Assembly (NCBI GenBank): GCA_963702095.1
Contig: OY969706.1
Location: forward strand, 2,144,001-2,208,000
Source: Candidatus Bathyarchaeota archaeon
Lineage (GTDB): Archaea; Thermoproteota; Bathyarchaeia; Bathyarchaeales; Bathycorpusculaceae
Direction of reading: 5' to 3'
DNA length: 64,000 nucleotides
Shown: in pieces, positions 1 to 64,000 of the stretch
Numbering within the stretch: position 1 is the stretch's first letter
How the letters are laid out: each line of letters begins with the position of its first letter
Notes under the pieces: model-generated
Told to the model about the DNA's origin: nothing
Database searches by the model: none
What the model saw: only the letters and a program-made list of their open reading frames with translations
Made by a program: the position numbers and the translations under genes

Positions 1-144
1 TTGCGGGTAGCGGTAGTTTGGAACATACCCATCGCAATGAACCGGTCATCCGCCGACTTCATCATTTCGTCGCCGCTGATGTGTGAAGAATACATTCGCA
101 AACTGCCAGACTACGAATGCTACAGGCACCGCTTAGACAAATAA
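1..144 (+). CDS. mgsA: methylglyoxal synthase, 3' end (partial at window edge; not in ORF track)
   Basis: Frame 1 reads [41 protein letters not shown], matching the MgsA C-terminal motif (LLRxAxVWNIPxAxNxAxADF). Confidence 0.75.
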
Positions 145-289
145 TGGCTTAATTTTTGGTGTGATTGGGTACTCTCGATTGCTCGCGAAGGCTATTAAGC
201 AGGCACTAAATATTGGGAAATACCTATCTCCAATTCGCAAAAACTAAAACATGAGCTAAATAACTAAATTAGAATAAAGAAAAATTGGT

Positions 290-1147
290 TTAAGCCGCTT
301 TGGGCTTGGCTTTTTCTTGGACGATTGTTGCTTCTCTGTTGGCTTTGCGGATGATGTCTGCGATGGTTTCTTTGGTGGGTATGGCTGCGCCGACTGAGAG
401 TGCAACTGCTTTCTGGTGGGCTGTCTGCAGTAGTGGCTTGATGGTTTCTTTGGTTGCATAACCGATGTGTATAGCCAATGCGAAGGCTTCTTGGTTGCTG
501 GCTTCAACGCTGTGTTTGGTGGCTGCAACGTCAACGTGGAGTTGGTCGCCGTTAATCATCATGCCGTTGTCGAAGACCGCACGCATAGATATGCCCAACT
601 CAACGGCTTTTATGCCGAGTTTGGAGAGGACACCGGCTAAGCGTTCGTTGATTGGTTCACCTCTGCGGACGACCAAGGTGTCTTTGCTGACCCAGACGCT
701 GCCGTTTTCGATTTTAGTCGGTAAACCGACGGCGTTGAGTTGGCTGATGATGGGACCTGGAGGTTGACCTGTATTGCTGGATGGGACGACAACGTCGAAT
801 GCTGCTATGTCGCCTGATTTCGCGGTGGTTTTAACTTTGCCCCGTTCCAGCAGTAGCGCCAGTTTGAAGGGGTTGAGGTCGGTGAATAGGAAAACGTTTG
901 ATCCCTCCAAGTATTCCTCAAGCTTTTTGAGTTCCGCTTGGTTGAGTTCGTCAATGGCGAGTTTAATGAGTGTGTTTTTGAGGACTCGGAGGTAAACTTT
1001 GCCAGCCATGCTTTTCTTGAGTTCTTGCAACTGTGAAGCACGGACCTTTTTGAGGCTGGCGATGCCGACGGACTTGTATTCTTTGAATATGTCTTTGATT
1101 GCTGCTATTTCGCTTGATTTTTCGTCTAATACTTGTTGGGATGGCAT
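290..1147 (-). CDS. rpl10: 50S ribosomal protein uL10 (archaeal P0)
   Basis: KNTL motif, NTGQPPGP insertion domain, LGIKAVELG; downstream of rpl11-rpl1. Confidence 0.95.
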   Translation of the reverse strand: MPSQQVLDEKSSEIAAIKDIFKEYKSVGIASLKKVRASQLQELKKSMAGKVYLRVLKNTLIKLAIDELNQAELKKLEEYLEGSNVFLFTDLNPFKLALLLERGKVKTTAKSGDIAAFDVVVPSSNTGQPPGPIISQLNAVGLPTKIENGSVWVSKDTLVVRRGEPINERLAGVLSKLGIKAVELGISMRAVFDNGMMINGDQLHVDVAATKHSVEASNQEAFALAIHIGYATKETIKPLLQTAHQKAVALSVGAAIPTKETIADIIRKANREATIVQEKAKPKAA

Positions 1148-1164
1148 GATATTTCGTCTCTTGT

Positions 1165-1816
1165 TTAAGCTTTAATTTTGACTGGTTCACCCATGGATGT
1201 CTTGATGAAAACGTACTTTACGTTTTTGAAGGCCACGCTTGAGCTTTCCATCTAAGGCACGGAGAACAGTCATGGTGTTTTCAACTATTTCTTCATCCTT
1301 CATCTGTTCTTGACCAACAGGAACTTGGATGATTGGTTGAGCACGCATCCTCACAAGCACTGTTTTGCGGTGTTTCGCAATCAGGGCTGTTAGGTCAGCG
1401 TTTGGTGGAACTGGAATAGGCATTTTTCCTCTTGGACCCAGAACTGGACCGAGGATTTTACCTACCAACGGCATCAACGGCAATTCGCAGATGAAAACGT
1501 CGTAGTCGCTGGCTAGTTTACGCAGGTCCTTCTTTTTACCGTTTAATGAATCTAAGTCTGCGCGTTCGATGACTCTTTCAGCTTGAGAGCTCTTAGCTTT
1601 AACTATAAAGTCTCCGCTCGAAGCAACAACACAGACCCTGTTAGGTTTGCCCACATGTGGCAACTCCACTATTTCTTGGATTTTGCCTTCTGGAGCCTTC
1701 ATGTCTATTTCGATGATGTCGAGTATTAAATCAACTGTCTGGTTGAATTTTTTCTGACCAGACTTCGCTTTTGCCTGTTTAACTGCTTCTGTGATGGTTT
1801 TGTTGTCTAGGGGCAT
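1165..1816 (-). CDS. rpl1: 50S ribosomal protein uL1 (one extra base near 1231; probable sequencing error)
   Basis: KKFNQTVDL and LGPRGKMP motifs. Removing one base at ~1231 restores the canonical end KNVKYVFIKTSMGEPVKIKA* with stop at 1165-1167. Confidence 0.93.
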
Positions 1817-1871
1817 TTTTAAGCCTCGTGCCAATGAGGGATAAGAAACCCATTATAAAAATATTCGCTTA

Positions 1872-2363
1872 TCATTGTTGGCTACCGAATAGGGTTTCAT
1901 AGTTGCCAGCATCGATGTCTTTCTGGACTTCTCGGGGGTCTTTGCCTTCAACAGTGACGCCTAAGCTAACGCAGGTACCCAGCAACTCTTTAGTTGCATC
2001 CTTAATGTTGGATGCTAAAAGCTGCGGAGCCTTGATTTTGGCTATCTTCACCATCTGATCCATGGATAAGTCGCCGACTTTAACGGTGTTGGGTGTACCG
2101 GATCCTTTCTCTATCTTTAATTCAGCAACAAGAAGAGCGGATGAAGTAGGTGTACCGACGGTGACCTCGAAGGTTTTGTCTTCGGTATCAACACTGATTT
2201 TCACGGGAACCTTCATGCCAGCGTATTCTTTGGTGATTTCATTGATTTTGTTGACGATAGCAACTATGTTGACGCCTAAGGGGCCAAGAGCCGGACCCAA
2301 TGGTGGACCCGCGTTGGCTTGTCCGCCGTTGACAATTAATTCTACGACTTTTTTCTCTGACAT
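1872..2363 (-). CDS. rpl11: 50S ribosomal protein uL11
   Basis: GGQANAGPPLGPALGP and LGTCVSLGV motifs. Confidence 0.97.
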   Translation of the reverse strand: MSEKKVVELIVNGGQANAGPPLGPALGPLGVNIVAIVNKINEITKEYAGMKVPVKISVDTEDKTFEVTVGTPTSSALLVAELKIEKGSGTPNTVKVGDLSMDQMVKIAKIKAPQLLASNIKDATKELLGTCVSLGVTVEGKDPREVQKDIDAGNYETLFGSQQ

Positions 2364-2374
2364 ATTGTTTCACT

Positions 2375-2848
2375 TTATGCTTTTGCTTTTTCTACTAGTT
2401 TTACATAGTCTGAATGTACTGTGATGGGCAAAGTGAAGGTTGCTTCGAGGAGTTCGAGCGTAACTTCGCCTTTGGATTTGTCGAGCCGCGTGATTTTGGC
2501 GCGCATACCTTTGAATGGTCCACCAGTGATTTCGACAACGTCTTCTTCGTTGAGGTCTTCCATGACTGGTTTGCGGACGATGTAGCGTTCAATTTCGTTG
2601 AAGCTGATGAGTCCGGGTATTCGGCTGCGAACGTGACGGACGCCTTGTATGGCTTCTTCGACGAGGTGTGGTCCATCTGCTTCTATGAACACATAGCCTT
2701 TTAGGGTGTCTGGGACAAGAAGAGCTTTGATTGGAATATGGGTCATCTCGACTTTTGACGCGATTAACCGTGCAACGTTGCGTTCTTGCCCTGTGGTGGT
2801 TTTTACCGCGAAAATCTTCACTGGTGAAAGCTCTTCTTTTTTGTCCAT
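2375..2848 (-). CDS. spt5: transcription elongation factor Spt5 (NusG family)
   Basis: VKTTTGQE, LKGYVFIEA and KOW motif GGPFKG; likely start MDKKEE at 2848. Confidence 0.95.
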   Translation of the reverse strand: MDKKEELSPVKIFAVKTTTGQERNVARLIASKVEMTHIPIKALLVPDTLKGYVFIEADGPHLVEEAIQGVRHVRSRIPGLISFNEIERYIVRKPVMEDLNEEDVVEITGGPFKGMRAKITRLDKSKGEVTLELLEATFTLPITVHSDYVKLVEKAKA

Positions 2849-2861
2849 AAGCGTTTGCCTT

Positions 2862-3038
2862 CTAAGCTGATGCTCCGCCAAGAGCGAATGATATGAGTTT
2901 AATGACGAAACCTATCAAGCCGATTACTCCTATGCCTAATGCGCTAATTTTAATGGAGAGCCACAGCTCTTCGCGTCCGGGTTTAACGGCTAGCTTCATC
3001 GTTCTTGCTGCCTGTTGTAGCCAAGATTTAATTCCCAT
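2862..3038 (-). CDS. secE: protein translocase SecE/Sec61-gamma (58 aa; not in ORF track)
   Basis: MGIKSWLQQAARTMKLAVKPGREELWLSIKISALGIGVIGLIGFVIKLI..; KPxREE motif plus TM helix; conserved position upstream of spt5. Confidence 0.92.
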   Translation of the reverse strand: MGIKSWLQQAARTMKLAVKPGREELWLSIKISALGIGVIGLIGFVIKLISFALGGASA

Positions 3039-3201
3039 TTTTACCGCACCTTCAAGATTTCACTTAGATATAATAAATGTTACTGTAAGTTTTGGGCTTA
3101 AAAGGCTACTCTATAGAGGCTATTAAACATTTATGTTACTATAGAATTAGCATTTACAAACAGTTTTATAACCTTAAAAACATAATTAAGCTATTAAAAG
3201 A

Positions 3202-3711
3202 GTGCCTTACCTAATGCAGAGAGTAATCGGTATCACCTTACTTATTATAGTAGCGATTATTATTGCAGTTGAAGCAGTTGTTTTTCTTCACATTGCAAGA
3301 CTGCCCTTTGTACAAGTTAATCTGTTTGGATATTCCCAATCTTTAACGCATTGGATCAGTTGGGCAGGCACCCTATACATAGCCATTACAACCCCCATTT
3401 TGACCATCGTCAAATACCGAGCGCCAAAGCGGTATGCGGCAACCCGTAACGCCCACATGATTGGAAACTTGGTGGCTGTGCTACTAGTTTCAATTCATTT
3501 TGCACATCAAGTCACTCGACCCGCTGCTTTCTACCCAGAATTAGGCACAGGAATAGTGCTCTACACAACGATGGTTCTGTTGGTAGCCACAGGCATCATC
3601 ATGTCCACGGGATTAGCGGCGAGAGCCCATAAACAGATACGGTTTTTCCATCCAGCATTCGCAATAACATTCTACATGGTCATTATCCTGCATATAATTC
3701 AGGGATTATAG
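3202..3711 (+). CDS. multi-pass membrane protein with intramembrane His residues (possible haem-b binding)
   Basis: About 5 hydrophobic segments; HW, AHMIG, IHFAH, FHP, LHII. Confidence 0.6.
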   Translation: MPYLMQRVIGITLLIIVAIIIAVEAVVFLHIARLPFVQVNLFGYSQSLTHWISWAGTLYIAITTPILTIVKYRAPKRYAATRNAHMIGNLVAVLLVSIHFAHQVTRPAAFYPELGTGIVLYTTMVLLVATGIIMSTGLAARAHKQIRFFHPAFAITFYMVIILHIIQGL

Positions 3712-3721
3712 GCTGGGCTAT

Positions 3722-4552
3722 TTAGACTCGCCTGTAGGGTAACTGTGCTTTTTCAAGCGCAGCCAGTAACGATGGTTTATCTTCGCTTCGGATGCCCTTC
3801 CAATCCAGCAACGCCAAATGCACCTTCTCAAAAGTCCTCTCCATACACTGCTTAACCATAGCGGCATCTATGTTTGGAACGGCGTATTTAGGAATCATGT
3901 GTCCAAAAGCGGCTGCTCCAACCAGCGCCATTGTGGTGAATTTCTGGTTGTAGTGGGTACCGCCTATGCCTAAAACCGCTGACGGGGTGGACTCTTTGAA
4001 GGTTGCGATGGCGGTCATGGCGCTGTGTGCAACTGCCTCAGCGGCTTTGACGTCGCTCCACTGTGCGGGTGAACTGCCCAACTCAACAAACATTGTGGGA
4101 ACATTTAGGCTGGGTCCGTGATGAGTGCATTCATAGGAAACTTCATAATCAAACACCAACGACAGCGGCTCTTTGTAGTGCACCATGGCTTTTAGCGCGG
4201 TTTGCATGGCGAGGGCAGGCGCAACCGAGACTGTTTTGGGGGCTCCGCCGAGTTCTGCTGCGCCAAAGTTTCCAGGTGTGTGGACGGAGAGGGTGGGTTT
4301 GCCGCTTTGGCTACTGTGCCTTGAGATAAAAACGATAAACTTGGCAGCTGGGAACTTTTGGGGTAAATCTTGGGCTGTCACGGATTCACGGTTCAAGGTC
4401 ACAAGGGTTACTTCTTTGCCGTTAACGTCAGCCTCGTAAACTGGGTTGTCCTCGAAAACTTCAGTGCTCTCTTGGAAGATGTAGTTTTTGAGGAGTTGTT
4501 CTTTGATGTTTAAGCTTGCAGAGTCCTTGTTGGATGAGACGAGCAATATCAT
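3722..4552 (-). CDS. dtdA: D-aminoacyl-tRNA deacylase (archaeal DTD2)
   Basis: SRHSS, SVHTPGN, ECTHHGP, FVELGS, GGTHY and GHMIPKY motifs. Confidence 0.92.
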   Translation of the reverse strand: MILLVSSNKDSASLNIKEQLLKNYIFQESTEVFEDNPVYEADVNGKEVTLVTLNRESVTAQDLPQKFPAAKFIVFISRHSSQSGKPTLSVHTPGNFGAAELGGAPKTVSVAPALAMQTALKAMVHYKEPLSLVFDYEVSYECTHHGPSLNVPTMFVELGSSPAQWSDVKAAEAVAHSAMTAIATFKESTPSAVLGIGGTHYNQKFTTMALVGAAAFGHMIPKYAVPNIDAAMVKQCMERTFEKVHLALLDWKGIRSEDKPSLLAALEKAQLPYRRV

Positions 4553-4653
4553 GCCTTTACCCACAGGTATGGTCAGTGTTGGTGCGGAAAAAGTTTTTGC
4601 ATAAAGCTTATTATTGCATGGCTGATTGAACCATCGTTGAAGGCATAGAAAAG

Positions 4654-5562
4654 ATGCATTTGCTTAACTTCAAAGAACTCTCAGGCAAAGACCTCGCAGA
4701 CCTCGTCGATTTAGGCTTAGAAGTAAAGCATAACCCCAAAAAGTACCTTAAAACCTACGAGGGCAAATCGGCTGCCTTGGTTTTCCAGAAAACCAGCACC
4801 CGCACCCGCGTGAGCTTCGAAGTAGCCATGACACAGCTAGGCGGCCACGCACTCTACATCGACTGGCGCACCACCAACTTCACATTAGCCGACGTCTCCG
4901 ACGAAATCAGGTACCTATCCCGCAACGTCGACTGCATCATGGCACGGCTGCTCTACCACTCTGACCTCCAAAAGATGGCGGCAGCTTCCCGCGTCCCAGT
5001 CATTAACGGTTGCGACGACATGTATCATCCTAGCCAAGCGCTAGCGGACTTAATCACCATCAAAGAGAAACATGGTAAACTTGAAGGCGCCAAACTCGTC
5101 TACATAGGCGTCCACAACAACGTTACCAACAGCCTCATCGAAGCCTGCACCAAAACAGGCGTCAAATTGACTACGGTGACGCCGATTTTCAACGAAGCAG
5201 CCAGAGATGAAGCGCTTTTGGTTGAAGCGGAGAAAACTGGGCTTTGGGAAAGCACCTTAGACGTTAAAAAGGCAGTTGAGGATGCAGATTTAGTTTACAC
5301 TGACACATGGATTGACATGGAGTTCTTCACCGACCCCAAATTCGCCGTGGAGAAAGAGAAGCGCATCAAGTTGATGATGCCCTACCAAATCAACGCCGAA
5401 CTGCTCAATGGGAGCGACGCCTACATCATGCATGACATGCCTATCCACCGCGGCTACGAAATCACCGCAGGAGCTATCAACAATCCCAAGTCAGTGATTT
5501 TTGAGCAGGCAGAAAACCGGTTGTATTCGGCAAAGGCTATACTTCTGACGTTAATACGATAG
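4654..5562 (+). CDS. argF: ornithine carbamoyltransferase family protein
   Basis: STRTR, HPSQ and QAENRL motifs; variant HDMP replaces HCLP. Confidence 0.85.
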   Translation: MHLLNFKELSGKDLADLVDLGLEVKHNPKKYLKTYEGKSAALVFQKTSTRTRVSFEVAMTQLGGHALYIDWRTTNFTLADVSDEIRYLSRNVDCIMARLLYHSDLQKMAAASRVPVINGCDDMYHPSQALADLITIKEKHGKLEGAKLVYIGVHNNVTNSLIEACTKTGVKLTTVTPIFNEAARDEALLVEAEKTGLWESTLDVKKAVEDADLVYTDTWIDMEFFTDPKFAVEKEKRIKLMMPYQINAELLNGSDAYIMHDMPIHRGYEITAGAINNPKSVIFEQAENRLYSAKAILLTLIR

Positions 5563-5675
5563 AACCGCAAGAAGAGGGATTTCTATAAGAAAACGGTAAC
5601 CTCACGGGTTTTCCTGAAAAAGGTTAAACCCTTGACCTTTCATATTTATTCATAGCAGTTTTTGGTGACATAACC

Positions 5676-6511
5676 TTGGGTTTAGAACAAGAAGCAGAAA
5701 CCGAACAGACACAGACAGAGAAAACAAGCGCGCCAGCACCCAGCCGCTCAATCTGGTCAGGCTCAATCACAATTGGACTCGTCAACGTCCCAGTCAAACT
5801 TTACTCGATGATTTACGATAAAGGCATCGCATTCCATTTCCTGCACAAAACCGACGGTCAACCAATCAAGTATGTGAAAGTCTGTGTTAAAGAAGACAAA
5901 GTCGTGCCTTGGAACGAGATTGCTAGGGGTTACCAAGTCTCCAAAGACGAGTACTTGCTGTTTGATAAAAGCGAGTTGGATGCTGTTCGCCCCGAATCGG
6001 ACAAGCGTATTCGCATCAGTAAATTCGTCGATTATTTCTCAGTAGACCCCATTTACTTTGACCGCACCTATGCATTGTTGCCAGACAAAAGCAAAGACGC
6101 CTACAGCCTGCTACTCAATGCGCTGGAGAAAACCAACAAGGCGGGGCCGGGCGAATTACCTTGCGTACTAAAGAGTACCCGGCGTTGCTGCATACTTACA
6201 AGGGTGCATTGGTTCTTACGACGCTGCGGTATGCCTATGACGTGGTGGACCCCCATGATTTTGATAAACTTCAGAAGTTACCTGAGCCCCAGAAAGCCGA
6301 AGAGGACTTAGCCGTCAAAATCGTCAAGGACCTCTCAGGCGACTTCGACATCGCCGAATTCAAAGACACCTACATGGAGCGGGTGCAAGAACTCGTAGAC
6401 CAAAAGTTGAAGGGTGAAAAAATCCATGTGGAGAAACCGCCAGAAGTAGAAGCTAAAGGACTCATGGTTGCACTGCGGGATACGCTTAAGCAGCTGGAAC
6501 AGCAGAAATGA
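5676..6511 (+). CDS. ku: Ku DNA end-binding protein (split by a 1-nt deletion in a G run at ~6143-6146)
   Basis: RSIWSGSITIGLVNVPVKLY, DPIYFDRTY and FKDTY motifs. Adding one G joins ORFs 5676 and 6161 as NKAGAGRITLRTKEY. Confidence 0.9.
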
Positions 6512-7986
6512 GCCGAAGCCACCACTACAAACCCATGCTTGCAAAAGCTACAGAGCAAGCGTTTACGGATAGCGACTGGATTTTTGAGGTTAAATGGGAT
6601 GGTTTCCGTGCAATCACCTATATCGAGGAGCCATTAAGCATCCAAAGCCGCAACGGCAAAGAACTTAAACAAAACTTCCCCGAACTCGAACAACTTACTC
6701 ATCTTGCAAGCAACATCGTGGTGGACGGCGAAATCGTCGTCATGCAGGAAGGCACCCCCGACTTCCAAACCTTGCTCAAACGCGGCCAAGCAGTCTCCAA
6801 AGGCGAAATCCAGCGACAAGCCCAGCGCGCCCCCGCAGTCTACATCGTCTTTGACATTCTCGAAAAAGACGGCAACCCCCTCACCCAAATGCCGCTTACA
6901 GAGCGCAAAACCATCCTAAAAGACAGCCTCAAAGAAGGCGCCAACGTAGTCCTCTGCGACTACATCGAAGAAAAAGGCGAAGACTACTTCGGGCTGGTTT
7001 TACAGAAGGGCCTGGAGGGAGTGGTGGCGAAACGCAAAGACAGCCGCTATGAGGAAGGCTTGCGGACAGGGAATTGGCTAAAGATTAAGAAGCTAAAAAC
7101 CTGCGACTGCATCATCTTCGGCTACACCCATGGCCAAAATGTTCGCCAAGAAACCTTTGGCGCCCTGCTCTTGGGGCTCTACAACCAAAAAAAGCAGTCG
7201 GTCTACGTTGGCAAGGTAGGCACAGGCTTCACCGAGCAAATGCTCCGCCTCCTCATGGATAAATTCGAAAAAATAATCACTAAGGAACCACCGTTCAGAG
7301 CCGAGAGCGGCGACGTAGTCACGTGGCTGCAGCCCAAACTCGTTTGCGAGGTCGCTTATCAAGTTGTAACAAAGGATGGAAGGTTGAGAATGGCACGTTT
7401 CAAACGGTTAAGAGACGATAAACCCCCAGAACAATGCACCATAGACCAATTGACGCAGGTCCAACCCAAAACTGAGACGCCCGTGGCACCCCAAAATCCA
7501 AAACAAGCCGAGCTACCAGCAGACGAAAAACTCTCCCAATATGCCTCCAAACGCAACTTCCAAGAAACCCCCGAACCCAAAGGCACCAAAGAAAACAAAG
7601 AACCCCTAATCTACGTCATACAAGAACACAACGCCCGACGCCTCCACTGGGACCTCCGACTTGAAAACGGCGGCGTCCTGAAAAGCTGGGCGGTTCCCAA
7701 AGGTATCCCCGAAGAAACTAAAGTGCGCCACTTAGCTGTGGAAACTGAAGACCACCCCTATGAATACGCCAGTTTCGAAGGCACAATTCCCAAGGGGCAA
7801 TACGGTGCTGGGACAGTGAAAATCTGGGATAAGGGGCATTATGAGGCTAAAGTTTGGGAGAAAGACAAAATAGAAGTAAGGCTTGACGGCGAACGCCTGC
7901 ACGGGAACTACGTTTTGGTGCGGCTCAAGAAGTCTGAGAACCAGAAGGATTGGTTGCTGCTCAAGGGAAAAGACAGCCATGGCTAA
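6508..7986 (+). CDS. ligD: LigD-type ATP-dependent DNA ligase with C-terminal 3'-phosphoesterase domain (LIG-PE)
   Basis: EVKWDGFR, DGE, EGVVAK, WLKIK, GKVGTGF; then a PE domain YASKRNF..TPEP..QEHNARRLHWDLRLE..SWAVPKG..YGAG. Confidence 0.92.
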   Translation: MSRSHHYKPMLAKATEQAFTDSDWIFEVKWDGFRAITYIEEPLSIQSRNGKELKQNFPELEQLTHLASNIVVDGEIVVMQEGTPDFQTLLKRGQAVSKGEIQRQAQRAPAVYIVFDILEKDGNPLTQMPLTERKTILKDSLKEGANVVLCDYIEEKGEDYFGLVLQKGLEGVVAKRKDSRYEEGLRTGNWLKIKKLKTCDCIIFGYTHGQNVRQETFGALLLGLYNQKKQSVYVGKVGTGFTEQMLRLLMDKFEKIITKEPPFRAESGDVVTWLQPKLVCEVAYQVVTKDGRLRMARFKRLRDDKPPEQCTIDQLTQVQPKTETPVAPQNPKQAELPADEKLSQYASKRNFQETPEPKGTKENKEPLIYVIQEHNARRLHWDLRLENGGVLKSWAVPKGIPEETKVRHLAVETEDHPYEYASFEGTIPKGQYGAGTVKIWDKGHYEAKVWEKDKIEVRLDGERLHGNYVLVRLKKSENQKDWLLLKGKDSHG

Positions 7987-8803
7987 GCTGCATTTGGGGA
8001 CAATTGGGTGGAGCTACAACTTTTGGAAGGGCAGTTTCTACCCCGCCAAAACCGCGTCGAAGGATTTCTTGGCCTACTATGCCACCCAATTCAACACAGT
8101 AGAAGTGGACAGCACATTCTACCGCAACCCCACAGAACAAACCGTCAAAAACTGGCATGCCGTCGTCCCCGCGGGCTTCTTGTTTTCGCTAAAGTTTCCA
8201 CAACTCATCACCCATGTCCTGATGCTTAGGAACTGCCAGCCCCAAACCGACGCCTTCCTCGACCGCGTTGATCTTTTGGGGGAAAAGCTGGGTCCCCTGT
8301 TGCTCCAGTTTCCGCCCGCCTTCGCCGCAGACCACTTCTCAGACTTAGCCGATTACTTGCATAAGCTGCCTAAATGGCACCGCTATGTGGTTGAAGTACG
8401 GAACAAATCGTGGCTAACTCCGGAATTCTTTGGTCTTCTGCGTGATAGTGGAGTGGTTTTGGCTTGGGCGGATAGTGCGTTGATGGCTGAGTGTCGGGAG
8501 GTTACGGGGGATTTCTTGTATATGCGTTGGGAAGGCGACCGAGCGGCGGTGGTGGGGACTTTGGGCAAAATTGAGGTTGACAAAGCTGTGGATAGGGCAC
8601 GTTGGGCTGCAATTCTCAAGCCCTATCTTGAAAAGATAGAGGTTTTCGGATACTTCGCCAAATACTACTCGGGATTCCCGCCCCAAGACATCGCAGCCAC
8701 GTCTTCACTATTGGGTGCCCAGCCTAAAGCAGTCCAAGCCCTAAAGGAGAAACAAAACAGCTATTATCAGGCTGCTTCTAAAATCAAGTTAAAAGATGAG
8801 TGA
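7979..8803 (+). CDS. DUF72 (YecE-like) family protein
   Basis: GTIGWSY..W...FYP, VEVDSTFY, LLLQFPP, VEVRNKSW; start MAKLHLG overlaps the ligD stop. Confidence 0.88.
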   Translation: MAKLHLGTIGWSYNFWKGSFYPAKTASKDFLAYYATQFNTVEVDSTFYRNPTEQTVKNWHAVVPAGFLFSLKFPQLITHVLMLRNCQPQTDAFLDRVDLLGEKLGPLLLQFPPAFAADHFSDLADYLHKLPKWHRYVVEVRNKSWLTPEFFGLLRDSGVVLAWADSALMAECREVTGDFLYMRWEGDRAAVVGTLGKIEVDKAVDRARWAAILKPYLEKIEVFGYFAKYYSGFPPQDIAATSSLLGAQPKAVQALKEKQNSYYQAASKIKLKDE

Positions 8804-9291
8804 AAATGAACATAGACAAGCTCTGGCAGTTAGCAACGCCTATCTTGGAGAAAAACGACTTCGGCATTTCGCACACCCAGCGAGTCTTCAACATAGCCAA
8901 ACAACACTTCCCCGTAAAAGCGGAACTCCAAAACTTAACCTACGCCTCCATAATCCTACATGACATCGGCGGTTGCACAATCAAAGAACAATACGAGAAA
9001 GGACCTCTAATCGCCGCCGAACTCCTCAAACAACTAAACTGTCCAGATGACTTCATCGGGCAAGTCTGCGACATAGTTGGCTCGCACCATGACCACCCAG
9101 ACAACCCATCGGAACCCTTCAGGGCACTCTATGATGCCGATAAACTGGTTATGTTCACAGCCGAGGAGTATCCCTACTATAATGCACGGGAAGGGTTTGA
9201 CTGGGACAAGATTGTGGCGTTGATTTACACGCAAAAGGGCAGAAAGCTTGCCGAGGAATGGTTGGCGCAGAGAAGAAAGAGCAGGGCATAA
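8800..9291 (+). CDS. HD-domain phosphohydrolase
   Basis: SHTQRV, LHDIG, SHHDH and YDADKL motifs. Confidence 0.85.
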   Translation: MKMNIDKLWQLATPILEKNDFGISHTQRVFNIAKQHFPVKAELQNLTYASIILHDIGGCTIKEQYEKGPLIAAELLKQLNCPDDFIGQVCDIVGSHHDHPDNPSEPFRALYDADKLVMFTAEEYPYYNAREGFDWDKIVALIYTQKGRKLAEEWLAQRRKSRA

Positions 9292-9307
9292 GGTGAAGGC
9301 GGCAGCG

Positions 9308-9922
9308 ATGTTTTTTAGGCAGATTCAGCGGCATGGAGACAACTTTTCGTATATCATAGCTGACGAAGCCAGCGGGGAGGCTGCGGTGGTGGATTCAAGC
9401 TACAACGCAGACGGGTTCATTAGTGTCCTAAAAACGCAGAATTTGACCCTAAAATACATAGTCAACACTCATGGGCACACCGACCACACCGCCGGCAACA
9501 CCGAACTCCAAGCTTTGTTCGGCGCAAAAATGGTAGCGTACAAACAATCAAAAACCCGCTTCGACATTGCGGTCAACGAAGGCGACGTGTTGGGCGTCGG
9601 CAAAATCAAGCTTAAAGTAATCTATACGCCTGGGCACACCCAAGACGGCATCTGCATCTTAGTCGACGACTCCAAACTCTTGACCGGCGACACCCTTTTT
9701 GTGGGGGAATGCGGAAGAACGGATTTGCCAGGCGGCAACGCAAAAAGCATGTATGACAGCCTCTTTAACAAGCTTCTAAAACTGGATGATAAGGTTGAGG
9801 TTTATCCGGGGCATGACTACGGTGCAAGACCTTCTTCAACGATTGGTTTAGAGAGGAAAACAAACTATACGCTACAGCCTCGGAGCATCAAAGATTTTCT
9901 GGAGTTTATGCGTCAACCGTAG
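9308..9922 (+). CDS. metallo-beta-lactamase-fold hydrolase (glyoxalase II/ETHE1-like)
   Basis: THGHTDH, PGHT, TGDTLF, GRTDL and PGHDY motifs; likely ATG at 9308. Confidence 0.88.
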   Translation: MFFRQIQRHGDNFSYIIADEASGEAAVVDSSYNADGFISVLKTQNLTLKYIVNTHGHTDHTAGNTELQALFGAKMVAYKQSKTRFDIAVNEGDVLGVGKIKLKVIYTPGHTQDGICILVDDSKLLTGDTLFVGECGRTDLPGGNAKSMYDSLFNKLLKLDDKVEVYPGHDYGARPSSTIGLERKTNYTLQPRSIKDFLEFMRQP

Positions 9923-10816
9923 GGGCCACTGTTTCCTGGGGCGGGCGGCTACACCGATTATGATGAAGAATATGATGAAGGCAATTACTGCAAGGGCGAT
10001 TTCAGGGTGAAGCAGAAGCTGAAAGACTAACCCAAAAAACCGCACCACCGAATTGTTTTCTAGAGTTTGCGGCGGAGCGTTCTGCGGCGACACAGGTATC
10101 CCCTGATAGGTAATGTATGAGGGCAAGGTTACCGAGTGCGCAGTTAACCATCCGCTGACGGGGTAAAAACTCGTCGGGTTCTTCATCCAAGCAAATACAG
10201 TTGCGACCCCGTAAGCATCAAGCGAAGAAACCTCTTCTCCAGCGCCGCCGCCAACACTATAGAACAAATACATTAAGTCCCCGGTATAGTTGCAGTGTCC
10301 AAGCCCAAGCCCATGTCCCAGTTCGTGAAGAGCAATGTTCTGCATATCCACGTCATTTAGGCTCATCTGGTGGTTTGCATGGGCGGCAAGGCTGATGGTG
10401 CAATTAGTTATAGTGGTGTCTCGGCTAACGAAGGTTCGGGTTAAGCCGATTTCGTCTGAAGTGTTGCTCAGCGAAGCTTCAGTCCAGTTGATGTAGATGT
10501 CATAGCCGGATAAAGTCTCATTTGAAATATTAGACTGAATAATTAAGCCTGAGAGATACGAGTAATCCGTATTGTTTTGGGCAAACTGTGTAATGGCTTC
10601 GTTCCATTGCCCGATTGCTCTGAGCGTGGCATTAATGTAGAGGGGATTCCACCATGACTCGTTGTCAGCGGGGATAACAAGAGCGTTTAAGGAAGAGTGT
10701 GTCCAAGCAAACCCCTGCACCTCGAGAGCATACGCTTCTTCGCCTGCTACGTCACTGAGAAAGAAAGCGCCGAGCAAAAGCATGGAGAGCAAGGAAAAAA
10801 TTAAAAAATGCCGCAT
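9872..10816 (-). CDS. membrane-anchored matrixin-like zinc metalloprotease
   Basis: Signal peptide, HELGHGLGLGH zincin motif, Met-turn DLMY, C-terminal TM helix. Confidence 0.85.
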   Translation of the reverse strand: MRHFLIFSLLSMLLLGAFFLSDVAGEEAYALEVQGFAWTHSSLNALVIPADNESWWNPLYINATLRAIGQWNEAITQFAQNNTDYSYLSGLIIQSNISNETLSGYDIYINWTEASLSNTSDEIGLTRTFVSRDTTITNCTISLAAHANHQMSLNDVDMQNIALHELGHGLGLGHCNYTGDLMYLFYSVGGGAGEEVSSLDAYGVATVFAWMKNPTSFYPVSGWLTAHSVTLPSYITYQGIPVSPQNAPPQTLENNSVVRFFGLVFQLLLHPEIALAVIAFIIFFIIIGVAARPRKQWPLRLTHKLQKIFDAPRL

Positions 10817-11044
10817 GAATTAATCAATATAGAAAAGTGATGAAGCACTTTTAAGTTTTCTTACAAGCAAAACTCTAAAAATAAAAGCGTGATTGTGCCC
10901 AATAGATAAAGCGGTAGCAGCCTAAACCTATACTTGAGGTTAAGCGAATCAAGTTATTTGAGATATCTATTTATGCATCCTGTACCAGAAAATGGTTTTA
11001 AAAGTCTCTAAGTTCATACGAGGTTAAGAGTGAAAACAAAAGTT

Positions 11045-11058
11045 AAAAAGTTTAAAAA
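11045..11058 (+). promoter_or_regulatory. putative archaeal BRE/TATA promoter
   Basis: AAAAAG-TTTAAAAA with the TATA element 26 nt upstream of the ATG at 11077. Confidence 0.35.
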
Positions 11059-11076
11059 GGCATAGTGAACATTGTA

Positions 11077-11220
11077 ATGAAAATACGATTTGTCAGTCCA
11101 GAGAAACCTCAAGTTCTAAGCCTAGAGGCTTTAATTTTTGCTACACTGGACAGCGTAAATCATGTTAGTCAAACGGTGCAGTTGAAAACCGGCGGCACAG
11201 GGCTGGCTGAAAAAACATGA
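11077..11220 (+). CDS. small hypothetical protein (47 aa; not in ORF track)
   Basis: MKIRFVSPEKPQVLSLEALIFATLDSVNHV..; its stop overlaps the GT2 start (ATGA). Confidence 0.4.
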   Translation: MKIRFVSPEKPQVLSLEALIFATLDSVNHVSQTVQLKTGGTGLAEKT

Positions 11221-12479
11221 TAGTAACTGACATTATCTCAATTGTGCTCTTGGCAGTTTTGCTTTTTTGGTCAGTGTATAACGGCTCAATCATCTACATC
11301 GGAATAAGGAATAAACGCAGAGTCCAAGCTGCTGCCCTTGTCTCCGCCGAATCCAAAAACGCCTCAGGGGAAACACCGAAGTTTTCATTAATCGTGCCTA
11401 CAAAAAACGAGGAAACCGTAATCCGACGGTGCCTAGACGGCATACTCAACTTAGACTACCCCAAAGACAAAATACAAGTAGTCGTAGTCGACGGAAAGTC
11501 TGCTGACAGAACCTGCGAGATATGCAGCGAATACGAGGAAAAGTATCCGGGCATGTTTAAAGTGATCTCAGAGCAAACCACACATGGCAAACCAGCAGCT
11601 CTCAATCTTGCCTTATCATACGTCAACGGCGACGTAGTGGGCGTTTTTGACGCTGACAGCCTACCCGAAAAAGATGTCCTCGCAAAAGTCAGCAAATACC
11701 TAGACGACAAAAAAATCATCGCTATACAAGGCATGACCACATCCATAAACGAGAAAAGCAACGCCCTCACCCGAGTTATCTCCATGGAAGAAAAAGCGTG
11801 GTTCCAAATGTTAATGAGTGGACGCGAAAGGCTACAGTTGTTTGTGCCCCTCACAGGAAGCTGCCAATTTGTCAGACGCAACGTACTAGAAGAATTGGGC
11901 GGCTGGGACGAAAACTCATTAACCGAAGACGTAGAGTTAGCGTTGCGTCTTGTTGAGAAAAATCACATTATCAAGTATGCACCGGATGTTTGTTCTGGAC
12001 AGGAAACCCCGAGTGTTCTGAAAAGTCTTGTTAAGCAGAGGGTACGCTGGTACCGGGGATACATGGAAACCGCTTTGAAGTATGGGCGGCTCCTTGACAG
12101 GATTAACAAGCGGACGGTGGACGCTGAAGTCTCTTTGGCAGGACCTTACATGATGGTGGTTTCACTGTTAAGCTACATTAACTGGTTTATAGTAGCTGTG
12201 TTTCTCTCCCAGAGTACACCGATCCTTAACTTTACGGGTTTAGTAATCGCTTTAACCGCGGTGTCGTTGGTCTCCATCGGAGTGGGCTTAATCGCCGCCG
12301 AGAAACCGATCAGGCTTCGAAACATTTTGTGGATACCCTCAATCTATGTTTATTGGTTACTGCAGATGTTCATTGCAGGCTGGGCATTCCTCAAACTGGT
12401 TTTCAGAAGCAAAAGAGACTGGACTAAAACCAGCAAAGACGGCTCCGTGGCTCCGATGACAAAAAACAGTCCTCTATGA
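11217..12479 (+). CDS. processive-type GT2 glycosyltransferase (cellulose synthase-like)
   Basis: DAD, TED and QRVRW motifs; N- and C-terminal TM helices. Confidence 0.9.
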   Translation: MIVTDIISIVLLAVLLFWSVYNGSIIYIGIRNKRRVQAAALVSAESKNASGETPKFSLIVPTKNEETVIRRCLDGILNLDYPKDKIQVVVVDGKSADRTCEICSEYEEKYPGMFKVISEQTTHGKPAALNLALSYVNGDVVGVFDADSLPEKDVLAKVSKYLDDKKIIAIQGMTTSINEKSNALTRVISMEEKAWFQMLMSGRERLQLFVPLTGSCQFVRRNVLEELGGWDENSLTEDVELALRLVEKNHIIKYAPDVCSGQETPSVLKSLVKQRVRWYRGYMETALKYGRLLDRINKRTVDAEVSLAGPYMMVVSLLSYINWFIVAVFLSQSTPILNFTGLVIALTAVSLVSIGVGLIAAEKPIRLRNILWIPSIYVYWLLQMFIAGWAFLKLVFRSKRDWTKTSKDGSVAPMTKNSPL

Positions 12480-12661
12480 TAACTTTCAAACTTTGCGTAG
12501 AGGTTTTGGCGGTGAAACAAGTTATCGCCCTGACAAGGGCAAGGGTTTTTAGGATGTCAATCGAACAGATTCAACGGGAAAACCAAATCATGAGTTGGGC
12601 AAACAGTAAGCATACGCCTAGTTTCAAAAGACCCACTTTAAAGCATAACTGGGAGATTTAG
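12476..12661 (+). CDS. small hypothetical protein
   Basis: ATGA overlap with the GT2 stop; fills the gap to the GT4 gene. Confidence 0.4.
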   Translation: MITFKLCVEVLAVKQVIALTRARVFRMSIEQIQRENQIMSWANSKHTPSFKRPTLKHNWEI

Positions 12662-12666
12662 AGCGC

Positions 12667-13809
12667 TTGAGGGTTTGCTTTGTATCCTCCTACCCTCCTA
12701 ACTGGGCTAGACTAAGCGAGTACGCGGAGAATCTTGTCGAGGAACTAGCCAAGCGTCCCAATATAGAGACGATATATGTTTTAGCGGATAAAACAGACAG
12801 CAACGAGAGCCTCAAGAATAATCCTAAAATTCAGGTAATTCGGGCGTGGAACCCAGATGACCCCTTTTCGATTGCCAAAATTCTCTTTTCAGCATTAAAG
12901 TTGCACCCTGATGTTCTCCATTTTAACATGCACTTTCAGAGTTTTGGCAGAAACAGAGTCGTGAACTTCAGCGGGTTCTCACTTGTTCTGCTCTCGCGGA
13001 TGTTTGGCTTGAAAACAGTGGTTCTTCTCCATAATTTGGGGGAAAAAGTTGATTTAAGAAAAATGAACCTCAACCCCAGCCTTTTAAATAAAGTCGGCAT
13101 CCTATTAGCAACAAAAATATTACTCACCGCTCAAAACGTTGTTGTACCAGTCCAATCATACGCTCAATACATCAAAACCCATCATAAATACAAAAACGTC
13201 AAATACATACCGCATGGAACCAATACATGCAACAGCCCAAAAAAAGATTGTGAGGACAAAAAGATTCTATTGTTTGGCCACATGGGACCATCAAAAGGAA
13301 TTCCAGTGATGTTTGAGGCCTTCAAAAAAATCGCAAAAGAACAAAAAAACGTGACCCTTATCGTAGCTGGAAACAGTCACCCAAATTATTCTCACTTCAT
13401 AGACAGCCTCAAAAAAATTGCGCCGCCGAACACCAAGTTCCTAGGCTATATCCCCGAAGAAAACCTCTCAAGCGTATTCAACGATGCAGACGTCGTTGTG
13501 TTACCTTACCTGATTGCTACGGGAACAAGCGGGGTATTTCACATGTCGTGCGGTTATGGTCGACCAGTGGTAGCCTCAGATTTGCCTGAGATTAGGGAGT
13601 TAGTCAACGATGGAGCCGCGGCGATTCTGGTGCCCCCCGGCGACGCTGAAGCATTGAAGAATGCGGTGCTGCAGGTGCTCTTCGACAAAGACGTCGCAGA
13701 AAAAATTAGCAAACAAAACCTATGTTTTGCCCAAAAAGAAAGCTGGAGCTCAGTCGCCAGGGCTTACGAAGATGTCTATTTTGAGTTGCAGCACACTAAA
13801 CATCCATAA
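12667..13809 (+). CDS. GT4 glycosyltransferase
   Basis: GT-B features: KG, VVLPY..SGV, PVVASDL..RE. Confidence 0.88.
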   Translation: MRVCFVSSYPPNWARLSEYAENLVEELAKRPNIETIYVLADKTDSNESLKNNPKIQVIRAWNPDDPFSIAKILFSALKLHPDVLHFNMHFQSFGRNRVVNFSGFSLVLLSRMFGLKTVVLLHNLGEKVDLRKMNLNPSLLNKVGILLATKILLTAQNVVVPVQSYAQYIKTHHKYKNVKYIPHGTNTCNSPKKDCEDKKILLFGHMGPSKGIPVMFEAFKKIAKEQKNVTLIVAGNSHPNYSHFIDSLKKIAPPNTKFLGYIPEENLSSVFNDADVVVLPYLIATGTSGVFHMSCGYGRPVVASDLPEIRELVNDGAAAILVPPGDAEALKNAVLQVLFDKDVAEKISKQNLCFAQKESWSSVARAYEDVYFELQHTKHP

Positions 13810-13867
13810 AGCGTAACGTTGCCAGTAGGTAATCTTTAATTGCGTAGCCACGATTTTCCTTTTTACC

Positions 13868-15358
13868 TTGAATTCAAAAAAGCTACTGTTTCCTCTGCTT
13901 GCCTTTGTAATCCCCATGTTAGTCAGGTTTGTTCCTGAAATCATAATGGGTCCATACGTTGTAGGGTTCGACACGTTGGCGCATTATGTGCCGACAACGC
14001 TGCTGTGGCAGCAAGGCCAGGTGAACCTGTGGAGTTTCATCGGCACAGCACCTCTGCTCTACACGATAACAGTAGGGTTGACGGCTATAACTGGTTCAGT
14101 CATGGTTGTACTCAAAGTGCTCCCGTCTGTACTGCTGGGGTTCTTGGGGCTGTCAATTTATGTTTTTGCAAGGCGAGGCTTATCCTGGTCCACTAAGAAA
14201 AGCTTGGTGCCAGCCCTAGTTGGAACCCTCTATTTTGTGGCGCTACGGATTTCATGGGATGCACTGCGAGAAGAAATCGCTTTGATCTTCTTCTTTGTTG
14301 TCCTAACAGCAATCGCCGCCATGTCAACCAAGAAGTTTTCGTGGAAAAACTACCTTTTATTCGCGTTGGCGCTGGCTGCAGTAGTATTAGCTAATCAGGT
14401 AGTCGCTGTGTTGGTGTTGGGGGTTGTGTTATTCACCGTCATCTACAAGCTGTTCCACGAAGGACGCCTAAACGCTGCGCGGTTGGTGGCTTTCTCATTG
14501 CCGGCGGTAGCGTTGTTTTTAGCAGTTTTCTATTTGAGTCCCTCTATCCCCGAGTACCGTTTAATCTTCGGTTTCCCCAGCACCCCAGACGGTTGGCTGG
14601 CGCTGTTTGGCTACTCATCCTACTTAGACATGCTGGGCAGCACAGCAGTGTTTATCCTGTTTTGCTTCTTACCCCTTCTGCCTTTGGCGCTTTTGAGCGT
14701 GCGAAGCTTCAAGAACTTCCAGATGCGTATCTGGATTCTTTTGATTTTGCTGGCTGCTTTGGTGCCTATGGTTAGCCCAAGCAACCTGCGTTTGGTTATG
14801 CTGCTGAGTTATCCGCTGGTGTTTTTCGCCATTGAAGGGGCAAGCACGTTGCAATCAGTCCGTTGGAAGCGTTTTAAAAAACCGCTTTTGGGAGTGGGAA
14901 TGGCGTATCTTGTCGCTGTCACTGCGGTGTTCAGTTTAGGGTTTATGGTGTTGCCTTCGTCGTCGCCTTTTCCCTACTTTGTAGCGGGAGAATTCAACAG
15001 TCACATCTACCAGATACCCTCGTCTATGCTGCAAAACACCGTTTCCATAGAGGATTGCCCAGACGCGGCTAACGTGGTTCAATGGGTCAAAAACCACATG
15101 GACGCAGACTCGGTGCTGTTGACGCATAGGGCTTTCTACGGATGGGCGCTTCCAGAAATAAATTCCAGCCAAATAGTCTTGTACGAATACGATAATCCCG
15201 CCGACGCCGCAGGCAGCCTAACAGGCAATTACAGCCATGTCTACTTGGTTTGGTGGATAGACGGGGAAGGCTGGTACGGTTTACCATCGGTGCCCTCGGT
15301 GTTTCAACAGGTCTATCAGAGCGGTAACATGGCAGTTTACACGTATGCACCCAGCTAG
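13868..15358 (+). CDS. polytopic membrane protein (GT-C-like)
   Basis: About 11-12 TM helices, GFDT in the first loop, C-terminal extracellular domain; glycosylation context. Confidence 0.65.
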   Translation: MNSKKLLFPLLAFVIPMLVRFVPEIIMGPYVVGFDTLAHYVPTTLLWQQGQVNLWSFIGTAPLLYTITVGLTAITGSVMVVLKVLPSVLLGFLGLSIYVFARRGLSWSTKKSLVPALVGTLYFVALRISWDALREEIALIFFFVVLTAIAAMSTKKFSWKNYLLFALALAAVVLANQVVAVLVLGVVLFTVIYKLFHEGRLNAARLVAFSLPAVALFLAVFYLSPSIPEYRLIFGFPSTPDGWLALFGYSSYLDMLGSTAVFILFCFLPLLPLALLSVRSFKNFQMRIWILLILLAALVPMVSPSNLRLVMLLSYPLVFFAIEGASTLQSVRWKRFKKPLLGVGMAYLVAVTAVFSLGFMVLPSSSPFPYFVAGEFNSHIYQIPSSMLQNTVSIEDCPDAANVVQWVKNHMDADSVLLTHRAFYGWALPEINSSQIVLYEYDNPADAAGSLTGNYSHVYLVWWIDGEGWYGLPSVPSVFQQVYQSGNMAVYTYAPS

Positions 15359-15548
15359 ACGGTGGTTTCTAAAGAGGACTCAACATGCCTCCACGGCATT
15401 GTAGAACAAAAACACAGTCGCCTGCCAAGTCCACAGGAAGAAGAAGCGTATAGGGGTCTGCGCCTCCTTCTAATAATAGGAAAATACAAAAAGCCAAAGT
15501 TGATCCACTGTTAACAAGGAGAGGGGAGGTCTATTAGAGTATAACAAA

Positions 15549-15863
15549 TTAGGGTTGAGTTTTGGATTCTTGAGGCTCCGCCGTCTTACGCTTCCTAAAC
15601 AGGATAAACACGTGTCCGCGGACTTCAACCAACGCTGCCTCAGTTTCCTTTGCCGCTTTATCCGCAATGGTCTCAGCAGTGTTTAGTTCCTTTAGTGCAG
15701 CGGGCAATATTCTGACTTTTACCATCTTGTTCTGTTGAAGCTGCTTCTCCATTTCAGCGATTGACTGCGCTGTTAAGCCGTCTTTGCCTACCCAGATTGT
15801 GGGGGTTTCATCCTTCAAGACATGCCTAACGTGACGCTTCATCCTTGTCGTTATCTTACTCAA
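15549..15863 (-). CDS. YhbY/CRM-domain RNA-binding protein
   Basis: PTIWVGKDGLT, MVKVRIL and EVRGHVFILFR motifs; adjacent to Rpp21. Confidence 0.88.
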   Translation of the reverse strand: MSKITTRMKRHVRHVLKDETPTIWVGKDGLTAQSIAEMEKQLQQNKMVKVRILPAALKELNTAETIADKAAKETEAALVEVRGHVFILFRKRKTAEPQESKTQP

Positions 15864-16185
15864 CTTCGGTGTGCACCTTTTTCTTTAACATATAACGGGT
15901 TTGGTTCCCGCAGTTTAAACATGTTACTACCACGTGGGGCTCCCTTTTCTGTTTTACCCTAACACGGCAGTTGACGCCATGTACAAACATGGCATTGCAT
16001 TCTTTGCAGGTGCGGCGGCGAAACTCAAGGGGCAAACGGATTTTAGCTGCCATCGCAATTCGACGGGCAGAACCAACGTATTGAGCCGCCAACTTGGGGT
16101 CTGCCCTCGCTACTTTCTGGGCTTGCCCAAACAGTATTTCGATGCGTTGCCGCGCAATCTGCTTGATGCTGCTTTGCTTCATCAT
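15856..16185 (-). CDS. rnp4: ribonuclease P protein component 4 (Rpp21)
   Basis: IARQRIEIL, CKEC...CLNCG zinc ribbon, RVRV. Confidence 0.93.
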   Translation of the reverse strand: MMKQSSIKQIARQRIEILFGQAQKVARADPKLAAQYVGSARRIAMAAKIRLPLEFRRRTCKECNAMFVHGVNCRVRVKQKREPHVVVTCLNCGNQTRYMLKKKVHTEVE

Positions 16186-16890
16186 ATGTTTAAACGATGC
16201 AGAATGTGCGGTTCGCTTACATAATGCTTGCGCCTAAACATAGAAAGTTCTGTCTTCTGTGCCTTAATTTCTTGTTTTGGTTTAGTTGTTGTTGCAGAAA
16301 ACCCCCTACACACAACAACCAGCACTTTGTGGGGGCAACTGCGTTTCTGTGTTGGACTGAGAGTTGGGTTGCATGCTGGTTGTTGAGGAAACCGCAACCA
16401 GAAGATTTCCAAGCGGTATGGCTTTGCTGCTTTGCCGCATTCCGCCCCTCCCCACAAAAAGGCGGCTTTTCAATATACTTTTGAACTGGTTACCCGCCAA
16501 CAGCACCTACCCTCTCCAAGAGTCCACCACCCTCCAAAATGCGCCAAACGCACCCACCCGCCGACAACACAGACCCCTCTACAGGTTCTGCAACGATCTT
16601 CTATTTGTATCCAAATATGACGGCGAAAAACGCACCCAAGAAACCGCTTTACAGGGCAGCCGTTGCGTTTCCCGTGAAACCGTCATCTGGCTGAAAGGAA
16701 AAAAATCTTGGAAAGAAGCCATACTCCAAAGAAGCTAATACGGTCCAAGTTACGAGCTATTGTTTCATTTAGTGACTTGTGGGTTATAGCCAACTTGTTT
16801 CAGAAGGAACTTATTGGTATCCCTATTAACAATTTTCAGTAAACTTCCTTTTTCCCATTGTTTCTGTTTCCTCAGGGCTGAGTTATGTAC

Positions 16891-17329
16891 TTATTTCTGA
16901 TTTAGTGGGTCTTTGATTGTTAGGTTGGTGTTTTTCCAGGTTATTTTTTGGTATTTTAGGAGTTCTTTGTCGTGGGTGTACATGATGGGTGTTTGGTTGG
17001 CTAAAAAATTGGCTACTATGAGTGAGTCTCTTCCGCCCAAGCTGTACTGAACCGATATGTTGAGGGCTATTACGCTGTTTTTTCGAGTTTGATTGTAGTA
17101 TTGTGTGTTGTCTTCGTTTAGCAGTGTTTTTAGGGCGTCAGCGGCATCTTCAGGTAGCCATTTTTGCGAGCGGACTAGTGTATGGTATGCTTCATGGATT
17201 GTTGTGGCGTTGAACGCAATTTTATTTTCAAGGGTTCAGTTCAGAGAGCAAATGTTTTAGGGTTTCGTGTTCGGGGTATGCGTCGTCTAGGGCATAACAA
17301 ATGATGTTGGCGTCTAAGCCCACGATCAT
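16891..17329 (-). pseudogene. vapC: VapC/PIN-domain toxin with a 1-nt insertion at ~17230 (real pseudogene or sequencing error; not in ORF track)
   Basis: MIVGLDANII..; after frame correction IHEAYH, GGRDSLIVA, YTHDKEL; start overlaps the antitoxin stop (ATGA); span is 439 nt (3n+1). Confidence 0.8.
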
Positions 17330-17580
17330 TCAGTCTTGCTCCAGATTGACTTCATCTTTTCAGGCGACCAATTCTCAGGTGTCCCCGTGCGGCGATGTTT
17401 TGAGTTGATGATTCTGCGTAGTTTTTTGTTGGTGTCTTCTTTTTTGCCTGGTAAGAGGAGAAAACCTTCGGGGGTTCGCTTTAGGGTCGCGGTGTCGCCG
17501 ATTTCTTCTCGGATTTCTGCTGGGATACAGATGCGCCCTTTGGAATCCACTTTAACGGTGACTTCTTCCCCGAACTCCAT
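17326..17580 (-). CDS. AbrB/MazE-family antitoxin
   Basis: VKVDSKGRICIPAEIRE swapped-hairpin motif; upstream of the PIN gene. Confidence 0.85.
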   Translation of the reverse strand: MEFGEEVTVKVDSKGRICIPAEIREEIGDTATLKRTPEGFLLLPGKKEDTNKKLRRIINSKHRRTGTPENWSPEKMKSIWSKTE

Positions 17581-17790
17581 GTTCCCACGCTAACAAGTGG
17601 GCGAAAGAAGAATTTAAAACATCCCAAAAAATCTCTAACCGAAATGGAGTTTGGAGGGAGCAAAGAGGGAGGGGTTTTGCCGTGTTGGGTCTAAACCCCA
17701 TAGCAGTCACTGGCTGTCTAAGACATTGTGCGCATTATGTTCGGTTAGCCGTTGAGGGTATTGAGGGCTTGGTTAGGTAAGCTGCCGCAT

Positions 17791-18702
17791 TTAAGACGGT
17801 CCCGTATAGCTGGTTTTTTGGGTAAGCTCCAGTTTTAGCTGTTCAAGCGCCCTATCCATCGAGAGAGGTTTACAGTTCAGCGCCCGCTGCGCTTTGGAGG
17901 TGTCAAGCGAGGAGTCCTCTGGGCGTTTTGCGGGCCAAGAAAACTGTGAAGACACTGCCTTATCGATTAAGCTCTTGTCAAGACCGAAGACATCGGCGAT
18001 TTTCTCTGCAAACTCAAAGCGGCTAACCCTCGTAGCCCCACACAGATGGTAAACCCCTGTTAAGCGGCGCTCAACAACTTCCAAAGTCATCTCCGCCAAG
18101 CTCGTATTGAGCGTTGGCGTGTTCCATTGGTCAGTAACGATTTTCACGCGGTCACCCTTGCGGAGGGTTTCTATTAGCCATAGTGCAAAGTTGACTTTTC
18201 CAGCGGCAGGCGTTGAACCGTAAATCACGCTGGGGCGGGCGATTAAGAAGTCGGTTTCTGGGAGGGTTTGCACGATTTCTTCTGCGAGAAGCTTGGTTAA
18301 CCCGTAGTAGTTGGTGGGTTCAGGTGAGTCTGATTCGACGTAGCATCCTTTTTCGCCGCTAAACACGTAGTCGGTGGATATGTAGATTAAGAATGAACCG
18401 GTTTTTTGGCTGGCGTGGGCGATGTATTTTGTGCCGTCCACGTTGACTCTCCAAGCCAACGCCTTATCCAACTCGCATTTATCCACGTCCGTTAGGGTGG
18501 CTGCGTGGACGACGACGTCTGGTTTGATGGTTCTGAAGGCTTCCTCGACCCGGGCTCTGTCGGAGATGTCGAGTTTAACAAAGTTGCCGTAGACAGAGAG
18601 GCTTTGGATGTCTGATGAGTAAACCTCGATGCCTCTACTAAGGGCCAGCTGCGCCAGTTTCGAACCGTACAGTCCGCTGGCGCCAGTGATTAGGAGCTTC
18701 AA
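17791..18702 (-). CDS. rmlD: dTDP-4-dehydrorhamnose reductase
   Basis: GASGLYG, ISTDYVF, YGLTK and RP..SSLD motifs; probable TTG start at 18702. Confidence 0.92.
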   Translation of the reverse strand: MKLLITGASGLYGSKLAQLALSRGIEVYSSDIQSLSVYGNFVKLDISDRARVEEAFRTIKPDVVVHAATLTDVDKCELDKALAWRVNVDGTKYIAHASQKTGSFLIYISTDYVFSGEKGCYVESDSPEPTNYYGLTKLLAEEIVQTLPETDFLIARPSVIYGSTPAAGKVNFALWLIETLRKGDRVKIVTDQWNTPTLNTSLAEMTLEVVERRLTGVYHLCGATRVSRFEFAEKIADVFGLDKSLIDKAVSSQFSWPAKRPEDSSLDTSKAQRALNCKPLSMDRALEQLKLELTQKTSYTGPS

Positions 18703-19706
18703 TGGAAACCGCCCAGCTTCCAAGGCGTCGGGTGCAATATTACTTCAGTGGCAAACGGCAGCCACCAATGCTCGTTTTTAAGGTACCACTGCACCGTCGA
18801 CTCCAAAGCATCTTCGAAACTTGCCTTCGGCTTCCAGCCTAACTCATGGCGGGTTTTGCTGGAGTCCAAACTGTAGCGGATGTCGTGTCCGGGTCTGTCT
18901 TCAACGAAGGTTATTAGATTTTCAGGTTTGTTGAGTTGAGCGATGATTTTTTTGGCGATGTCTATGTTAGCGACTTCGTTACCTGCGGAGACATTGTAGA
19001 TTTCGCCTGGTTCCCCCTTTTCCAGTACAATGTTTACGGCTTCACAGTGATCAGTAACATAGATCCAGTCTCGGATGTTGGCGCCTTTGCCGTAGATGGG
19101 AATCGGCAGGTCGCGGAGGGCGCGGATGACGGTTTTAGGAATCAACTTCTCAGGAAGCTGATACGGGCCGAAGTTGTTGGTGCAACGGGTGATGGAGACG
19201 TTTAAGCCGAAGGTTTTGTGGTAAGCAAGAACAAACATGTCTGCGGCGGCTTTGGAGGCGGAGTAAGGGTTAGAGGGTTTTGGCGGCGTGTTTTCAGTGA
19301 ATGACCCTTCAAGTGCTTCACCGTAGACTTCGTCGGTGGAAACTTGAACAAACCGCGCCTTATGGTTATGCCTTCGTATAGCCTCCAAAATGGTGAATGT
19401 GCCCAACGTGTTGTTTTGCAAAAACACGTTTGGGTCTGCGATGCTTCGGTCAACATGCGTCTCCGCGGCGACGTTAACTATTGCATCCACCTGGTGAACT
19501 AAGCGGTTTATCAGTTGAGGGTTGCAGATGTCGCCTTTGATGAATGTATAGCGTTTATCGTTCTCTATATCGTGCAGGTTCGCGGGGTTGGCGCCTATCC
19601 CCACTTTGTCCACGTTTATCAATTCAATGTCAGAGTGCATTGCAAGCATATGCCTGCAAAAGTTGCTTCCAATAAAACCTAAACCACCTGTAACTAACAC
19701 TTTCAT
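18699..19706 (-). CDS. rmlB: dTDP-glucose 4,6-dehydratase
   Basis: GGLGFIG, AAETHVDRS, STDEVYG, YSASK and DRPGHD motifs. Confidence 0.95.
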   Translation of the reverse strand: MKVLVTGGLGFIGSNFCRHMLAMHSDIELINVDKVGIGANPANLHDIENDKRYTFIKGDICNPQLINRLVHQVDAIVNVAAETHVDRSIADPNVFLQNNTLGTFTILEAIRRHNHKARFVQVSTDEVYGEALEGSFTENTPPKPSNPYSASKAAADMFVLAYHKTFGLNVSITRCTNNFGPYQLPEKLIPKTVIRALRDLPIPIYGKGANIRDWIYVTDHCEAVNIVLEKGEPGEIYNVSAGNEVANIDIAKKIIAQLNKPENLITFVEDRPGHDIRYSLDSSKTRHELGWKPKASFEDALESTVQWYLKNEHWWLPFATEVILHPTPWKLGGFH

Positions 19707-19712
19707 AGTTCA

Positions 19713-20237
19713 TCACTTATGCGGCGGGTAATTCCAATCCCAGCTTTTACCAACACGAACATCATTCGTTTTGCCGTTTATGCTTTTGGGGATGAGTGTT
19801 GGATCATTCCATTCTCGGCGGTCTTCGTCAGGGTCGGCGGAGTCATAGAGATTAGTGGTGAAGTAAAGCAGCAACGCAGCTTCATCACCTAATGCTTTAA
19901 ACCCATGCCAATAGTGGCCTGGCACACGAACAAACTGCAGATTAGAGCCGCTGGAGACAACTTCGTCTAATTCACCGGTTTTATCGTCGAAGACACAGAT
20001 TTTAACTGAACCTTTCAGCAGCAAAAAATAGTCCACCTGACCCTTTAGGTGGCGGTGCCATGCACGGATAACACCTGGATAAGTAGAAGAGTGATTAGCC
20101 TGCACTATATCGTCTCCTGCGAAAAGGTCTTGCCAGTCTTTGCGCATGACTTCGCAGAAGAAGCCTCTTTCGTCTACAAAACGTTTTATCGGTCTAACTC
20201 TTACGCCTTCCAACATCAAGTTATCCTTGCCTATCAA
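19713..20237 (-). CDS. rmlC: dTDP-4-dehydrorhamnose 3,5-epimerase family
   Basis: DERGFF, IRAWHRH and WHGF cupin motifs. Confidence 0.88.
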   Translation of the reverse strand: MIGKDNLMLEGVRVRPIKRFVDERGFFCEVMRKDWQDLFAGDDIVQANHSSTYPGVIRAWHRHLKGQVDYFLLLKGSVKICVFDDKTGELDEVVSSGSNLQFVRVPGHYWHGFKALGDEAALLLYFTTNLYDSADPDEDRREWNDPTLIPKSINGKTNDVRVGKSWDWNYPPHK

Positions 20238-20281
20238 ACATATCGATTAAAAATATTTATAATGTTTCCCTATTTTGGTTG

Positions 20282-21340
20282 CTAAACCTCCAACTCTGAG
20301 TAGTCGCCTACATGCAACTTCAGGGTGCGGTTGCGCTGGTTACGGGTTACTTTCGCGTTTCTACCGATTAAACTCTCTTCAAGCCGTTCAACGTCTCTGA
20401 TGGTAACGTGGTCTTGGACAACACAGTATTCGAGGTTTGAATTGATTATTTTAGTCTCGTCTCCGACGCTTGTGTAGGGTCCGATATAGGAGTGTTCGAT
20501 CAGCACATCCTTTCCGATTATGCACGGTCCACGGATTGTGCTGTCCACGATTTGTGCGTTGGAGTCCACTTTGACTCTCCCATCGACTTTACTGTTAGTT
20601 ATGGTTCCTTTGATGTCCCGCTGTATGTATTCATCAAGTATTCTTGCATTTGCCGATAAGATGTCGTCTTTTTTGCCAGTGTCAAGCCACCAGGAATTAA
20701 GAATCTCTGCTTTAACGGAAAAGCCCATGTTTATCATTTCTTGTATGGCATCAGTGATTTCAAGTTCTCCGCGCCAAGAAGGCTTAATCCGCTCAATTGC
20801 TTCATGGATTTTATTTGAGAATAAATAGGTACCTATGATAGCGAGGTTTCCTATGGATGTTTTGGGTTTTTCGACCAGTCGCACGATGTTGCCTTTTTCG
20901 TCCAGTTGTGCTATGCCAAAACTCGACGGGTTTTCTACCTCTTTTAAGATGATGAGGGCGTCGAGGTGTTCATTCTTGAATTTTTTGACAAAAGTCTGCA
21001 ATCCTTGACCTGTGACGTTGTCGCCAAGGCACATAACAAAGGAATCTTTTGCCAAAAAACGCTTAGCAGTCTTTACTGCATGCGCTAAACCCAACGGTTC
21101 CTGAGGAATATAGCAGACATTAAGACCCCAGTTTACCCCATCAGCCACATAGTCCTCGACATAATGCCCTGTTTCAGGGGCCGTTATGATGCCTATTTTT
21201 TTTATGCTAGTTGCTGCCACCTGATCCAAAACGTATCCCAAGATGGGTTTGTTAGCTACGGGGATAAGCTGTTTAGCGCAGGTAAAGGTTAGTGGACGGA
21301 GTCGAGTACCTTTGCCGCCGCTGAGAACAAGTGCTTTCAT
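20282..21340 (-). CDS. rmlA: glucose-1-phosphate thymidylyltransferase (long form)
   Basis: GGKGTRLRP, KQLIPVANKP, RGELEITD and WLDTG motifs, plus C-terminal beta-helix. Confidence 0.93.
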   Translation of the reverse strand: MKALVLSGGKGTRLRPLTFTCAKQLIPVANKPILGYVLDQVAATSIKKIGIITAPETGHYVEDYVADGVNWGLNVCYIPQEPLGLAHAVKTAKRFLAKDSFVMCLGDNVTGQGLQTFVKKFKNEHLDALIILKEVENPSSFGIAQLDEKGNIVRLVEKPKTSIGNLAIIGTYLFSNKIHEAIERIKPSWRGELEITDAIQEMINMGFSVKAEILNSWWLDTGKKDDILSANARILDEYIQRDIKGTITNSKVDGRVKVDSNAQIVDSTIRGPCIIGKDVLIEHSYIGPYTSVGDETKIINSNLEYCVVQDHVTIRDVERLEESLIGRNAKVTRNQRNRTLKLHVGDYSELEV

Positions 21341-21774
21341 AGTCAGTCACTAACTAAATTTTAGTATAACCGATAATATTAACTTTAAAAAAAATAGTGG
21401 CTTACGCGAATTAAAACATCTTTTTTCAAATTGTTGTTGTGCAGGGACAATCACATAACGCTATAAACTAACAAGCAATAACTCTCTTCAAGGATTTTTA
21501 GATATAATTCGTTTTTAGGAGCATAAAGAATGAAAAACAGCATTCTTAATTTATTAACAGTGCATCGGGGAAAATGTAAATTCTCACGATCATGCGATTT
21601 CTTTTCGAGGTCAAGTTACACTTGTATGCATGCTGGTGGAGATTACTGTGGCAAGTACCGAATACTAAGCCGTTCTGACAAGGGAAAAGCAGCTAGACAC
21701 AGAAACAAGAGTTTGATTGAGGTCTCAGTGTAAGCAGACTTTTGCGGATAAATCCTCTACTGAGACCCTCTGGA

Positions 21775-23343
21775 TTATTTAGGCATAAACTTCTCAAGAA
21801 GGTTCAGTATCGCAAAAACGGGTTTTCTCAGAGGGCCAAGTCCGCTTACGATTTGGCGAATACTCGTCAGGTCATTTCTATCTATTGTCCGAGTAACTAC
21901 TGCAATCAATAAGAACACTACCGTAAACACCACAACTCCAATCACCAATTGCACTGGACTACTGAAGGGCAACAAGTTAAGCAAGAGATAAGTCAAGATG
22001 CCTGTAATGCCTGAGGAGAATAAAATCTTTGCCGATGAAGCCCAATCCAAAGATACGCCATAGTGTTGCTTTATGAACCGCAGGCTTAAGAGCAGACTCG
22101 GAACACTGACAATTATGGTTGTTACTATTAAGCCTATAATGCCGAACTGGGAAATCAAAATGAAGCTCAAGGGAAAACCGATTACAACCGTAATTATCGA
22201 GAGTTTAAGCGTATATTTTGTATCACCTTGACTGTTTATGAGGCTTGAGACGCTTAGGCTACCTGCCGCCGCAAAAAGGTAGGTAACCGCCAACAAGGCA
22301 AGAAACAGGGGGGCTTGGAAGTAGCTGTTTTGGAAGATAGTGCTGATTGCCGGTTGAGAAAGAACCATAACCATAACGGTGACAGGCATAACTATGAGTG
22401 CAGAGTACTTGACGGAGTATTGAAAAACGTTCTTGAGAACATCATAATCTTTTCGGTAATTTAGTTTTGAAAAGGCTGGCAGAAGCATTGTTGTCACTGG
22501 AACAGCAAAGAAATTGATTAAGATGACAAAGTTTAAGGCGACTGAGTAATTGCCTATGGCGCTGTTATCGATTACGAAGATTGCCATGATTATGCTGTAG
22601 AACTGGGTTAGAAAACCAGTCAAGATATTGCCTATAGAAAGAGGGAAACCATACTTGAGCATAGTTTTTGTTGTGGACACTAACTCTAATTTTGCGTCCG
22701 TCTGCTTGGGCAGAGAAGCATACATAGTGTACATAAGCAGTAAGCCGGTTATGCCAGCAACTAACACCGCTACGGAGAAACCAACGATTGCACCCAGCGT
22801 TCCTAAGCCTAAAAGTACTAGGCCAATTATGAGGGCAGTTTTAACTAAAGATTGAACAATAAGCATGACACTGTTAAGATGCATTCGCTCCAGACCGGTG
22901 AAAGAGGCGGTTGCAGCATTAACTAGTGCACCGGACAGAATAAACAACGAAGCGACTTGGATTAATTGAACTATAGCTGGTCTTTGGAAGACATCCGCGA
23001 GAAAACCTGAGATAGCAATAGAGAAGACCGTTAACGCTAAACCTAAAATAATTTCGAACAAGACACCCGAAACAAAAATGCTGCGGATTTTGGCAAAGTT
23101 GTTTTCACCGTTGTACTGGGCTGAATATTTCACCATGGCCATGTTGACACCCCAGTCTCGGAATGTAATGATAACGTTAGGCGCTGCCACGGCGATTGCG
23201 TAGATACCCATATTGTCGGTGCCTAATAAATTAGCGATGATTATGGTGGCAACGGCTGAGATAACTGTGGAAACGACAAGGCCCCAGAGCAGGTGAAAGC
23301 CGCCTTTCGCTGAAACCTTAGCCATCTCAGTTGCCTTGCTCAT
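21775..23343 (-). CDS. oligosaccharide flippase (Wzx/MOP family)
   Basis: About 14 TM helices, GNYSVA and LLPAFSKL; glycan cluster context. Confidence 0.85.
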   Translation of the reverse strand: MSKATEMAKVSAKGGFHLLWGLVVSTVISAVATIIIANLLGTDNMGIYAIAVAAPNVIITFRDWGVNMAMVKYSAQYNGENNFAKIRSIFVSGVLFEIILGLALTVFSIAISGFLADVFQRPAIVQLIQVASLFILSGALVNAATASFTGLERMHLNSVMLIVQSLVKTALIIGLVLLGLGTLGAIVGFSVAVLVAGITGLLLMYTMYASLPKQTDAKLELVSTTKTMLKYGFPLSIGNILTGFLTQFYSIIMAIFVIDNSAIGNYSVALNFVILINFFAVPVTTMLLPAFSKLNYRKDYDVLKNVFQYSVKYSALIVMPVTVMVMVLSQPAISTIFQNSYFQAPLFLALLAVTYLFAAAGSLSVSSLINSQGDTKYTLKLSIITVVIGFPLSFILISQFGIIGLIVTTIIVSVPSLLLSLRFIKQHYGVSLDWASSAKILFSSGITGILTYLLLNLLPFSSPVQLVIGVVVFTVVFLLIAVVTRTIDRNDLTSIRQIVSGLGPLRKPVFAILNLLEKFMPK

Positions 23344-23457
23344 CTTTCTCTTCCAGTCCTCGTTTGGTTTTTAAGTTAACTGTTGGTGTTGAGGAGATGT
23401 TTATCGCTTTTGGTTTAAGAAGCTAAATTTTCAGACTATATGAAGCAAAGTTGGGTG

Positions 23458-24690
23458 TTAACGTGTTCCCCATTTTTTGTCTTTCAAGGTTAGCAGACTG
23501 TAGACGAAGATGGGTACGCTGATTAAAGAGAAAATCAACTGGAAAGTAACCCTTGACGTCCATGCATGAGTGTACTTGCGAGCATACAACGCGTATAGCA
23601 ATCCCAGAAGCGATAAACTGAAAATATAGAATACTGTTCCCATCCATCCCCCCTCTATGACAAATGGACAGATAAATAGCATAAATGTTAGAAAACCGTA
23701 ATTCACGAAATGCACAAGAGTACTAAGATAGAAAAAGATGCTTTTAGATTTGCGTTTGTAAGCAAAAGTCATCATGTAGAGGGTTTCACGTATCCAGCTT
23801 TTGGTCCAGCGGACTTGTTGCTTGAGGAATTTCTTGGCAGTGTCTGGAACTTCAGTTCGGGCGACTGCGTCCATCTGATAAACAGCCTCATACCCCTCGC
23901 GAATAATCAAGTTGGTTATTGCACGGTCAACCCCCGCTGTAACCTCTAAGCCCAAGAATTTACCGTAAAGCCACTCATTCTCTATCTCGGGCGTTATAGC
24001 AGAGCGCCGATGAGCTGAAAAAGCCCCCGCACAACAAGACACCATACCTATTTCCGATTCAGCGCCACGGTAAACCCTAAACCCGATGAAATACCAGACT
24101 TCTTGAAATTTTGTGAGAAGATTCTTGCTCCAGTTTTCAACTTGCAAGTGTCCGCTCACTGAGCCAACTTCCGGATTCTTAAACGGTGCAACTACGTTAA
24201 GAAGCGAGTTTTCTTCTAAGATTGTGTCCGAATCCAAGAAGACCATGATTTCACCTGTGGCGTTTTTAATGCCTTCCATGCGAGCGAATTTGTTGCCTCG
24301 GTTTTTTTCAAAGGAAATTATTTTTACTTCTTTTGGGTCAACTATTTTGCTTAGTTGCTTTACGGAGTCATTGGCGCTTCCGTCGTCGACGACTACGATT
24401 TCTTTTTTGCCTGCAGGGTACTTGGCTTTTTGAGTTGACTCTATAACTCGCTTTAAAACGTCGAGGGGTTCGTTGAAAACTGCGAGGACAATGCTGACTT
24501 TGGGTTGATAGTCTGGATCAACGGATACGGATTTGTACTTAACAGATAGGGTCAAAACTATACCAAGCACCACCGACGTCCCGATGGCATAGATAAACAG
24601 GGCGGGATTGTAAATGTGCGCTAACCTGTACAGTAGCAGCAGAACTATAGCGATTATTACTGTTGCAATCAACACTTTCTTATGCTGCAT
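23458..24690 (-). CDS. hyaluronan synthase/NodC-like GT2
   Basis: DDGS, DSDT, SCCAGAFSAHRR, FLG...GVDRAITN, QQVRWTKSWIRE; 2 N-terminal and several C-terminal TM helices. Confidence 0.82.
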   Translation of the reverse strand: MQHKKVLIATVIIAIVLLLLYRLAHIYNPALFIYAIGTSVVLGIVLTLSVKYKSVSVDPDYQPKVSIVLAVFNEPLDVLKRVIESTQKAKYPAGKKEIVVVDDGSANDSVKQLSKIVDPKEVKIISFEKNRGNKFARMEGIKNATGEIMVFLDSDTILEENSLLNVVAPFKNPEVGSVSGHLQVENWSKNLLTKFQEVWYFIGFRVYRGAESEIGMVSCCAGAFSAHRRSAITPEIENEWLYGKFLGLEVTAGVDRAITNLIIREGYEAVYQMDAVARTEVPDTAKKFLKQQVRWTKSWIRETLYMMTFAYKRKSKSIFFYLSTLVHFVNYGFLTFMLFICPFVIEGGWMGTVFYIFSLSLLGLLYALYARKYTHAWTSRVTFQLIFSLISVPIFVYSLLTLKDKKWGTR

Positions 24691-24704
24691 ACCTGCAACC
24701 AGCC

Positions 24705-25556
24705 CTAGGACCCACGCTGCTTTACCAGTGGCACAAGCGGCGCTGGCTCAAGGGGCTTCTTTTGTTGACAGAAATGTTGCACGTAGGCATCGTTTGTCTG
24801 CATGGCTCCTTTCAAGAGTCCAAACTCAGAGGACAAGTTTGATAGAAAAGCGGTGTCTTTGGGGAGACATTCTTTGCCGATTCCGTCGCGTGCCTCAAGC
24901 AGTTTAACGTTCCACTTTGTGTTTATGGCTTCTCGCCATTCCTCAAAGTCCAAGCCGTTTTTGCTTGCGATGAGTTTGAGTTCCTCAACAAATGCTATTT
25001 CAACGTAGCGGTGAGCATTTTCAGCAATTTTGCTTGCTTCGGCTATTTCTAAAGTAGACACTAAATGTACGGGAATTTCGAGTTTACTGTAGAACTCCAT
25101 GGCTTTCCGGAGGGTCTCAACGTCGTAAGCGCCTAAAACCCGGATTTGTTTGACGCCATGGTTTTCTTGGTCATCTTCCCACCATCGATGGGGGCAAACT
25201 GCGACGAAGCTTAGACCATGTTTCAAACTCATTTTCCTTGCTGTTCCCACAGCGAGGGTTGATTCGAAACAGACTAATGCGTCATTGTTCAAGGCGCTGA
25301 TTTGCCTGCAACAACTATCGATGGCGGACATATCGATCATGCCGTTTCGGTAATAAGTATTAACGCAGACGACATAGACGTCGGCGCGTTGGGGAACAGT
25401 AGAAGAGTCCACGCCATTGTTTAGAGCACGCACTATAGCCTGCTGGTTAATGTCAAATCCGATAACGTGCGGAAAGTATTTCAATGCATACCGTGCAACA
25501 GGCAAGCCGATATTGCCGAGACCCATTATACATACAGTCACTTTCAATCCAGCCAT
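24705..25556 (-). CDS. short NDP-sugar dehydrogenase (WecC/TviB-like; lacks the C-terminal domain)
   Basis: GLGNIGLP, EST, KIAEN and GIGKECLPKD motifs; only 283 aa. Confidence 0.78.
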   Translation of the reverse strand: MAGLKVTVCIMGLGNIGLPVARYALKYFPHVIGFDINQQAIVRALNNGVDSSTVPQRADVYVVCVNTYYRNGMIDMSAIDSCCRQISALNNDALVCFESTLAVGTARKMSLKHGLSFVAVCPHRWWEDDQENHGVKQIRVLGAYDVETLRKAMEFYSKLEIPVHLVSTLEIAEASKIAENAHRYVEIAFVEELKLIASKNGLDFEEWREAINTKWNVKLLEARDGIGKECLPKDTAFLSNLSSEFGLLKGAMQTNDAYVQHFCQQKKPLEPAPLVPLVKQRGS

Positions 25557-25726
25557 CCGAGTGTGCCTTCACTATATTGTTATGAAAATAAATATTTATT
25601 GTAAGCTTGTATCTACAGATATGTATGCACTTTGGCGCTAAACGGATTAATTTATTTTCAAAAGTATTTTCTCAACCAATTAAATCCATCAGTTAATAAA
25701 GGAAAAGAAAGCTGCCTCCATACCTG

Positions 25727-27070
25727 TTACTGCCCCAAACCAATTGCAAGGTAATTGAGTTTATCCCTAAACAATTCAGGGTTAAAGATGCGTCGACCAT
25801 CCACTATATTTGGCTGTTTCATAGCGGCTAAGAAATCTTGAGGAGTCAAACTTTTGAATTCCGGCCACTCAGTCACAATTATGCAGCCGTCCGCACCTTT
25901 CAAACAATCAATCGCTGAGACGGCGTAGGCAATTTTGTCTTGGAAAACTGCTTTTGCAGTTTGCTCAGCAACAGGGTCGTATGCAGTTACCACCGCTTCT
26001 TCTGTCAACAGTTGATTGATTATGGGGATGACCCGTGCTTCACGCATGTCGTCTGTGTTCGGCTTAAACGCTAAACCTAGAATCGCGATTTTTTTGCTCT
26101 TCAAATCACCAAGTTGCTGCTTGCACAGTTCCACGGCTTTAAGCGGCTGATGCTTGTTAACTTTCTCCACTGAATCTAGCAGTTCAGGCGTGTAACCGAA
26201 TTGTTTAGCGCACGCAATCAGGGCTTTGACATCTTTGGGAAAGCAGGAACCGCCGTACCCTAAGCCTGCATCAAGGAAAAGGGGTCCAATTCGTTTGTCT
26301 AAACCCATGGCTGTCGCCACAACTCTGACGTCCGCACCCGGAATTTCCTCACATATATTAGCGATGGTGTTTATGAAGCTGATTTTTGTGGCAAGCATGG
26401 CGTTGCTGGCATATTTTATAAGTTCAGCTGTTGAGAGGGTCGTTCGAATTATCGGCGGCACATGGGCGCTGTAGAAGTCCCGGTAGAGTTCTTCAAGTTT
26501 GTCAGCTGCGGTTTTGTCTTGTGAACCTATGACTACGCGGTCGGCGTTTAAGGTGTCATGGAAAGCTGAGCCTTGACGTAGGAACTCGGGGTTCATGCAT
26601 AAACCGAAGTGTTCACCGCATTTTTTACCTGATTCCTTCTCGAGAATGGGCAGGACCACGTTTTGGGTTGTTCCAGGTATGACAGTGCTTTTTATGATGA
26701 CGATGTGGTAGCGGTTTTTTTGTTTGAGGGCTTTGCCTATGCCTGTTGCCGCGTTTTCTATGTATTTGAGGTCTATACTGCCGTCTGAGTTACTGGGTGT
26801 ACCTACCGCCACGTAGGTGAAGTCAGTTTCCATTACTGCTTTATCTATCTCGTTAACTAAACCGCTAAGATTTCCTTTCCAGATAATTTCAGATAACTTC
26901 TCCTGCAGTTCAGGCTCAAAAAAAGGCGGAATTCCCTCATTGATTTTGCCGATTTTTTCGGCGTCAATGTCACATGCAATAACCGAGTAACCTTTACTTG
27001 CTAAACCCACTGAAGTACATAAACCGACATAGCCTACACCGATAACTGAAATTCTAAAGTGTTTACTCAA
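25727..27070 (-). CDS. ugd: UDP-glucose 6-dehydrogenase
   Basis: GVGYVG, KSTV, PEFLR, GYGGSCFPKD and FKPNTDDMRE motifs. Confidence 0.93.
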   Translation of the reverse strand: MSKHFRISVIGVGYVGLCTSVGLASKGYSVIACDIDAEKIGKINEGIPPFFEPELQEKLSEIIWKGNLSGLVNEIDKAVMETDFTYVAVGTPSNSDGSIDLKYIENAATGIGKALKQKNRYHIVIIKSTVIPGTTQNVVLPILEKESGKKCGEHFGLCMNPEFLRQGSAFHDTLNADRVVIGSQDKTAADKLEELYRDFYSAHVPPIIRTTLSTAELIKYASNAMLATKISFINTIANICEEIPGADVRVVATAMGLDKRIGPLFLDAGLGYGGSCFPKDVKALIACAKQFGYTPELLDSVEKVNKHQPLKAVELCKQQLGDLKSKKIAILGLAFKPNTDDMREARVIPIINQLLTEEAVVTAYDPVAEQTAKAVFQDKIAYAVSAIDCLKGADGCIIVTEWPEFKSLTPQDFLAAMKQPNIVDGRRIFNPELFRDKLNYLAIGLGQ

Positions 27071-27163
27071 CCCTTAAACCCACCAGATGACCTTAACTCA
27101 GAGTTTAGTTATAACATTAAATATATATCGGTTAAGATAAGAAAAGAAGAGAAGTGGACAGCG

Positions 27164-28033
27164 ATGGTTCAGAAAGTAATCATTCCAGCGGCAGGATTAG
27201 GAACACGACTGTTTCCAGCAACCAAGGAACAGCCTAAAGAAATGTTGCCAATATTCTCAAAAACAGCCCTTAGTGACATGACGGTTAAGCCCGTTGTGCA
27301 ACTTGTGTTTGAAGAGTTGCATGAAGCGGGGTTAAGGGAATTCTGTTTTGTTGTAGGACGAGGCAAACGTGGCATAGAAGACCATTTCACACCCGACGTT
27401 GACTGCATAAGAACCCTCGAGGGTATGGGAAAAAGTGGACAGGCCTCCGATTTGGAGGGGTTTTACAGTAAACTTGAAACTTCAACCATTATGTGGGTTA
27501 ACCAGCCTGAACCCAAGGGATTCGGTAACGCAGTGTTGATGGCTCAGCCCTTTGTTCAGAATGAAAGCTGTTTAGTTCACGCTGGAGATAGCTGTATTAT
27601 ATCCAAGAACATGGATTACGCAAAAAAACTACTTGAGGGTTTCGAGCACTTCAATGCAGACGCAGCCTTTTTGGTCTTAGAGATTGAAAATCCAAAACAA
27701 TATGGGATTGTAGTGGGTCAAGAAGTTGAGCAGGGTTATATAAAAGTAGAATCAGTGGAAGAAAAACCAGAAAAGCCTAAAACCAATTTGGCAATCATGG
27801 CGATGTATGTATTTCGCCCCGTAATTTTTAAAGCATTAGAAGCGACCAAACCGGGAAAAAACGGTGAAATCCAGTTAACGGATGCCATCCAGAAACTGGT
27901 GGATTGGGGACTCAAAGTATACGCAGTTAAACTCGATAAATCCTATGAGCATTTAGATATTGGTAGCCCCGAAAGATACTGGTCAGCCCTGGAATTATCG
28001 TACAATCAATTTTGTAAGAGAACAAAACAATGA
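27164..28033 (+). CDS. galU: UTP-glucose-1-phosphate uridylyltransferase
   Basis: PAAGLGTRLFPATK..PKEMLP, EKP and GEIQLTDA motifs; likely ATG at 27164. Confidence 0.9.
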   Translation: MVQKVIIPAAGLGTRLFPATKEQPKEMLPIFSKTALSDMTVKPVVQLVFEELHEAGLREFCFVVGRGKRGIEDHFTPDVDCIRTLEGMGKSGQASDLEGFYSKLETSTIMWVNQPEPKGFGNAVLMAQPFVQNESCLVHAGDSCIISKNMDYAKKLLEGFEHFNADAAFLVLEIENPKQYGIVVGQEVEQGYIKVESVEEKPEKPKTNLAIMAMYVFRPVIFKALEATKPGKNGEIQLTDAIQKLVDWGLKVYAVKLDKSYEHLDIGSPERYWSALELSYNQFCKRTKQ

Positions 28034-29043
28034 TAGATAGAATAATCAGCGAAGAAATAGAAGGCATTCGAAACGCCGTTAAAGAAGACGCCTTCGCAGG
28101 CAAGAATGTGCTTGTTACTGGCGGCGCAGGATTCATTGGCAGTTGGCTCTGTGACGTCCTAATCAGGTTTGGCGCAAGCGTAACAGTAGTCGATAACTTT
28201 TCTACCGGACGAATAAAAAACATTGACCATCTAATATCAAGCAATAACTTTAAGCTAATCAACGCAGACATCTGTGATTTCGCCGCCGACCAAAAGATCG
28301 ATTTTATCTTTCACATGGCAGCCCATGCCTCACCTGACGAGTACATGGCACACCCGATTGATACATTGCATACTAGCGCATTCGGTACCCAAAAAATCGC
28401 TGAATTAGCCAGAAAAAACGATGCAGCACTCCTGTTTGCGTCAACTTCTGAGGTTTATGGCGACGCTGAAATCGTGCCGACCCCTGAGACTTACTGGGGA
28501 AGAGTTAACCCGATTGGTCCCCGTTCCTGCTATGATGAGGGGAAACGTTTTGCTGAAGCTCTGTTAATGGCTTATGTTAAACAGTATGGGTTGAAAGTTA
28601 GGATGTCAAGAATTTTTAATTCTTATGGTCCACGCCTGCGAGAAGATGGATTGTATGGAAGGGCTTTGTCACGGTTTGTGCTTCAAGCGTTGACTGGTCA
28701 GCCGATTACTGTTTATGGGGATGGAAAGCAGACTCGATCTTTCTGTTACATTAGCGATACGGTGACTGGGCTGTTACTGTTAGCCGCTAATCAAAAGGCA
28801 GAGGGCGAAGTTGTGAACGTTGGCAGCACAGAGGAAATCACCATTTTAGAGTTAGCTCATAAGATTCAAGAATTAACCAGGTGCCGATCAACCATAACGT
28901 TTAGTCCGTTGCCTAAGGATGATCCAATGAGGCGTTGTCCCGATACTGCTAAACTTGAAAACTTAGTCGGCTGGAGGGCTGGCGTCGGGTTTGAGGATGG
29001 ATTAAAACGGACTATTACGTGGTTTGCTGACAAGTCGTTTTAG
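28030..29043 (+). CDS. UDP-glucuronate decarboxylase (UXS family)
   Basis: GGAGFIG, STSEVYG, YWGRVNPIGPRSCYDEGKR and DDP.RR.PD motifs. Confidence 0.9.
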   Translation: MIDRIISEEIEGIRNAVKEDAFAGKNVLVTGGAGFIGSWLCDVLIRFGASVTVVDNFSTGRIKNIDHLISSNNFKLINADICDFAADQKIDFIFHMAAHASPDEYMAHPIDTLHTSAFGTQKIAELARKNDAALLFASTSEVYGDAEIVPTPETYWGRVNPIGPRSCYDEGKRFAEALLMAYVKQYGLKVRMSRIFNSYGPRLREDGLYGRALSRFVLQALTGQPITVYGDGKQTRSFCYISDTVTGLLLLAANQKAEGEVVNVGSTEEITILELAHKIQELTRCRSTITFSPLPKDDPMRRCPDTAKLENLVGWRAGVGFEDGLKRTITWFADKSF

Positions 29044-29534
29044 TGGTTTTGGGTTGTTAATGTGGTCTGTTTATAGGCCTTGTTTGTACCCCTATATGGG
29101 GCTGGTGGGTGGTTGGCTTGTGTTGGTTTTGTGCGGCGGGTAGGTAAGGCTTGTGTGGTTTTGGCGAGTCTAACTGCGGCTGAGGCGGATGGAGTGACGC
29201 TTAGGTTTTATGTTGCCCACTTGATTCCCTCGAAGAGGATACGGTTCACTGCATTAACCAATTAGAACAGAAAGAGTGCCCAAAGAGTTCTACCACCCAA
29301 ACTGAAATCCAACATAACAGCCTTAACTTGTTAACTGCCCAAGCAAACTGGCGGAAAAAGAACTGCTTTAAAACCGATTTCATTTTTGTTGTACCGCTAC
29401 AACCACTCACATATTTTAAGGCAGCCATCAACTAGAAATGTTGGAATCCCCCTCACCCTGCACCCAGAAAACGGCTTCTAAAGAAAAAATGCGGCTCGGC
29501 AGTTACACATGCTAGGATTCTGAATTGTTTTTAG

Positions 29535-31058
29535 GTGAAGACACTTTTGCGTAATTATCCTATCAAAAGCTTAACCATAACGCTAATTGGCTTCTTGATC
29601 GTTTGCTGCTTTGGCACAAGTTTCTGCGGTTCAACAGAAGAAAACGCCACCAGCGACTCCTCAGCCTTCTGGCTAAACCTAGCCAACAACGCATGGAACT
29701 ACTTCCAACCCGGAGCAGGCATAAACCCCACCACGGGACTACCCCAAAACGGCGTCGGAGCAACCTACTTCACCGACTGGGACACAGGACTCTACATCCA
29801 AGCAATAATAGACATGGAGCAACTGGGTCTGCTAAGTAGCGGTAGCATATGGGGTGCAGACGACCGAATCAATAGGGTGCTGACTTTTCTGGAAACCCGC
29901 CCGTTGATGGCTGACGGTTTACCCTACCTTGCATACAACTCTTCCACCGGCAAAGAAGCTGATAAAACGCAGCAGGTTGCCACAGACGAAGGAAACCTCT
30001 TTGTCGCCCTAAAAAACCTTGAAACCGCCAAACCAGCCCTAAAACCCCGAATCGACAACATTGTCTACAACCTAACCAACTACACCCGACGTGAAATCTC
30101 AATCGATATCGTACTTGGCCAACTGCAAAAAGGCACACGACCACTAAACAGTTACGACTTCTATGTAACTTACGGGTTTGCAGGATATTGGCCTCAAAGG
30201 TTTAGCGCTGAAGCAGACGCCATCCTCAACCTTACGGTTACTGCGCCCAAAATAAACTATCAGGGAATAGAATTGCCTGCTGTGAAAATAGTCTCAGAGC
30301 CGCTGTTGCTCTCAATCTTTAACCTTCCTCAAGTTGACTCGCGGGTTGTGGCTTTGATGAAGCAGGCGTATTTGGCTCAGGAGGCACGTTATAACTTGAC
30401 AGGTAAGTTTACTGCTTTCAGTGAAGGCCCAGCAAATGGCTTGTTTGTGTGGGAGTGTGTGGCAATGCCTGATGGTCGCATGTGGGTAGTGCAGACCGGC
30501 GACTGTAACGATGTAGATACAGATGTGGATGTGACGCCGGTTGTGTTTTTGAAGGCGGCACTTGGGTTTTTAGCTGTTTATAATACGCCGTACGCTCGGG
30601 AGATGGTTAGTTATTTGCTTGAGCGGCAGCCATCGATTTCATTGGGCTACTACACAGGGAGTAACGAGGACGGTAACGTCATCACTGGGTCGAGGGATGT
30701 GGGCAACGCTTTAATTATCAGCGCATCAAAATACGCCATCAACAACCAAGTCTATGTGCCATTATCCGTCTATCCCCCACCTACAGGTACCCCTTCAATG
30801 ATCCCTGCCAATCCAAACCCAACCATCAGCAGCGCCCAATCCACAAAGTCAAGTCCATCACCTTCCAATACACTTAACCCTTCCGCAACATCGGTCAATC
30901 CAACTCAGGTTTTGCCCACCAACAATCTAAACCAAACGCCTATCCCTGTGCATGCACAAAATGCACTTTATGTGGCTTCTGCCTCAGCAGTCATAGGGTT
31001 ACTGGTTATTGTTAGTGTTTGGTATTTGAGGAAGGTTAAGTTGTCTGTTTTTGTTTAG
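29535..31058 (+). CDS. surface-anchored DUF3131-like protein (putative glycoside hydrolase/transglycosylase)
   Basis: Signal peptide, AWNYF, TDWDTG, SEP and AFSEG motifs; Pro/Ser/Thr linker and C-terminal TM helix with basic tail. Confidence 0.65.
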   Translation: MKTLLRNYPIKSLTITLIGFLIVCCFGTSFCGSTEENATSDSSAFWLNLANNAWNYFQPGAGINPTTGLPQNGVGATYFTDWDTGLYIQAIIDMEQLGLLSSGSIWGADDRINRVLTFLETRPLMADGLPYLAYNSSTGKEADKTQQVATDEGNLFVALKNLETAKPALKPRIDNIVYNLTNYTRREISIDIVLGQLQKGTRPLNSYDFYVTYGFAGYWPQRFSAEADAILNLTVTAPKINYQGIELPAVKIVSEPLLLSIFNLPQVDSRVVALMKQAYLAQEARYNLTGKFTAFSEGPANGLFVWECVAMPDGRMWVVQTGDCNDVDTDVDVTPVVFLKAALGFLAVYNTPYAREMVSYLLERQPSISLGYYTGSNEDGNVITGSRDVGNALIISASKYAINNQVYVPLSVYPPPTGTPSMIPANPNPTISSAQSTKSSPSPSNTLNPSATSVNPTQVLPTNNLNQTPIPVHAQNALYVASASAVIGLLVIVSVWYLRKVKLSVFV

Positions 31059-31363
31059 TTTTTGTTTTGTGTGGTTGTGGGTGGTTTGTATACCACTACT
31101 TCTTGGGTTGCGGTTTGGTTTGCTTTTCTGTTTTAGCGCCTGTTTCTTTTAGTGTTGGGTTGTGGGTGGGGGTTGTTTTGCCACTTCTGTACATGGGTCT
31201 ATGTTGGTTTGGGTTGGTTGTGGAAGTGGATGCATGTTGAGTTAGTTTCTTGGAACCACTGCTAAGAAGGGTTCAGGCTCCATGGCTGCAGTCGCATAAA
31301 CCGCCAACGTCTCTTGTTTTAAAAATTTTATAATCGATTGGGCATTGATAGGCGCCGTCTTGC

Positions 31364-31540
31364 ACCCAAAATATCGCGTTATAGAGTGCTAACAAGAAAG
31401 CCACATTAATCGCAAGGTTTTCTGTTTTTGTTTTCCATGAAAAAAGAGTTAAGAGCTTGTTGCGGGCTTTTGAGGGGTTATTGAGGACGTTGTTGCGGCT
31501 TTTTCCATGCTTTTGTATGGTATGCAGCAGTTCCAGAGCC
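31364..31540. repeat. direct repeat R1, copy 1
   Basis: Aligns by eye with 43253-43416; shared core TGTTTTCCATGAAAAA(A)GAGTTAAGAGCTTGTTGCGGG and shared end CAGTTCCAGAGCC. Confidence 0.85.
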
Positions 31541-31815
31541 ACAGCAGGCTTTAATCTTGTTAGCTCAGGGCGTTTTTGAAGAGATAAAAGTATGCTGGCC
31601 GTAAAGAACTTGATGCTGCAAGGAAGATAGACCTAAAATAGGCTTAAGAGAAATTATCTCTCAAGAGCTGATTTGGGTACCTCAGGCCCAACATTAGTGA
31701 GGACCATTTTCTATTTGATCAAATTTTTTGTTCCTTTTCCACCATGCAATTTTAGAGTTATAGCGATAATATTTTTAGACATCTGCTCTATTTAGAACTA
31801 TAACAAGGGGTATAA

Positions 31816-33228
31816 TTGAGTAGTTTCGAGCATAATGCTGAAATCCTCTCCAGTTTCGGCATGACGGTGAAACAGGCCAAAGTTTACTTGGCACTGGTCT
31901 TTTTGGGAACGTCAGCTGTAGGTGAAATCGCCAAATTATCCAAGGTCCGTCGAGAAGAAGTTTATAGGATTCTCCCCAAGCTTGAAAAAATGGGGCTCAT
32001 TGAAAAAACCTTGAGTTCTCCTGTCAAGCTTAAAGCAACCTCGGTAGAGAACGCACTCTCAATTCTCATTCGCAATGAAGAAGAAAACGCAAAAAACCGA
32101 ATTATCCAGTTAACAGCCCAAAAAGAAGAGTTTTTAGAACATTTTAGAACAAGCACCAAAGAAACAAGACTGGGAAATGGCGACCAATTCTCTTTAACTT
32201 CAGAGAAGGCGGTTGCTCTCGGGAAAGCTGAATCTTTGATCGATGGAGCCCAAACTGAAATAAAATATATTTCCTCAAGAGAAAAACTCTTCCAATTTTT
32301 AAAATATTACTCTAAATCATTAACGGATGCGGTTGAACGGGGGGTAAAATTCCGTTTTATTTCAGACCCACCCAAAACCAGTGATGAAATGCCCAAGGCA
32401 ATCAATGATGTTTTCTCTTCTGGGAAATTGGTTTCGTTAAGATATGCCGAAAGCCTTCCAAACCATTTTCTAGTCGTCGATGATAATGAGGTTTTAATTG
32501 CAACTTCAAAAGTTGGCTACTTAGCGGATAATCCTCTGTTGTGGTCCAACAATTCACCCCATGTTATGGTGTACAAAAAGTTGTTTGAGGAACTGTGGAA
32601 TTCATCGGTTGAAAGCATTGCACTCAATATGGAGAATGAAACTGATAAACTCAACCGATTCATTAGTCAGATGAAACCCGGGCAACATGTTATTCTCCTC
32701 TATGAAGCGATAGATGGCAAATTTAAGGTATTGCTGAACTACTGCAAATATGCGTTGAAAAAAGGTGAAGCAGTGGTTTATGTGTGTTCAGAATCGAGTG
32801 TGGAAGAAGTTAAAGCTGCCATGCAAAAGTTCGGCATCAATGTAAAAGAAAATGAGGATAATGGCGCCCTTAAAGTATTAGATTACACCCAACACTACAT
32901 AATTGATGGACACTTTAACGCAGATAACACACTAAAGCTGTGGAAAAGCTACTATGATGACTCCGTATCCAAAGGATTTAAAGGGCTAAGAGTAACCGGT
33001 GAAACAGCATGCTTCTTTAAGCATAACCTAGTCAAAGAACTGGTTGATTATGAAAAATCACTGCACAAGACTATTGAAATACCTATAATAGCCATATACG
33101 CTTACCATGTAACCACGCTGATGCACCCCGGTAATCAACTAAATGTTTACGGGGAACTTGTAAAGGCACATGGCAAGGTGCTGTTCACGTGGGTGGATAG
33201 AGAATTTGGGCGGATAGCCATCAGTTAA
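31816..33228 (+). CDS. TrmB-family transcriptional regulator with C-terminal MEDS sensory domain
   Basis: N-terminal wHTH (AKVYLAL..SKVRREEVYRIL..LEKMGLI), TrmB PLD-like domain (FLVVDDNEVL), MEDS (H..LLY, GLRVTGE, YEKSL, HGKV). Confidence 0.85.
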   Translation: MSSFEHNAEILSSFGMTVKQAKVYLALVFLGTSAVGEIAKLSKVRREEVYRILPKLEKMGLIEKTLSSPVKLKATSVENALSILIRNEEENAKNRIIQLTAQKEEFLEHFRTSTKETRLGNGDQFSLTSEKAVALGKAESLIDGAQTEIKYISSREKLFQFLKYYSKSLTDAVERGVKFRFISDPPKTSDEMPKAINDVFSSGKLVSLRYAESLPNHFLVVDDNEVLIATSKVGYLADNPLLWSNNSPHVMVYKKLFEELWNSSVESIALNMENETDKLNRFISQMKPGQHVILLYEAIDGKFKVLLNYCKYALKKGEAVVYVCSESSVEEVKAAMQKFGINVKENEDNGALKVLDYTQHYIIDGHFNADNTLKLWKSYYDDSVSKGFKGLRVTGETACFFKHNLVKELVDYEKSLHKTIEIPIIAIYAYHVTTLMHPGNQLNVYGELVKAHGKVLFTWVDREFGRIAIS

Positions 33229-33427
33229 AGTTGGCGTTAAGCTTTAATACCGTTTTTGTCTTTTCCTCGCCCCTGAAATACTTCTGTGAAACCCGACTAG
33301 CGGCAAAGCAATTAAGAAGGCTAATGGGTTCGGGGCGTCACCGGTTTGAGCAGCCAATCGCCCTCTGTAAGATAGCGTTTGTAGCTTTGATTCAGTCTCA
33401 TGCCGTTTTTTTGACATTTCGTTGGCT

Positions 33428-33667
33428 CTATACGTGGTTTATATACGCTTTATCGGTTGTCAGCTTCTTGTCTTCGAAAATACCGTAATTTTTAGGTGCT
33501 ATAAAAACGGAGTGGCCTTCACCCAAATTATGGATAATCATGTTGAAATCTATGACTGCGCTCTCCACTACCTCTACCGATTCATCTTTATCGCGTACAA
33601 CCAAGATTTTGAATAGCTTTCTGTTTTTAAGGGGAAAACTTTGAATAATTGATGAGGGTTTTCTCAT
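33428..33667 (-). CDS. small hypothetical protein
   Basis: 79-aa ORF with globular-looking composition in an otherwise intergenic gap. Confidence 0.45.
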   Translation of the reverse strand: MRKPSSIIQSFPLKNRKLFKILVVRDKDESVEVVESAVIDFNMIIHNLGEGHSVFIAPKNYGIFEDKKLTTDKAYINHV

Positions 33668-33925
33668 TCTGCCTTTACTTTTTTGGCTAATTCCTATTGC
33701 TCTTTGCGTTTTTATACCTCCTTTCCTGACTTACTATTGGTAAGTTCTTGACTTAAACTCCTGTGACTGTAGACCTCACACAACAGCGCTGAATCGGTTC
33801 ACTAACAAAAGAATTTTGGGTGAAAAGGATATGTTCTCCCTTGCTCGCTTGAATAAGCTGGTGTTTTAGCTTTTTTTAGACAAGATTGATAAGGAAGTTA
33901 GATAAGCTCTTGAACAGGGCAGTTA

Positions 33926-36591
33926 ATGAGCAGTTTACCTTTCGATGCCACAACGTTTGAACACCTTAAGGACGTAGTCTTAGTCCTTGATGAATCTCTT
34001 AACATAGCATTTTTGAATGCATTTGCTGCTGACTTCTTTGAGACGAAACAAAAAGAGATCTTGGCGAAAAGGCGCATTTAATTTTCCAAGATGATTGGTT
34101 ATCGTCTGAACAAGAACAAACTGCGAAATCAGCCCTTATAGAGGATGGTTCATGGTCTGGCAACAGAGTATATGTTAAAAGAAATGGTAAACGAACTATA
34201 GCGTTTACAGCGATTACTATCATAAAAGATTCTTTAGGAAGACAGCGTGGTAGCATCCAAATAATTCACCCGCTCAAAGATGGTTCAGAGCAAGAATTGA
34301 TGGTAGGCAACGATGTGCTAAGCAAAAAAATGGATTTGCTTCTAGCCCCTAACATAGACATTGATAGGCAGCAATTGGCAAACCTGCTTGATGCTGAAGC
34401 GTTGCAGTCTATGATGGATGACCTTTACTCAGTAACAAAAACCGGTTTTGCAATAATAGACTTGAAAGGTAACGTTTTAGCTGCCGCAGGTTGGCAGGAT
34501 ATATGTACTAAATTCCATCGAGTTAACCCTATGACACTTTGGAACTGCTTGGAAAGCGACCTTGTGCTTACTGAAGGGGTTCGACCTGGAGAATTTAGGA
34601 CTTACAAGTGCAAGAATAACATGTGCGATATTGTTACACCTATTTTTATTGGAAAAAAACATGTCGGCAACCTTTTCTCCGGTCAATTCTTCTTTGACGA
34701 TGAAACGGTTGATAGGGAAGCATTCGCCAAGCAGGCAGAACTTTATGGCTTTGACAAGGCAGCTTATATGGAAGCGTTAGATAGGGTTCCACGTTGGAAC
34801 CGAGTCGTTGTACAAAATCTCATGCGGTTCTATTCTAAACTTTCAGGAATGATTTCGAAGCTAAGCTATACAAATCTAAAGTTATCTAAAACCTTAGTAG
34901 ACCAGCGACTAATTGAGCGAGAACTCAGAGACAGCCAGCATGATTTGAACCGAGCGCAGAGTGTTGCCAAAACTGGCAGTTGGCGTTTAAACATCCAGAG
35001 TAACCAGTTATTATGGTCTGATGAAACCTATCGCTTGTTCCAGGTTCCTAAGGGTACACCTCTCAACTATGAAAGCTTTCTAAAGTTCGTCCATCCGGAA
35101 GATAGGGAAATGGTGAACCGAGCATGGAAAGCTGCACTTCGTGGACAAGGCTATGACATAGAACATAGAATCCTCGTTGAAGACAAAATCTCTTGGGTAA
35201 GAGAGAAGGCTGAATTGGAGTTTGCGGAAGATGGATCGCTCGTATCTGGTTTCGGCACGGTCCAAGACATTTCAGAACGCAAGATAAATGAACATAAACT
35301 TCGGCGACTTAATCGCGCATTGAGGGCAATTAGTAATAGCAACCAAGTACTCATGCGGGCGACCGATGAAGCTGCATTTCTACAGCAGGGCTGCAGAATA
35401 ATTGTCGAAGATTGTGGCTACAAGCTTGTTTGGATCGGCTTTGCAGAAGAAAATGAGGAAAAAACTGTTAAGCCCATGGCATACGCTGGATTCGATCAAG
35501 GATATATTGACGCACTCAAAATATGCTGGGCAGATAACGAACGTGGAAGGGGACCAACGGGCAGAGCAATACGAACTGCAAAACCTCAAATATGCAATGA
35601 CTTGGAAAGTGACCCTACCTTTGCGCCTTGGCGAAAGGCGGCGCTTGAAAGAGGTTACGCTTCATCGATCGTGCTTCCGTTAATATCTGAGGGCAGAGCT
35701 TTTGGTGCACTAAACATATATTCACACCAGCAAAGCGCCTTTTCAGACGATGAAATTAAGCTACTTGTAGAATTAGCAAGCGATTTATCATATGGTATAA
35801 CGTTGCTTCGTACTCGTGCAGCCGCTAAGAAGACGCAGGCAGCTTTGCGTGACAGTGAAGAACGGTTCTCTAAAGCTTTTAGTGAAAACCCTGCTGCAGT
35901 AGCCATCACAAGGCTAATAGATGGGCGATACCTTGATGTCAATCAAAACTTTCTCGATCTTTTCGGTTATACGCGTGAGGAAGTGGTCGATCACACTTCG
36001 ACTGAATTAAATATTTTCGTTGATCCAGTCAGCCGTGAGGATTTCTTAGAAATTATAAACAAGAGTGGAAAGGTCCGCAACTTTGAGATGACATTTAGAA
36101 ATAAAAAAGGCATGAATATACCCACTTTGCTTTCGGTTGAAAAACTGGTGCTAAATGGTGAAGATCACATTATCAGTACATTAATCGATATTACCGAACG
36201 TAAAGGTGTAGAAAATGCGATAAGTAAAGCAAAAGAAGAGTGGGAACGCACCTTCGACGCTTTGCCGGACCTTATAGCTATAATCGACTACAATCACCGT
36301 GTTCTTAGAGTTAACAAAGCTATGGCAGAACACTTAGGGGTTAAACCTGAGTATTGCTTTGGACTGAAATGTTATCAATGCGTTCACGGTTGTAACTTGC
36401 CGCCAGAATTCTGTCCCCACACTAAAACCCTCCAAGATGGTGAACAGCACACAGCGGAAGTTCATGAGGAAAGACTTGGGGGTGACTTCCTTGTAACCAC
36501 AACACCCTTAAGAGACGGCGACGGCCGAATCTTCGCTTCCGTCCATGTCGCACGAGACATAAATAGACACAAGAACACGCCTAAAAAATAA
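33926..36591 (+). CDS. multi-sensor protein PAS-PocR-PAS-GAF-PAS-PAS with no recognisable output domain (1-nt deletion at ~34060)
   Basis: PocR (GWQDICTKFHR..C..SD..YKC..GQFF), PAS (WSDETYRLF..VHPEDR), GAF (GRGPTGRAIR), further PAS domains. An extra N-terminal PAS from ATG 33926 joins the 34297 ORF if one base is added. Confidence 0.85.
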
Positions 36592-36978
36592 TCAAGGATG
36601 GCTCATTCGTCTGAGATTACTTTATGCTGGAAGAGGATACAGACACCGAGAAAACGACGATGCTTGTGCAGTCGTGATTGGTTTAATTGCACCTTCCATT
36701 CTTCTCTTCCTTTTACTGGGTTTTAGACTCCAGCAAACTCTACAACCTCAACAGGTTGCAGGGATTAAACCCGCAAAACTTTGAACAAATAGATAAGTCC
36801 GCTAAAGGTTGTATAGGTGGACCGAGCCTGATTTGGACGCAAGTCCGATTGCAGATTTCACTCGCAAATTCCATTTTTATTTTAGAACTAACGCAAAAGC
36901 TGAATAGGTACAAATGGTTCACCTTAAAACAATATAAATATTTTTTTATAGGCAAGGTATGATTAACTAGCGCTAACT

Positions 36979-38922
36979 ATGGAATCTGAATTGATTCTGC
37001 TGATACTGGCTTCGGCATTAATCCTAATAGATATAACCTTATCATCAGCATCCAAGCCTCCTTTCAAGCGGTTGAGCAAATACACAGTTGTTCTTAGTTC
37101 ACTTGCATTTATCCTAATTTTATCGTCTTACATTCACCTTCTCTTCGCTTTCGTCAACAATGATTTTTCTTTTTCAAGTGTCTACTCTTTTAGCTCCTCA
37201 AGCCTGCCGCTGCTATCGAAAGTTTATGCCAGCTGGGCTGGTGCAGGAGGTTCGATGCTTCTGTTATCACTCATCTTAAGCCTGTTCTACTTTGGCACCA
37301 AATTAGCAGTATATAGAAAAACCGAAAAACTCCAAACCATTTCCAGTCAGATCTTAGGGTTTGTTGTTCTGATATTTCTAATTGTTACTCTGCTAAGAAA
37401 CCCATTTGAACGTTTATCTGTAGCCGCAGTTGAAGGATTAGGACTCAATCCCCAACTTCAAAGCCCTTGGATGGCAATTCACCCTCCGATAGTTTTTTCA
37501 GCTTATGCATTTGTTGTATTAGCCTTCGCCTTAACACTTGCCAGCTTACGCACTAACCAAGACTTAGAAAAAAATAGCCTTTTTAAAATTTCCACCTATG
37601 CCTCATGGATCCTTCTAACTATCGGAATAGCGTTAGGAGGTGTGTGGGCGTATGCTGTTTTAGGCTGGGGAGGATACTGGGCGTGGGACCCAGTGGAAAC
37701 CGCTTCGCTGCTACCGTGGCTTATTTTGACCGCTTACTTCATATCAAAAACGATTTCTAAAAACAAGAATAGTTTGACACAGCAGTCGATGATTATGTTA
37801 ACTTTTGCTAGCTTAGTTTTCTTAAGTGCTCTGGCACGAGGCGGTTTAACTCAATCTGTACATTCGTATGCGGTGTCGGCGATTGGTCCAGTAATGCTTT
37901 CTTTTGGAGCGGTAATGATGGGTCTATTCGGTTTCTTCGCGAAAAGCAAAGCCAAGCCGTTTCTGAAACTCGAATTCAACCGTGCCTCCCTGATTTCGCG
38001 GTCATCCTACGTCGGCTTTTGGGCGTTAATCCTTATCTCGATCGTTTGCCTAATGGGGTTGGCTTTCAGTGATTTCCCATATAGTCTTCTAACTTACCCT
38101 TTTGTGCTGTTGTTTGTTGTTGCGCTCGTCGGTTTCAGTTTAGACGATAAAACGCATTACGCCCGGCAGTTCCTCATTGTAGTTGCCTCCCTTATTGTAG
38201 GGGTTGTCCTCTCGGTAGTCGGATTTGCCTCAGTGAATGTTTTGCTAACCTTAACAGTGCCCATTTTTGTTGCCGTCCTATCATTGTTACTCTACAGGAT
38301 TGCCAAAGATACTCGACGTAAATCGATTGTTTGGCAACGTCTCTTCGGTTTAGCCGTGATAATCATGTTGCTGGGCGTATTTTTCAGCGCAGGCGCTAAA
38401 ACATCGGCCACCCTCACAGACTTAAAACCTAACGTACCTACTACCGTTTTAGACGGCACCATTGAGGTTTCTAACATAAAAATCGTAAACGCTACTTCGC
38501 AAGTTTACAATAGCCAAGCCCAAAAAGTGATTCCCCAGTACTCCATGGTCACCGCCAATGTAATCATACACCAATCAGGAACCACCTATAGCGGAGAGGT
38601 TTCAGCCAGCTTCTATCCCAACTACGGCTTAGTGCTAAATCCTCTTATCATCAACACTGTCTCAGGCGATGTCTATGTACACTTGGAGGCCACAAAAGAA
38701 CTTTACAACATATTAACTGCTCAGCTAACAGGAAACAGCACTATACCTGAAACCATGACATTGAATGTACAGAGAATCCCTCTGGTTTATTTTGTTTGGG
38801 TAGGTGTTGTCTTGATGGTTGTTTCAATGGTTATCGAATGCATACACGACTTTCATCAAACTAGAAAGCAACAAAAACTGTTAACCAAAACTGATATGCA
38901 ACATATAATACAAGACGCCTAA
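36979..38922 (+). CDS. ccmF: cytochrome c maturation haem lyase CcmF-like protein
   Basis: GLNPQLQ..MAIHPP, WWD motif WAY.VLGWGGYWAWDPVETASLLPW, SVHSY. Confidence 0.88.
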   Translation: MESELILLILASALILIDITLSSASKPPFKRLSKYTVVLSSLAFILILSSYIHLLFAFVNNDFSFSSVYSFSSSSLPLLSKVYASWAGAGGSMLLLSLILSLFYFGTKLAVYRKTEKLQTISSQILGFVVLIFLIVTLLRNPFERLSVAAVEGLGLNPQLQSPWMAIHPPIVFSAYAFVVLAFALTLASLRTNQDLEKNSLFKISTYASWILLTIGIALGGVWAYAVLGWGGYWAWDPVETASLLPWLILTAYFISKTISKNKNSLTQQSMIMLTFASLVFLSALARGGLTQSVHSYAVSAIGPVMLSFGAVMMGLFGFFAKSKAKPFLKLEFNRASLISRSSYVGFWALILISIVCLMGLAFSDFPYSLLTYPFVLLFVVALVGFSLDDKTHYARQFLIVVASLIVGVVLSVVGFASVNVLLTLTVPIFVAVLSLLLYRIAKDTRRKSIVWQRLFGLAVIIMLLGVFFSAGAKTSATLTDLKPNVPTTVLDGTIEVSNIKIVNATSQVYNSQAQKVIPQYSMVTANVIIHQSGTTYSGEVSASFYPNYGLVLNPLIINTVSGDVYVHLEATKELYNILTAQLTGNSTIPETMTLNVQRIPLVYFVWVGVVLMVVSMVIECIHDFHQTRKQQKLLTKTDMQHIIQDA

Positions 38923-39321
38923 AGCTAAAGCAAGAAGCCAAAACGCAAGAATTCGCCACATCAGCTTTTTTCTTGGAGCACAATATGTGGTGCTGCTTGA
39001 CTCGTTAATTGCCCAAATCCAAACTAACCCCACACCTAACAAAACCGAAACAACTCCAATCAAGCCATGTATAACGCCTGACAAAGCCACATAATTAAAA
39101 CTGAATAACGTTTCGGAAACGGCGGAAACAAAGGAGGGTCCCATATGGGCAATCACCAGCAATACGGTAATTATCATGACTACCATCATTGAGTTTCCAT
39201 GCCAAACCCACTTCTTTTTCCTCTCCAAATACAGGCTTAAACCCACTATGCATAGAGCCCCAACTAAAAGGGCTATGTTAACCTCTGCCATCCACTCGTG
39301 AACTATTTCGTAGGTAACCAT
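38881..39321 (-). CDS. His-rich 4-TM membrane protein (DUF420-like)
   Basis: Four hydrophobic helices with WHG, AHMG, IHGLIG and LHI; divergent from ccoN. Confidence 0.6.
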   Translation of the reverse strand: MVTYEIVHEWMAEVNIALLVGALCIVGLSLYLERKKKWVWHGNSMMVVMIITVLLVIAHMGPSFVSAVSETLFSFNYVALSGVIHGLIGVVSVLLGVGLVWIWAINESSSTTYCAPRKKLMWRILAFWLLALALGVLYYMLHISFG

Positions 39322-39441
39322 GTCTTTTTCGCTTGCCTAATAGGTATTTTTTGATTTAAAAGAATTTCATCTGTTTTTTAAAATAATTAAGCTTAAAAGG
39401 GATTGATCGGTTTAATAGTTTACTGGTTAGCAGTTTAGGGT

Positions 39442-40890
39442 TTGGCTATGGCGGCGGCAGAAAAGGAGAAGGGACCAGAAGGCGTTAGTAGCAAAGATTC
39501 TGTAGACTTAAAAACCGCTGATTCGGTGGCGAAATACTGGTGGTACTCGGCGCTTCTGTGGTTCCCAGTTTTCACAACCTTCGGCATGATTATGGCTATA
39601 AAATTCTTTTACCCAACTTTCATGGTTGACTCCGCTTGGGATACTTTTGGTCGCATAAGACCCGCGCATGTTAACGGTTTACTCTTTGGGTTCCTCTCTT
39701 CAGGTTTAATCGGCGCCATGTACTATGTAACGCCAAGACTAAGTCACGTATCTCTGTATAAGCCTATAATTGGGAAAATCTCAGCGGGTTTGTGGAACAT
39801 AGCGGTTTTATTGGGAGTACTTCTGATTTTAGGCGGTAATACCCAAGCAAGAGAATATGCTGAAATGCCCTGGGTGATCGACGTTTTAATTGTTGCGACC
39901 CTAATCTTGATAGGCATAACAATTGTCGGAACAATCATCAAACGTAAAGAACGCAGGCTCTACGTGAGCCTCTGGTTCTTTGCCGCTATTTTCCTCTGGT
40001 TCCCCATCGTTTACTTCATAGGGAATGTAATGTGGAACCCCCCATCAGGTGCTCTCTTTGGGCTAACTGACGCCATAGTTAACTGGTTCTATGGACACAA
40101 CGTTTTAGGCTTCTGGTTTACGCCATTTGGCTTAGCCCTGTGGTACTACTTTATTCCAAAATTATCAAAACGCGCCCTCTACAGCGTCACACTTTCGCTG
40201 ATCAGTTTCTTCGCTTTAGCTTTCTTCTACACAGGCGTCGGAGGACACCACTTGCTCCAATCCTCAATCCCTGAATGGCTAAAAACAATCGCAGTCGCCA
40301 CCAGCGGGTTAATGATGCTTTCAGTTTTGACCTTCGCTACAAACATCGGCATGACCCTTCGTGGCACATGGAAGGAAATCATGAGCAACGTGCCGCTTCG
40401 GTTCATAGTTTTTGGTTTCATATGTTATATTTTCGTCTCGATTCAGGGTACATTCCAAGCCCTCCGAGACATGAACATCTACCTACACTACTCACAGTGG
40501 ACAGTCATGCACTCACATTTGGCGCTGTACGCTTCGTTCGGGATCACCATAATGGGTATTATGTTTTGGGCAATCCCTAGAGTGACTCAAAAACCGCTTT
40601 ACAGCAAAAAACTCATGGATATAACTTGGTGGGTTTCACTGCTGGGCTTTGTAATCTTTATGTTAGGTATGATGCTTGCTGGTTTAGTAGCTAATGCCAA
40701 CTGGTTCACTCATCAAACAATCGCCCAAACGCTTCCAACGCTTGAACCCTATTTCATGGTTCGAGCCATCGGCGGAGGCATTGTAGTTGTTTCAGCGTTC
40801 TTATTCGCCATAAACATCATAATGACCATAATCTCCAAACAACACTCGCCGTCAGTGGTTGAGAACAAAACAGAGGTGAAGCAACCATGA
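39442..40890 (+). CDS. ccoN: cbb3-type (C-family) haem-copper oxidase subunit I
   Basis: FGRIRPAHVN, EYAEMPW, WFYGHN, YTGVGGHH (helix-VII Tyr), WTVMHSHL; all six ligand His present. Confidence 0.92.
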   Translation: MAMAAAEKEKGPEGVSSKDSVDLKTADSVAKYWWYSALLWFPVFTTFGMIMAIKFFYPTFMVDSAWDTFGRIRPAHVNGLLFGFLSSGLIGAMYYVTPRLSHVSLYKPIIGKISAGLWNIAVLLGVLLILGGNTQAREYAEMPWVIDVLIVATLILIGITIVGTIIKRKERRLYVSLWFFAAIFLWFPIVYFIGNVMWNPPSGALFGLTDAIVNWFYGHNVLGFWFTPFGLALWYYFIPKLSKRALYSVTLSLISFFALAFFYTGVGGHHLLQSSIPEWLKTIAVATSGLMMLSVLTFATNIGMTLRGTWKEIMSNVPLRFIVFGFICYIFVSIQGTFQALRDMNIYLHYSQWTVMHSHLALYASFGITIMGIMFWAIPRVTQKPLYSKKLMDITWWVSLLGFVIFMLGMMLAGLVANANWFTHQTIAQTLPTLEPYFMVRAIGGGIVVVSAFLFAINIIMTIISKQHSPSVVENKTEVKQP

Positions 40891-42476
40891 CAGACTTAGA
40901 AAAGAAGCTTGAACAGCAACTAGAAAAAATCGAAAATGCAGCCGCCCAGCAAATTAAGACAATGAGTAAAAAAACCACGATACGAAACTTGTTTCCGATA
41001 GCAGCCGGGGGATTAGCGGTCTTTTTGCTTATGGTTAGCATGGTTGTGGTTGCACCCTACATGTTTCTACTTGATGTTCCAGCATCTGACACTGCCCATC
41101 CCTACACCACACAGGAACAGGAAGGTAGAACCCTTTTCATGAGTTTAGGCTGTTTTTACTGCCACTCACAACAGGTTAGAGCTGCTGATTGGGGTTTAGG
41201 TAACGTTTCACAAGAAGGCGATTATGTGTACGATAGCCCCCACGCTTTGGGCACAGAACGTACGGGACCCGATCTAGCTCAAATAGGGGGTATGCGACCG
41301 ACGATTTGGCATCACTTGCACGACCGAGACCCCCGAAGTGTTAGCCCCGGCTCGATCATGCCAAACTTTAACTTTTTAACAGACGAGCAAATTGATGCAC
41401 TAACCGCTTACATCCAGAATTTAGGTCAAGAAAATCTCCAAGTACAAGAGTCAATCACCAACGGTTCTTCCTACCACCCTGTTGTGCCAGAAAATTACTT
41501 TAACGTAACAAACCAATTTGCACCCATTTATTTAGATGTCTTATCAGAGTATGACGCTGGAAACGACGTCTTCAACGGAAACGCTTCAATTGCGGACCAA
41601 TGGGCTGCAATATACGACGTCGCCAAAGCAGACTACACTGCACGTTGCCTGCCCTGCCACGGTTGCTCGGGAAACGCTCAAGGACCCTACGCCCGCCATG
41701 TAGTCACTCAACCTGCTAACCTTCATGAACGCATAGCAACTTTCCCCGGTGATAATTACCATATTTGGCGAGTAACCGAAGGCGTTCCCGGAACGGCAAT
41801 GCCCGCATGGGGTTTAACACTTAACGATACAGCGATACAGATGATTGCCATCTACGAGATGAGTTTCGTTTTCGGCTCCGCAAGAACCATCGATGGCGGA
41901 ATCTCCGACGCAGAAGGCGACGCCTTCGCCCAATCGACCCTCAACTCGCCACCGATAGCTGGTACACAACAGGAGTTTCAAGCAGGAAACGACATCTTTA
42001 ATCTTTATTGTGCCCAATGCCACGGTATGGACGGGCAAGGCGATGGACCTGCATCTGGAGAAGTGCCTAGTGGGTACATAGTTCCGGTTCCGGCTAACTT
42101 TACAGAGTCAGGAAGCGACTTTCAAATGTATGGAAGATATGTATGGAAAGTAAAAGAGGGTGTTGAAACAACCAACATGCCCCCTTGGAAATACTCCTTA
42201 ACTGACGATGAAATCTACCAAGCAGTATTCTATGTCCAAAGTTTCTCTACCCCCCAAGACTACAACACCAAGTGGGGACCACAATACAGTGACCCATTTG
42301 CACAAAACCTAAAAATCAGCCAAACTGGAATAAGTGTCAATCCAGTTGCAGCTCTGATTCTGTTGGCTGCTCTTGTCTTGTGGGATAAAAAGTTCAACCA
42401 AGAAAAAATCAGGGTACAAAAGTGCCGCCAGAAAATGTTTGCAAACTCTTGTGGCTATAGGAGGTTTAGCTTTTGA
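40887..42476 (+). CDS. ccoO: CcoO fused to two additional cytochrome c domains (trihaem)
   Basis: GCFYCHSQQVR, GTERTGPDL, PGSIMP; then CLPCH..TAMPAW and CAQCH..TNMPPW. Confidence 0.9.
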   Translation: MTDLEKKLEQQLEKIENAAAQQIKTMSKKTTIRNLFPIAAGGLAVFLLMVSMVVVAPYMFLLDVPASDTAHPYTTQEQEGRTLFMSLGCFYCHSQQVRAADWGLGNVSQEGDYVYDSPHALGTERTGPDLAQIGGMRPTIWHHLHDRDPRSVSPGSIMPNFNFLTDEQIDALTAYIQNLGQENLQVQESITNGSSYHPVVPENYFNVTNQFAPIYLDVLSEYDAGNDVFNGNASIADQWAAIYDVAKADYTARCLPCHGCSGNAQGPYARHVVTQPANLHERIATFPGDNYHIWRVTEGVPGTAMPAWGLTLNDTAIQMIAIYEMSFVFGSARTIDGGISDAEGDAFAQSTLNSPPIAGTQQEFQAGNDIFNLYCAQCHGMDGQGDGPASGEVPSGYIVPVPANFTESGSDFQMYGRYVWKVKEGVETTNMPPWKYSLTDDEIYQAVFYVQSFSTPQDYNTKWGPQYSDPFAQNLKISQTGISVNPVAALILLAALVLWDKKFNQEKIRVQKCRQKMFANSCGYRRFSF

Positions 42477-42625
42477 ATTTTGACATGTTAATCTATACCA
42501 TCGGCGCTTTAATGATTACGTTGATCACAGCGGGTTTTGTTGTTTGGTCTTTTAAAACTAAACAGTTCGAATCAAACGATTTTCTCCGCTACTACCCACT
42601 TGAGGAGGATGAAGACCAACAGTGA
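42473..42625 (+). CDS. ccoS: CcoS/FixS-like cbb3 assembly peptide (not in ORF track)
   Basis: (MNFD)MLIYTIGALMITLITAGFVVWSFKTKQFESNDFLRYYPLEEDEDQQ* fits the CcoS pattern TM-FxWxxxxxQF...acidic tail; SD AGGAGG upstream; overlaps both neighbours. Confidence 0.7.
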   Translation: MNFDMLIYTIGALMITLITAGFVVWSFKTKQFESNDFLRYYPLEEDEDQQ

Positions 42626-42906
42626 GCTATCTTCCCCCAGTAAAAATCGTCGAGTTAGCTCCCAACGATGTGTACTTAGCCCTGTTCTTAATCGCTGCTG
42701 TAATAATAGCAATCATCTTGATTATCAGAAGCTCTGATGAATACTCTGTTGAGGAAACAGAGAAAAACTCTGAAGAATTCGCTGGAGTAATCCGCGACTC
42801 TAAGGGACCTGTTACCAAATGGCTATGGGCAGTTTACATTGTTTTGATTATTTGGGCTTTGGCGTATTTAGTTCAGCATTGGAGCGAATTTGCGGTCTTC
42901 CCGTAG
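42622..42906 (+). CDS. small membrane protein resembling the CcoP/FixP N-terminal anchor
   Basis: EEFAGVIRDSKGPVTKWLWAVYIVLIIWALAYL resembles the FixP_N pattern (HEWDGIxExxNPLPRWW...FxxGY); no CxxCH. Confidence 0.62.
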   Translation: MSYLPPVKIVELAPNDVYLALFLIAAVIIAIILIIRSSDEYSVEETEKNSEEFAGVIRDSKGPVTKWLWAVYIVLIIWALAYLVQHWSEFAVFP

Positions 42907-43252
42907 GGTAGCATAGCATTAGATTTAAAGTTAACATGACTGCCAAAATTAAAATAATCAAAGTTTCGCGCCATATTTTGTTTAAAGGTCATCATGATAT
43001 GCTTTATAGAGAATTTTTCTGTTCACAAGTAAGAAGTTTACTTTACATTGCTCAACTTCTTGTCAGTGCGGCTATCTTGTAACATCGTCGCCGTTACAAA
43101 AAGTGCTAAACATAAACCACAGGAAAACTGTATAAACGTTAAAACAACGTTGGGGCCTTCAATGGTGAATAGATGGTTAAAGCAGTCCTGAATGTTGAAT
43201 TACGATGTTTTCACAATGTTTTAACTGAAAAAACACCGTTTTAAACTTAAGA

Positions 43253-43416
43253 ACCCAAAATATCGTGTTATAGAGGTTAACAAAAAGCCGCATTAACCGC
43301 GATGTTTTCCGTTCTGTTTTCCATGAAAAAGAGTTAAGAGCTTGTTGCGGGGTTTTGCGGTGTTACTGTTGAGGCTTTTCCCATGCCTTTAGGGCATATA
43401 CAACAGTTCCAGAGCC
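43253..43416. repeat. direct repeat R1, copy 2
   Basis: Aligns with 31364-31540 in the same orientation. Confidence 0.85.
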
Positions 43417-43962
43417 CCGGCAAACCCTATAGCCTCAAAACAGTCATAAAGCGCTCAAGAATGATAATACCTTATCAATGATACCGTTCAAGGCACAAAG
43501 CCCTGATGGTAACCATAAAAGTTGAGAAAATACTAAACCCAGGCAAAGTTCAAGCTCGATCTACCAATAGACTTGCGATGAGACCACAGAATAATACTTG
43601 AGTCCGGCACTGGACCCTAGACTTGGGACAAACTTGTATCAAAAAGAAACGACGTATATGCCATAGACAAAGCCGTCGCGAGGATTATGCTGAATCCGCC
43701 GGCATAACGGTGGAGGACTGGAGCGCCAAAACAGGGCCAATACGGCTTGAAAGCATCGACGAGGTTCGGCTTTGGGCATTCTGCGAAGCAATGCTGTGGC
43801 AAAAATGACCAAGATAAAAACAACCTTTAGTTCTTGCTAAAAAACCGCGTCCTCTACGCGTCCACTACCTGAGCAAATAGAGAAGCGTGACTAACTGGTT
43901 TTTATGGGGATGGGGTGGGTTAATAAGTGGGTAAATACTACTTTAACCACTGGTGACGTGAT

Positions 43963-44211
43963 GTGACGGCTGAACTTAAAGCAATAAAAATCAGCAAAGA
44001 AACATACGCTGAATTAAGCGCTATCGCAGGCGAATTACAGATCAAAACAAAAAGGTCAGTATCCATTGATGAAGCAATGAAGTACTTAATACGTCAGAAC
44101 AAGAAGGGAAGAAAGATTTCGGATTTAGCTGGTTCTTGGATCATGAGTGATGATGAAGCAGAAGAAATCAAAGCGTCAACAGCTAAGGCATGGGAAACAT
44201 GGAAACCTTAA
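43963..44211 (+). CDS. putative VapB-type antitoxin
   Basis: N-terminal IKISKETY..L DNA-binding pattern and LAGSW.MSDDEAEEI; overlaps the PIN gene. Confidence 0.78.
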   Translation: MTAELKAIKISKETYAELSAIAGELQIKTKRSVSIDEAMKYLIRQNKKGRKISDLAGSWIMSDDEAEEIKASTAKAWETWKP

Positions 44212-44606
44212 AAACGGTAATCGATACCGACCTCTTAATTGACCTGCTAAGAAACCAAAAACAAGCAACATCATTCATTGCTAAGATAGAGGAAAAAAAC
44301 TACCTTTTGGCCACTACCGCAATTAACATTTTTGAACTCCATCATGGAGCGCATAAATCCCAAGAAAGCGAAAAAAATCTTCAAGCAATCAACGTACTTG
44401 TAAGCCGATTGTCCATTCTTCCGTTGACATCAAAGGCTGCGCAGAAAGCAGGCCACATATACGCTCAACTAGAGCGTGAAGGACAACCGATTGGGCTAAG
44501 AGATACCCTCATTGCCGCTATCGCCATAACGCGGGAATGCAGCGTCGCCACACGCAACCAACAGCACTTTAACAGAATTTCTGGTTTAAAAATTATCACA
44601 CCATAA
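44190..44606 (+). CDS. vapC: VapC/PIN-domain toxin
   Basis: IDTDLLID, FEL, RDTLIAA and TRN..HF motifs. Confidence 0.9.
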   Translation: MGNMETLKTVIDTDLLIDLLRNQKQATSFIAKIEEKNYLLATTAINIFELHHGAHKSQESEKNLQAINVLVSRLSILPLTSKAAQKAGHIYAQLEREGQPIGLRDTLIAAIAITRECSVATRNQQHFNRISGLKIITP

Positions 44607-44690
44607 AACCGCTGAAAACGCTCTCACTAACGACCCATCGGGCTTCTACTACTGAGAAAAAAGACAAAACCCAAGATCAATACTAGCCAA

Positions 44691-44876
44691 CTCCTCGGCT
44701 CTGCCATAGAAGTAGTCGACGCTACAACCCCTATGACGACTACTACCAGTAAAAATAGTACCGAACGATTTTTACAGTAGAAAAAGTGCAAATTTTGCCT
44801 CTTTCTTTTTCTTTTCAATACATTGGATTTCTATTTGAACCCACTGTTATATGTGGGTCCACGGCCAAAAGTCAAT
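44691..44876. repeat. direct repeat R2, copy A
   Basis: 44811-44855 is identical (45 nt) to 47108-47152; flanks align with mismatches. Confidence 0.9.
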
Positions 44877-44920
44877 TTTTTATGTATATCTGATGTTACT
44901 TAAAAAAGAGAGAATAGGCT

Positions 44921-45754
44921 CTAGAATGGCGCGAATACTCCGATAAATACCAGCCATGCCAGTGCCGTTTTGGCGACAAAACTAAGCACGATGTATGTTC
45001 TTTCGCCGTAAAGATAATCCTTCCAGCGACCTACACCTTTGTATTGCAATACCATGTTGAGAGCAAATACATTGAACACTGCAAAGTAAACGAGTAATAT
45101 CGAGTATACAAAGGCGGGCGGCTCAACGCCTGTTGAGGTAATTGCTGCTACGAAATAGGCAAATAGCACCACCCATGGGATACCTCCTGAAACGCAGCCC
45201 ACCACAAACGCTGACCACGAAGTTTTTTCGGTATGCTGATTTACTACTTCCATGTAGTATCCGAACATTATCATCATGGCGTTTAAAGTGAAGATCATAA
45301 CTAGCGACCAGAAGTCCCAGACACCTACGAATGTGGCAATTAGTACAATCATTATTGAGCTGGAAAGGGCGTACTCGTACCACCGGTATGGGTTCATCCC
45401 TTTCGCCAAGTTTTTGTTATAGTCCTTGTTTTTTGGAAAAGCGATAATGAAATGCGCTAATGCTGAAAGTAACGGAAATGCTGCAACGATTACTCCCAGA
45501 TAGCTTAGTGTAAACCAGACTTGAGGGTCAGGTGCGATATTAAAGACAGGTGGCGATCCAGGGGTTATGTCGAGTTTAAGGTAAAATGTGTATATGTCTT
45601 GTTCCCAAATTAAAAGTGTGCCTAGAACGAGCATTATTATTCCCTGTGATAAGTGTAGGATTCCAGCACCCAAATTGAATTTCTTTAAGTAACCAAATGA
45701 AATAGGCGATTTTGCTATTATCTCCTGTCTTTCCTTATAATTCAACATTTCCAC
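44921..45754 (-). CDS. heliorhodopsin
   Basis: FNLGAGILHLSQ, SALAH, NPYRWYEYALSSSIM, GERTYIVLSFVAK (retinal Lys in SxxAK). Confidence 0.93.
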   Translation of the reverse strand: MEMLNYKERQEIIAKSPISFGYLKKFNLGAGILHLSQGIIMLVLGTLLIWEQDIYTFYLKLDITPGSPPVFNIAPDPQVWFTLSYLGVIVAAFPLLSALAHFIIAFPKNKDYNKNLAKGMNPYRWYEYALSSSIMIVLIATFVGVWDFWSLVMIFTLNAMMIMFGYYMEVVNQHTEKTSWSAFVVGCVSGGIPWVVLFAYFVAAITSTGVEPPAFVYSILLVYFAVFNVFALNMVLQYKGVGRWKDYLYGERTYIVLSFVAKTALAWLVFIGVFAPF

Positions 45755-45839
45755 CTTCTCTGCCTTAAAATATCCTCAAAATTAATAGAACATTTTATTC
45801 TAAAAAAACGAGTGACATGAATTAGCACAGTAGAGGTCT

Positions 45840-46271
45840 TTAATGCGCCATTTCCATCGGTGGTATCAAAACTTTATCGATGGCATGAATTACGCCGTTG
45901 TCTGTCACTATATCCGCTTTTACTATGTGGGCATCGTTAACTTTAGGCATACTATGGCCATGCCACGTAGACGCATCGATTCTTATATCTTCACCTTCAA
46001 CTGTTTTCGCAGTTTTAAGCTTAGCTACCTCTGAGGAAGTAACTTTACCAGCAACAACATGATATGTTAAGATTGATTTAAGCTTTGGAATATCTTTAAG
46101 GAGATTCTCAACTGTTCCCTTAGGCAGTTTCTCGAAAGCATCATCTGTTGGAGCAAAGACTGTAAATGGGCCGGGACTCTTTAGTGTCTCAACTAATCCG
46201 GCAGCCTGAACAGCAGTCACCAATGTTTTGAAATTGCCCGCGGATATTGCAGTGTCGACAATATCAACCAT
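45840..46271 (-). CDS. fasciclin (FAS1) domain protein without signal peptide
   Basis: [25 protein letters not shown] and [11 protein letters not shown] motifs; SD GGAGGTG at 46281-46287. Confidence 0.92.
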
Positions 46272-46427
46272 AAAACTCTTCACCTCCTAATGATTGACTA
46301 AATTTTCAATCCCGTATTCGCAAGTTTAACAAATAAAAATATGTGATTACATAAGATCAGTCACATTGACAATTTAGTCTTGCTTCTTAATTGTAGTTGG
46401 AGACATATCCAGTAGTTTTTTGATGGG

Positions 46428-46979
46428 TTGATTATGGTTCAAAGTGCAAAGTATCAAGTTGTAAGGAAATTAGGCAAAGTGCAAATTCGGCGTTACCCAA
46501 AAATAGTGATAGCAAAAGTTTCGAACCTTGAGTTAGATAATTTTGGGCTCCTTTTCCGTTTCATATCAGGAAACAACAAGCAAAAAGCAAAAGTAAAAAT
46601 GACGGCGCCTGTCGTTTCACAAGATACATCTCAAGAAATAAAGATGACATCACCCGTTTTATCCGAATTCTCCCGTCAAGGTTACATGGCTTTTGTTATG
46701 CCTTCTGAACTAAATCTGGAAACTACGCCCCTGCCTCTAGATAGCCGTATCAAGATAGAAGAGGTTCCCTCAAGGTTAGTTGCGGCATTGCGTTTCTCCG
46801 GAAGCTGGTCTGAAGATCACTTTGAAGAAAAAACCAGAGAGCTACTACAAGAGCTAGCTAACGCAAACATAACAACAAAAGGCACCGTCTTTACCATGCT
46901 GTACAATCCACCTTTTACTCCAAGCTTTCTAAGAAGAAATGAAGTAGCAATCGAGGTTGAGCATACAAGCGAACCTTGA
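46428..46979 (+). CDS. SOUL haem-binding protein
   Basis: IRRYP, LFRFISGNN, KMTAPV, MAFVMP, RFSG and YNPPFTP.FLRRNEV motifs. Confidence 0.92.
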   Translation: MIMVQSAKYQVVRKLGKVQIRRYPKIVIAKVSNLELDNFGLLFRFISGNNKQKAKVKMTAPVVSQDTSQEIKMTSPVLSEFSRQGYMAFVMPSELNLETTPLPLDSRIKIEEVPSRLVAALRFSGSWSEDHFEEKTRELLQELANANITTKGTVFTMLYNPPFTPSFLRRNEVAIEVEHTSEP

Positions 46980-46988
46980 CTGTATCAC

Positions 46989-47310
46989 CTCCCGGTATCT
47001 GTCATAGAAGTAGACGATGCACACTATCTAAACGACTACTACCATCAAAACAGCACCGAACGATTTCTATAGTAGAAGAAGAAGTGCAATTTTTCCTCTT
47101 TCTTCTTCTTTTCAATACATTGGATTTCTATTTGAACCCACTGTTATATGTGCGTCCAAGCAAAAAGTCAATGGGCCTTTTTTGGTTTAGAAGTAGTAGT
47201 TGAACAAAGAAAATATCCTGTACTACTACTTCTGAGATAAACCAACAAGCGCAGCTTCTTTTATTATTGCAGGTAGTAGTCGTCGATAGGCTGCTAAAGA
47301 CTACTATTTC
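46989..47310. repeat. direct repeat R2, copy B, extended into an array of GTAGT/ACTAC dyads
   Basis: Homologous to copy A over 46989-47172; perfect 12-bp inverted repeats at 47189-47200/47222-47233 and 47032-47043/47272-47283. Confidence 0.85.
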
Positions 47311-47418
47311 TCGCTCAACTGGCACTTAGATTATACAGTGGGCGCTTTTTGTGGGGTTGTAATAATCATTTTATAAGGGCTATAGTACCGCTAGATAAAC
47401 TTTCAAGTATCTTTATCC

Positions 47419-47565
47419 ACCGAAGCCCCTTCAACACCCACACCGACCGAGCGGCCGCAGCCTGCTGCCGACCTCTACTTTATGCCTGCAGTGGCGGGTA
47501 TAATCATCGCAATCGCAGTAGTAGGCGCATTACTGGCTTTACTGATGCTAAGAAAACATCCATAA
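47419..47565 (+). pseudogene. orphan C-terminal linker plus TM anchor of a surface protein
   Basis: TEAPSTPTPTERPQPAADLYFMPAVAGIIIAIAVVGALLALLMLRKHP*; in-frame stops just upstream. Confidence 0.6.
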
Positions 47566-47585
47566 AAACACAAAACGCTACAATC

Positions 47586-47601
47586 ATCCCTTCCTTTTTT
47601 T
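47586..47601 (+). terminator. putative archaeal oligo-T terminator
   Basis: CCCTTCC followed by a T run, about 20 nt after the stop of the anchor fragment. Confidence 0.35.
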
Positions 47602-47968
47602 GGAGTTTAATTGGCAAAATGTGGGCTGAGTGGGCTCTGGAATAGAAATAACAGATCGCGGTTGAAGAATGGTTTAGTTGCATTTTCCATTCTTTTCGCC
47701 TTTAGTTGCGGTCCAGAGCCCCCGCAAACCGACATCTGATATTTCAAAATTGATACTCTCAATATCAACAGGGAACAAAGTTAAAATAGAAGAAGACATG
47801 AAAGCAACGACACGACTTAAATTAGACGTAAAAAAAAGCAACGATTCAGCAAAAATGACAAACATAAAAACATCATTTTAAAAATGGGACAAAACAGCAA
47901 GTTTGCAACTTATGAGTAAGATATCTCAAAATGTTAGAGCATCTAAACCACCAAATTGGAGCAAAAAA

Positions 47969-48148
47969 AAGTACAGCACGTTCAGCGAGGGCACAAGCGA
48001 CAGCGCCATGTAGGAATGGATTGCCACTCATGATAGGGGCAACCGGATTATCCAGATAGGCGACTCTAACTACCTCAACACAAACCTAAACATAACACCT
48101 ATAACTTACTTTAAGGCGGCAATAGACTATCTAGCACTCTACAATACG
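47969..48148 (+). pseudogene. degraded fragment of a paralogue of the 29535-31058 DUF3131-like gene
   Basis: KYSTFSEG..M*EWIA..IIQIGDSN.LNTNLNITPITYFKAAIDYLALYNT aligns with KFTAFSEG..VWECVA..VVQTGDCN.VDTDVDVTPVVFLKAALGFLAVYNT; TAG at 48011 replaces Trp. Confidence 0.75.
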
Positions 48149-48452
48149 GGGCAGCTTGCGTTCCTTGAAGCCACAGTATCGCAGCATAAACAGCAAAGAC
48201 TACGAAGAATCACTATGATTGCTGTATAAATCACCGAAGTGGCTATTTAGCCAGTGACTCCCGAGCCGTCTCCACTTAGAGTTTTTAGTTTTAGACATTA
48301 GTCGGGCGCCCAAGTAGCATAACCATCAAGCGTTTAGCAGGTGTCACCTGAAGTTAACAAGTATCATTCAAGGGTACTATGAAGCGAGCCAAATCTGGAA
48401 AAGCCTACAAAAACAGAATAACAATTAATACGCTATTACAGATATGAAATCG

Positions 48453-49526
48453 CTAACAAGATTGGAAATCTTCTTTCTGCTGGTCCTTATTAACCGACTT
48501 AAGGCAATGAGTAAAGATCTGCGCACTAGTTTGGGCTATATACTCAACTTGAGTGTCTGATAGTGAGGGATAGATTGGGATGCTTATAGTTTCCTTAAAA
48601 CACCTTTCAGCATTCGGAAAATCTTTTGGTGAAAGCCCCATTGACCTATGCAGTAAGCTGTCTACACCTTTTCTCACCGCAATATTTTTTTGTTCAAATT
48701 GTTTTTTAAGGAAATCAAATGGTAACGGGACCATTAATGGAAATCTAAAAAACATACTCCGTTGCCGCAATGAAGGGGGCATACAGATATTTTCAATATT
48801 TTCTAGAGATTCAAAATACTTGTAGGCAATTACTTTTCGAATTTCTAAAAATTTATTATACTGTTCTATTTGGCTAATCCCTAGAGAAGCTTGAAGGTCA
48901 CTCATAGGAAATAAAGACTGCATAGACCGTATTCGTTGTATGTAATCCTCGTTATTGCTTAACACCATGCCTCCCTCTCCCGTAGTCAGACATTTTGTAG
49001 CTTGGAAAGAACATACAGTCAACTGACCAAAAGTTCCAATCTTGCGCCTGTTAATTTGGGCCCCAAACGCTTGGGCTATATCTTCGATAACAGGTACACC
49101 TAATTGTGTTATAGGTTCAACGTCTGCAGCGATTCCATATAAATGCGGTACAATTATTGCCTTGGTTTTTGAAGTTATAAGACCTTGAACTGAATTGCAA
49201 TCCATATTCCAGTATTTACTCACATCACATAGTACAGGAGTGGCACCTATACTAACCGTTGCGAGGAGGACAGTTGGGCAGATATAGGTTGGCAATATTA
49301 TTTCGTCACCAGTTGTCACGCCCAAGGCTTTTAACGCAAGGAATATTGCAGATGTACCGCTTGAAGTTGCCAAACCACTCTCTAAATCCAAATAGTTAGA
49401 AACCGTATTCTCAAAGTCAGCGACCTTGTTCCCCCTTGCAATCATCCCCATTCGCAATATTGTTAGAGTTGAAGTTTCATCACTTAAGGTTATAGAGGGC
49501 TTAGAGTGAGAAATTAATGGATCCAT
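48453..49526 (-). CDS. DegT/DnrJ/EryC1/StrS sugar aminotransferase
   Basis: SSGTSA, EDIAQAFG and SFQATKCLTTGEGG motifs. Confidence 0.88.
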   Translation of the reverse strand: MDPLISHSKPSITLSDETSTLTILRMGMIARGNKVADFENTVSNYLDLESGLATSSGTSAIFLALKALGVTTGDEIILPTYICPTVLLATVSIGATPVLCDVSKYWNMDCNSVQGLITSKTKAIIVPHLYGIAADVEPITQLGVPVIEDIAQAFGAQINRRKIGTFGQLTVCSFQATKCLTTGEGGMVLSNNEDYIQRIRSMQSLFPMSDLQASLGISQIEQYNKFLEIRKVIAYKYFESLENIENICMPPSLRQRSMFFRFPLMVPLPFDFLKKQFEQKNIAVRKGVDSLLHRSMGLSPKDFPNAERCFKETISIPIYPSLSDTQVEYIAQTSAQIFTHCLKSVNKDQQKEDFQSC

Positions 49527-49666
49527 GACATTTCCTCAATGCTTTTTTACTGGTAGTTCTTAGTTAAACCTTCGCTATATTTTAGTTTAAACCACACACA
49601 CGATTTCATTCATTATTTTCAGAAAACAATAAAATCTTGAATAAAAAAGTTATCTAAAGAAATAGT

Positions 49667-50641
49667 CTAAATTGTTAAAACCCATTTTTTCATTTCAGCT
49701 TTAATGTCCCTCAAAGCCTCTTCGTAGGAGTACTTCGGAGACCAATTTAAGTCAATTTTGGTTTTGGATATATCATACACCCAGCTTCTTTCAATATTGT
49801 TTGATTTTTCCGGGCAATATATTAGTTTAGACGGGTGATCCATTGGAGAGAATACCTTTATTATTGCTTTAACTTCATTCTCAAACGTGAGTCCCACGCC
49901 TGAAGCCAAATTATAGCGACCAATAGCTTTGTCACTATTTATAGCAGCGATAATACAACTCACCGCATCTTTCACGTAAATGTGGTCTCTCACATTTTTC
50001 GTTGGATCACCCCAAATTTCGATTGGTTCGCCTAGCTGGGCTTTCTCAATGAATCGTTCCCAATGGCTTTTTTTAATGGATGCCCCTGTATGTATTTTAG
50101 CATAATAATAGTAACCGCGTACGCTAGTAGTTCTCAAAATTATGCCCTGTATTCCATATTCTTCTGTAAAGTGTTGTACATACTGAGCACCAGCAAGCTT
50201 CGCAATTATATAGAGCGCATGATCACCGGTATACTTAAAGTCGATTTCATTTTCCTTTACAGGCAGGTGTCTTATATTACTAGCTTCGTAATGTGATGTT
50301 GTATATACGACTTTTTTAATATAATTTTTCCTGCAATACTCAAGGACATTATAAGTTCCCAGCGCATTGATTTTTAGATAGTCCTCGCCAGTTGTCATGG
50401 GCCCCGCACGTTCAGGAATCAAAGCAGCGAGGTGAATTATTGCACTAACATTCTTTTTAGGCAATTTATTGAAGCTTTGTTTGTTAGTGATATCCAATTG
50501 TGTGAAGGGTATACGCTTAGTCTCAAAATATCGTCTACCCTCGGCACTATTGCCAGTTGCAAGTACATCAAAGCCGGCTTTAACTAATTCATCAATTAAG
50601 TATGTCCCAATTGATCCTGTAGCACCCGTAATCACTATCAA
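49667..50641 (-). CDS. NAD-dependent sugar epimerase/dehydratase
   Basis: GATGSIG, HLAA, YIIAK and RDHIYVKD motifs. Confidence 0.85.
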   Translation of the reverse strand: MIVITGATGSIGTYLIDELVKAGFDVLATGNSAEGRRYFETKRIPFTQLDITNKQSFNKLPKKNVSAIIHLAALIPERAGPMTTGEDYLKINALGTYNVLEYCRKNYIKKVVYTTSHYEASNIRHLPVKENEIDFKYTGDHALYIIAKLAGAQYVQHFTEEYGIQGIILRTTSVRGYYYYAKIHTGASIKKSHWERFIEKAQLGEPIEIWGDPTKNVRDHIYVKDAVSCIIAAINSDKAIGRYNLASGVGLTFENEVKAIIKVFSPMDHPSKLIYCPEKSNNIERSWVYDISKTKIDLNWSPKYSYEEALRDIKAEMKKWVLTI

Positions 50642-51668
50642 CTGTCTGCGCCTCCAAGTATTGCATTAATTATTTCCATCTTGCCTTTACCTATTTCCAT
50701 GCTATTTATATCGTTTCTTTTAATTATGTATTCACGATTGGCATTAAAAATAACGATCGAGAATTTATCAAAAAATTGTTCAGGAGAATACACAAACGGG
50801 AAATTCCTATATGCAAAAGCTTGCAAGTCGTTCTGACATACTGCAATAGTTGGAATCCCAATATAAAGTGATTCAAGCATTGATAATCCGGGAGATGTAA
50901 TTACCAAGTCAGCATTATACATTAGTTCAGCCACATTATCGATATCCTTGTATATTTTCACCCTTTTGCCTTTAAAATGGGTATTAACTGCGTTACTTAA
51001 CTCTTCATGGTAAATGAAAGCTGCACCTATTATAATATCGACATTAAAGACAGAATCAAGGGCCAATAACTTGGTGATAACTAATGAGGTAAAGTTTGAA
51101 GGGTCACTGCCGCCAAAGATAAGCGTTATTTTCCTTAAGTTTGTCTTATTAACAGATCTTTTCAGGTCAAAGTCTTTTTTTAAAACTAGATATTTGAGAC
51201 CTTGTAAATAGAGCGTTTTTGTCGTTTTATCAAGAAACGACCTGCTTTCATAGTTACCACTTCCAAGATTAGAATCTACTATTACATCGCAATATTTAGC
51301 TGCATTTGAAGGTAAATTCGTTAGTAAGCCACCAAAGACTATCACTTTTGCTCCTGAAGCGGACCGCAGCCCTTAAGAAACTGCTCTGTAACGTACAATC
51401 GGTCTACTACTAACACACACGGTTTGCAGATTTTAATTTCATTAATGATACCATCATCATTTTCCTGTTGAATCACCCTGAAGCCAACGCGGGATATTTT
51501 CTGGGTAACAATGTTATTGCTTTTTGTTAGGAAACTGATTGTTACTTTTGCCATGTCACGCATTTCTTCGGCTAGAGTTAAACTTCTATAAACATGCCCC
51601 ATACCCATTTCTAAGCCGCCATCCGTGATAAAAGATATTGTGAAGCCATCCATACGGTGTGGCACCAT
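50638..51668 (-). CDS. PseG/SpsG-like UDP-sugar hydrolase (two ORFs joined across a 1-nt deletion at ~51370)
   Basis: GMGHVYRSLTLA in the first ORF, FGGSDP and ADLVIT..G in the second; adding one G gives FLKGLRSASGAKVIVFG. Confidence 0.82.
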
Positions 51669-51672
51669 CGGG

Positions 51673-52692
51673 CTATTCCTCGGATAAATCTTCGGTTTTA
51701 ATAACTTGCCCCATTACAACGCTTTTGATAAATATTCTGTTCAAAATCTGATCCAAAAATTTGGGATCAAGCCCATCTGCCGGGCGTTTAAATGAAACAA
51801 TATCCAAAGTTAAAGTTTCACCAATGGAAATATCTCTTCTTGCGACTATGCTTCGCCGTGCTAGACCGATCTTTTTCATTTCAGATAGACTAGGGCATTT
51901 TATTCCTGTCCCTAACATCTTTTCGGTTTGGCGGATACTTTTAATCATTTCTGTCAGGTCTTTTGGATCAGCAGATACCTTATGGTCTGGACCCGGTAAA
52001 TTCTTGTCGAGTGTAAAATGTTTTTCTATAACTTTGGCACCCAAGGCAACAGCTATTATTGGAGCGAGAATGCCTAAAGTATGATCTGAATAGCCGATTA
52101 TTGCTTCATTAAAAACCTCTTTTAATGTTTGTATCGACTTTAAGTTGACCTCTTCAGGATCAGGAGGGTAACAGGTTATACAATGAAGTAAAATAATATC
52201 ACTATTGCCTTGTTGTTTTATAATAGAAACGGCTTCTATAATTTCATCAACTGTAGAAAGACCAGTTGATAGGATTATTGGCTTGCCTGTGATAGATGTT
52301 TTTTCTAACAGCTGTACGAAAGTCAGATCCCCCGAAGCTATTTTAAATGCAGGAACGCCAATTTTATTTAGGATTTCAACGTAGTCCAAATCAAGGGGGG
52401 TCGACAGGAATATTATTTCCTTCTTTCTTGCATACTCGGCGAGATCTTTGAATTCATCTTCTGAAAGTTCCAATGACTTGAATAAGCCATAATATTTGGC
52501 GTTTGGACCAACAAATTCTTCTGAATGATAAGACTGAAATTTTACGGCATCTGCACCAGCGCTCTTTGCTTGATCAATCAGTTTTTTCGCGAGAGTTAAG
52601 TCTCCGTTATGGTTCAACCCAACTTCAGCTATAATAAATGTCGGAGTCTCGCCTCCAATTTTTCTGTTTCCGATTGATATTGTTTTTTTCAT
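51673..52692 (-). CDS. nonulosonic acid synthase (NeuB/PseI/SpsE family)
   Basis: IAEVGLNHNG, KFQ, KIASGD, GYSDHT and EKHFTLD motifs; C-terminal SAF domain. Confidence 0.93.
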   Translation of the reverse strand: MKKTISIGNRKIGGETPTFIIAEVGLNHNGDLTLAKKLIDQAKSAGADAVKFQSYHSEEFVGPNAKYYGLFKSLELSEDEFKDLAEYARKKEIIFLSTPLDLDYVEILNKIGVPAFKIASGDLTFVQLLEKTSITGKPIILSTGLSTVDEIIEAVSIIKQQGNSDIILLHCITCYPPDPEEVNLKSIQTLKEVFNEAIIGYSDHTLGILAPIIAVALGAKVIEKHFTLDKNLPGPDHKVSADPKDLTEMIKSIRQTEKMLGTGIKCPSLSEMKKIGLARRSIVARRDISIGETLTLDIVSFKRPADGLDPKFLDQILNRIFIKSVVMGQVIKTEDLSEE

Positions 52693-52710
52693 TTCCTCAT
52701 TTCTCCATTT

Positions 52711-53403
52711 TCATTTATTTTGTAACTCAGCACTATCGATAAGGTGGATAACTGCAGATAAAGGAAAAAAATTATTCCGCTTGTATAAATGCTTAAAAAT
52801 TTTTGTTATCAGCTCGAAGTCTGCAGGGTAATCTATAGTCAGACGATAGGTCGGTCTGTAGAGGTTTGGAGGTGATTGCAGAATAAGTTTGTTAAAGAGT
52901 GTATTGTTACGTATAATAAAAGGAGTTACATGCTCGAGGTCATATGGTTCTCTTGCACGTTCATTCGCCATGGCAAGAGCAGAAAAAGAGACGCCTTCGG
53001 CACCGATACCGATTGGTAAACCATCGGTCCAAGAATAATCAGCGCCAGCATCAACATGAGCAGCGATCATATGGTCAATAACATATGGGTCTGTCAAAGG
53101 ATTATCTGAAGTCACCCTCACAGCAATGTCGGCATTAGCAAGCTTTGCAGCCTGGAATGTTCGCTCTAAAACATTTTTTTCGCTGCCTCTAAACCAGTTA
53201 GCGCCATATTTCTGAGCAATCTCAACGATGATATCGTCTTGTTTAGCATCGGTAGTTGCTATAACAATTTGATTAAGCATCTTGGAGACCTGTAATCGGC
53301 ATATTAAGTGAGCTAGCATAGGCTTATCGATGATAGTTTTGGCCACTTTGCCGGGGAGACGAGTTGAACCCATGTGTGCTTGCACGATAGCAACTACTTT
53401 CAT
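52711..53403 (-). CDS. SpsF/PseF-like cytidylyltransferase
   Basis: QAHMGSTRLPGK, RGSE, EHVTP and RLTIDYPAD motifs. Confidence 0.88.
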   Translation of the reverse strand: MKVVAIVQAHMGSTRLPGKVAKTIIDKPMLAHLICRLQVSKMLNQIVIATTDAKQDDIIVEIAQKYGANWFRGSEKNVLERTFQAAKLANADIAVRVTSDNPLTDPYVIDHMIAAHVDAGADYSWTDGLPIGIGAEGVSFSALAMANERAREPYDLEHVTPFIIRNNTLFNKLILQSPPNLYRPTYRLTIDYPADFELITKIFKHLYKRNNFFPLSAVIHLIDSAELQNK

Positions 53404-53413
53404 AACATCACTA

Positions 53414-54559
53414 TCAAGAATTGACGCTTTCCTTTATTTGCCTCACGATATAATCCATCTGCTCGGTTGTCAATTGATGATACATTGGTAGAGACAGAAT
53501 TTCCTCGTAAGCTGCTTCAGCAACCGGGAAATCTCCTTTTTTGTATCCGAACATTCCTTTGTAGTATGACAGTAGATGAAGAGGCGTATAGTGTACACTC
53601 AAACCGATACCCTTCAACGAAAGCTTTTTAAAAAGCTCATCACGACTTAATCCAAAAATATCTTTGACAACACGTATAACGTACAGATGGTGGATGTGGT
53701 TACGGTCGTTGGCTTCATAGGGTGGAATAATCCCAGATATCTTAGAGAGCTGAGAAGTTAAATAGCGAGCGTTTTTCTGTTTACCTTCGTTCATTTGATC
53801 TAAGCGTTTAAGCTGAGAAAGACCAAGCGCTGATTGGACATCATTCAGCCTATAGTTATATCCCAAATCAGTAACATCATAATACCAAGAGAACCTTTCT
53901 CTATCAAAAGCATCCTTTGTCATGCAGTGAGACCTACTTTGTTGGCACTTCTTGGCAATTGCTTCATCGTTCATAGTAATCATACCACCTTCAAATGTCG
54001 TCATATTTTTTGTGGGATAAAAACTAAAACAGCCTATACCAAAAGACCCTGTCTTACGGTCATTATATAAGGAACCAGCTGAATGAGCACAATCTTCTAC
54101 AACAAACAAATGCTTGTCTTCAGCTATCTCCATAATCTCATTCATGTCACACGATTGCCCTCCATAATGCACAGGGATTATGGCTTTAGTTTTTCGGGTT
54201 ATTTTTTTCTGAATATCATCGACTGAAATGTTGAATGTTCTTTGATTAATATCAGCAAAAATGGGTTTTGCTCCACAAAATAGAGCACTATTAGCTGTTG
54301 CGGCAAAAGTCAAATCAGGAACAATAACTTCATCGCCAGGTTTAATGCCATATGCTTTGAGAGCAAGGTGCAGAGCAGCAGTACAGCTATTCACAGAAAC
54401 CGCAAACTTTACACCGATATAACTAGCGAATAATTGCTCGAATTCCCTTGCCTTAGGACCTCCTGTAAGCCATCTGGAGTCGAGAGCGGTTAAGACAGCT
54501 TTTTTGTCATCATCAGAAATATCGGGAATTGAGAATGGTATAGAAATGTCATAGCTCAA
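53414..54559 (-). CDS. PseC-like UDP-4-keto-sugar aminotransferase (DegT family)
   Basis: WLTGGP, NSCTAALH, EDCAH, SFYPTKNMTT.EGG and GYNYRL motifs. Confidence 0.9.
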   Translation of the reverse strand: MSYDISIPFSIPDISDDDKKAVLTALDSRWLTGGPKAREFEQLFASYIGVKFAVSVNSCTAALHLALKAYGIKPGDEVIVPDLTFAATANSALFCGAKPIFADINQRTFNISVDDIQKKITRKTKAIIPVHYGGQSCDMNEIMEIAEDKHLFVVEDCAHSAGSLYNDRKTGSFGIGCFSFYPTKNMTTFEGGMITMNDEAIAKKCQQSRSHCMTKDAFDRERFSWYYDVTDLGYNYRLNDVQSALGLSQLKRLDQMNEGKQKNARYLTSQLSKISGIIPPYEANDRNHIHHLYVIRVVKDIFGLSRDELFKKLSLKGIGLSVHYTPLHLLSYYKGMFGYKKGDFPVAEAAYEEILSLPMYHQLTTEQMDYIVRQIKESVNS

Positions 54560-54577
54560 GTCTTTTTAACTCCAGTT

Positions 54578-55621
54578 TTAAATTATCGATGCTTCTTTGA
54601 GTAAGTTTTGTATTGCGGATTTACTAAGGGGCGTTATACTCTTTGATGAGTATCCGTGTACCTTTCGTGTATCGTTATTTGTGACTCTGGGTGGATCACT
54701 AAAAGGTGAATAAACAATAAACATATCGGTGGCTTCAACGCAGGTATTTGCTTCATATGGAGTCATCAACTCTTCATGAATTTTTTCTCCATTTCTAACG
54801 CCAACTATCTTAGCTTTACTGTTATTGGTGGAAACTTTATGATTAGAATCAAAATTTTTAATCATAACTTCGGCGAGATCTGAGATTCTAATACAAGGCA
54901 TTTTTAAGATAAACGTTTCACCGCCGTCAGCGGATGCTACAGCCTTAAAAACCAAGTCTACCGCTTGAGAAACTAGCATAATAAACCGAGTCATTTCATT
55001 ACTGGTAACAGTTACAGGTTTACCTGACTCTATTTGGCGCTTAAAAACTTCAGTAACAGACCCTCTAGACCCCAACACATTACCGAACCGTACACACGAA
55101 AACTTTGTCCTTCTGCTACCCTTATACGAACAGGCTTCAACAACTAACTTCTCACACAACAATTTTGATGCACCCATAGCGCTGGTTGGATTGACAGCCT
55201 TATCAGTGCTGATAAGAATGAAGCGCTCGACATTTTCCAATAGTGAAACTTCCACTAAATTTTGTGTCCCTACCACATTTGTTCTTACCGCTTCAAACGG
55301 ATTGTATTCACATATCGGAACATGCTTCAATGCAGCTGTATGAAAAATTATGTCAACACTTTCGCAAGCCATGCGCATACGATCTTTATCACGGACATCA
55401 CCGAACAAAAATCGAAGATTTTTATGTGAATATAATTGTTGTTGCAAATTAAACAGGCCATTTTCGTCATTGCTTAGAACCCGCACTGCTTTAGGATGGA
55501 ATCTAGTTACTAGTTGTTGTACAATTTCTGAACCTATTGTTCCTGTTCCGCCAGTGACTAGTATAGTCTTGCTTTCGAATAAGGCATAATGCTGCAAATC
55601 GTCTTTTTGTTGCTTGGACAT
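54578..55621 (-). CDS. UDP-GlcNAc 4,6-dehydratase (PseB/CapD family)
   Basis: GGTGTIG, AALKHVP..EYNP, STDKAV, RFGNV.GSRGSV, MTRF and GEKIHE motifs. Confidence 0.92.
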   Translation of the reverse strand: MSKQQKDDLQHYALFESKTILVTGGTGTIGSEIVQQLVTRFHPKAVRVLSNDENGLFNLQQQLYSHKNLRFLFGDVRDKDRMRMACESVDIIFHTAALKHVPICEYNPFEAVRTNVVGTQNLVEVSLLENVERFILISTDKAVNPTSAMGASKLLCEKLVVEACSYKGSRRTKFSCVRFGNVLGSRGSVTEVFKRQIESGKPVTVTSNEMTRFIMLVSQAVDLVFKAVASADGGETFILKMPCIRISDLAEVMIKNFDSNHKVSTNNSKAKIVGVRNGEKIHEELMTPYEANTCVEATDMFIVYSPFSDPPRVTNNDTRKVHGYSSKSITPLSKSAIQNLLKEASII

Positions 55622-55775
55622 GATTTTCGCCGATCTATGGTTAGAGGTTAGTTTTACATAACCGATAGCATAACTTAAAGGCTTTTGCTAAAATCGGAAC
55701 AGGCGTACAAATAACTGGAACAGCAACTTTGACGCAGTTATGTTTCAGCATGAGCAGCGCAGAAGTGGTTTTCTC

Positions 55776-56501
55776 TTAAATAGACCAAAAAGTCACTGTC
55801 CCCTCATTAAGCAGCGTTTTAGATCGGTCAGAACCTTGATTGAGCAATAGATCAATAACGCTAAGGTTCGAAACATACGCTCCAAAAAGCTGTTGGTAAA
55901 CGGGAGGCTTATACTCCATGAACTCCGCTTTAATCCCCGCATTTCTGAAAAGTTTTTCTGCGCTATCTTGCCTCATGTATTCTTCAGCGCCTACAGACGC
56001 TAAATATCGATCAGCATCCATTGCTTTGCAAATATTCAAAACCATTTCTGTTCTTTTACCTTCAACCCCCAACTCGGAGGACCTAACAAAAACCGGAGAT
56101 AGACCAAGTTGAGTTGATAAATATTTGATTATGTGGATGTTTAAATTTATAAGAGACTCCCATTTTGCGGTATACAATGATTCAAAAAATGGCAGATAAT
56201 AGTTGAAATATGGCGCCCTGCCGTAGCATGTTTTGATAGCTAACAAGTGCTTTTTAGCCCAGAGTTGCGTGTTATCTATAACAACATCCTCGATTGCTTC
56301 GAACCCCTTGTGGTGAGTAGGAACAGTTAGCCAAATTGCATCTTTCGGACCCTTAATACGGTTCCTTGACTGCCAGGAATTTTTTTCAAATTGAACATGA
56401 TCAAGGAAGACATATACATCCGCCTGCTTGATAAGGTAGAAGAACCCTGTCCAAGGCAAATAAGTAGGTTGGCTAATTGCAATCGTTCGGATCTTTATCA
56501 C
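55776..56501 (-). CDS. WbqC-family protein
   Basis: QPTYLPW.G, DHVQF...WQSRNRI, WLTVP and LSVIDLL motifs. Confidence 0.88.
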   Translation of the reverse strand: MIKIRTIAISQPTYLPWTGFFYLIKQADVYVFLDHVQFEKNSWQSRNRIKGPKDAIWLTVPTHHKGFEAIEDVVIDNTQLWAKKHLLAIKTCYGRAPYFNYYLPFFESLYTAKWESLINLNIHIIKYLSTQLGLSPVFVRSSELGVEGKRTEMVLNICKAMDADRYLASVGAEEYMRQDSAEKLFRNAGIKAEFMEYKPPVYQQLFGAYVSNLSVIDLLLNQGSDRSKTLLNEGTVTFWSI

Positions 56502-56994
56502 CGATTTGTTTCTTAACTTTTGCTGGACACCCTAGCGCAATAGAATACGACGGTATGTCATGTGTAACGACGCTGTGAGCGCCAATTACCACATTGTCTC
56601 CAATAGTTACGCCTTGTTTAACAAACACATATGCACCTATCCAGCAATTGTTGCCTATAATTACGTTACCAGATATACTTTGTCTCGTTTTACTGAAATC
56701 TTGGTCTGCACGTCGGTTAGTTGTGTAAGCCATAAAGTAGTGGCTTATTGCCGTGCTTTGGCCTATCTTTACGACATAACCCTTTAAGGCTTGAATCGAG
56801 CTATAGCGACCTATATAACTGTTTGCGCCAATGTGAATTTCCCCGTCACCGTACATTTTTATACCTTCGCCGTTGAAAAGGAATGTTGGATGGATGTTGT
56901 ATCTTTCACGGTATCCTCTATATTCGGCTACCCACCGAAGTTTCTCTAAACTCTCGAAAAGAAAAGCAATCGCTTGACTCAGCATATTAGTCAC
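56473..56994 (-). CDS. hexapeptide-repeat acyltransferase
   Basis: IGNNCWIG..GVTIGDNVVIGAHSVVTHD..GCPA left-handed beta-helix. Confidence 0.88.
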   Translation of the reverse strand: MTNMLSQAIAFLFESLEKLRWVAEYRGYRERYNIHPTFLFNGEGIKMYGDGEIHIGANSYIGRYSSIQALKGYVVKIGQSTAISHYFMAYTTNRRADQDFSKTRQSISGNVIIGNNCWIGAYVFVKQGVTIGDNVVIGAHSVVTHDIPSYSIALGCPAKVKKQIGDKDPNDCN

Positions 56995-57229
56995 TTTAAT
57001 AACTTATAGCGCTAGATTACTGTTCTATTAAATTTACTGTTTTTATTTGGAGTAAGCTAATCTTAGAGAAGCAAAAACCTCCCGAAGATAGTGTCGCTAC
57101 TTTTAGGATTGTTATGCGATCAGCGACACGCATATTGCGGCTGTAGTAATTTAAGTATTTTAGTTGTTGTCTGAAAATACTCTACTCTTGTTCCTTTGCC
57201 ACTATCAACTTATTATTAACCATGCCCTT

Positions 57230-58444
57230 TCATTCATACATAGACATCTCCCTTATCAGGCAAGCAACCCTTTTTGAAGCATTGCCATCGGCTATGAATG
57301 CATGTTCATATACAAAATTACTTCTTGACTGTTTGATTTTCTGCTCAAAAATTTGGTCAGTAAAGACTCTTTGGAGTGTCGGTCCGAGAGCATTAATGCT
57401 AGAAACGCCTATAGCGGCACCCGAACTTACGTAAGGATAATATTCAGAATCGTTAAATATATTTACTATAACAGTAGGCTTTTCTAAAATCAGAGCTTCC
57501 ATAGCCATGGTTGAAAAATTTGACAGGAAAATACTACAAGAATTTATCAAGCTTGAAATGTCAAAATCCTTAACTACAGCAACAGTATCACAATTTATAT
57601 CTTTAAGAATAGATTGATAGGCAGTTATTTGCTCCTCTAAGGGATGTAGTTTGATAATAAGCTTAATAGTCTTATATGGCTTGAAAGCTTTAGCAACGCC
57701 TTCGATAAAAATTCTTCTTTTTATAGCGCCATTTTCTTGCGTAGCGAAAACAGGCGAGGCTAAAAGGGCAATATTATAGTCCGATTTCAAGCCAAATTTT
57801 GTATATAGTACCGATTTGGTAAATTTTGGGTTAAACAATTCATCAAACCTTGGTTGACCAGTGACAACTATATTGTCGGCATTAAAACCGAGTTTTATAA
57901 AAACCGACTTTGCATATGGGCTCATTACAGCAACCTTCGTGCACTCGCCATGGCCATAACTATGCGACTTTCTTAGGCGTACAAACCCATGTAAATATTG
58001 CTTTAAACCGCAGGTACTCAATAGGAAAAGTGATTGAGGAATAATTATTCTTGAATTCCGTAATAAATAAGTCAACCCGAGAAGTGATGCTTTGGTTGAT
58101 AGAGTTTTTGGCAAGTTAATGATGCCATCTTGGACTAACAGACTGGGTATCCCCATATCAGCAGAACCCAAAATGAAAGATCTTTCTATTGCATTGTTAT
58201 CGTTTCCGACAACGACAACGTCTGGTTTTTCCTCTCTTAATATATTCTTTGTATTTTTAGTTTGGTATATTTCCAAGCCTTTGGTAGGTATCCCTTCATA
58301 ATTAAGCAATTTAGCAGAATCTTCCCTGAAATAATAATCCCTGTTTAAAACTATAACGTTAAAACCATCATTGAGCTCCTTAATAATGTCAATGAACATG
58401 CGAGTTATCGTTTTTCCACCGGAAATAAACAAGATTTTCTTCAT
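57230..58444 (-). CDS. GT-B fold transferase (candidate nonulosonate or glycerophosphate transferase)
   Basis: QDG, TGQPRFD, KLHP.E and STMAMEAL motifs; beside the nonulosonate pathway genes. Confidence 0.7.
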   Translation of the reverse strand: MKKILFISGGKTITRMFIDIIKELNDGFNVIVLNRDYYFREDSAKLLNYEGIPTKGLEIYQTKNTKNILREEKPDVVVVGNDNNAIERSFILGSADMGIPSLLVQDGIINLPKTLSTKASLLGLTYLLRNSRIIIPQSLFLLSTCGLKQYLHGFVRLRKSHSYGHGECTKVAVMSPYAKSVFIKLGFNADNIVVTGQPRFDELFNPKFTKSVLYTKFGLKSDYNIALLASPVFATQENGAIKRRIFIEGVAKAFKPYKTIKLIIKLHPLEEQITAYQSILKDINCDTVAVVKDFDISSLINSCSIFLSNFSTMAMEALILEKPTVIVNIFNDSEYYPYVSSGAAIGVSSINALGPTLQRVFTDQIFEQKIKQSRSNFVYEHAFIADGNASKRVACLIREMSMYE

Positions 58445-58472
58445 TTTATTCAGCTTATTTTTTTTAATGTGT

Positions 58473-60969
58473 CTAATATGTTACTGCATAAATTGTATAA
58501 TTGTTGTTCTGGTAAATTACTCGAAAAGTAGACAGCACTGATACAAATAATACCGCTTCTTGGTTGTTGAACCCCAAACTTGTAAAGTTTTTCATCGGCG
58601 GTTCATAAACGTATGAAATGTTAAGAGAATGCAAAGCATTGCACATAGACGCCTGGTCTGAAGAGTTTTGTTCATCCAAGAGGTTAATTACTACTTTCGG
58701 AGACATCACCTTTGATTGGGTAAGAGCGCAAAGTTGTGTGTAACTTTGATCGGACAACGGCAAAATAACGCTATTACGCGAAATGTTGGCATTAACCCAA
58801 TTAAATACTTCAGCGTCCACTTGAGGACTATGGTTTGAGGTATTTCCAGCTTTCAAATAATATTCAGTCCCATAAGGCATATAAAGGAACGAGAAAGCGA
58901 TAATAACGATAAATAGAAGAGGAACCATTTTTTTTAAAATTGTGAACTTTCCAGAAAGCGTTGATTTGGTTTTAAGATTGCCCGTCTCGTCATTGTTCTT
59001 TGGTTTAGACCAGTAAACGCTCAAAACTAATGCAGCTAAGGAGCTTGTTAAGTAAACTATTTGCTGGAGAAATCTGTTAAAGATAACACCACCCTCAGTC
59101 AACGAGGGGAAAATTTTAACTAATAAATAGGGACCAGACAAGCCTAGTAAAATTAGCGACAAAAGCCAGCAAAAAATAAACAAGGTACTTTTCTTTTCAG
59201 TTGTTCGAAAAAGCAGCGGCAGACCTGCTATGGATATAACTAAGGGAAAGCCCAAGCAAATAATATAAACAAACCAAGGAAGGAACGGATTTCGCATTGC
59301 AGATAATCGTTCACCCCAAGTCAAAATGCTTAGAGTTATTGGAACAAACATAATAATTAATGAACCTGACCAGAAAAGAAACCTGCGTTCTTTAAGTTTA
59401 GAAAGTTTTTGCTTGGCAACTATAGGCAGCGTCCAATTGCGACCAAAATGACCAAATTTATTCTTAAAATAAATAATCAGAACGAGGACAGGAAGAATTG
59501 GCCAGAAAATCATGAGAAAATAGGAACTAGTTTGATTCCCAGTAAGCAGAAAATGAAAACCATTTAGGAAGTCAAAAACAAACAGAAAGGTCGAAGAAAT
59601 TACTATAAAGAGCATAAGTTTCTTGGAGAGGCCCTTCTACTTTCTGTAATAACAGAAAGATGGTTAAAGCTGAAAAGAATAAGGGTAAAAAGAAAATGCC
59701 GTGCATGAATAGGGTCGTTAATAGAAAAAGAGAACCAAGTAACAAATCGCTTATGTGACCCTTCTTAAAGTAACAGTACGTAAAAGTAAAGGCAAGGGCG
59801 CCTATTGCAATTTCTATCATTCCCACGAAAGCGGAAACCCAGCAGGAAACACCAGACCCAACCCCTGAAAAATAAGAGTTGAGAACACCCATAACGTTCC
59901 CACTCATATACTGTGAGTATACGGCTGGTTGCGTTATTAGGATAATTGCGACTGAAAGGGCTGCGAGACCTTGCAGGAAAACGAAAACTGCGGTCAATGT
60001 AGGAGCTTTCTGGGAATTTGGAAAAAGATTTTTTATTAAAATATAGAATGCCATTGGAACTAAGAGCACAAAAAACTGGAGACCGGCAAGACTGTAAAGT
60101 GGAGGCAATCCAGTAATATTGCTTACTATTTGTATGAAAACTTGAAACCAAAGATAAGGCGAGGCCGTTGATCCGAAGTTAAAAAATTCATTTCCGGATT
60201 TAAAGTAAAAAGTGAGATCACCTGAGTATATTCCCCCTAATGGCTGTGAAAATAAATGAATGAGATAAGAGGAAAAGACAAGTATTACAAGCAACGAGAG
60301 GAGAACCCCCCATTTAGCATAGTTTACCTGTATACAGCTACTATTTACCGCAGTGTTTGGTGCTTGTTTTAGTAACCGTTCTTTAACGAATTTGTATAAT
60401 GCAGGAGGTAAAACAAACAGCCAAGTACACGCAAGTAATGATAAAGGATTTATGACAAAGAAACGCAGCAGAATTAATCCTATTATAGTGGAAATAATCC
60501 AGCTAATTCCAATTATAAATCCAGCCTGTTCAAAATTATCAAAGTTATGGTCTTTTTTAATCAGGGAATCATAGATTGCTTTTCCGGGCAAAAAAGAGAC
60601 AATAAAAAAGCCAGAAAGAATTCTGAAAACTGCAACAGGTTCTAGCATCTGGAATGAATGAAACACACTATCGGAATAAACACTAAAAGAGTATGATGGA
60701 GAGACAAGAATAAATGTACTAGCTATAAGCCCCCAAAAGTAGACCGATGTAAATATCTTTCGAAGGGATAGTTTAGAATGATGACAATCAGGAAAGATTT
60801 CTAAGGAAGTAGTTGAAAAACAATATTGTTGAAGAAAGAATGAGAAAACAAAGAATAATAAAGAGTAGAAAAGTCTTAACACCAAAGTGCTAACCAAAAA
60901 ATAGATTATTAAGGAACCAATTAGAGAATTAACTAAGAAAAATAGTAGTTTTAATTTATTTAAAGTCAT
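58473..60969 (-). CDS. large polytopic membrane protein (GT-C/polymerase-like); two ORFs joined across a 1-nt insertion at ~59632
   Basis: Removing one G gives QKVEGLSKKLMLFIV, fusing ORFs 59572-61017 and 58473-59615; many TM helices and an extracellular C-terminal domain. Confidence 0.7.
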
Positions 60970-60973
60970 AATA

Positions 60974-62137
60974 TTACTTTTTAGTTGGGTTAAAGCGCTT
61001 TTTAGTTTCCAAGTCACTCAAATAATTTGTCATCGGCAGTAAAACCACTCGCCAATCATAGTTCATTAACGCATAATTTCTAGCGTTATTGCCAATCTCA
61101 TTAGCTTTGGATTGATTTTTGAGAAGAGTGACAATCGCCTGTGAATATTCAGAGGGATCATCCCATCTTACAATGATGCCATTAACGTCATTACGTATAA
61201 TTTGGAGATGAGGTAAGATGTTAGATGCTATTACTGGCTTTCCCATGGCCATGTATTCGAATGTTTTTGTTGGAGAGGAAAGCGAATAATATAAGTTATC
61301 AGGTATAGGTGAGACTGCAATGTTGGCCGAAGCTATGTAAAGAGGCACTAATTTATTATTTATGTAACCAGTAAATATTACGGAATCTTGCAAACCTAGT
61401 TCTTCGGACATACGCAACAAGTTTACTTTTCCATCGCCGTCACCAACAATTAAAATGCGAACACCATTTATTTCATTTTTAACGTATTTCATGGCGGTTA
61501 TAATTATTTCAAGGCGGCGCTCTTTTGATAGAGTTCCAACATAGACCAAAACTTTGGCATCAAGAGTAATATTGTATTTACGTCTTACACTCACACCACT
61601 TACTTTAGGAGAGAATAACGTAGTATCCGCCCCCATAGGAATAACAATAATTTTTTCCAGAGGAATACCATAATTACCATTAAGGAATTTTTTATACGCA
61701 GAACTAATGCTGAATATTTTTTCGCTATTTTTAATTAAAAAAATATTAAGGGGCAACCAAAACGGCCGATAAAATTCTATATTTGGCGCTCGAATATTAT
61801 ATAGCAAGTGAGTTCTCAGAAAAATTTTGGAAAGAAGACTTGCCAGCCAAGTCGCAAAATTCATACATTGAACAATCTCAATCGAAAGGCGCTTATTTAT
61901 TCTCGCTAATAAAATAAAAGCGCAAAAATTGAACAGGATAACGTCAATAAACTCATTATTCACAGAGGGCAAATAGTGTATTCGCAGATTTTTTTCTTCA
62001 ATTGTGATAGTATTGAGCTGATCGTTACGCATAATTATATCCACTTTTTGCCCGTCATTAACCAATACCCGCCCTATTTCGCGTGTATCAGTGTCAATAG
62101 AAGGGTGTTTTGCCCAGCTAAGCAAACAGATATGCAT
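60974..62137 (-). CDS. GT4 glycosyltransferase
   Basis: YVGTL and SPTKTFEYMAMGKPVIAS motifs. Confidence 0.9.
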   Translation of the reverse strand: MHICLLSWAKHPSIDTDTREIGRVLVNDGQKVDIIMRNDQLNTITIEEKNLRIHYLPSVNNEFIDVILFNFCAFILLARINKRLSIEIVQCMNFATWLASLLSKIFLRTHLLYNIRAPNIEFYRPFWLPLNIFLIKNSEKIFSISSAYKKFLNGNYGIPLEKIIVIPMGADTTLFSPKVSGVSVRRKYNITLDAKVLVYVGTLSKERRLEIIITAMKYVKNEINGVRILIVGDGDGKVNLLRMSEELGLQDSVIFTGYINNKLVPLYIASANIAVSPIPDNLYYSLSSPTKTFEYMAMGKPVIASNILPHLQIIRNDVNGIIVRWDDPSEYSQAIVTLLKNQSKANEIGNNARNYALMNYDWRVVLLPMTNYLSDLETKKRFNPTKK

Positions 62138-62202
62138 AGTAAGGCTCCAAAAGCAAAGATTTTATGTAGAAACGGTCATTATCTTTCAAGACAACGATAA
62201 GC

Positions 62203-63339
62203 CTAGCCAGACCTATAGGTACTGTTGATTGCATCATCGTAAGCTATAGCAAGTTTTCTCAATACGATATCCCAGCCATAATTTTCTATTGCAAGTTTTC
62301 TCGAATTTTGCCCTAATCTTATTCGAAACTCTTTGTCATTCAACAAAATTTTAACCGCATTAGTTAGTTGCTCAATATTTTTTGGTTCAACTACCAGACC
62401 GTTTTTCTCATGTGTAATAAGTTCCCTATTGCCAGTGACATCAAATACTACCGCAGGCAATTCACATGACATAGCTTCGAGAAGAGCTATAGGCATACCC
62501 TCTTTTAGAGAGGGAAATAAAAAAATTGTTGCCTTTCCAAGAATTTCCGCTATTTCTCGCCTAGATAAAGGTCCCCTGATAAAAACAGACTTATTAAGCA
62601 ATCCAAGACCACGTGATGTTTCAATAACCTTGCCCTTTAATTCACCATATCCTATTAGTAAAAACTTAACATTTGGAAAACTTCCGGATAAACGTCGGGC
62701 AACCTCAATTATATACTCAACGCCTTTTTCCTCAACAAATCTGCCAACCCAAACTATCAAGTCATCGCTTTTGTTATAAGCCGGTTTAAAAAATTCACTG
62801 TCAACAGCATTTTGAATTACTGATATTTTGTTTTTGGGACAGCCTATTTTTACCACTTCAGCTGCATCACTTTTCGTAAGACAAATCACCTTATTGGCAG
62901 ACCGAAAAACTGAGAGCCCAATAGTTCGAAGAAAAGCTTGTTGGGCATATTTAAGATAAACACCTCTTTCAGCAAGGACACCATGCACCGTCACTACGCA
63001 GGGTATACCTAATTTTTTTGCTTTCCATAGCGCTTGAACTGTGGGCAAAAAAAGATGTGATTCTCCATGAATAATATCAGGTTTCAAAGCGGCTAATTCT
63101 GATTGAAGCCCGGGTAAAAAAGGGTAATCCTGAATGAATCTTGGAAATAAATTTATTCCATTGAGTCGGTGGACTCTAAAACCTCGACAGATTTTTTCTT
63201 CAAGTTGCCTCTCAGGGTTCTTTCGCCAAGTTATTAGGTCAACCAAATTTCCTGCCTTAGCTTGTCTCATCGATAACTCAAAAAAATAATCCGCCGGCAT
63301 GTCGGGATAGAACAAATGCCTAATCCTTGCCACATGCAC
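62203..63339 (-). CDS. GT4 glycosyltransferase
   Basis: VGRF..EKG and PS.KEGMPIALLEAMS motifs. Confidence 0.9.
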   Translation of the reverse strand: MHVARIRHLFYPDMPADYFFELSMRQAKAGNLVDLITWRKNPERQLEEKICRGFRVHRLNGINLFPRFIQDYPFLPGLQSELAALKPDIIHGESHLFLPTVQALWKAKKLGIPCVVTVHGVLAERGVYLKYAQQAFLRTIGLSVFRSANKVICLTKSDAAEVVKIGCPKNKISVIQNAVDSEFFKPAYNKSDDLIVWVGRFVEEKGVEYIIEVARRLSGSFPNVKFLLIGYGELKGKVIETSRGLGLLNKSVFIRGPLSRREIAEILGKATIFLFPSLKEGMPIALLEAMSCELPAVVFDVTGNRELITHEKNGLVVEPKNIEQLTNAVKILLNDKEFRIRLGQNSRKLAIENYGWDIVLRKLAIAYDDAINSTYRSG

Positions 63340-63355
63340 TATATATTATTACTCG

Positions 63356-64000
63356 TTACTTGGTCTTTAATCTGGTTATCGCATAAAGAGTTATGGCGGT
63401 GAATAGCATAAAAAAACCAATCAAAATAAAGGAAATAGATGCTAACGCAATATTTGTTATTATTTGATGGGAAGAAGCGTATAAGTTAAGCATCCAAACA
63501 CCAAATAGGGAACCTACTGCTAACGAAAAGATAGCAGGTATCCCCAAAAAAAGCAGGGGTCTTTCTTCGACAACAAATCTTAGCAGGGACATCATCAGGC
63601 TTATTCCATGTGAAATGGGATGTTTAGTTGATGTTTCTAAACCAACGCTGCCACCGTACTTACAAGAGATGGGAACCTCACAAACTCGCAAATCAGTTTT
63701 ATCAATCACGCGGAGGAGTTCAATACTGGCACTCATACCTTTCTCAGAAAGAGTTCCTAGCTGGTCCATAGCAAGTTTGCTATAGGCTCTAAAACCGCTT
63801 TGGGCATCACTTACGCCGTTTTTGCTCGAGCCGTTATTTAAGGCTGTGATGACTTTAATGCCGAATTTTCGGTAACGTGGCATCTCAACGGAACCGTTTT
63901 TGTCCATAAATCGGCTGCCTAAAACAACCTCAGCTATGCCTGCCTCGATTGGTTTTACAAGCAGAGGAATCTGTGCTGGGTCATGCTGTCCGTCTGAGTC
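63356..64000 (-). CDS. DPM1-like GT2 glycosyltransferase (5' end outside window)
   Basis: Frame continues to the window edge as DSDGQHDP..VLGSRF; DAQSGFRAY; two C-terminal TM helices. Confidence 0.88.
   Translation of the reverse strand, partial: DSDGQHDPAQIPLLVKPIEAGIAEVVLGSRFMDKNGSVEMPRYRKFGIKVITALNNGSSKNGVSDAQSGFRAYSKLAMDQLGTLSEKGMSASIELLRVIDKTDLRVCEVPISCKYGGSVGLETSTKHPISHGISLMMSLLRFVVEERPLLFLGIPAIFSLAVGSLFGVWMLNLYASSHQIITNIALASISFILIGFFMLFTAITLYAITRLKTK

What the first reader, a model, noticed from the sequence alone, without database searches (positions are those of the whole stretch)
39442..42906. Rearranged cbb3-type oxygen reductase operon in an archaeon
Seen: four genes with overlapping stop/start codons. 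They encode CcoN with all six His ligands and the helix-VII Tyr (YxxxxxHH), CcoO carrying two extra CxxCH domains, a CcoS-like peptide missed by the ORF track, and a 94-aa protein resembling only the CcoP N-terminal membrane anchor. Known: bacterial cbb3 oxidases are usually CcoNO(Q)P with the dihaem domains on CcoP; they are high-affinity O2 reductases and to my knowledge uncommon in archaea. Inference: CcoP has been split, with its dihaem function moved onto CcoO and its anchor kept as a free subunit. This would give microaerobic respiration or O2 scavenging to a lineage usually treated as anaerobic. No bc1 or alternative complex III is in the window, so the electron donor is unknown.
Basis: partly seen in the sequence, partly recalled or inferred. 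Interest (0 to 1): 0.88.

Follow-up and report, generated by a model that had tools for sequence, protein, structure and literature searches.

The report
cbb3-type oxygen reductase module in Bathyarchaeia
A soil archaeon from a group usually regarded as anaerobic carries an intact, well-conserved gene set for a bacterial-type high-affinity oxygen-reducing enzyme, in an unusual subunit layout that it shares with many anaerobic bacteria and methane-cycling archaea.

Summary
Four overlapping genes at 39442-42906 encode:
- CcoN, with all six His ligands and the helix-VII Tyr;
- CcoO carrying two extra cytochrome c domains (three CxxCH in all);
- a 50-aa CcoS-like peptide;
- a 94-aa homologue of the CcoP membrane anchor.

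The host is a Bathyarchaeia genome assembled as one 2.94-Mb contig, so a chimeric contig is very unlikely.

The gene order equals canonical ccoN-O-Q-P, so nothing is rearranged. The layout is not peculiar to this archaeon. It defines a clade in which Dehalococcoidia, Clostridia, Syntrophales and Methanoperedens hold CcoN-CcoO-dihaem as one polypeptide, followed by the same two small genes. Homology does not show that the extra haem domains came from CcoP.

Features specific to Bathyarchaeia are separate N and O genes, a C-terminal hydrophobic tail on CcoO, and an adjacent CcmF-like haem lyase and DUF420 protein.

In the whole genome I found no cytochrome b, NrfD module, cupredoxin, cytochrome bd or other cytochrome c. 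CODH/ACS is present. Oxygen scavenging with an unknown electron donor is therefore the likeliest role.

The scan found this module before on other DNA (e1-4225174; fused form e1-2250659 and e1-2223330). My literature searches found no description of it.

The parts
36979..38922 (+). CcmF/NrfE-like haem lyase (647 aa). It is the only Cytochrom_C_asm-family gene found in the genome and the presumed maturase of the three c-haems of CcoO.
   Evidence: PF01578 105 bits; TIGR00353 183 bits, below its cut-off of 569. Single hit in the own genome and no CcmE. Present in 20 of 21 Bathyarchaeia loci. Full-length type present in 3 of 3 oxidase-positive and 0 of 12 oxidase-negative genus mates listed in both surveys.
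38881..39321 (-). Divergently transcribed 146-aa, four-helix membrane protein, DUF420-like, with four invariant His.
   Evidence: DUF420 E=0.05 alone. 10 of 18 orthologues match DUF420, best E 4.4e-6. Atlas: 29 of 30 hits in clusters carrying DUF420, score 0.95. Present in 20 of 21 Bathyarchaeia loci and 0 of 59 others. H41, H59, H85 and H142 invariant.
39322..39441 (.). AT-rich 120-bp divergent intergenic region, presumed to hold the promoters of both transcription units (inference only).
   Evidence: Sequence read. No promoter test was done.
39442..40890 (+). CcoN, catalytic subunit I of a C-family haem-copper oxygen reductase (482 aa).
   Evidence: COX1 263 bits. 224 bits to 3mk7_A and 9g6b_A against 31-34 bits to NorB. 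Six His plus Tyr263 aligned to the P. stutzeri ligands and invariant in 39 sequences. dN/dS 0.04-0.06.
40887..42476 (+). CcoO fused to two further class-I cytochrome c domains (529 aa, CxxCH at 89, 254 and 375). It has an N-terminal anchor and a Bathyarchaeia-specific C-terminal hydrophobic segment with a basic tail.
   Evidence: FixO 119.9 bits; NF011054 138 bits, below its cut-off of 447. The dihaem part gives 64 bits to 6h5l_B and 29 bits to CcoP 3mk7_C. Hydrophobic segments at 32-50 and 480-498; the tail is absent from the six fused proteins checked.
42473..42625 (+). 50-aa single-helix CcoS/FixS-like peptide, sitting where ccoQ lies in canonical operons.
   Evidence: FixS in 29 of 32 homologues, FixQ in 17 of 32; ccoS TIGR00847 in 24 of 32. 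Conserved between O (or the fusion) and the anchor gene in 15 of 15 Bathyarchaeia and 24 of 28 tier-2 loci examined. dN/dS 0.01-0.05.
42622..42906 (+). 94-aa two-helix protein homologous to the N-terminal membrane anchor of CcoP (FixP_N). It has no haem motif.
   Evidence: FixP_N 22.6 bits; 24 of 44 homologues match. The profile's top three PDB hits are CcoP anchors. G62, W78 and Y82 invariant. Position 59 is acidic in 44 of 44. Predicted docking on CcoN: ipSAE 0.80 against best control 0.00.

Best explanation
This is a working C-family (cbb3-type) haem-copper oxygen reductase. It belongs to a distinct, so far uncharacterised subfamily and sits in a six-gene module that Bathyarchaeia carry as an accessory trait.

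Proposed mechanism:
- The CcmF-like lyase attaches three c-haems to the outward-facing CcoO-dihaem subunit (inferred).
- Electrons enter through these haems, pass to the low-spin haem b of CcoN, and then to the haem b3-CuB centre. There O2 is reduced to water with the help of Tyr263, cross-linked to His219 (inferred from conserved residues).
- The 94-aa two-helix protein binds CcoN as the CcoP anchor does in solved enzymes. It places an always-acidic residue (D59) at the cytoplasmic loop that touches the invariant Y247/S248 of CcoN. This is probably the mouth of the single proton channel (that role is recalled, not checked here).
- The 50-aa CcoS-like peptide assists cofactor insertion into CcoN, as CcoS is annotated to do.

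The genome keeps CODH/ACS, and I found no bc1, ACIII-type module, soluble cytochrome c, cupredoxin or second oxidase. The most likely role is therefore scavenging of intruding O2, perhaps with some energy gain, in oxic-anoxic soil niches. The electron donor is not yet identified.
For: Catalytic identity:
- COX1 263 bits.
- 224 bits to solved CcoN against 31-34 bits to NorB.
- All six His and the Tyr are aligned to the P. stutzeri ligands and invariant in 39 sequences.
- PMC11214002 (passages) states that O2 reduction requires this tyrosine and that the NOR and N2O-reductase families lack it.

Subunits:
- FixO plus two cytochrome c domains.
- FixS in 29 of 32 homologues.
- FixP_N in 24 of 44 homologues, with PDB profile hits to CcoP anchors.
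- The complex model scored 0.80 in three runs against 0.00 for the best of 3 controls. That mark was reached by 58 of 80 solved complexes and 2 of 110 mismatched pairs. Runs agree in at least 75% of contacts and partner pLDDT is at least 72. Solved cbb3 structures exist, so this may partly reflect likeness.

Selection and conservation:
- dN/dS 0.01-0.13 for all four genes.
- All four genes are in order in 18 of 21 Bathyarchaeia loci; the other 3 are cut by contig ends.

Genuine host:
- One 2.94-Mb contig.
- The same module lies on 0.7-2.7 Mb contigs of other MAGs.

Context:
- It is the only COX1 hit in the genome, and there is no cytochrome bd.
- CdhC is present at 214 bits.
- Precedent for O2 scavenging by cbb3 in an anaerobe: Scalindua, PMC13253579 (abstract in the listing; passages).
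Against: - No electron donor was found in the whole genome: no cytochrome b PF00033; only two small Rieske proteins without cytochrome b neighbours; no NrfD; no cupredoxin PF00127; no MqnA/D. No other ORF has three or more CxxCH, and the single two-CxxCH ORF is a DnaJ-type zinc finger.
- Haem c maturation would rest on one stand-alone CcmF-like protein, without CcmE or a second Cytochrom_C_asm gene.
- CcoN scores 273.6 bits on the NCBIfam ccoN equivalog, below its cut-off of 583.
- Two positions differ from P. stutzeri: H243 is Ser255 here and E323 is Gln335. Gln at this position is nearly invariant in the 39-sequence alignment.
- Both small proteins are individually below Pfam cut-offs.
- The genome is 90% complete and shows probable frameshifts elsewhere, so absences are not proof.
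- There are no expression data.
Confidence: 0.72

Rival explanations
1. The enzyme mainly reduces nitric oxide or another small oxidant rather than O2, serving in NO detoxification.
For: PMC11214002 (passages) states that C-family oxidases can reduce NO and that NORs evolved repeatedly from oxygen reductases. This subfamily is divergent (273.6 bits against the 583 cut-off) and replaces the residues aligned to E323 and H243 of P. stutzeri.
Against: The Tyr and the three CuB histidines are invariant. Similarity to NorB is only 31-34 bits, against 224 bits to CcoN. By the criterion quoted in PMC11214002, the NOR-type families lack the tyrosine.
Confidence: 0.08
2. The cassette is a horizontally acquired passenger that cannot be matured or fed with electrons in this host, so it is functionally silent.
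For: No donor chain, no CcmE or CcmC, and no quinone-pathway marker were found. Distribution is patchy: 6 of 41 genomes of the genus and 11 of 401 of the class. Several MAGs show broken copies (L009, L015, L049).
Against: dN/dS is 0.01-0.13 for all four genes, including the 50-aa and 94-aa ORFs. The Bathyarchaeia sequences form one clade down to about 72% identity, which implies long retention. The lyase and the DUF420 gene co-occur with the oxidase. The broken copies lie in long-read MAGs that are prone to indels.
Confidence: 0.1
3. The block is bacterial DNA wrongly joined to an archaeal contig, or the separate N and O genes are an assembly frameshift in a fused gene.
For: The nearest non-Bathyarchaeia relatives are mostly bacterial. 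The assembly shows genes split between frames elsewhere.
Against: The genome is a single 2,937,366-bp contig, with archaeal ribosomal and transcription genes in the same window. The module lies on contigs of up to 2.68 Mb in other Bathyarchaeia MAGs. Its GC of 0.441 is at the 18th percentile of genome windows. The N/O boundary recurs in 15 of 15 complete loci, including short-read assemblies.
Confidence: 0.02

Closest known systems
Canonical bacterial cbb3 oxidase CcoNOQP (Pseudomonas stutzeri 3MK7/5DJQ; entries 8SMR, 8SNH, 9G6B)
   Same: Same catalytic subunit fold and ligands (H60, H207, Y251, H257, H258, H345, H347 equivalents). A FixO-type monohaem subunit. Three c-haems in total. A two-helix anchor homologous to the CcoP N-terminus. 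Gene order N, O, small peptide, P.
   Different: The two further haem domains sit on CcoO, not on the anchor protein. The anchor is a free 94-aa protein. The small peptide is closer to CcoS than to CcoQ (29 against 17 of 32). CcoN reaches only 273.6 bits on the ccoN equivalog, against 720-814 bits for canonical copies. The residue aligned to E323 is Gln.
Single-chain CcoN-CcoO-dihaem fusion of anaerobes (Dehalococcoidia, Clostridia, Desulfosporosinus, Syntrophales, Methanoperedens, Methanolobus). It is partly covered by NCBIfam NF011053 and NF011054, 'putative bifunctional'.
   Same: 50-57% identity in both the N and O parts. Three CxxCH. The same CcoS-like and FixP_N-like genes lie downstream. 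Together with the Bathyarchaeia sequences it forms one clade (SH-aLRT 98).
   Different: N and O are one polypeptide of 879-977 aa. There is no C-terminal hydrophobic tail in the six checked. There is no adjacent full-length CcmF-like or DUF420 gene; 5 of 31 loci have only short partial Cytochrom_C_asm hits.
CcoN plus five-haem CcoO type of Anaerolineae, Coriobacteriia and some Alphaproteobacteria MAGs
   Same: Separate N and O genes; CcoO is extended by cytochrome c domains; 40-47% identity to this CcoN.
   Different: Five CxxCH in 23 of 28 loci. No FixP_N-like gene at E<=1e-5 in 0 of 28 loci. It lies outside the clade that holds this enzyme.
cNOR/qNOR nitric oxide reductases
   Same: Same superfamily branch; a cytochrome c partner subunit.
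   Different: Only 31-34 bits to NorB structures. This protein keeps the active-site Tyr, which NORs lack according to PMC11214002.
Cytochrome c oxidases reported in the soil Bathyarchaeia genus Houtuousia (PMC10321748)
   Same: Haem-copper oxidases in Bathyarchaeia, read as adaptation to (micro)oxic soil.
   Different: The paper describes them as resembling those of Sulfolobus, in MAGs lacking the Wood-Ljungdahl pathway, and has 0 occurrences of 'cbb3' or 'ccoN' in its main text. In my class survey a separate genus (g120, 19 genomes) holds oxidases only 24-31% identical to this CcoN. Equating g120 with Houtuousia is my guess. The present genome keeps CdhC.

Membership tests
C-family (cbb3-type) haem-copper oxygen reductase, subunit CcoN | Six histidine ligands for haem b, haem b3 and CuB | tested here: met
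   H76, H219, H269, H270, H357 and H359 align to H60, H207, H257, H258, H345 and H347 of 3mk7_A. They are invariant in 39 sequences.
C-family (cbb3-type) haem-copper oxygen reductase, subunit CcoN | Active-site tyrosine on helix VII, six residues before the HH pair | tested here: met
   Y263 aligns to Y251 of 3mk7_A and is invariant.
C-family (cbb3-type) haem-copper oxygen reductase, subunit CcoN | Closer to CcoN than to NorB or to A/B-type subunit I | tested here: met
   189-224 bits to five cbb3 structures, 45-54 bits to ba3-type, 31-34 bits to NorB. It groups with canonical CcoN in the tree.
C-family (cbb3-type) haem-copper oxygen reductase, subunit CcoN | Score above the curated NCBIfam equivalog cut-off (TIGR00780) | tested here: not met
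   273.6 bits against cut-off 583.15. The whole subfamily is below it (272-294 bits), while canonical copies score 720-814 bits.
C-family (cbb3-type) haem-copper oxygen reductase, subunit CcoN | Adjacent FixO-type monohaem subunit | tested here: met
   FixO 119.9 bits, above the cut-off of 29.6, in the next ORF.
C-family (cbb3-type) haem-copper oxygen reductase, subunit CcoN | High-affinity O2 reduction with proton pumping | not testable with these tools
   This needs the enzyme.
CcoP (FixP) dihaem subunit | N-terminal two-helix anchor (FixP_N) | tested here: inconclusive
   This protein scores 22.6 bits against cut-off 24.9. 24 of 44 homologues match at E<=0.01. The profile's top three PDB hits are CcoP anchors, E 0.004-0.015.
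CcoP (FixP) dihaem subunit | Two cytochrome c domains on the same polypeptide as the anchor | tested here: not met
   94 aa with no CxxCH. It is an anchor-only homologue, not a CcoP.
CcoS/FixS maturation peptide | Match to the family models | tested here: inconclusive
   This peptide scores 14.9 bits against cut-off 23.1, and 13.3 against 28.35 for TIGR00847. Among homologues, 29 of 32 match FixS (best 5.4e-10), 24 of 32 match ccoS, and 17 of 32 also match FixQ.
CcoS/FixS maturation peptide | Requirement for cofactor insertion into CcoN | not testable with these tools
   This needs genetics or biochemistry.
cNOR/qNOR | No active-site tyrosine; FeB site with an extra ligand | tested here: not met
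   The Tyr is present and invariant; only 31-34 bits to NorB. The FeB ligand itself was not examined.
System I haem lyase CcmF/NrfE | Cytochrom_C_asm domain together with partners CcmC and CcmE | tested here: not met
   The domain is present at 105 bits but TIGR00353 gives 183 bits against cut-off 569. There is no second PF01578 gene and no CcmE in the genome (genome 90% complete).

The most novel reading that the evidence does not exclude
The six genes form a self-sufficient, transferable oxygen-consuming unit. Its trihaem subunit is the cell's only c-type cytochrome. A single stand-alone CcmF-like protein matures it without the rest of the Ccm system. It is fed by an unrecognised donor rather than a bc1/ACIII-cytochrome c chain. 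That donor could be a new membrane partner, such as the histidine-rich DUF420 protein, or reductants at the cell surface. The unit would let Wood-Ljungdahl-dependent archaea burn off O2 and possibly conserve energy.
Probability: 0.25. Interest if true: 0.8.

Novelty: new variant of a known kind. Interest (0 to 1): 0.55.

Why it matters
Bathyarchaeia are among the most abundant archaea in sediments and soils and are modelled as strict anaerobes.

- **Lineage ecology.** A conserved, selected high-affinity oxygen reductase sits in a lineage that still carries CODH/ACS. This suggests that some soil members tolerate or exploit trace oxygen, which affects how their niche and carbon turnover are interpreted.
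- **Enzymology.** The subfamily redistributes the cbb3 parts: haem domains on CcoO, a free CcoP anchor, and a CcoS-like peptide in the structural operon. The anchor-only protein keeps an always-acidic loop residue. This offers a natural experiment on what the CcoP anchor does apart from carrying haems.
- **Respiratory chain.** The apparent lack of any known electron-donor chain, and of a full cytochrome c maturation system, makes two open questions directly testable: how such oxidases are fed in 'anaerobes', and whether a CcmF-like protein can work alone.

Tried and rejected
- **Chimeric contig.** Rejected: one 2.94-Mb contig, archaeal genes in the same window, and the same module on large contigs of other MAGs.
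- **Recent transfer seen in composition or flanking repeats.** Not seen. Module GC is 0.441 against a genome mean of 0.468 (SD 0.031), the 18th percentile. No repeats bracket the module; the only repeats found bracket the heliorhodopsin cassette.
- **NOR or N2O-reductase reading.** Rejected on the Tyr and on similarity scores.
- **Electron donors.** Searches of the own genome found no PF00033, PF03916, PF00127, PF01654 or PF02621. The two Rieske genes and the two-CxxCH ORF were inspected and dismissed.
- **AhbD (TIGR04545) survey.** Uninformative. All 111 genomes gave radical-SAM cross-matches and none passed the cut-off of 500 bits. G000's best was 435.6 bits.
- **Secondary fission of a fused ancestor.** Favoured by the quick ML tree. 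The AU test gave p 0.248 with a log-likelihood difference of 17.3, so it is not established. The test needed three runs.
- **Dihaem domains derived from CcoP.** Not supported: 29 bits to CcoP against 64 bits to 6h5l_B.
- **Expression.** No RNA holder was listed.
- **Role of CcoP Glu49.** Recalled from the P. stutzeri structure paper, which I did not see. One search and passages of PMC10556555 did not confirm it.
- **Literature on this layout or on cbb3 in Bathyarchaeia or Methanoperedens.** Searches were. I read passages of PMC12694404, PMC13503563, PMC13502194, PMC10321748, PMC11214002, PMC13253579, PMC11650866, PMC10386581, PMC8280799 and PMC10556555. All other papers were seen as listings only. 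None describes it. Supplements are closed, so the tables of PMC10321748 and the datasets of PMC11214002 may list such genes.

Full report
**What is there.**
The + strand holds four ORFs: 39442-40890 (482 aa), 40887-42476 (529 aa), 42473-42625 (50 aa) and 42622-42906 (94 aa). Each overlaps the next by 4 nt.

The first is a haem-copper oxidase subunit I (Pfam COX1, 263 bits). Among solved structures it matches five cbb3 CcoN chains at 189-224 bits, ba3-type subunits at 45-54 bits and NorB at 31-34 bits.

In the alignment to P. stutzeri 3mk7_A, H76, H219, Y263, H269, H270, H357 and H359 fall on H60, H207, Y251, H257, H258, H345 and H347. All seven are invariant in an alignment of 39 CcoN sequences that includes two canonical ones. 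Two positions differ from P. stutzeri: H243 is Ser255 here and E323 is Gln335. Gln at that position is nearly invariant in the alignment.

The second ORF has a FixO domain (119.9 bits, residues 44-177) followed by two class-I cytochrome c domains. CxxCH motifs lie at residues 89, 254 and 375.

**The two small ORFs.**
On their own both are below the curated cut-offs: FixS 14.9 against 23.1 bits, and FixP_N 22.6 against 24.9 bits.

- *The 50-aa peptide.* A small ORF lies between CcoO (or the fusion) and the anchor gene in 15 of 15 Bathyarchaeia loci and 24 of 28 loci of the nearest clade that I examined. It carries a conserved tryptophan, a Gly-Gln-Phe motif and acidic residues after its single helix. 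Of 32 such peptides, 29 match Pfam FixS (best E 5.4e-10), 17 also match FixQ, and 24 match the NCBIfam ccoS equivalog.
- *The 94-aa protein.* Of 44 homologues, 24 match FixP_N. A profile of the 44 has the N-terminal anchors of CcoP in 8snh_G, 8smr_G and 3mk7_C as its three best PDB hits. These hits have E 0.004-0.015 and are collinear with CcoP residues about 5-76. G62, W78 and Y82 are invariant. The position aligned to Glu49 of 8snh_G is Asp or Glu in 44 of 44.

A complex prediction of CcoN with the 94-aa protein scored 0.80 in three runs, against 0.00 for the best of three controls. That mark was reached by 58 of 80 solved complexes and 2 of 110 mismatched pairs. The runs agree in at least 75% of contacts and partner pLDDT is at least 72. 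The loop 53-65 lies against CcoN 244-252, and the second helix lies against CcoN 282-300. Because cbb3 structures are solved, this pass may reflect likeness and does not prove that this copy binds.

All four genes show dN/dS of 0.01-0.13 against the three closest orthologues. Synonymous sites are saturated for most pairs with the three more distant ones.

**Host and authenticity.**
The window encodes archaeal L11, L1 and L10P with the L10P insert, Spt5-NGN, RNase P Rpr2 and archaeal D-aminoacyl-tRNA deacylase. It lies at 2,144,001-2,208,000 of a genome assembled as a single 2,937,366-bp contig, 90% complete and 4% contaminated.

A scan of species-representative genomes returned 173 relatives, of which the best 80 were kept. 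Of these, 21 loci at 72-93% identity come from MAGs titled Bathyarchaeota, Bathyarchaeia or uncultured archaeon, several on contigs of 0.7-2.7 Mb. Module GC (0.441) is at the 18th percentile of genome windows, and no repeats flank the module. A chimeric contig is therefore very unlikely.

**The layout is a family trait.**
Comparing the four proteins with all + strand ORFs of the 80 loci gave three patterns:

| Group | Loci | Layout |
|---|---|---|
| Bathyarchaeia | 21 | N, O, S, P in the same order in 18; the other 3 are cut inside CcoN by contig ends. O or N is shortened in L009, L015 and L049, probably by indels. |
| Nearest clade, 47-57% identity (Dehalococcoidia, Chloroflexia, Clostridia, Desulfosporosinus, Syntrophales, Thermoleophilia, Methanolobus, Methanoperedens and two 'LFW' archaea) | 31 | One ORF of 879-977 aa joins CcoN, CcoO and the dihaem part (three CxxCH) in 29. 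The anchor gene follows in 28. The 3 loci without an anchor gene are all cut by contig ends. |
| Third group, 40-47% identity (Anaerolineae, Coriobacteriia and others) | 28 | Separate N, and an O with five CxxCH in 23. No anchor gene at E<=1e-5. |

The gene order here equals that of ccoNOQP. NCBIfam already holds 'putative bifunctional' models that partly cover such proteins (NF011053, NF011054).

The extra haem domains are not specifically CcoP-like. Residues 200-480 give 64 bits to the dihaem cytochrome 6h5l_B and 29 bits to CcoP 3mk7_C.

**Phylogeny.**
I built a quick IQ-TREE of 68 CcoN sequences over 484 columns, with canonical CcoN from two alphaproteobacterial genomes and distant oxidases as outgroups.

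- Bathyarchaeia form one clade (SH-aLRT 100).
- That clade is sister to the mainly bacterial fused clade (93), and both sit inside a clade with the Methanoperedens fused proteins (98 on both nodes).
- Canonical CcoN and the five-haem type lie outside.

This topology would make the separate N and O genes a secondary fission. However, the AU test does not reject a tree with all 29 fused proteins as one clade (log-likelihood difference 17.3, p 0.248). The direction therefore stays open. Either way, the clade mixes bacteria and two archaeal phyla, which points to horizontal transfer.

**What is specific to Bathyarchaeia.**
- Separate N and O genes.
- A C-terminal hydrophobic segment with a basic tail on CcoO. 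It is recognisable in all 14 Bathyarchaeia proteins inspected, passes my hydropathy threshold in 6, and is absent from the 6 fused proteins inspected.
- Two extra genes upstream, each present in 20 of 21 loci:
  - a 647-aa CcmF/NrfE-like protein;
  - a divergent 146-aa four-helix protein.

The 146-aa protein is DUF420-like. 10 of 18 orthologues match DUF420 (best E 4.4e-6). In the Atlas, 29 of 30 hits fall in clusters carrying DUF420. Four His are invariant.

The flanks are not conserved. Of the window's ORFs of 80 aa or more between 29 and 49 kb, only those of the module have hits in more than one Bathyarchaeia locus.

**Distribution.**
In a sample of 401 genomes of the class, 11 hold a clear orthologue (64-100% identity, E<=1e-184). 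Six of these are among the 41 genomes of the window's genus. A further 22 genomes have only weak matches (24-31% identity), 19 of them in one other genus. That other genus may correspond to the published Houtuousia oxidases; this is my guess.

The full-length CcmF-like gene occurs in 8 of 61 genomes of the genus. Among genomes listed in both surveys, it is present in 3 of 3 oxidase-positive genomes (G000, G309, G352), next to the oxidase in each, and in 0 of 12 oxidase-negative ones. In the wider family it passes the cut-off in 5 of 111 genomes. Two of those hits contain stop codons.

**Physiological context in this genome.**
- The oxidase is the only COX1 hit, and there is no cytochrome bd.
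- I found no cytochrome b, NrfD-type subunit, plastocyanin-type cupredoxin, MqnA/D, CcmE or second Cytochrom_C_asm gene.
- Of 7,631 ORFs of 70 aa or more, 45 contain CxxCH. Only the CcoO fusion has three. The one ORF with two is a DnaJ-type zinc finger.
- The two Rieske proteins are small and lack cytochrome b neighbours.
- A complex-I-like antiporter module exists, but each of its three genes matches in two pieces.
- CdhC of CODH/ACS is present at 214 bits.

All absences carry the caveat of 90% completeness and probable indel errors.

Together this suggests an anaerobe-type core metabolism with one bolted-on oxygen reductase whose electron donor is unknown.

**Literature.**
- PMC10321748 (passages) reports cytochrome c oxidases only in the soil genus Houtuousia. 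It likens them to Sulfolobus and links them to loss of the Wood-Ljungdahl pathway. 'cbb3' and 'ccoN' do not occur in its main text.
- The review PMC12694404 repeats this (passages).
- PMC11214002 (passages) notes a sparse distribution of C-family oxygen reductases in Archaea and gives the tyrosine as the mark of oxygen reduction.
- PMC13253579 (abstract in the listing; passages) shows oxygen reduction and strong cco expression in the anammox bacterium Scalindua. This is a precedent for scavenging by an anaerobe.
- PMC10556555 (passages) treats CcoQ as an assembly factor that is absent from mature cbb3.

None of the papers found by the searches describes this layout or a cbb3 oxidase in Bathyarchaeia, as far as I read them: passages of ten papers, listings for the rest. 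Supplements were closed.

Public sources name homologues of the 94-aa protein 'hypothetical protein' in all cases but one where a name is given. Only 2 of 55 carry a precomputed FixP_N domain.

**Earlier scan notes.**
The same module in another Bathyarchaeia genome (e1-4225174) and the fused form (e1-2250659, e1-2223330) were reported before, with the same verdicts. I reached my reading before seeing them.

**Verdict.**
This is a real, selected C-family oxygen reductase in a new subunit arrangement. The arrangement is shared across domains, with additions specific to Bathyarchaeia. It is a new variant of a known kind. The most interesting open points are the missing electron donor and the stand-alone haem lyase.

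Noticed in passing
window 36979-38922: The CcmF/NrfE-like gene is the only Cytochrom_C_asm-family gene in the genome, and no CcmE was found. Within the genus the full-length form occurs only together with the oxidase, in the genomes I could cross-check. It may be a single-protein cytochrome c maturation system.
   Followed up: partly
window 38881-39321 (- strand): A DUF420-like four-helix membrane protein with four invariant histidines and one invariant cysteine. It is conserved next to the oxidase in Bathyarchaeia only. It could be an assembly factor or a redox partner.
   Followed up: partly
window 42320-42476 (C-terminus of the CcoO fusion): All Bathyarchaeia CcoO proteins inspected end in a hydrophobic segment followed by a basic tail, which the fused bacterial and Methanoperedens proteins lack. 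This may be a second membrane anchor for the haem domains.
   Followed up: partly
window 44752-44861 and 47047-47158: Direct repeats (71 nt at 96% identity and 35 nt at 86%) bracket a heliorhodopsin (44921-45754), a fasciclin-domain gene (45840-46283) and a SOUL haem-binding gene (46428-46979).
   Followed up: partly
G000:C1:1431104-1435553: Three complex-I/Mrp-type antiporter genes each match the Pfam model in two adjoining pieces in different frames. This suggests indel errors in the long-read assembly, or pseudogenes. Broken CcoN or CcoO ORFs in L009, L015 and L049 look similar.
   Followed up: no
L015 and L051 (same contig CAVZJV010000014.1, about 0.8 Mb apart): One Bathyarchaeia MAG carries two copies of the whole module. 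One copy has a shortened CcoO.
   Followed up: no
L023 (Methanolobus MAG) and L027 (Gudongella, Bacillota): Their fused oxidases are sister sequences with short branches (SH-aLRT 100). This means either very recent inter-domain transfer or a binning error.
   Followed up: no
window 5676-7986: A Ku-domain gene lies next to a LigD-type ATP-dependent ligase with a phosphoesterase domain. This is a bacterial-style end-joining pair in an archaeal genome.
   Followed up: no
window 34297-36591: A large PocR-PAS-GAF-PAS sensor protein, with no output domain detected by Pfam, lies just upstream of the module. It is not conserved next to the module in other Bathyarchaeia loci (0 of 21).
   Followed up: partly
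G000:C1:1240315-1242415: Two adjacent radical-SAM genes match the AhbD haem synthase model (435.6 and 233.7 bits, cut-off 500). They are candidates for archaeal haem b synthesis, but the result is inconclusive.
   Followed up: no
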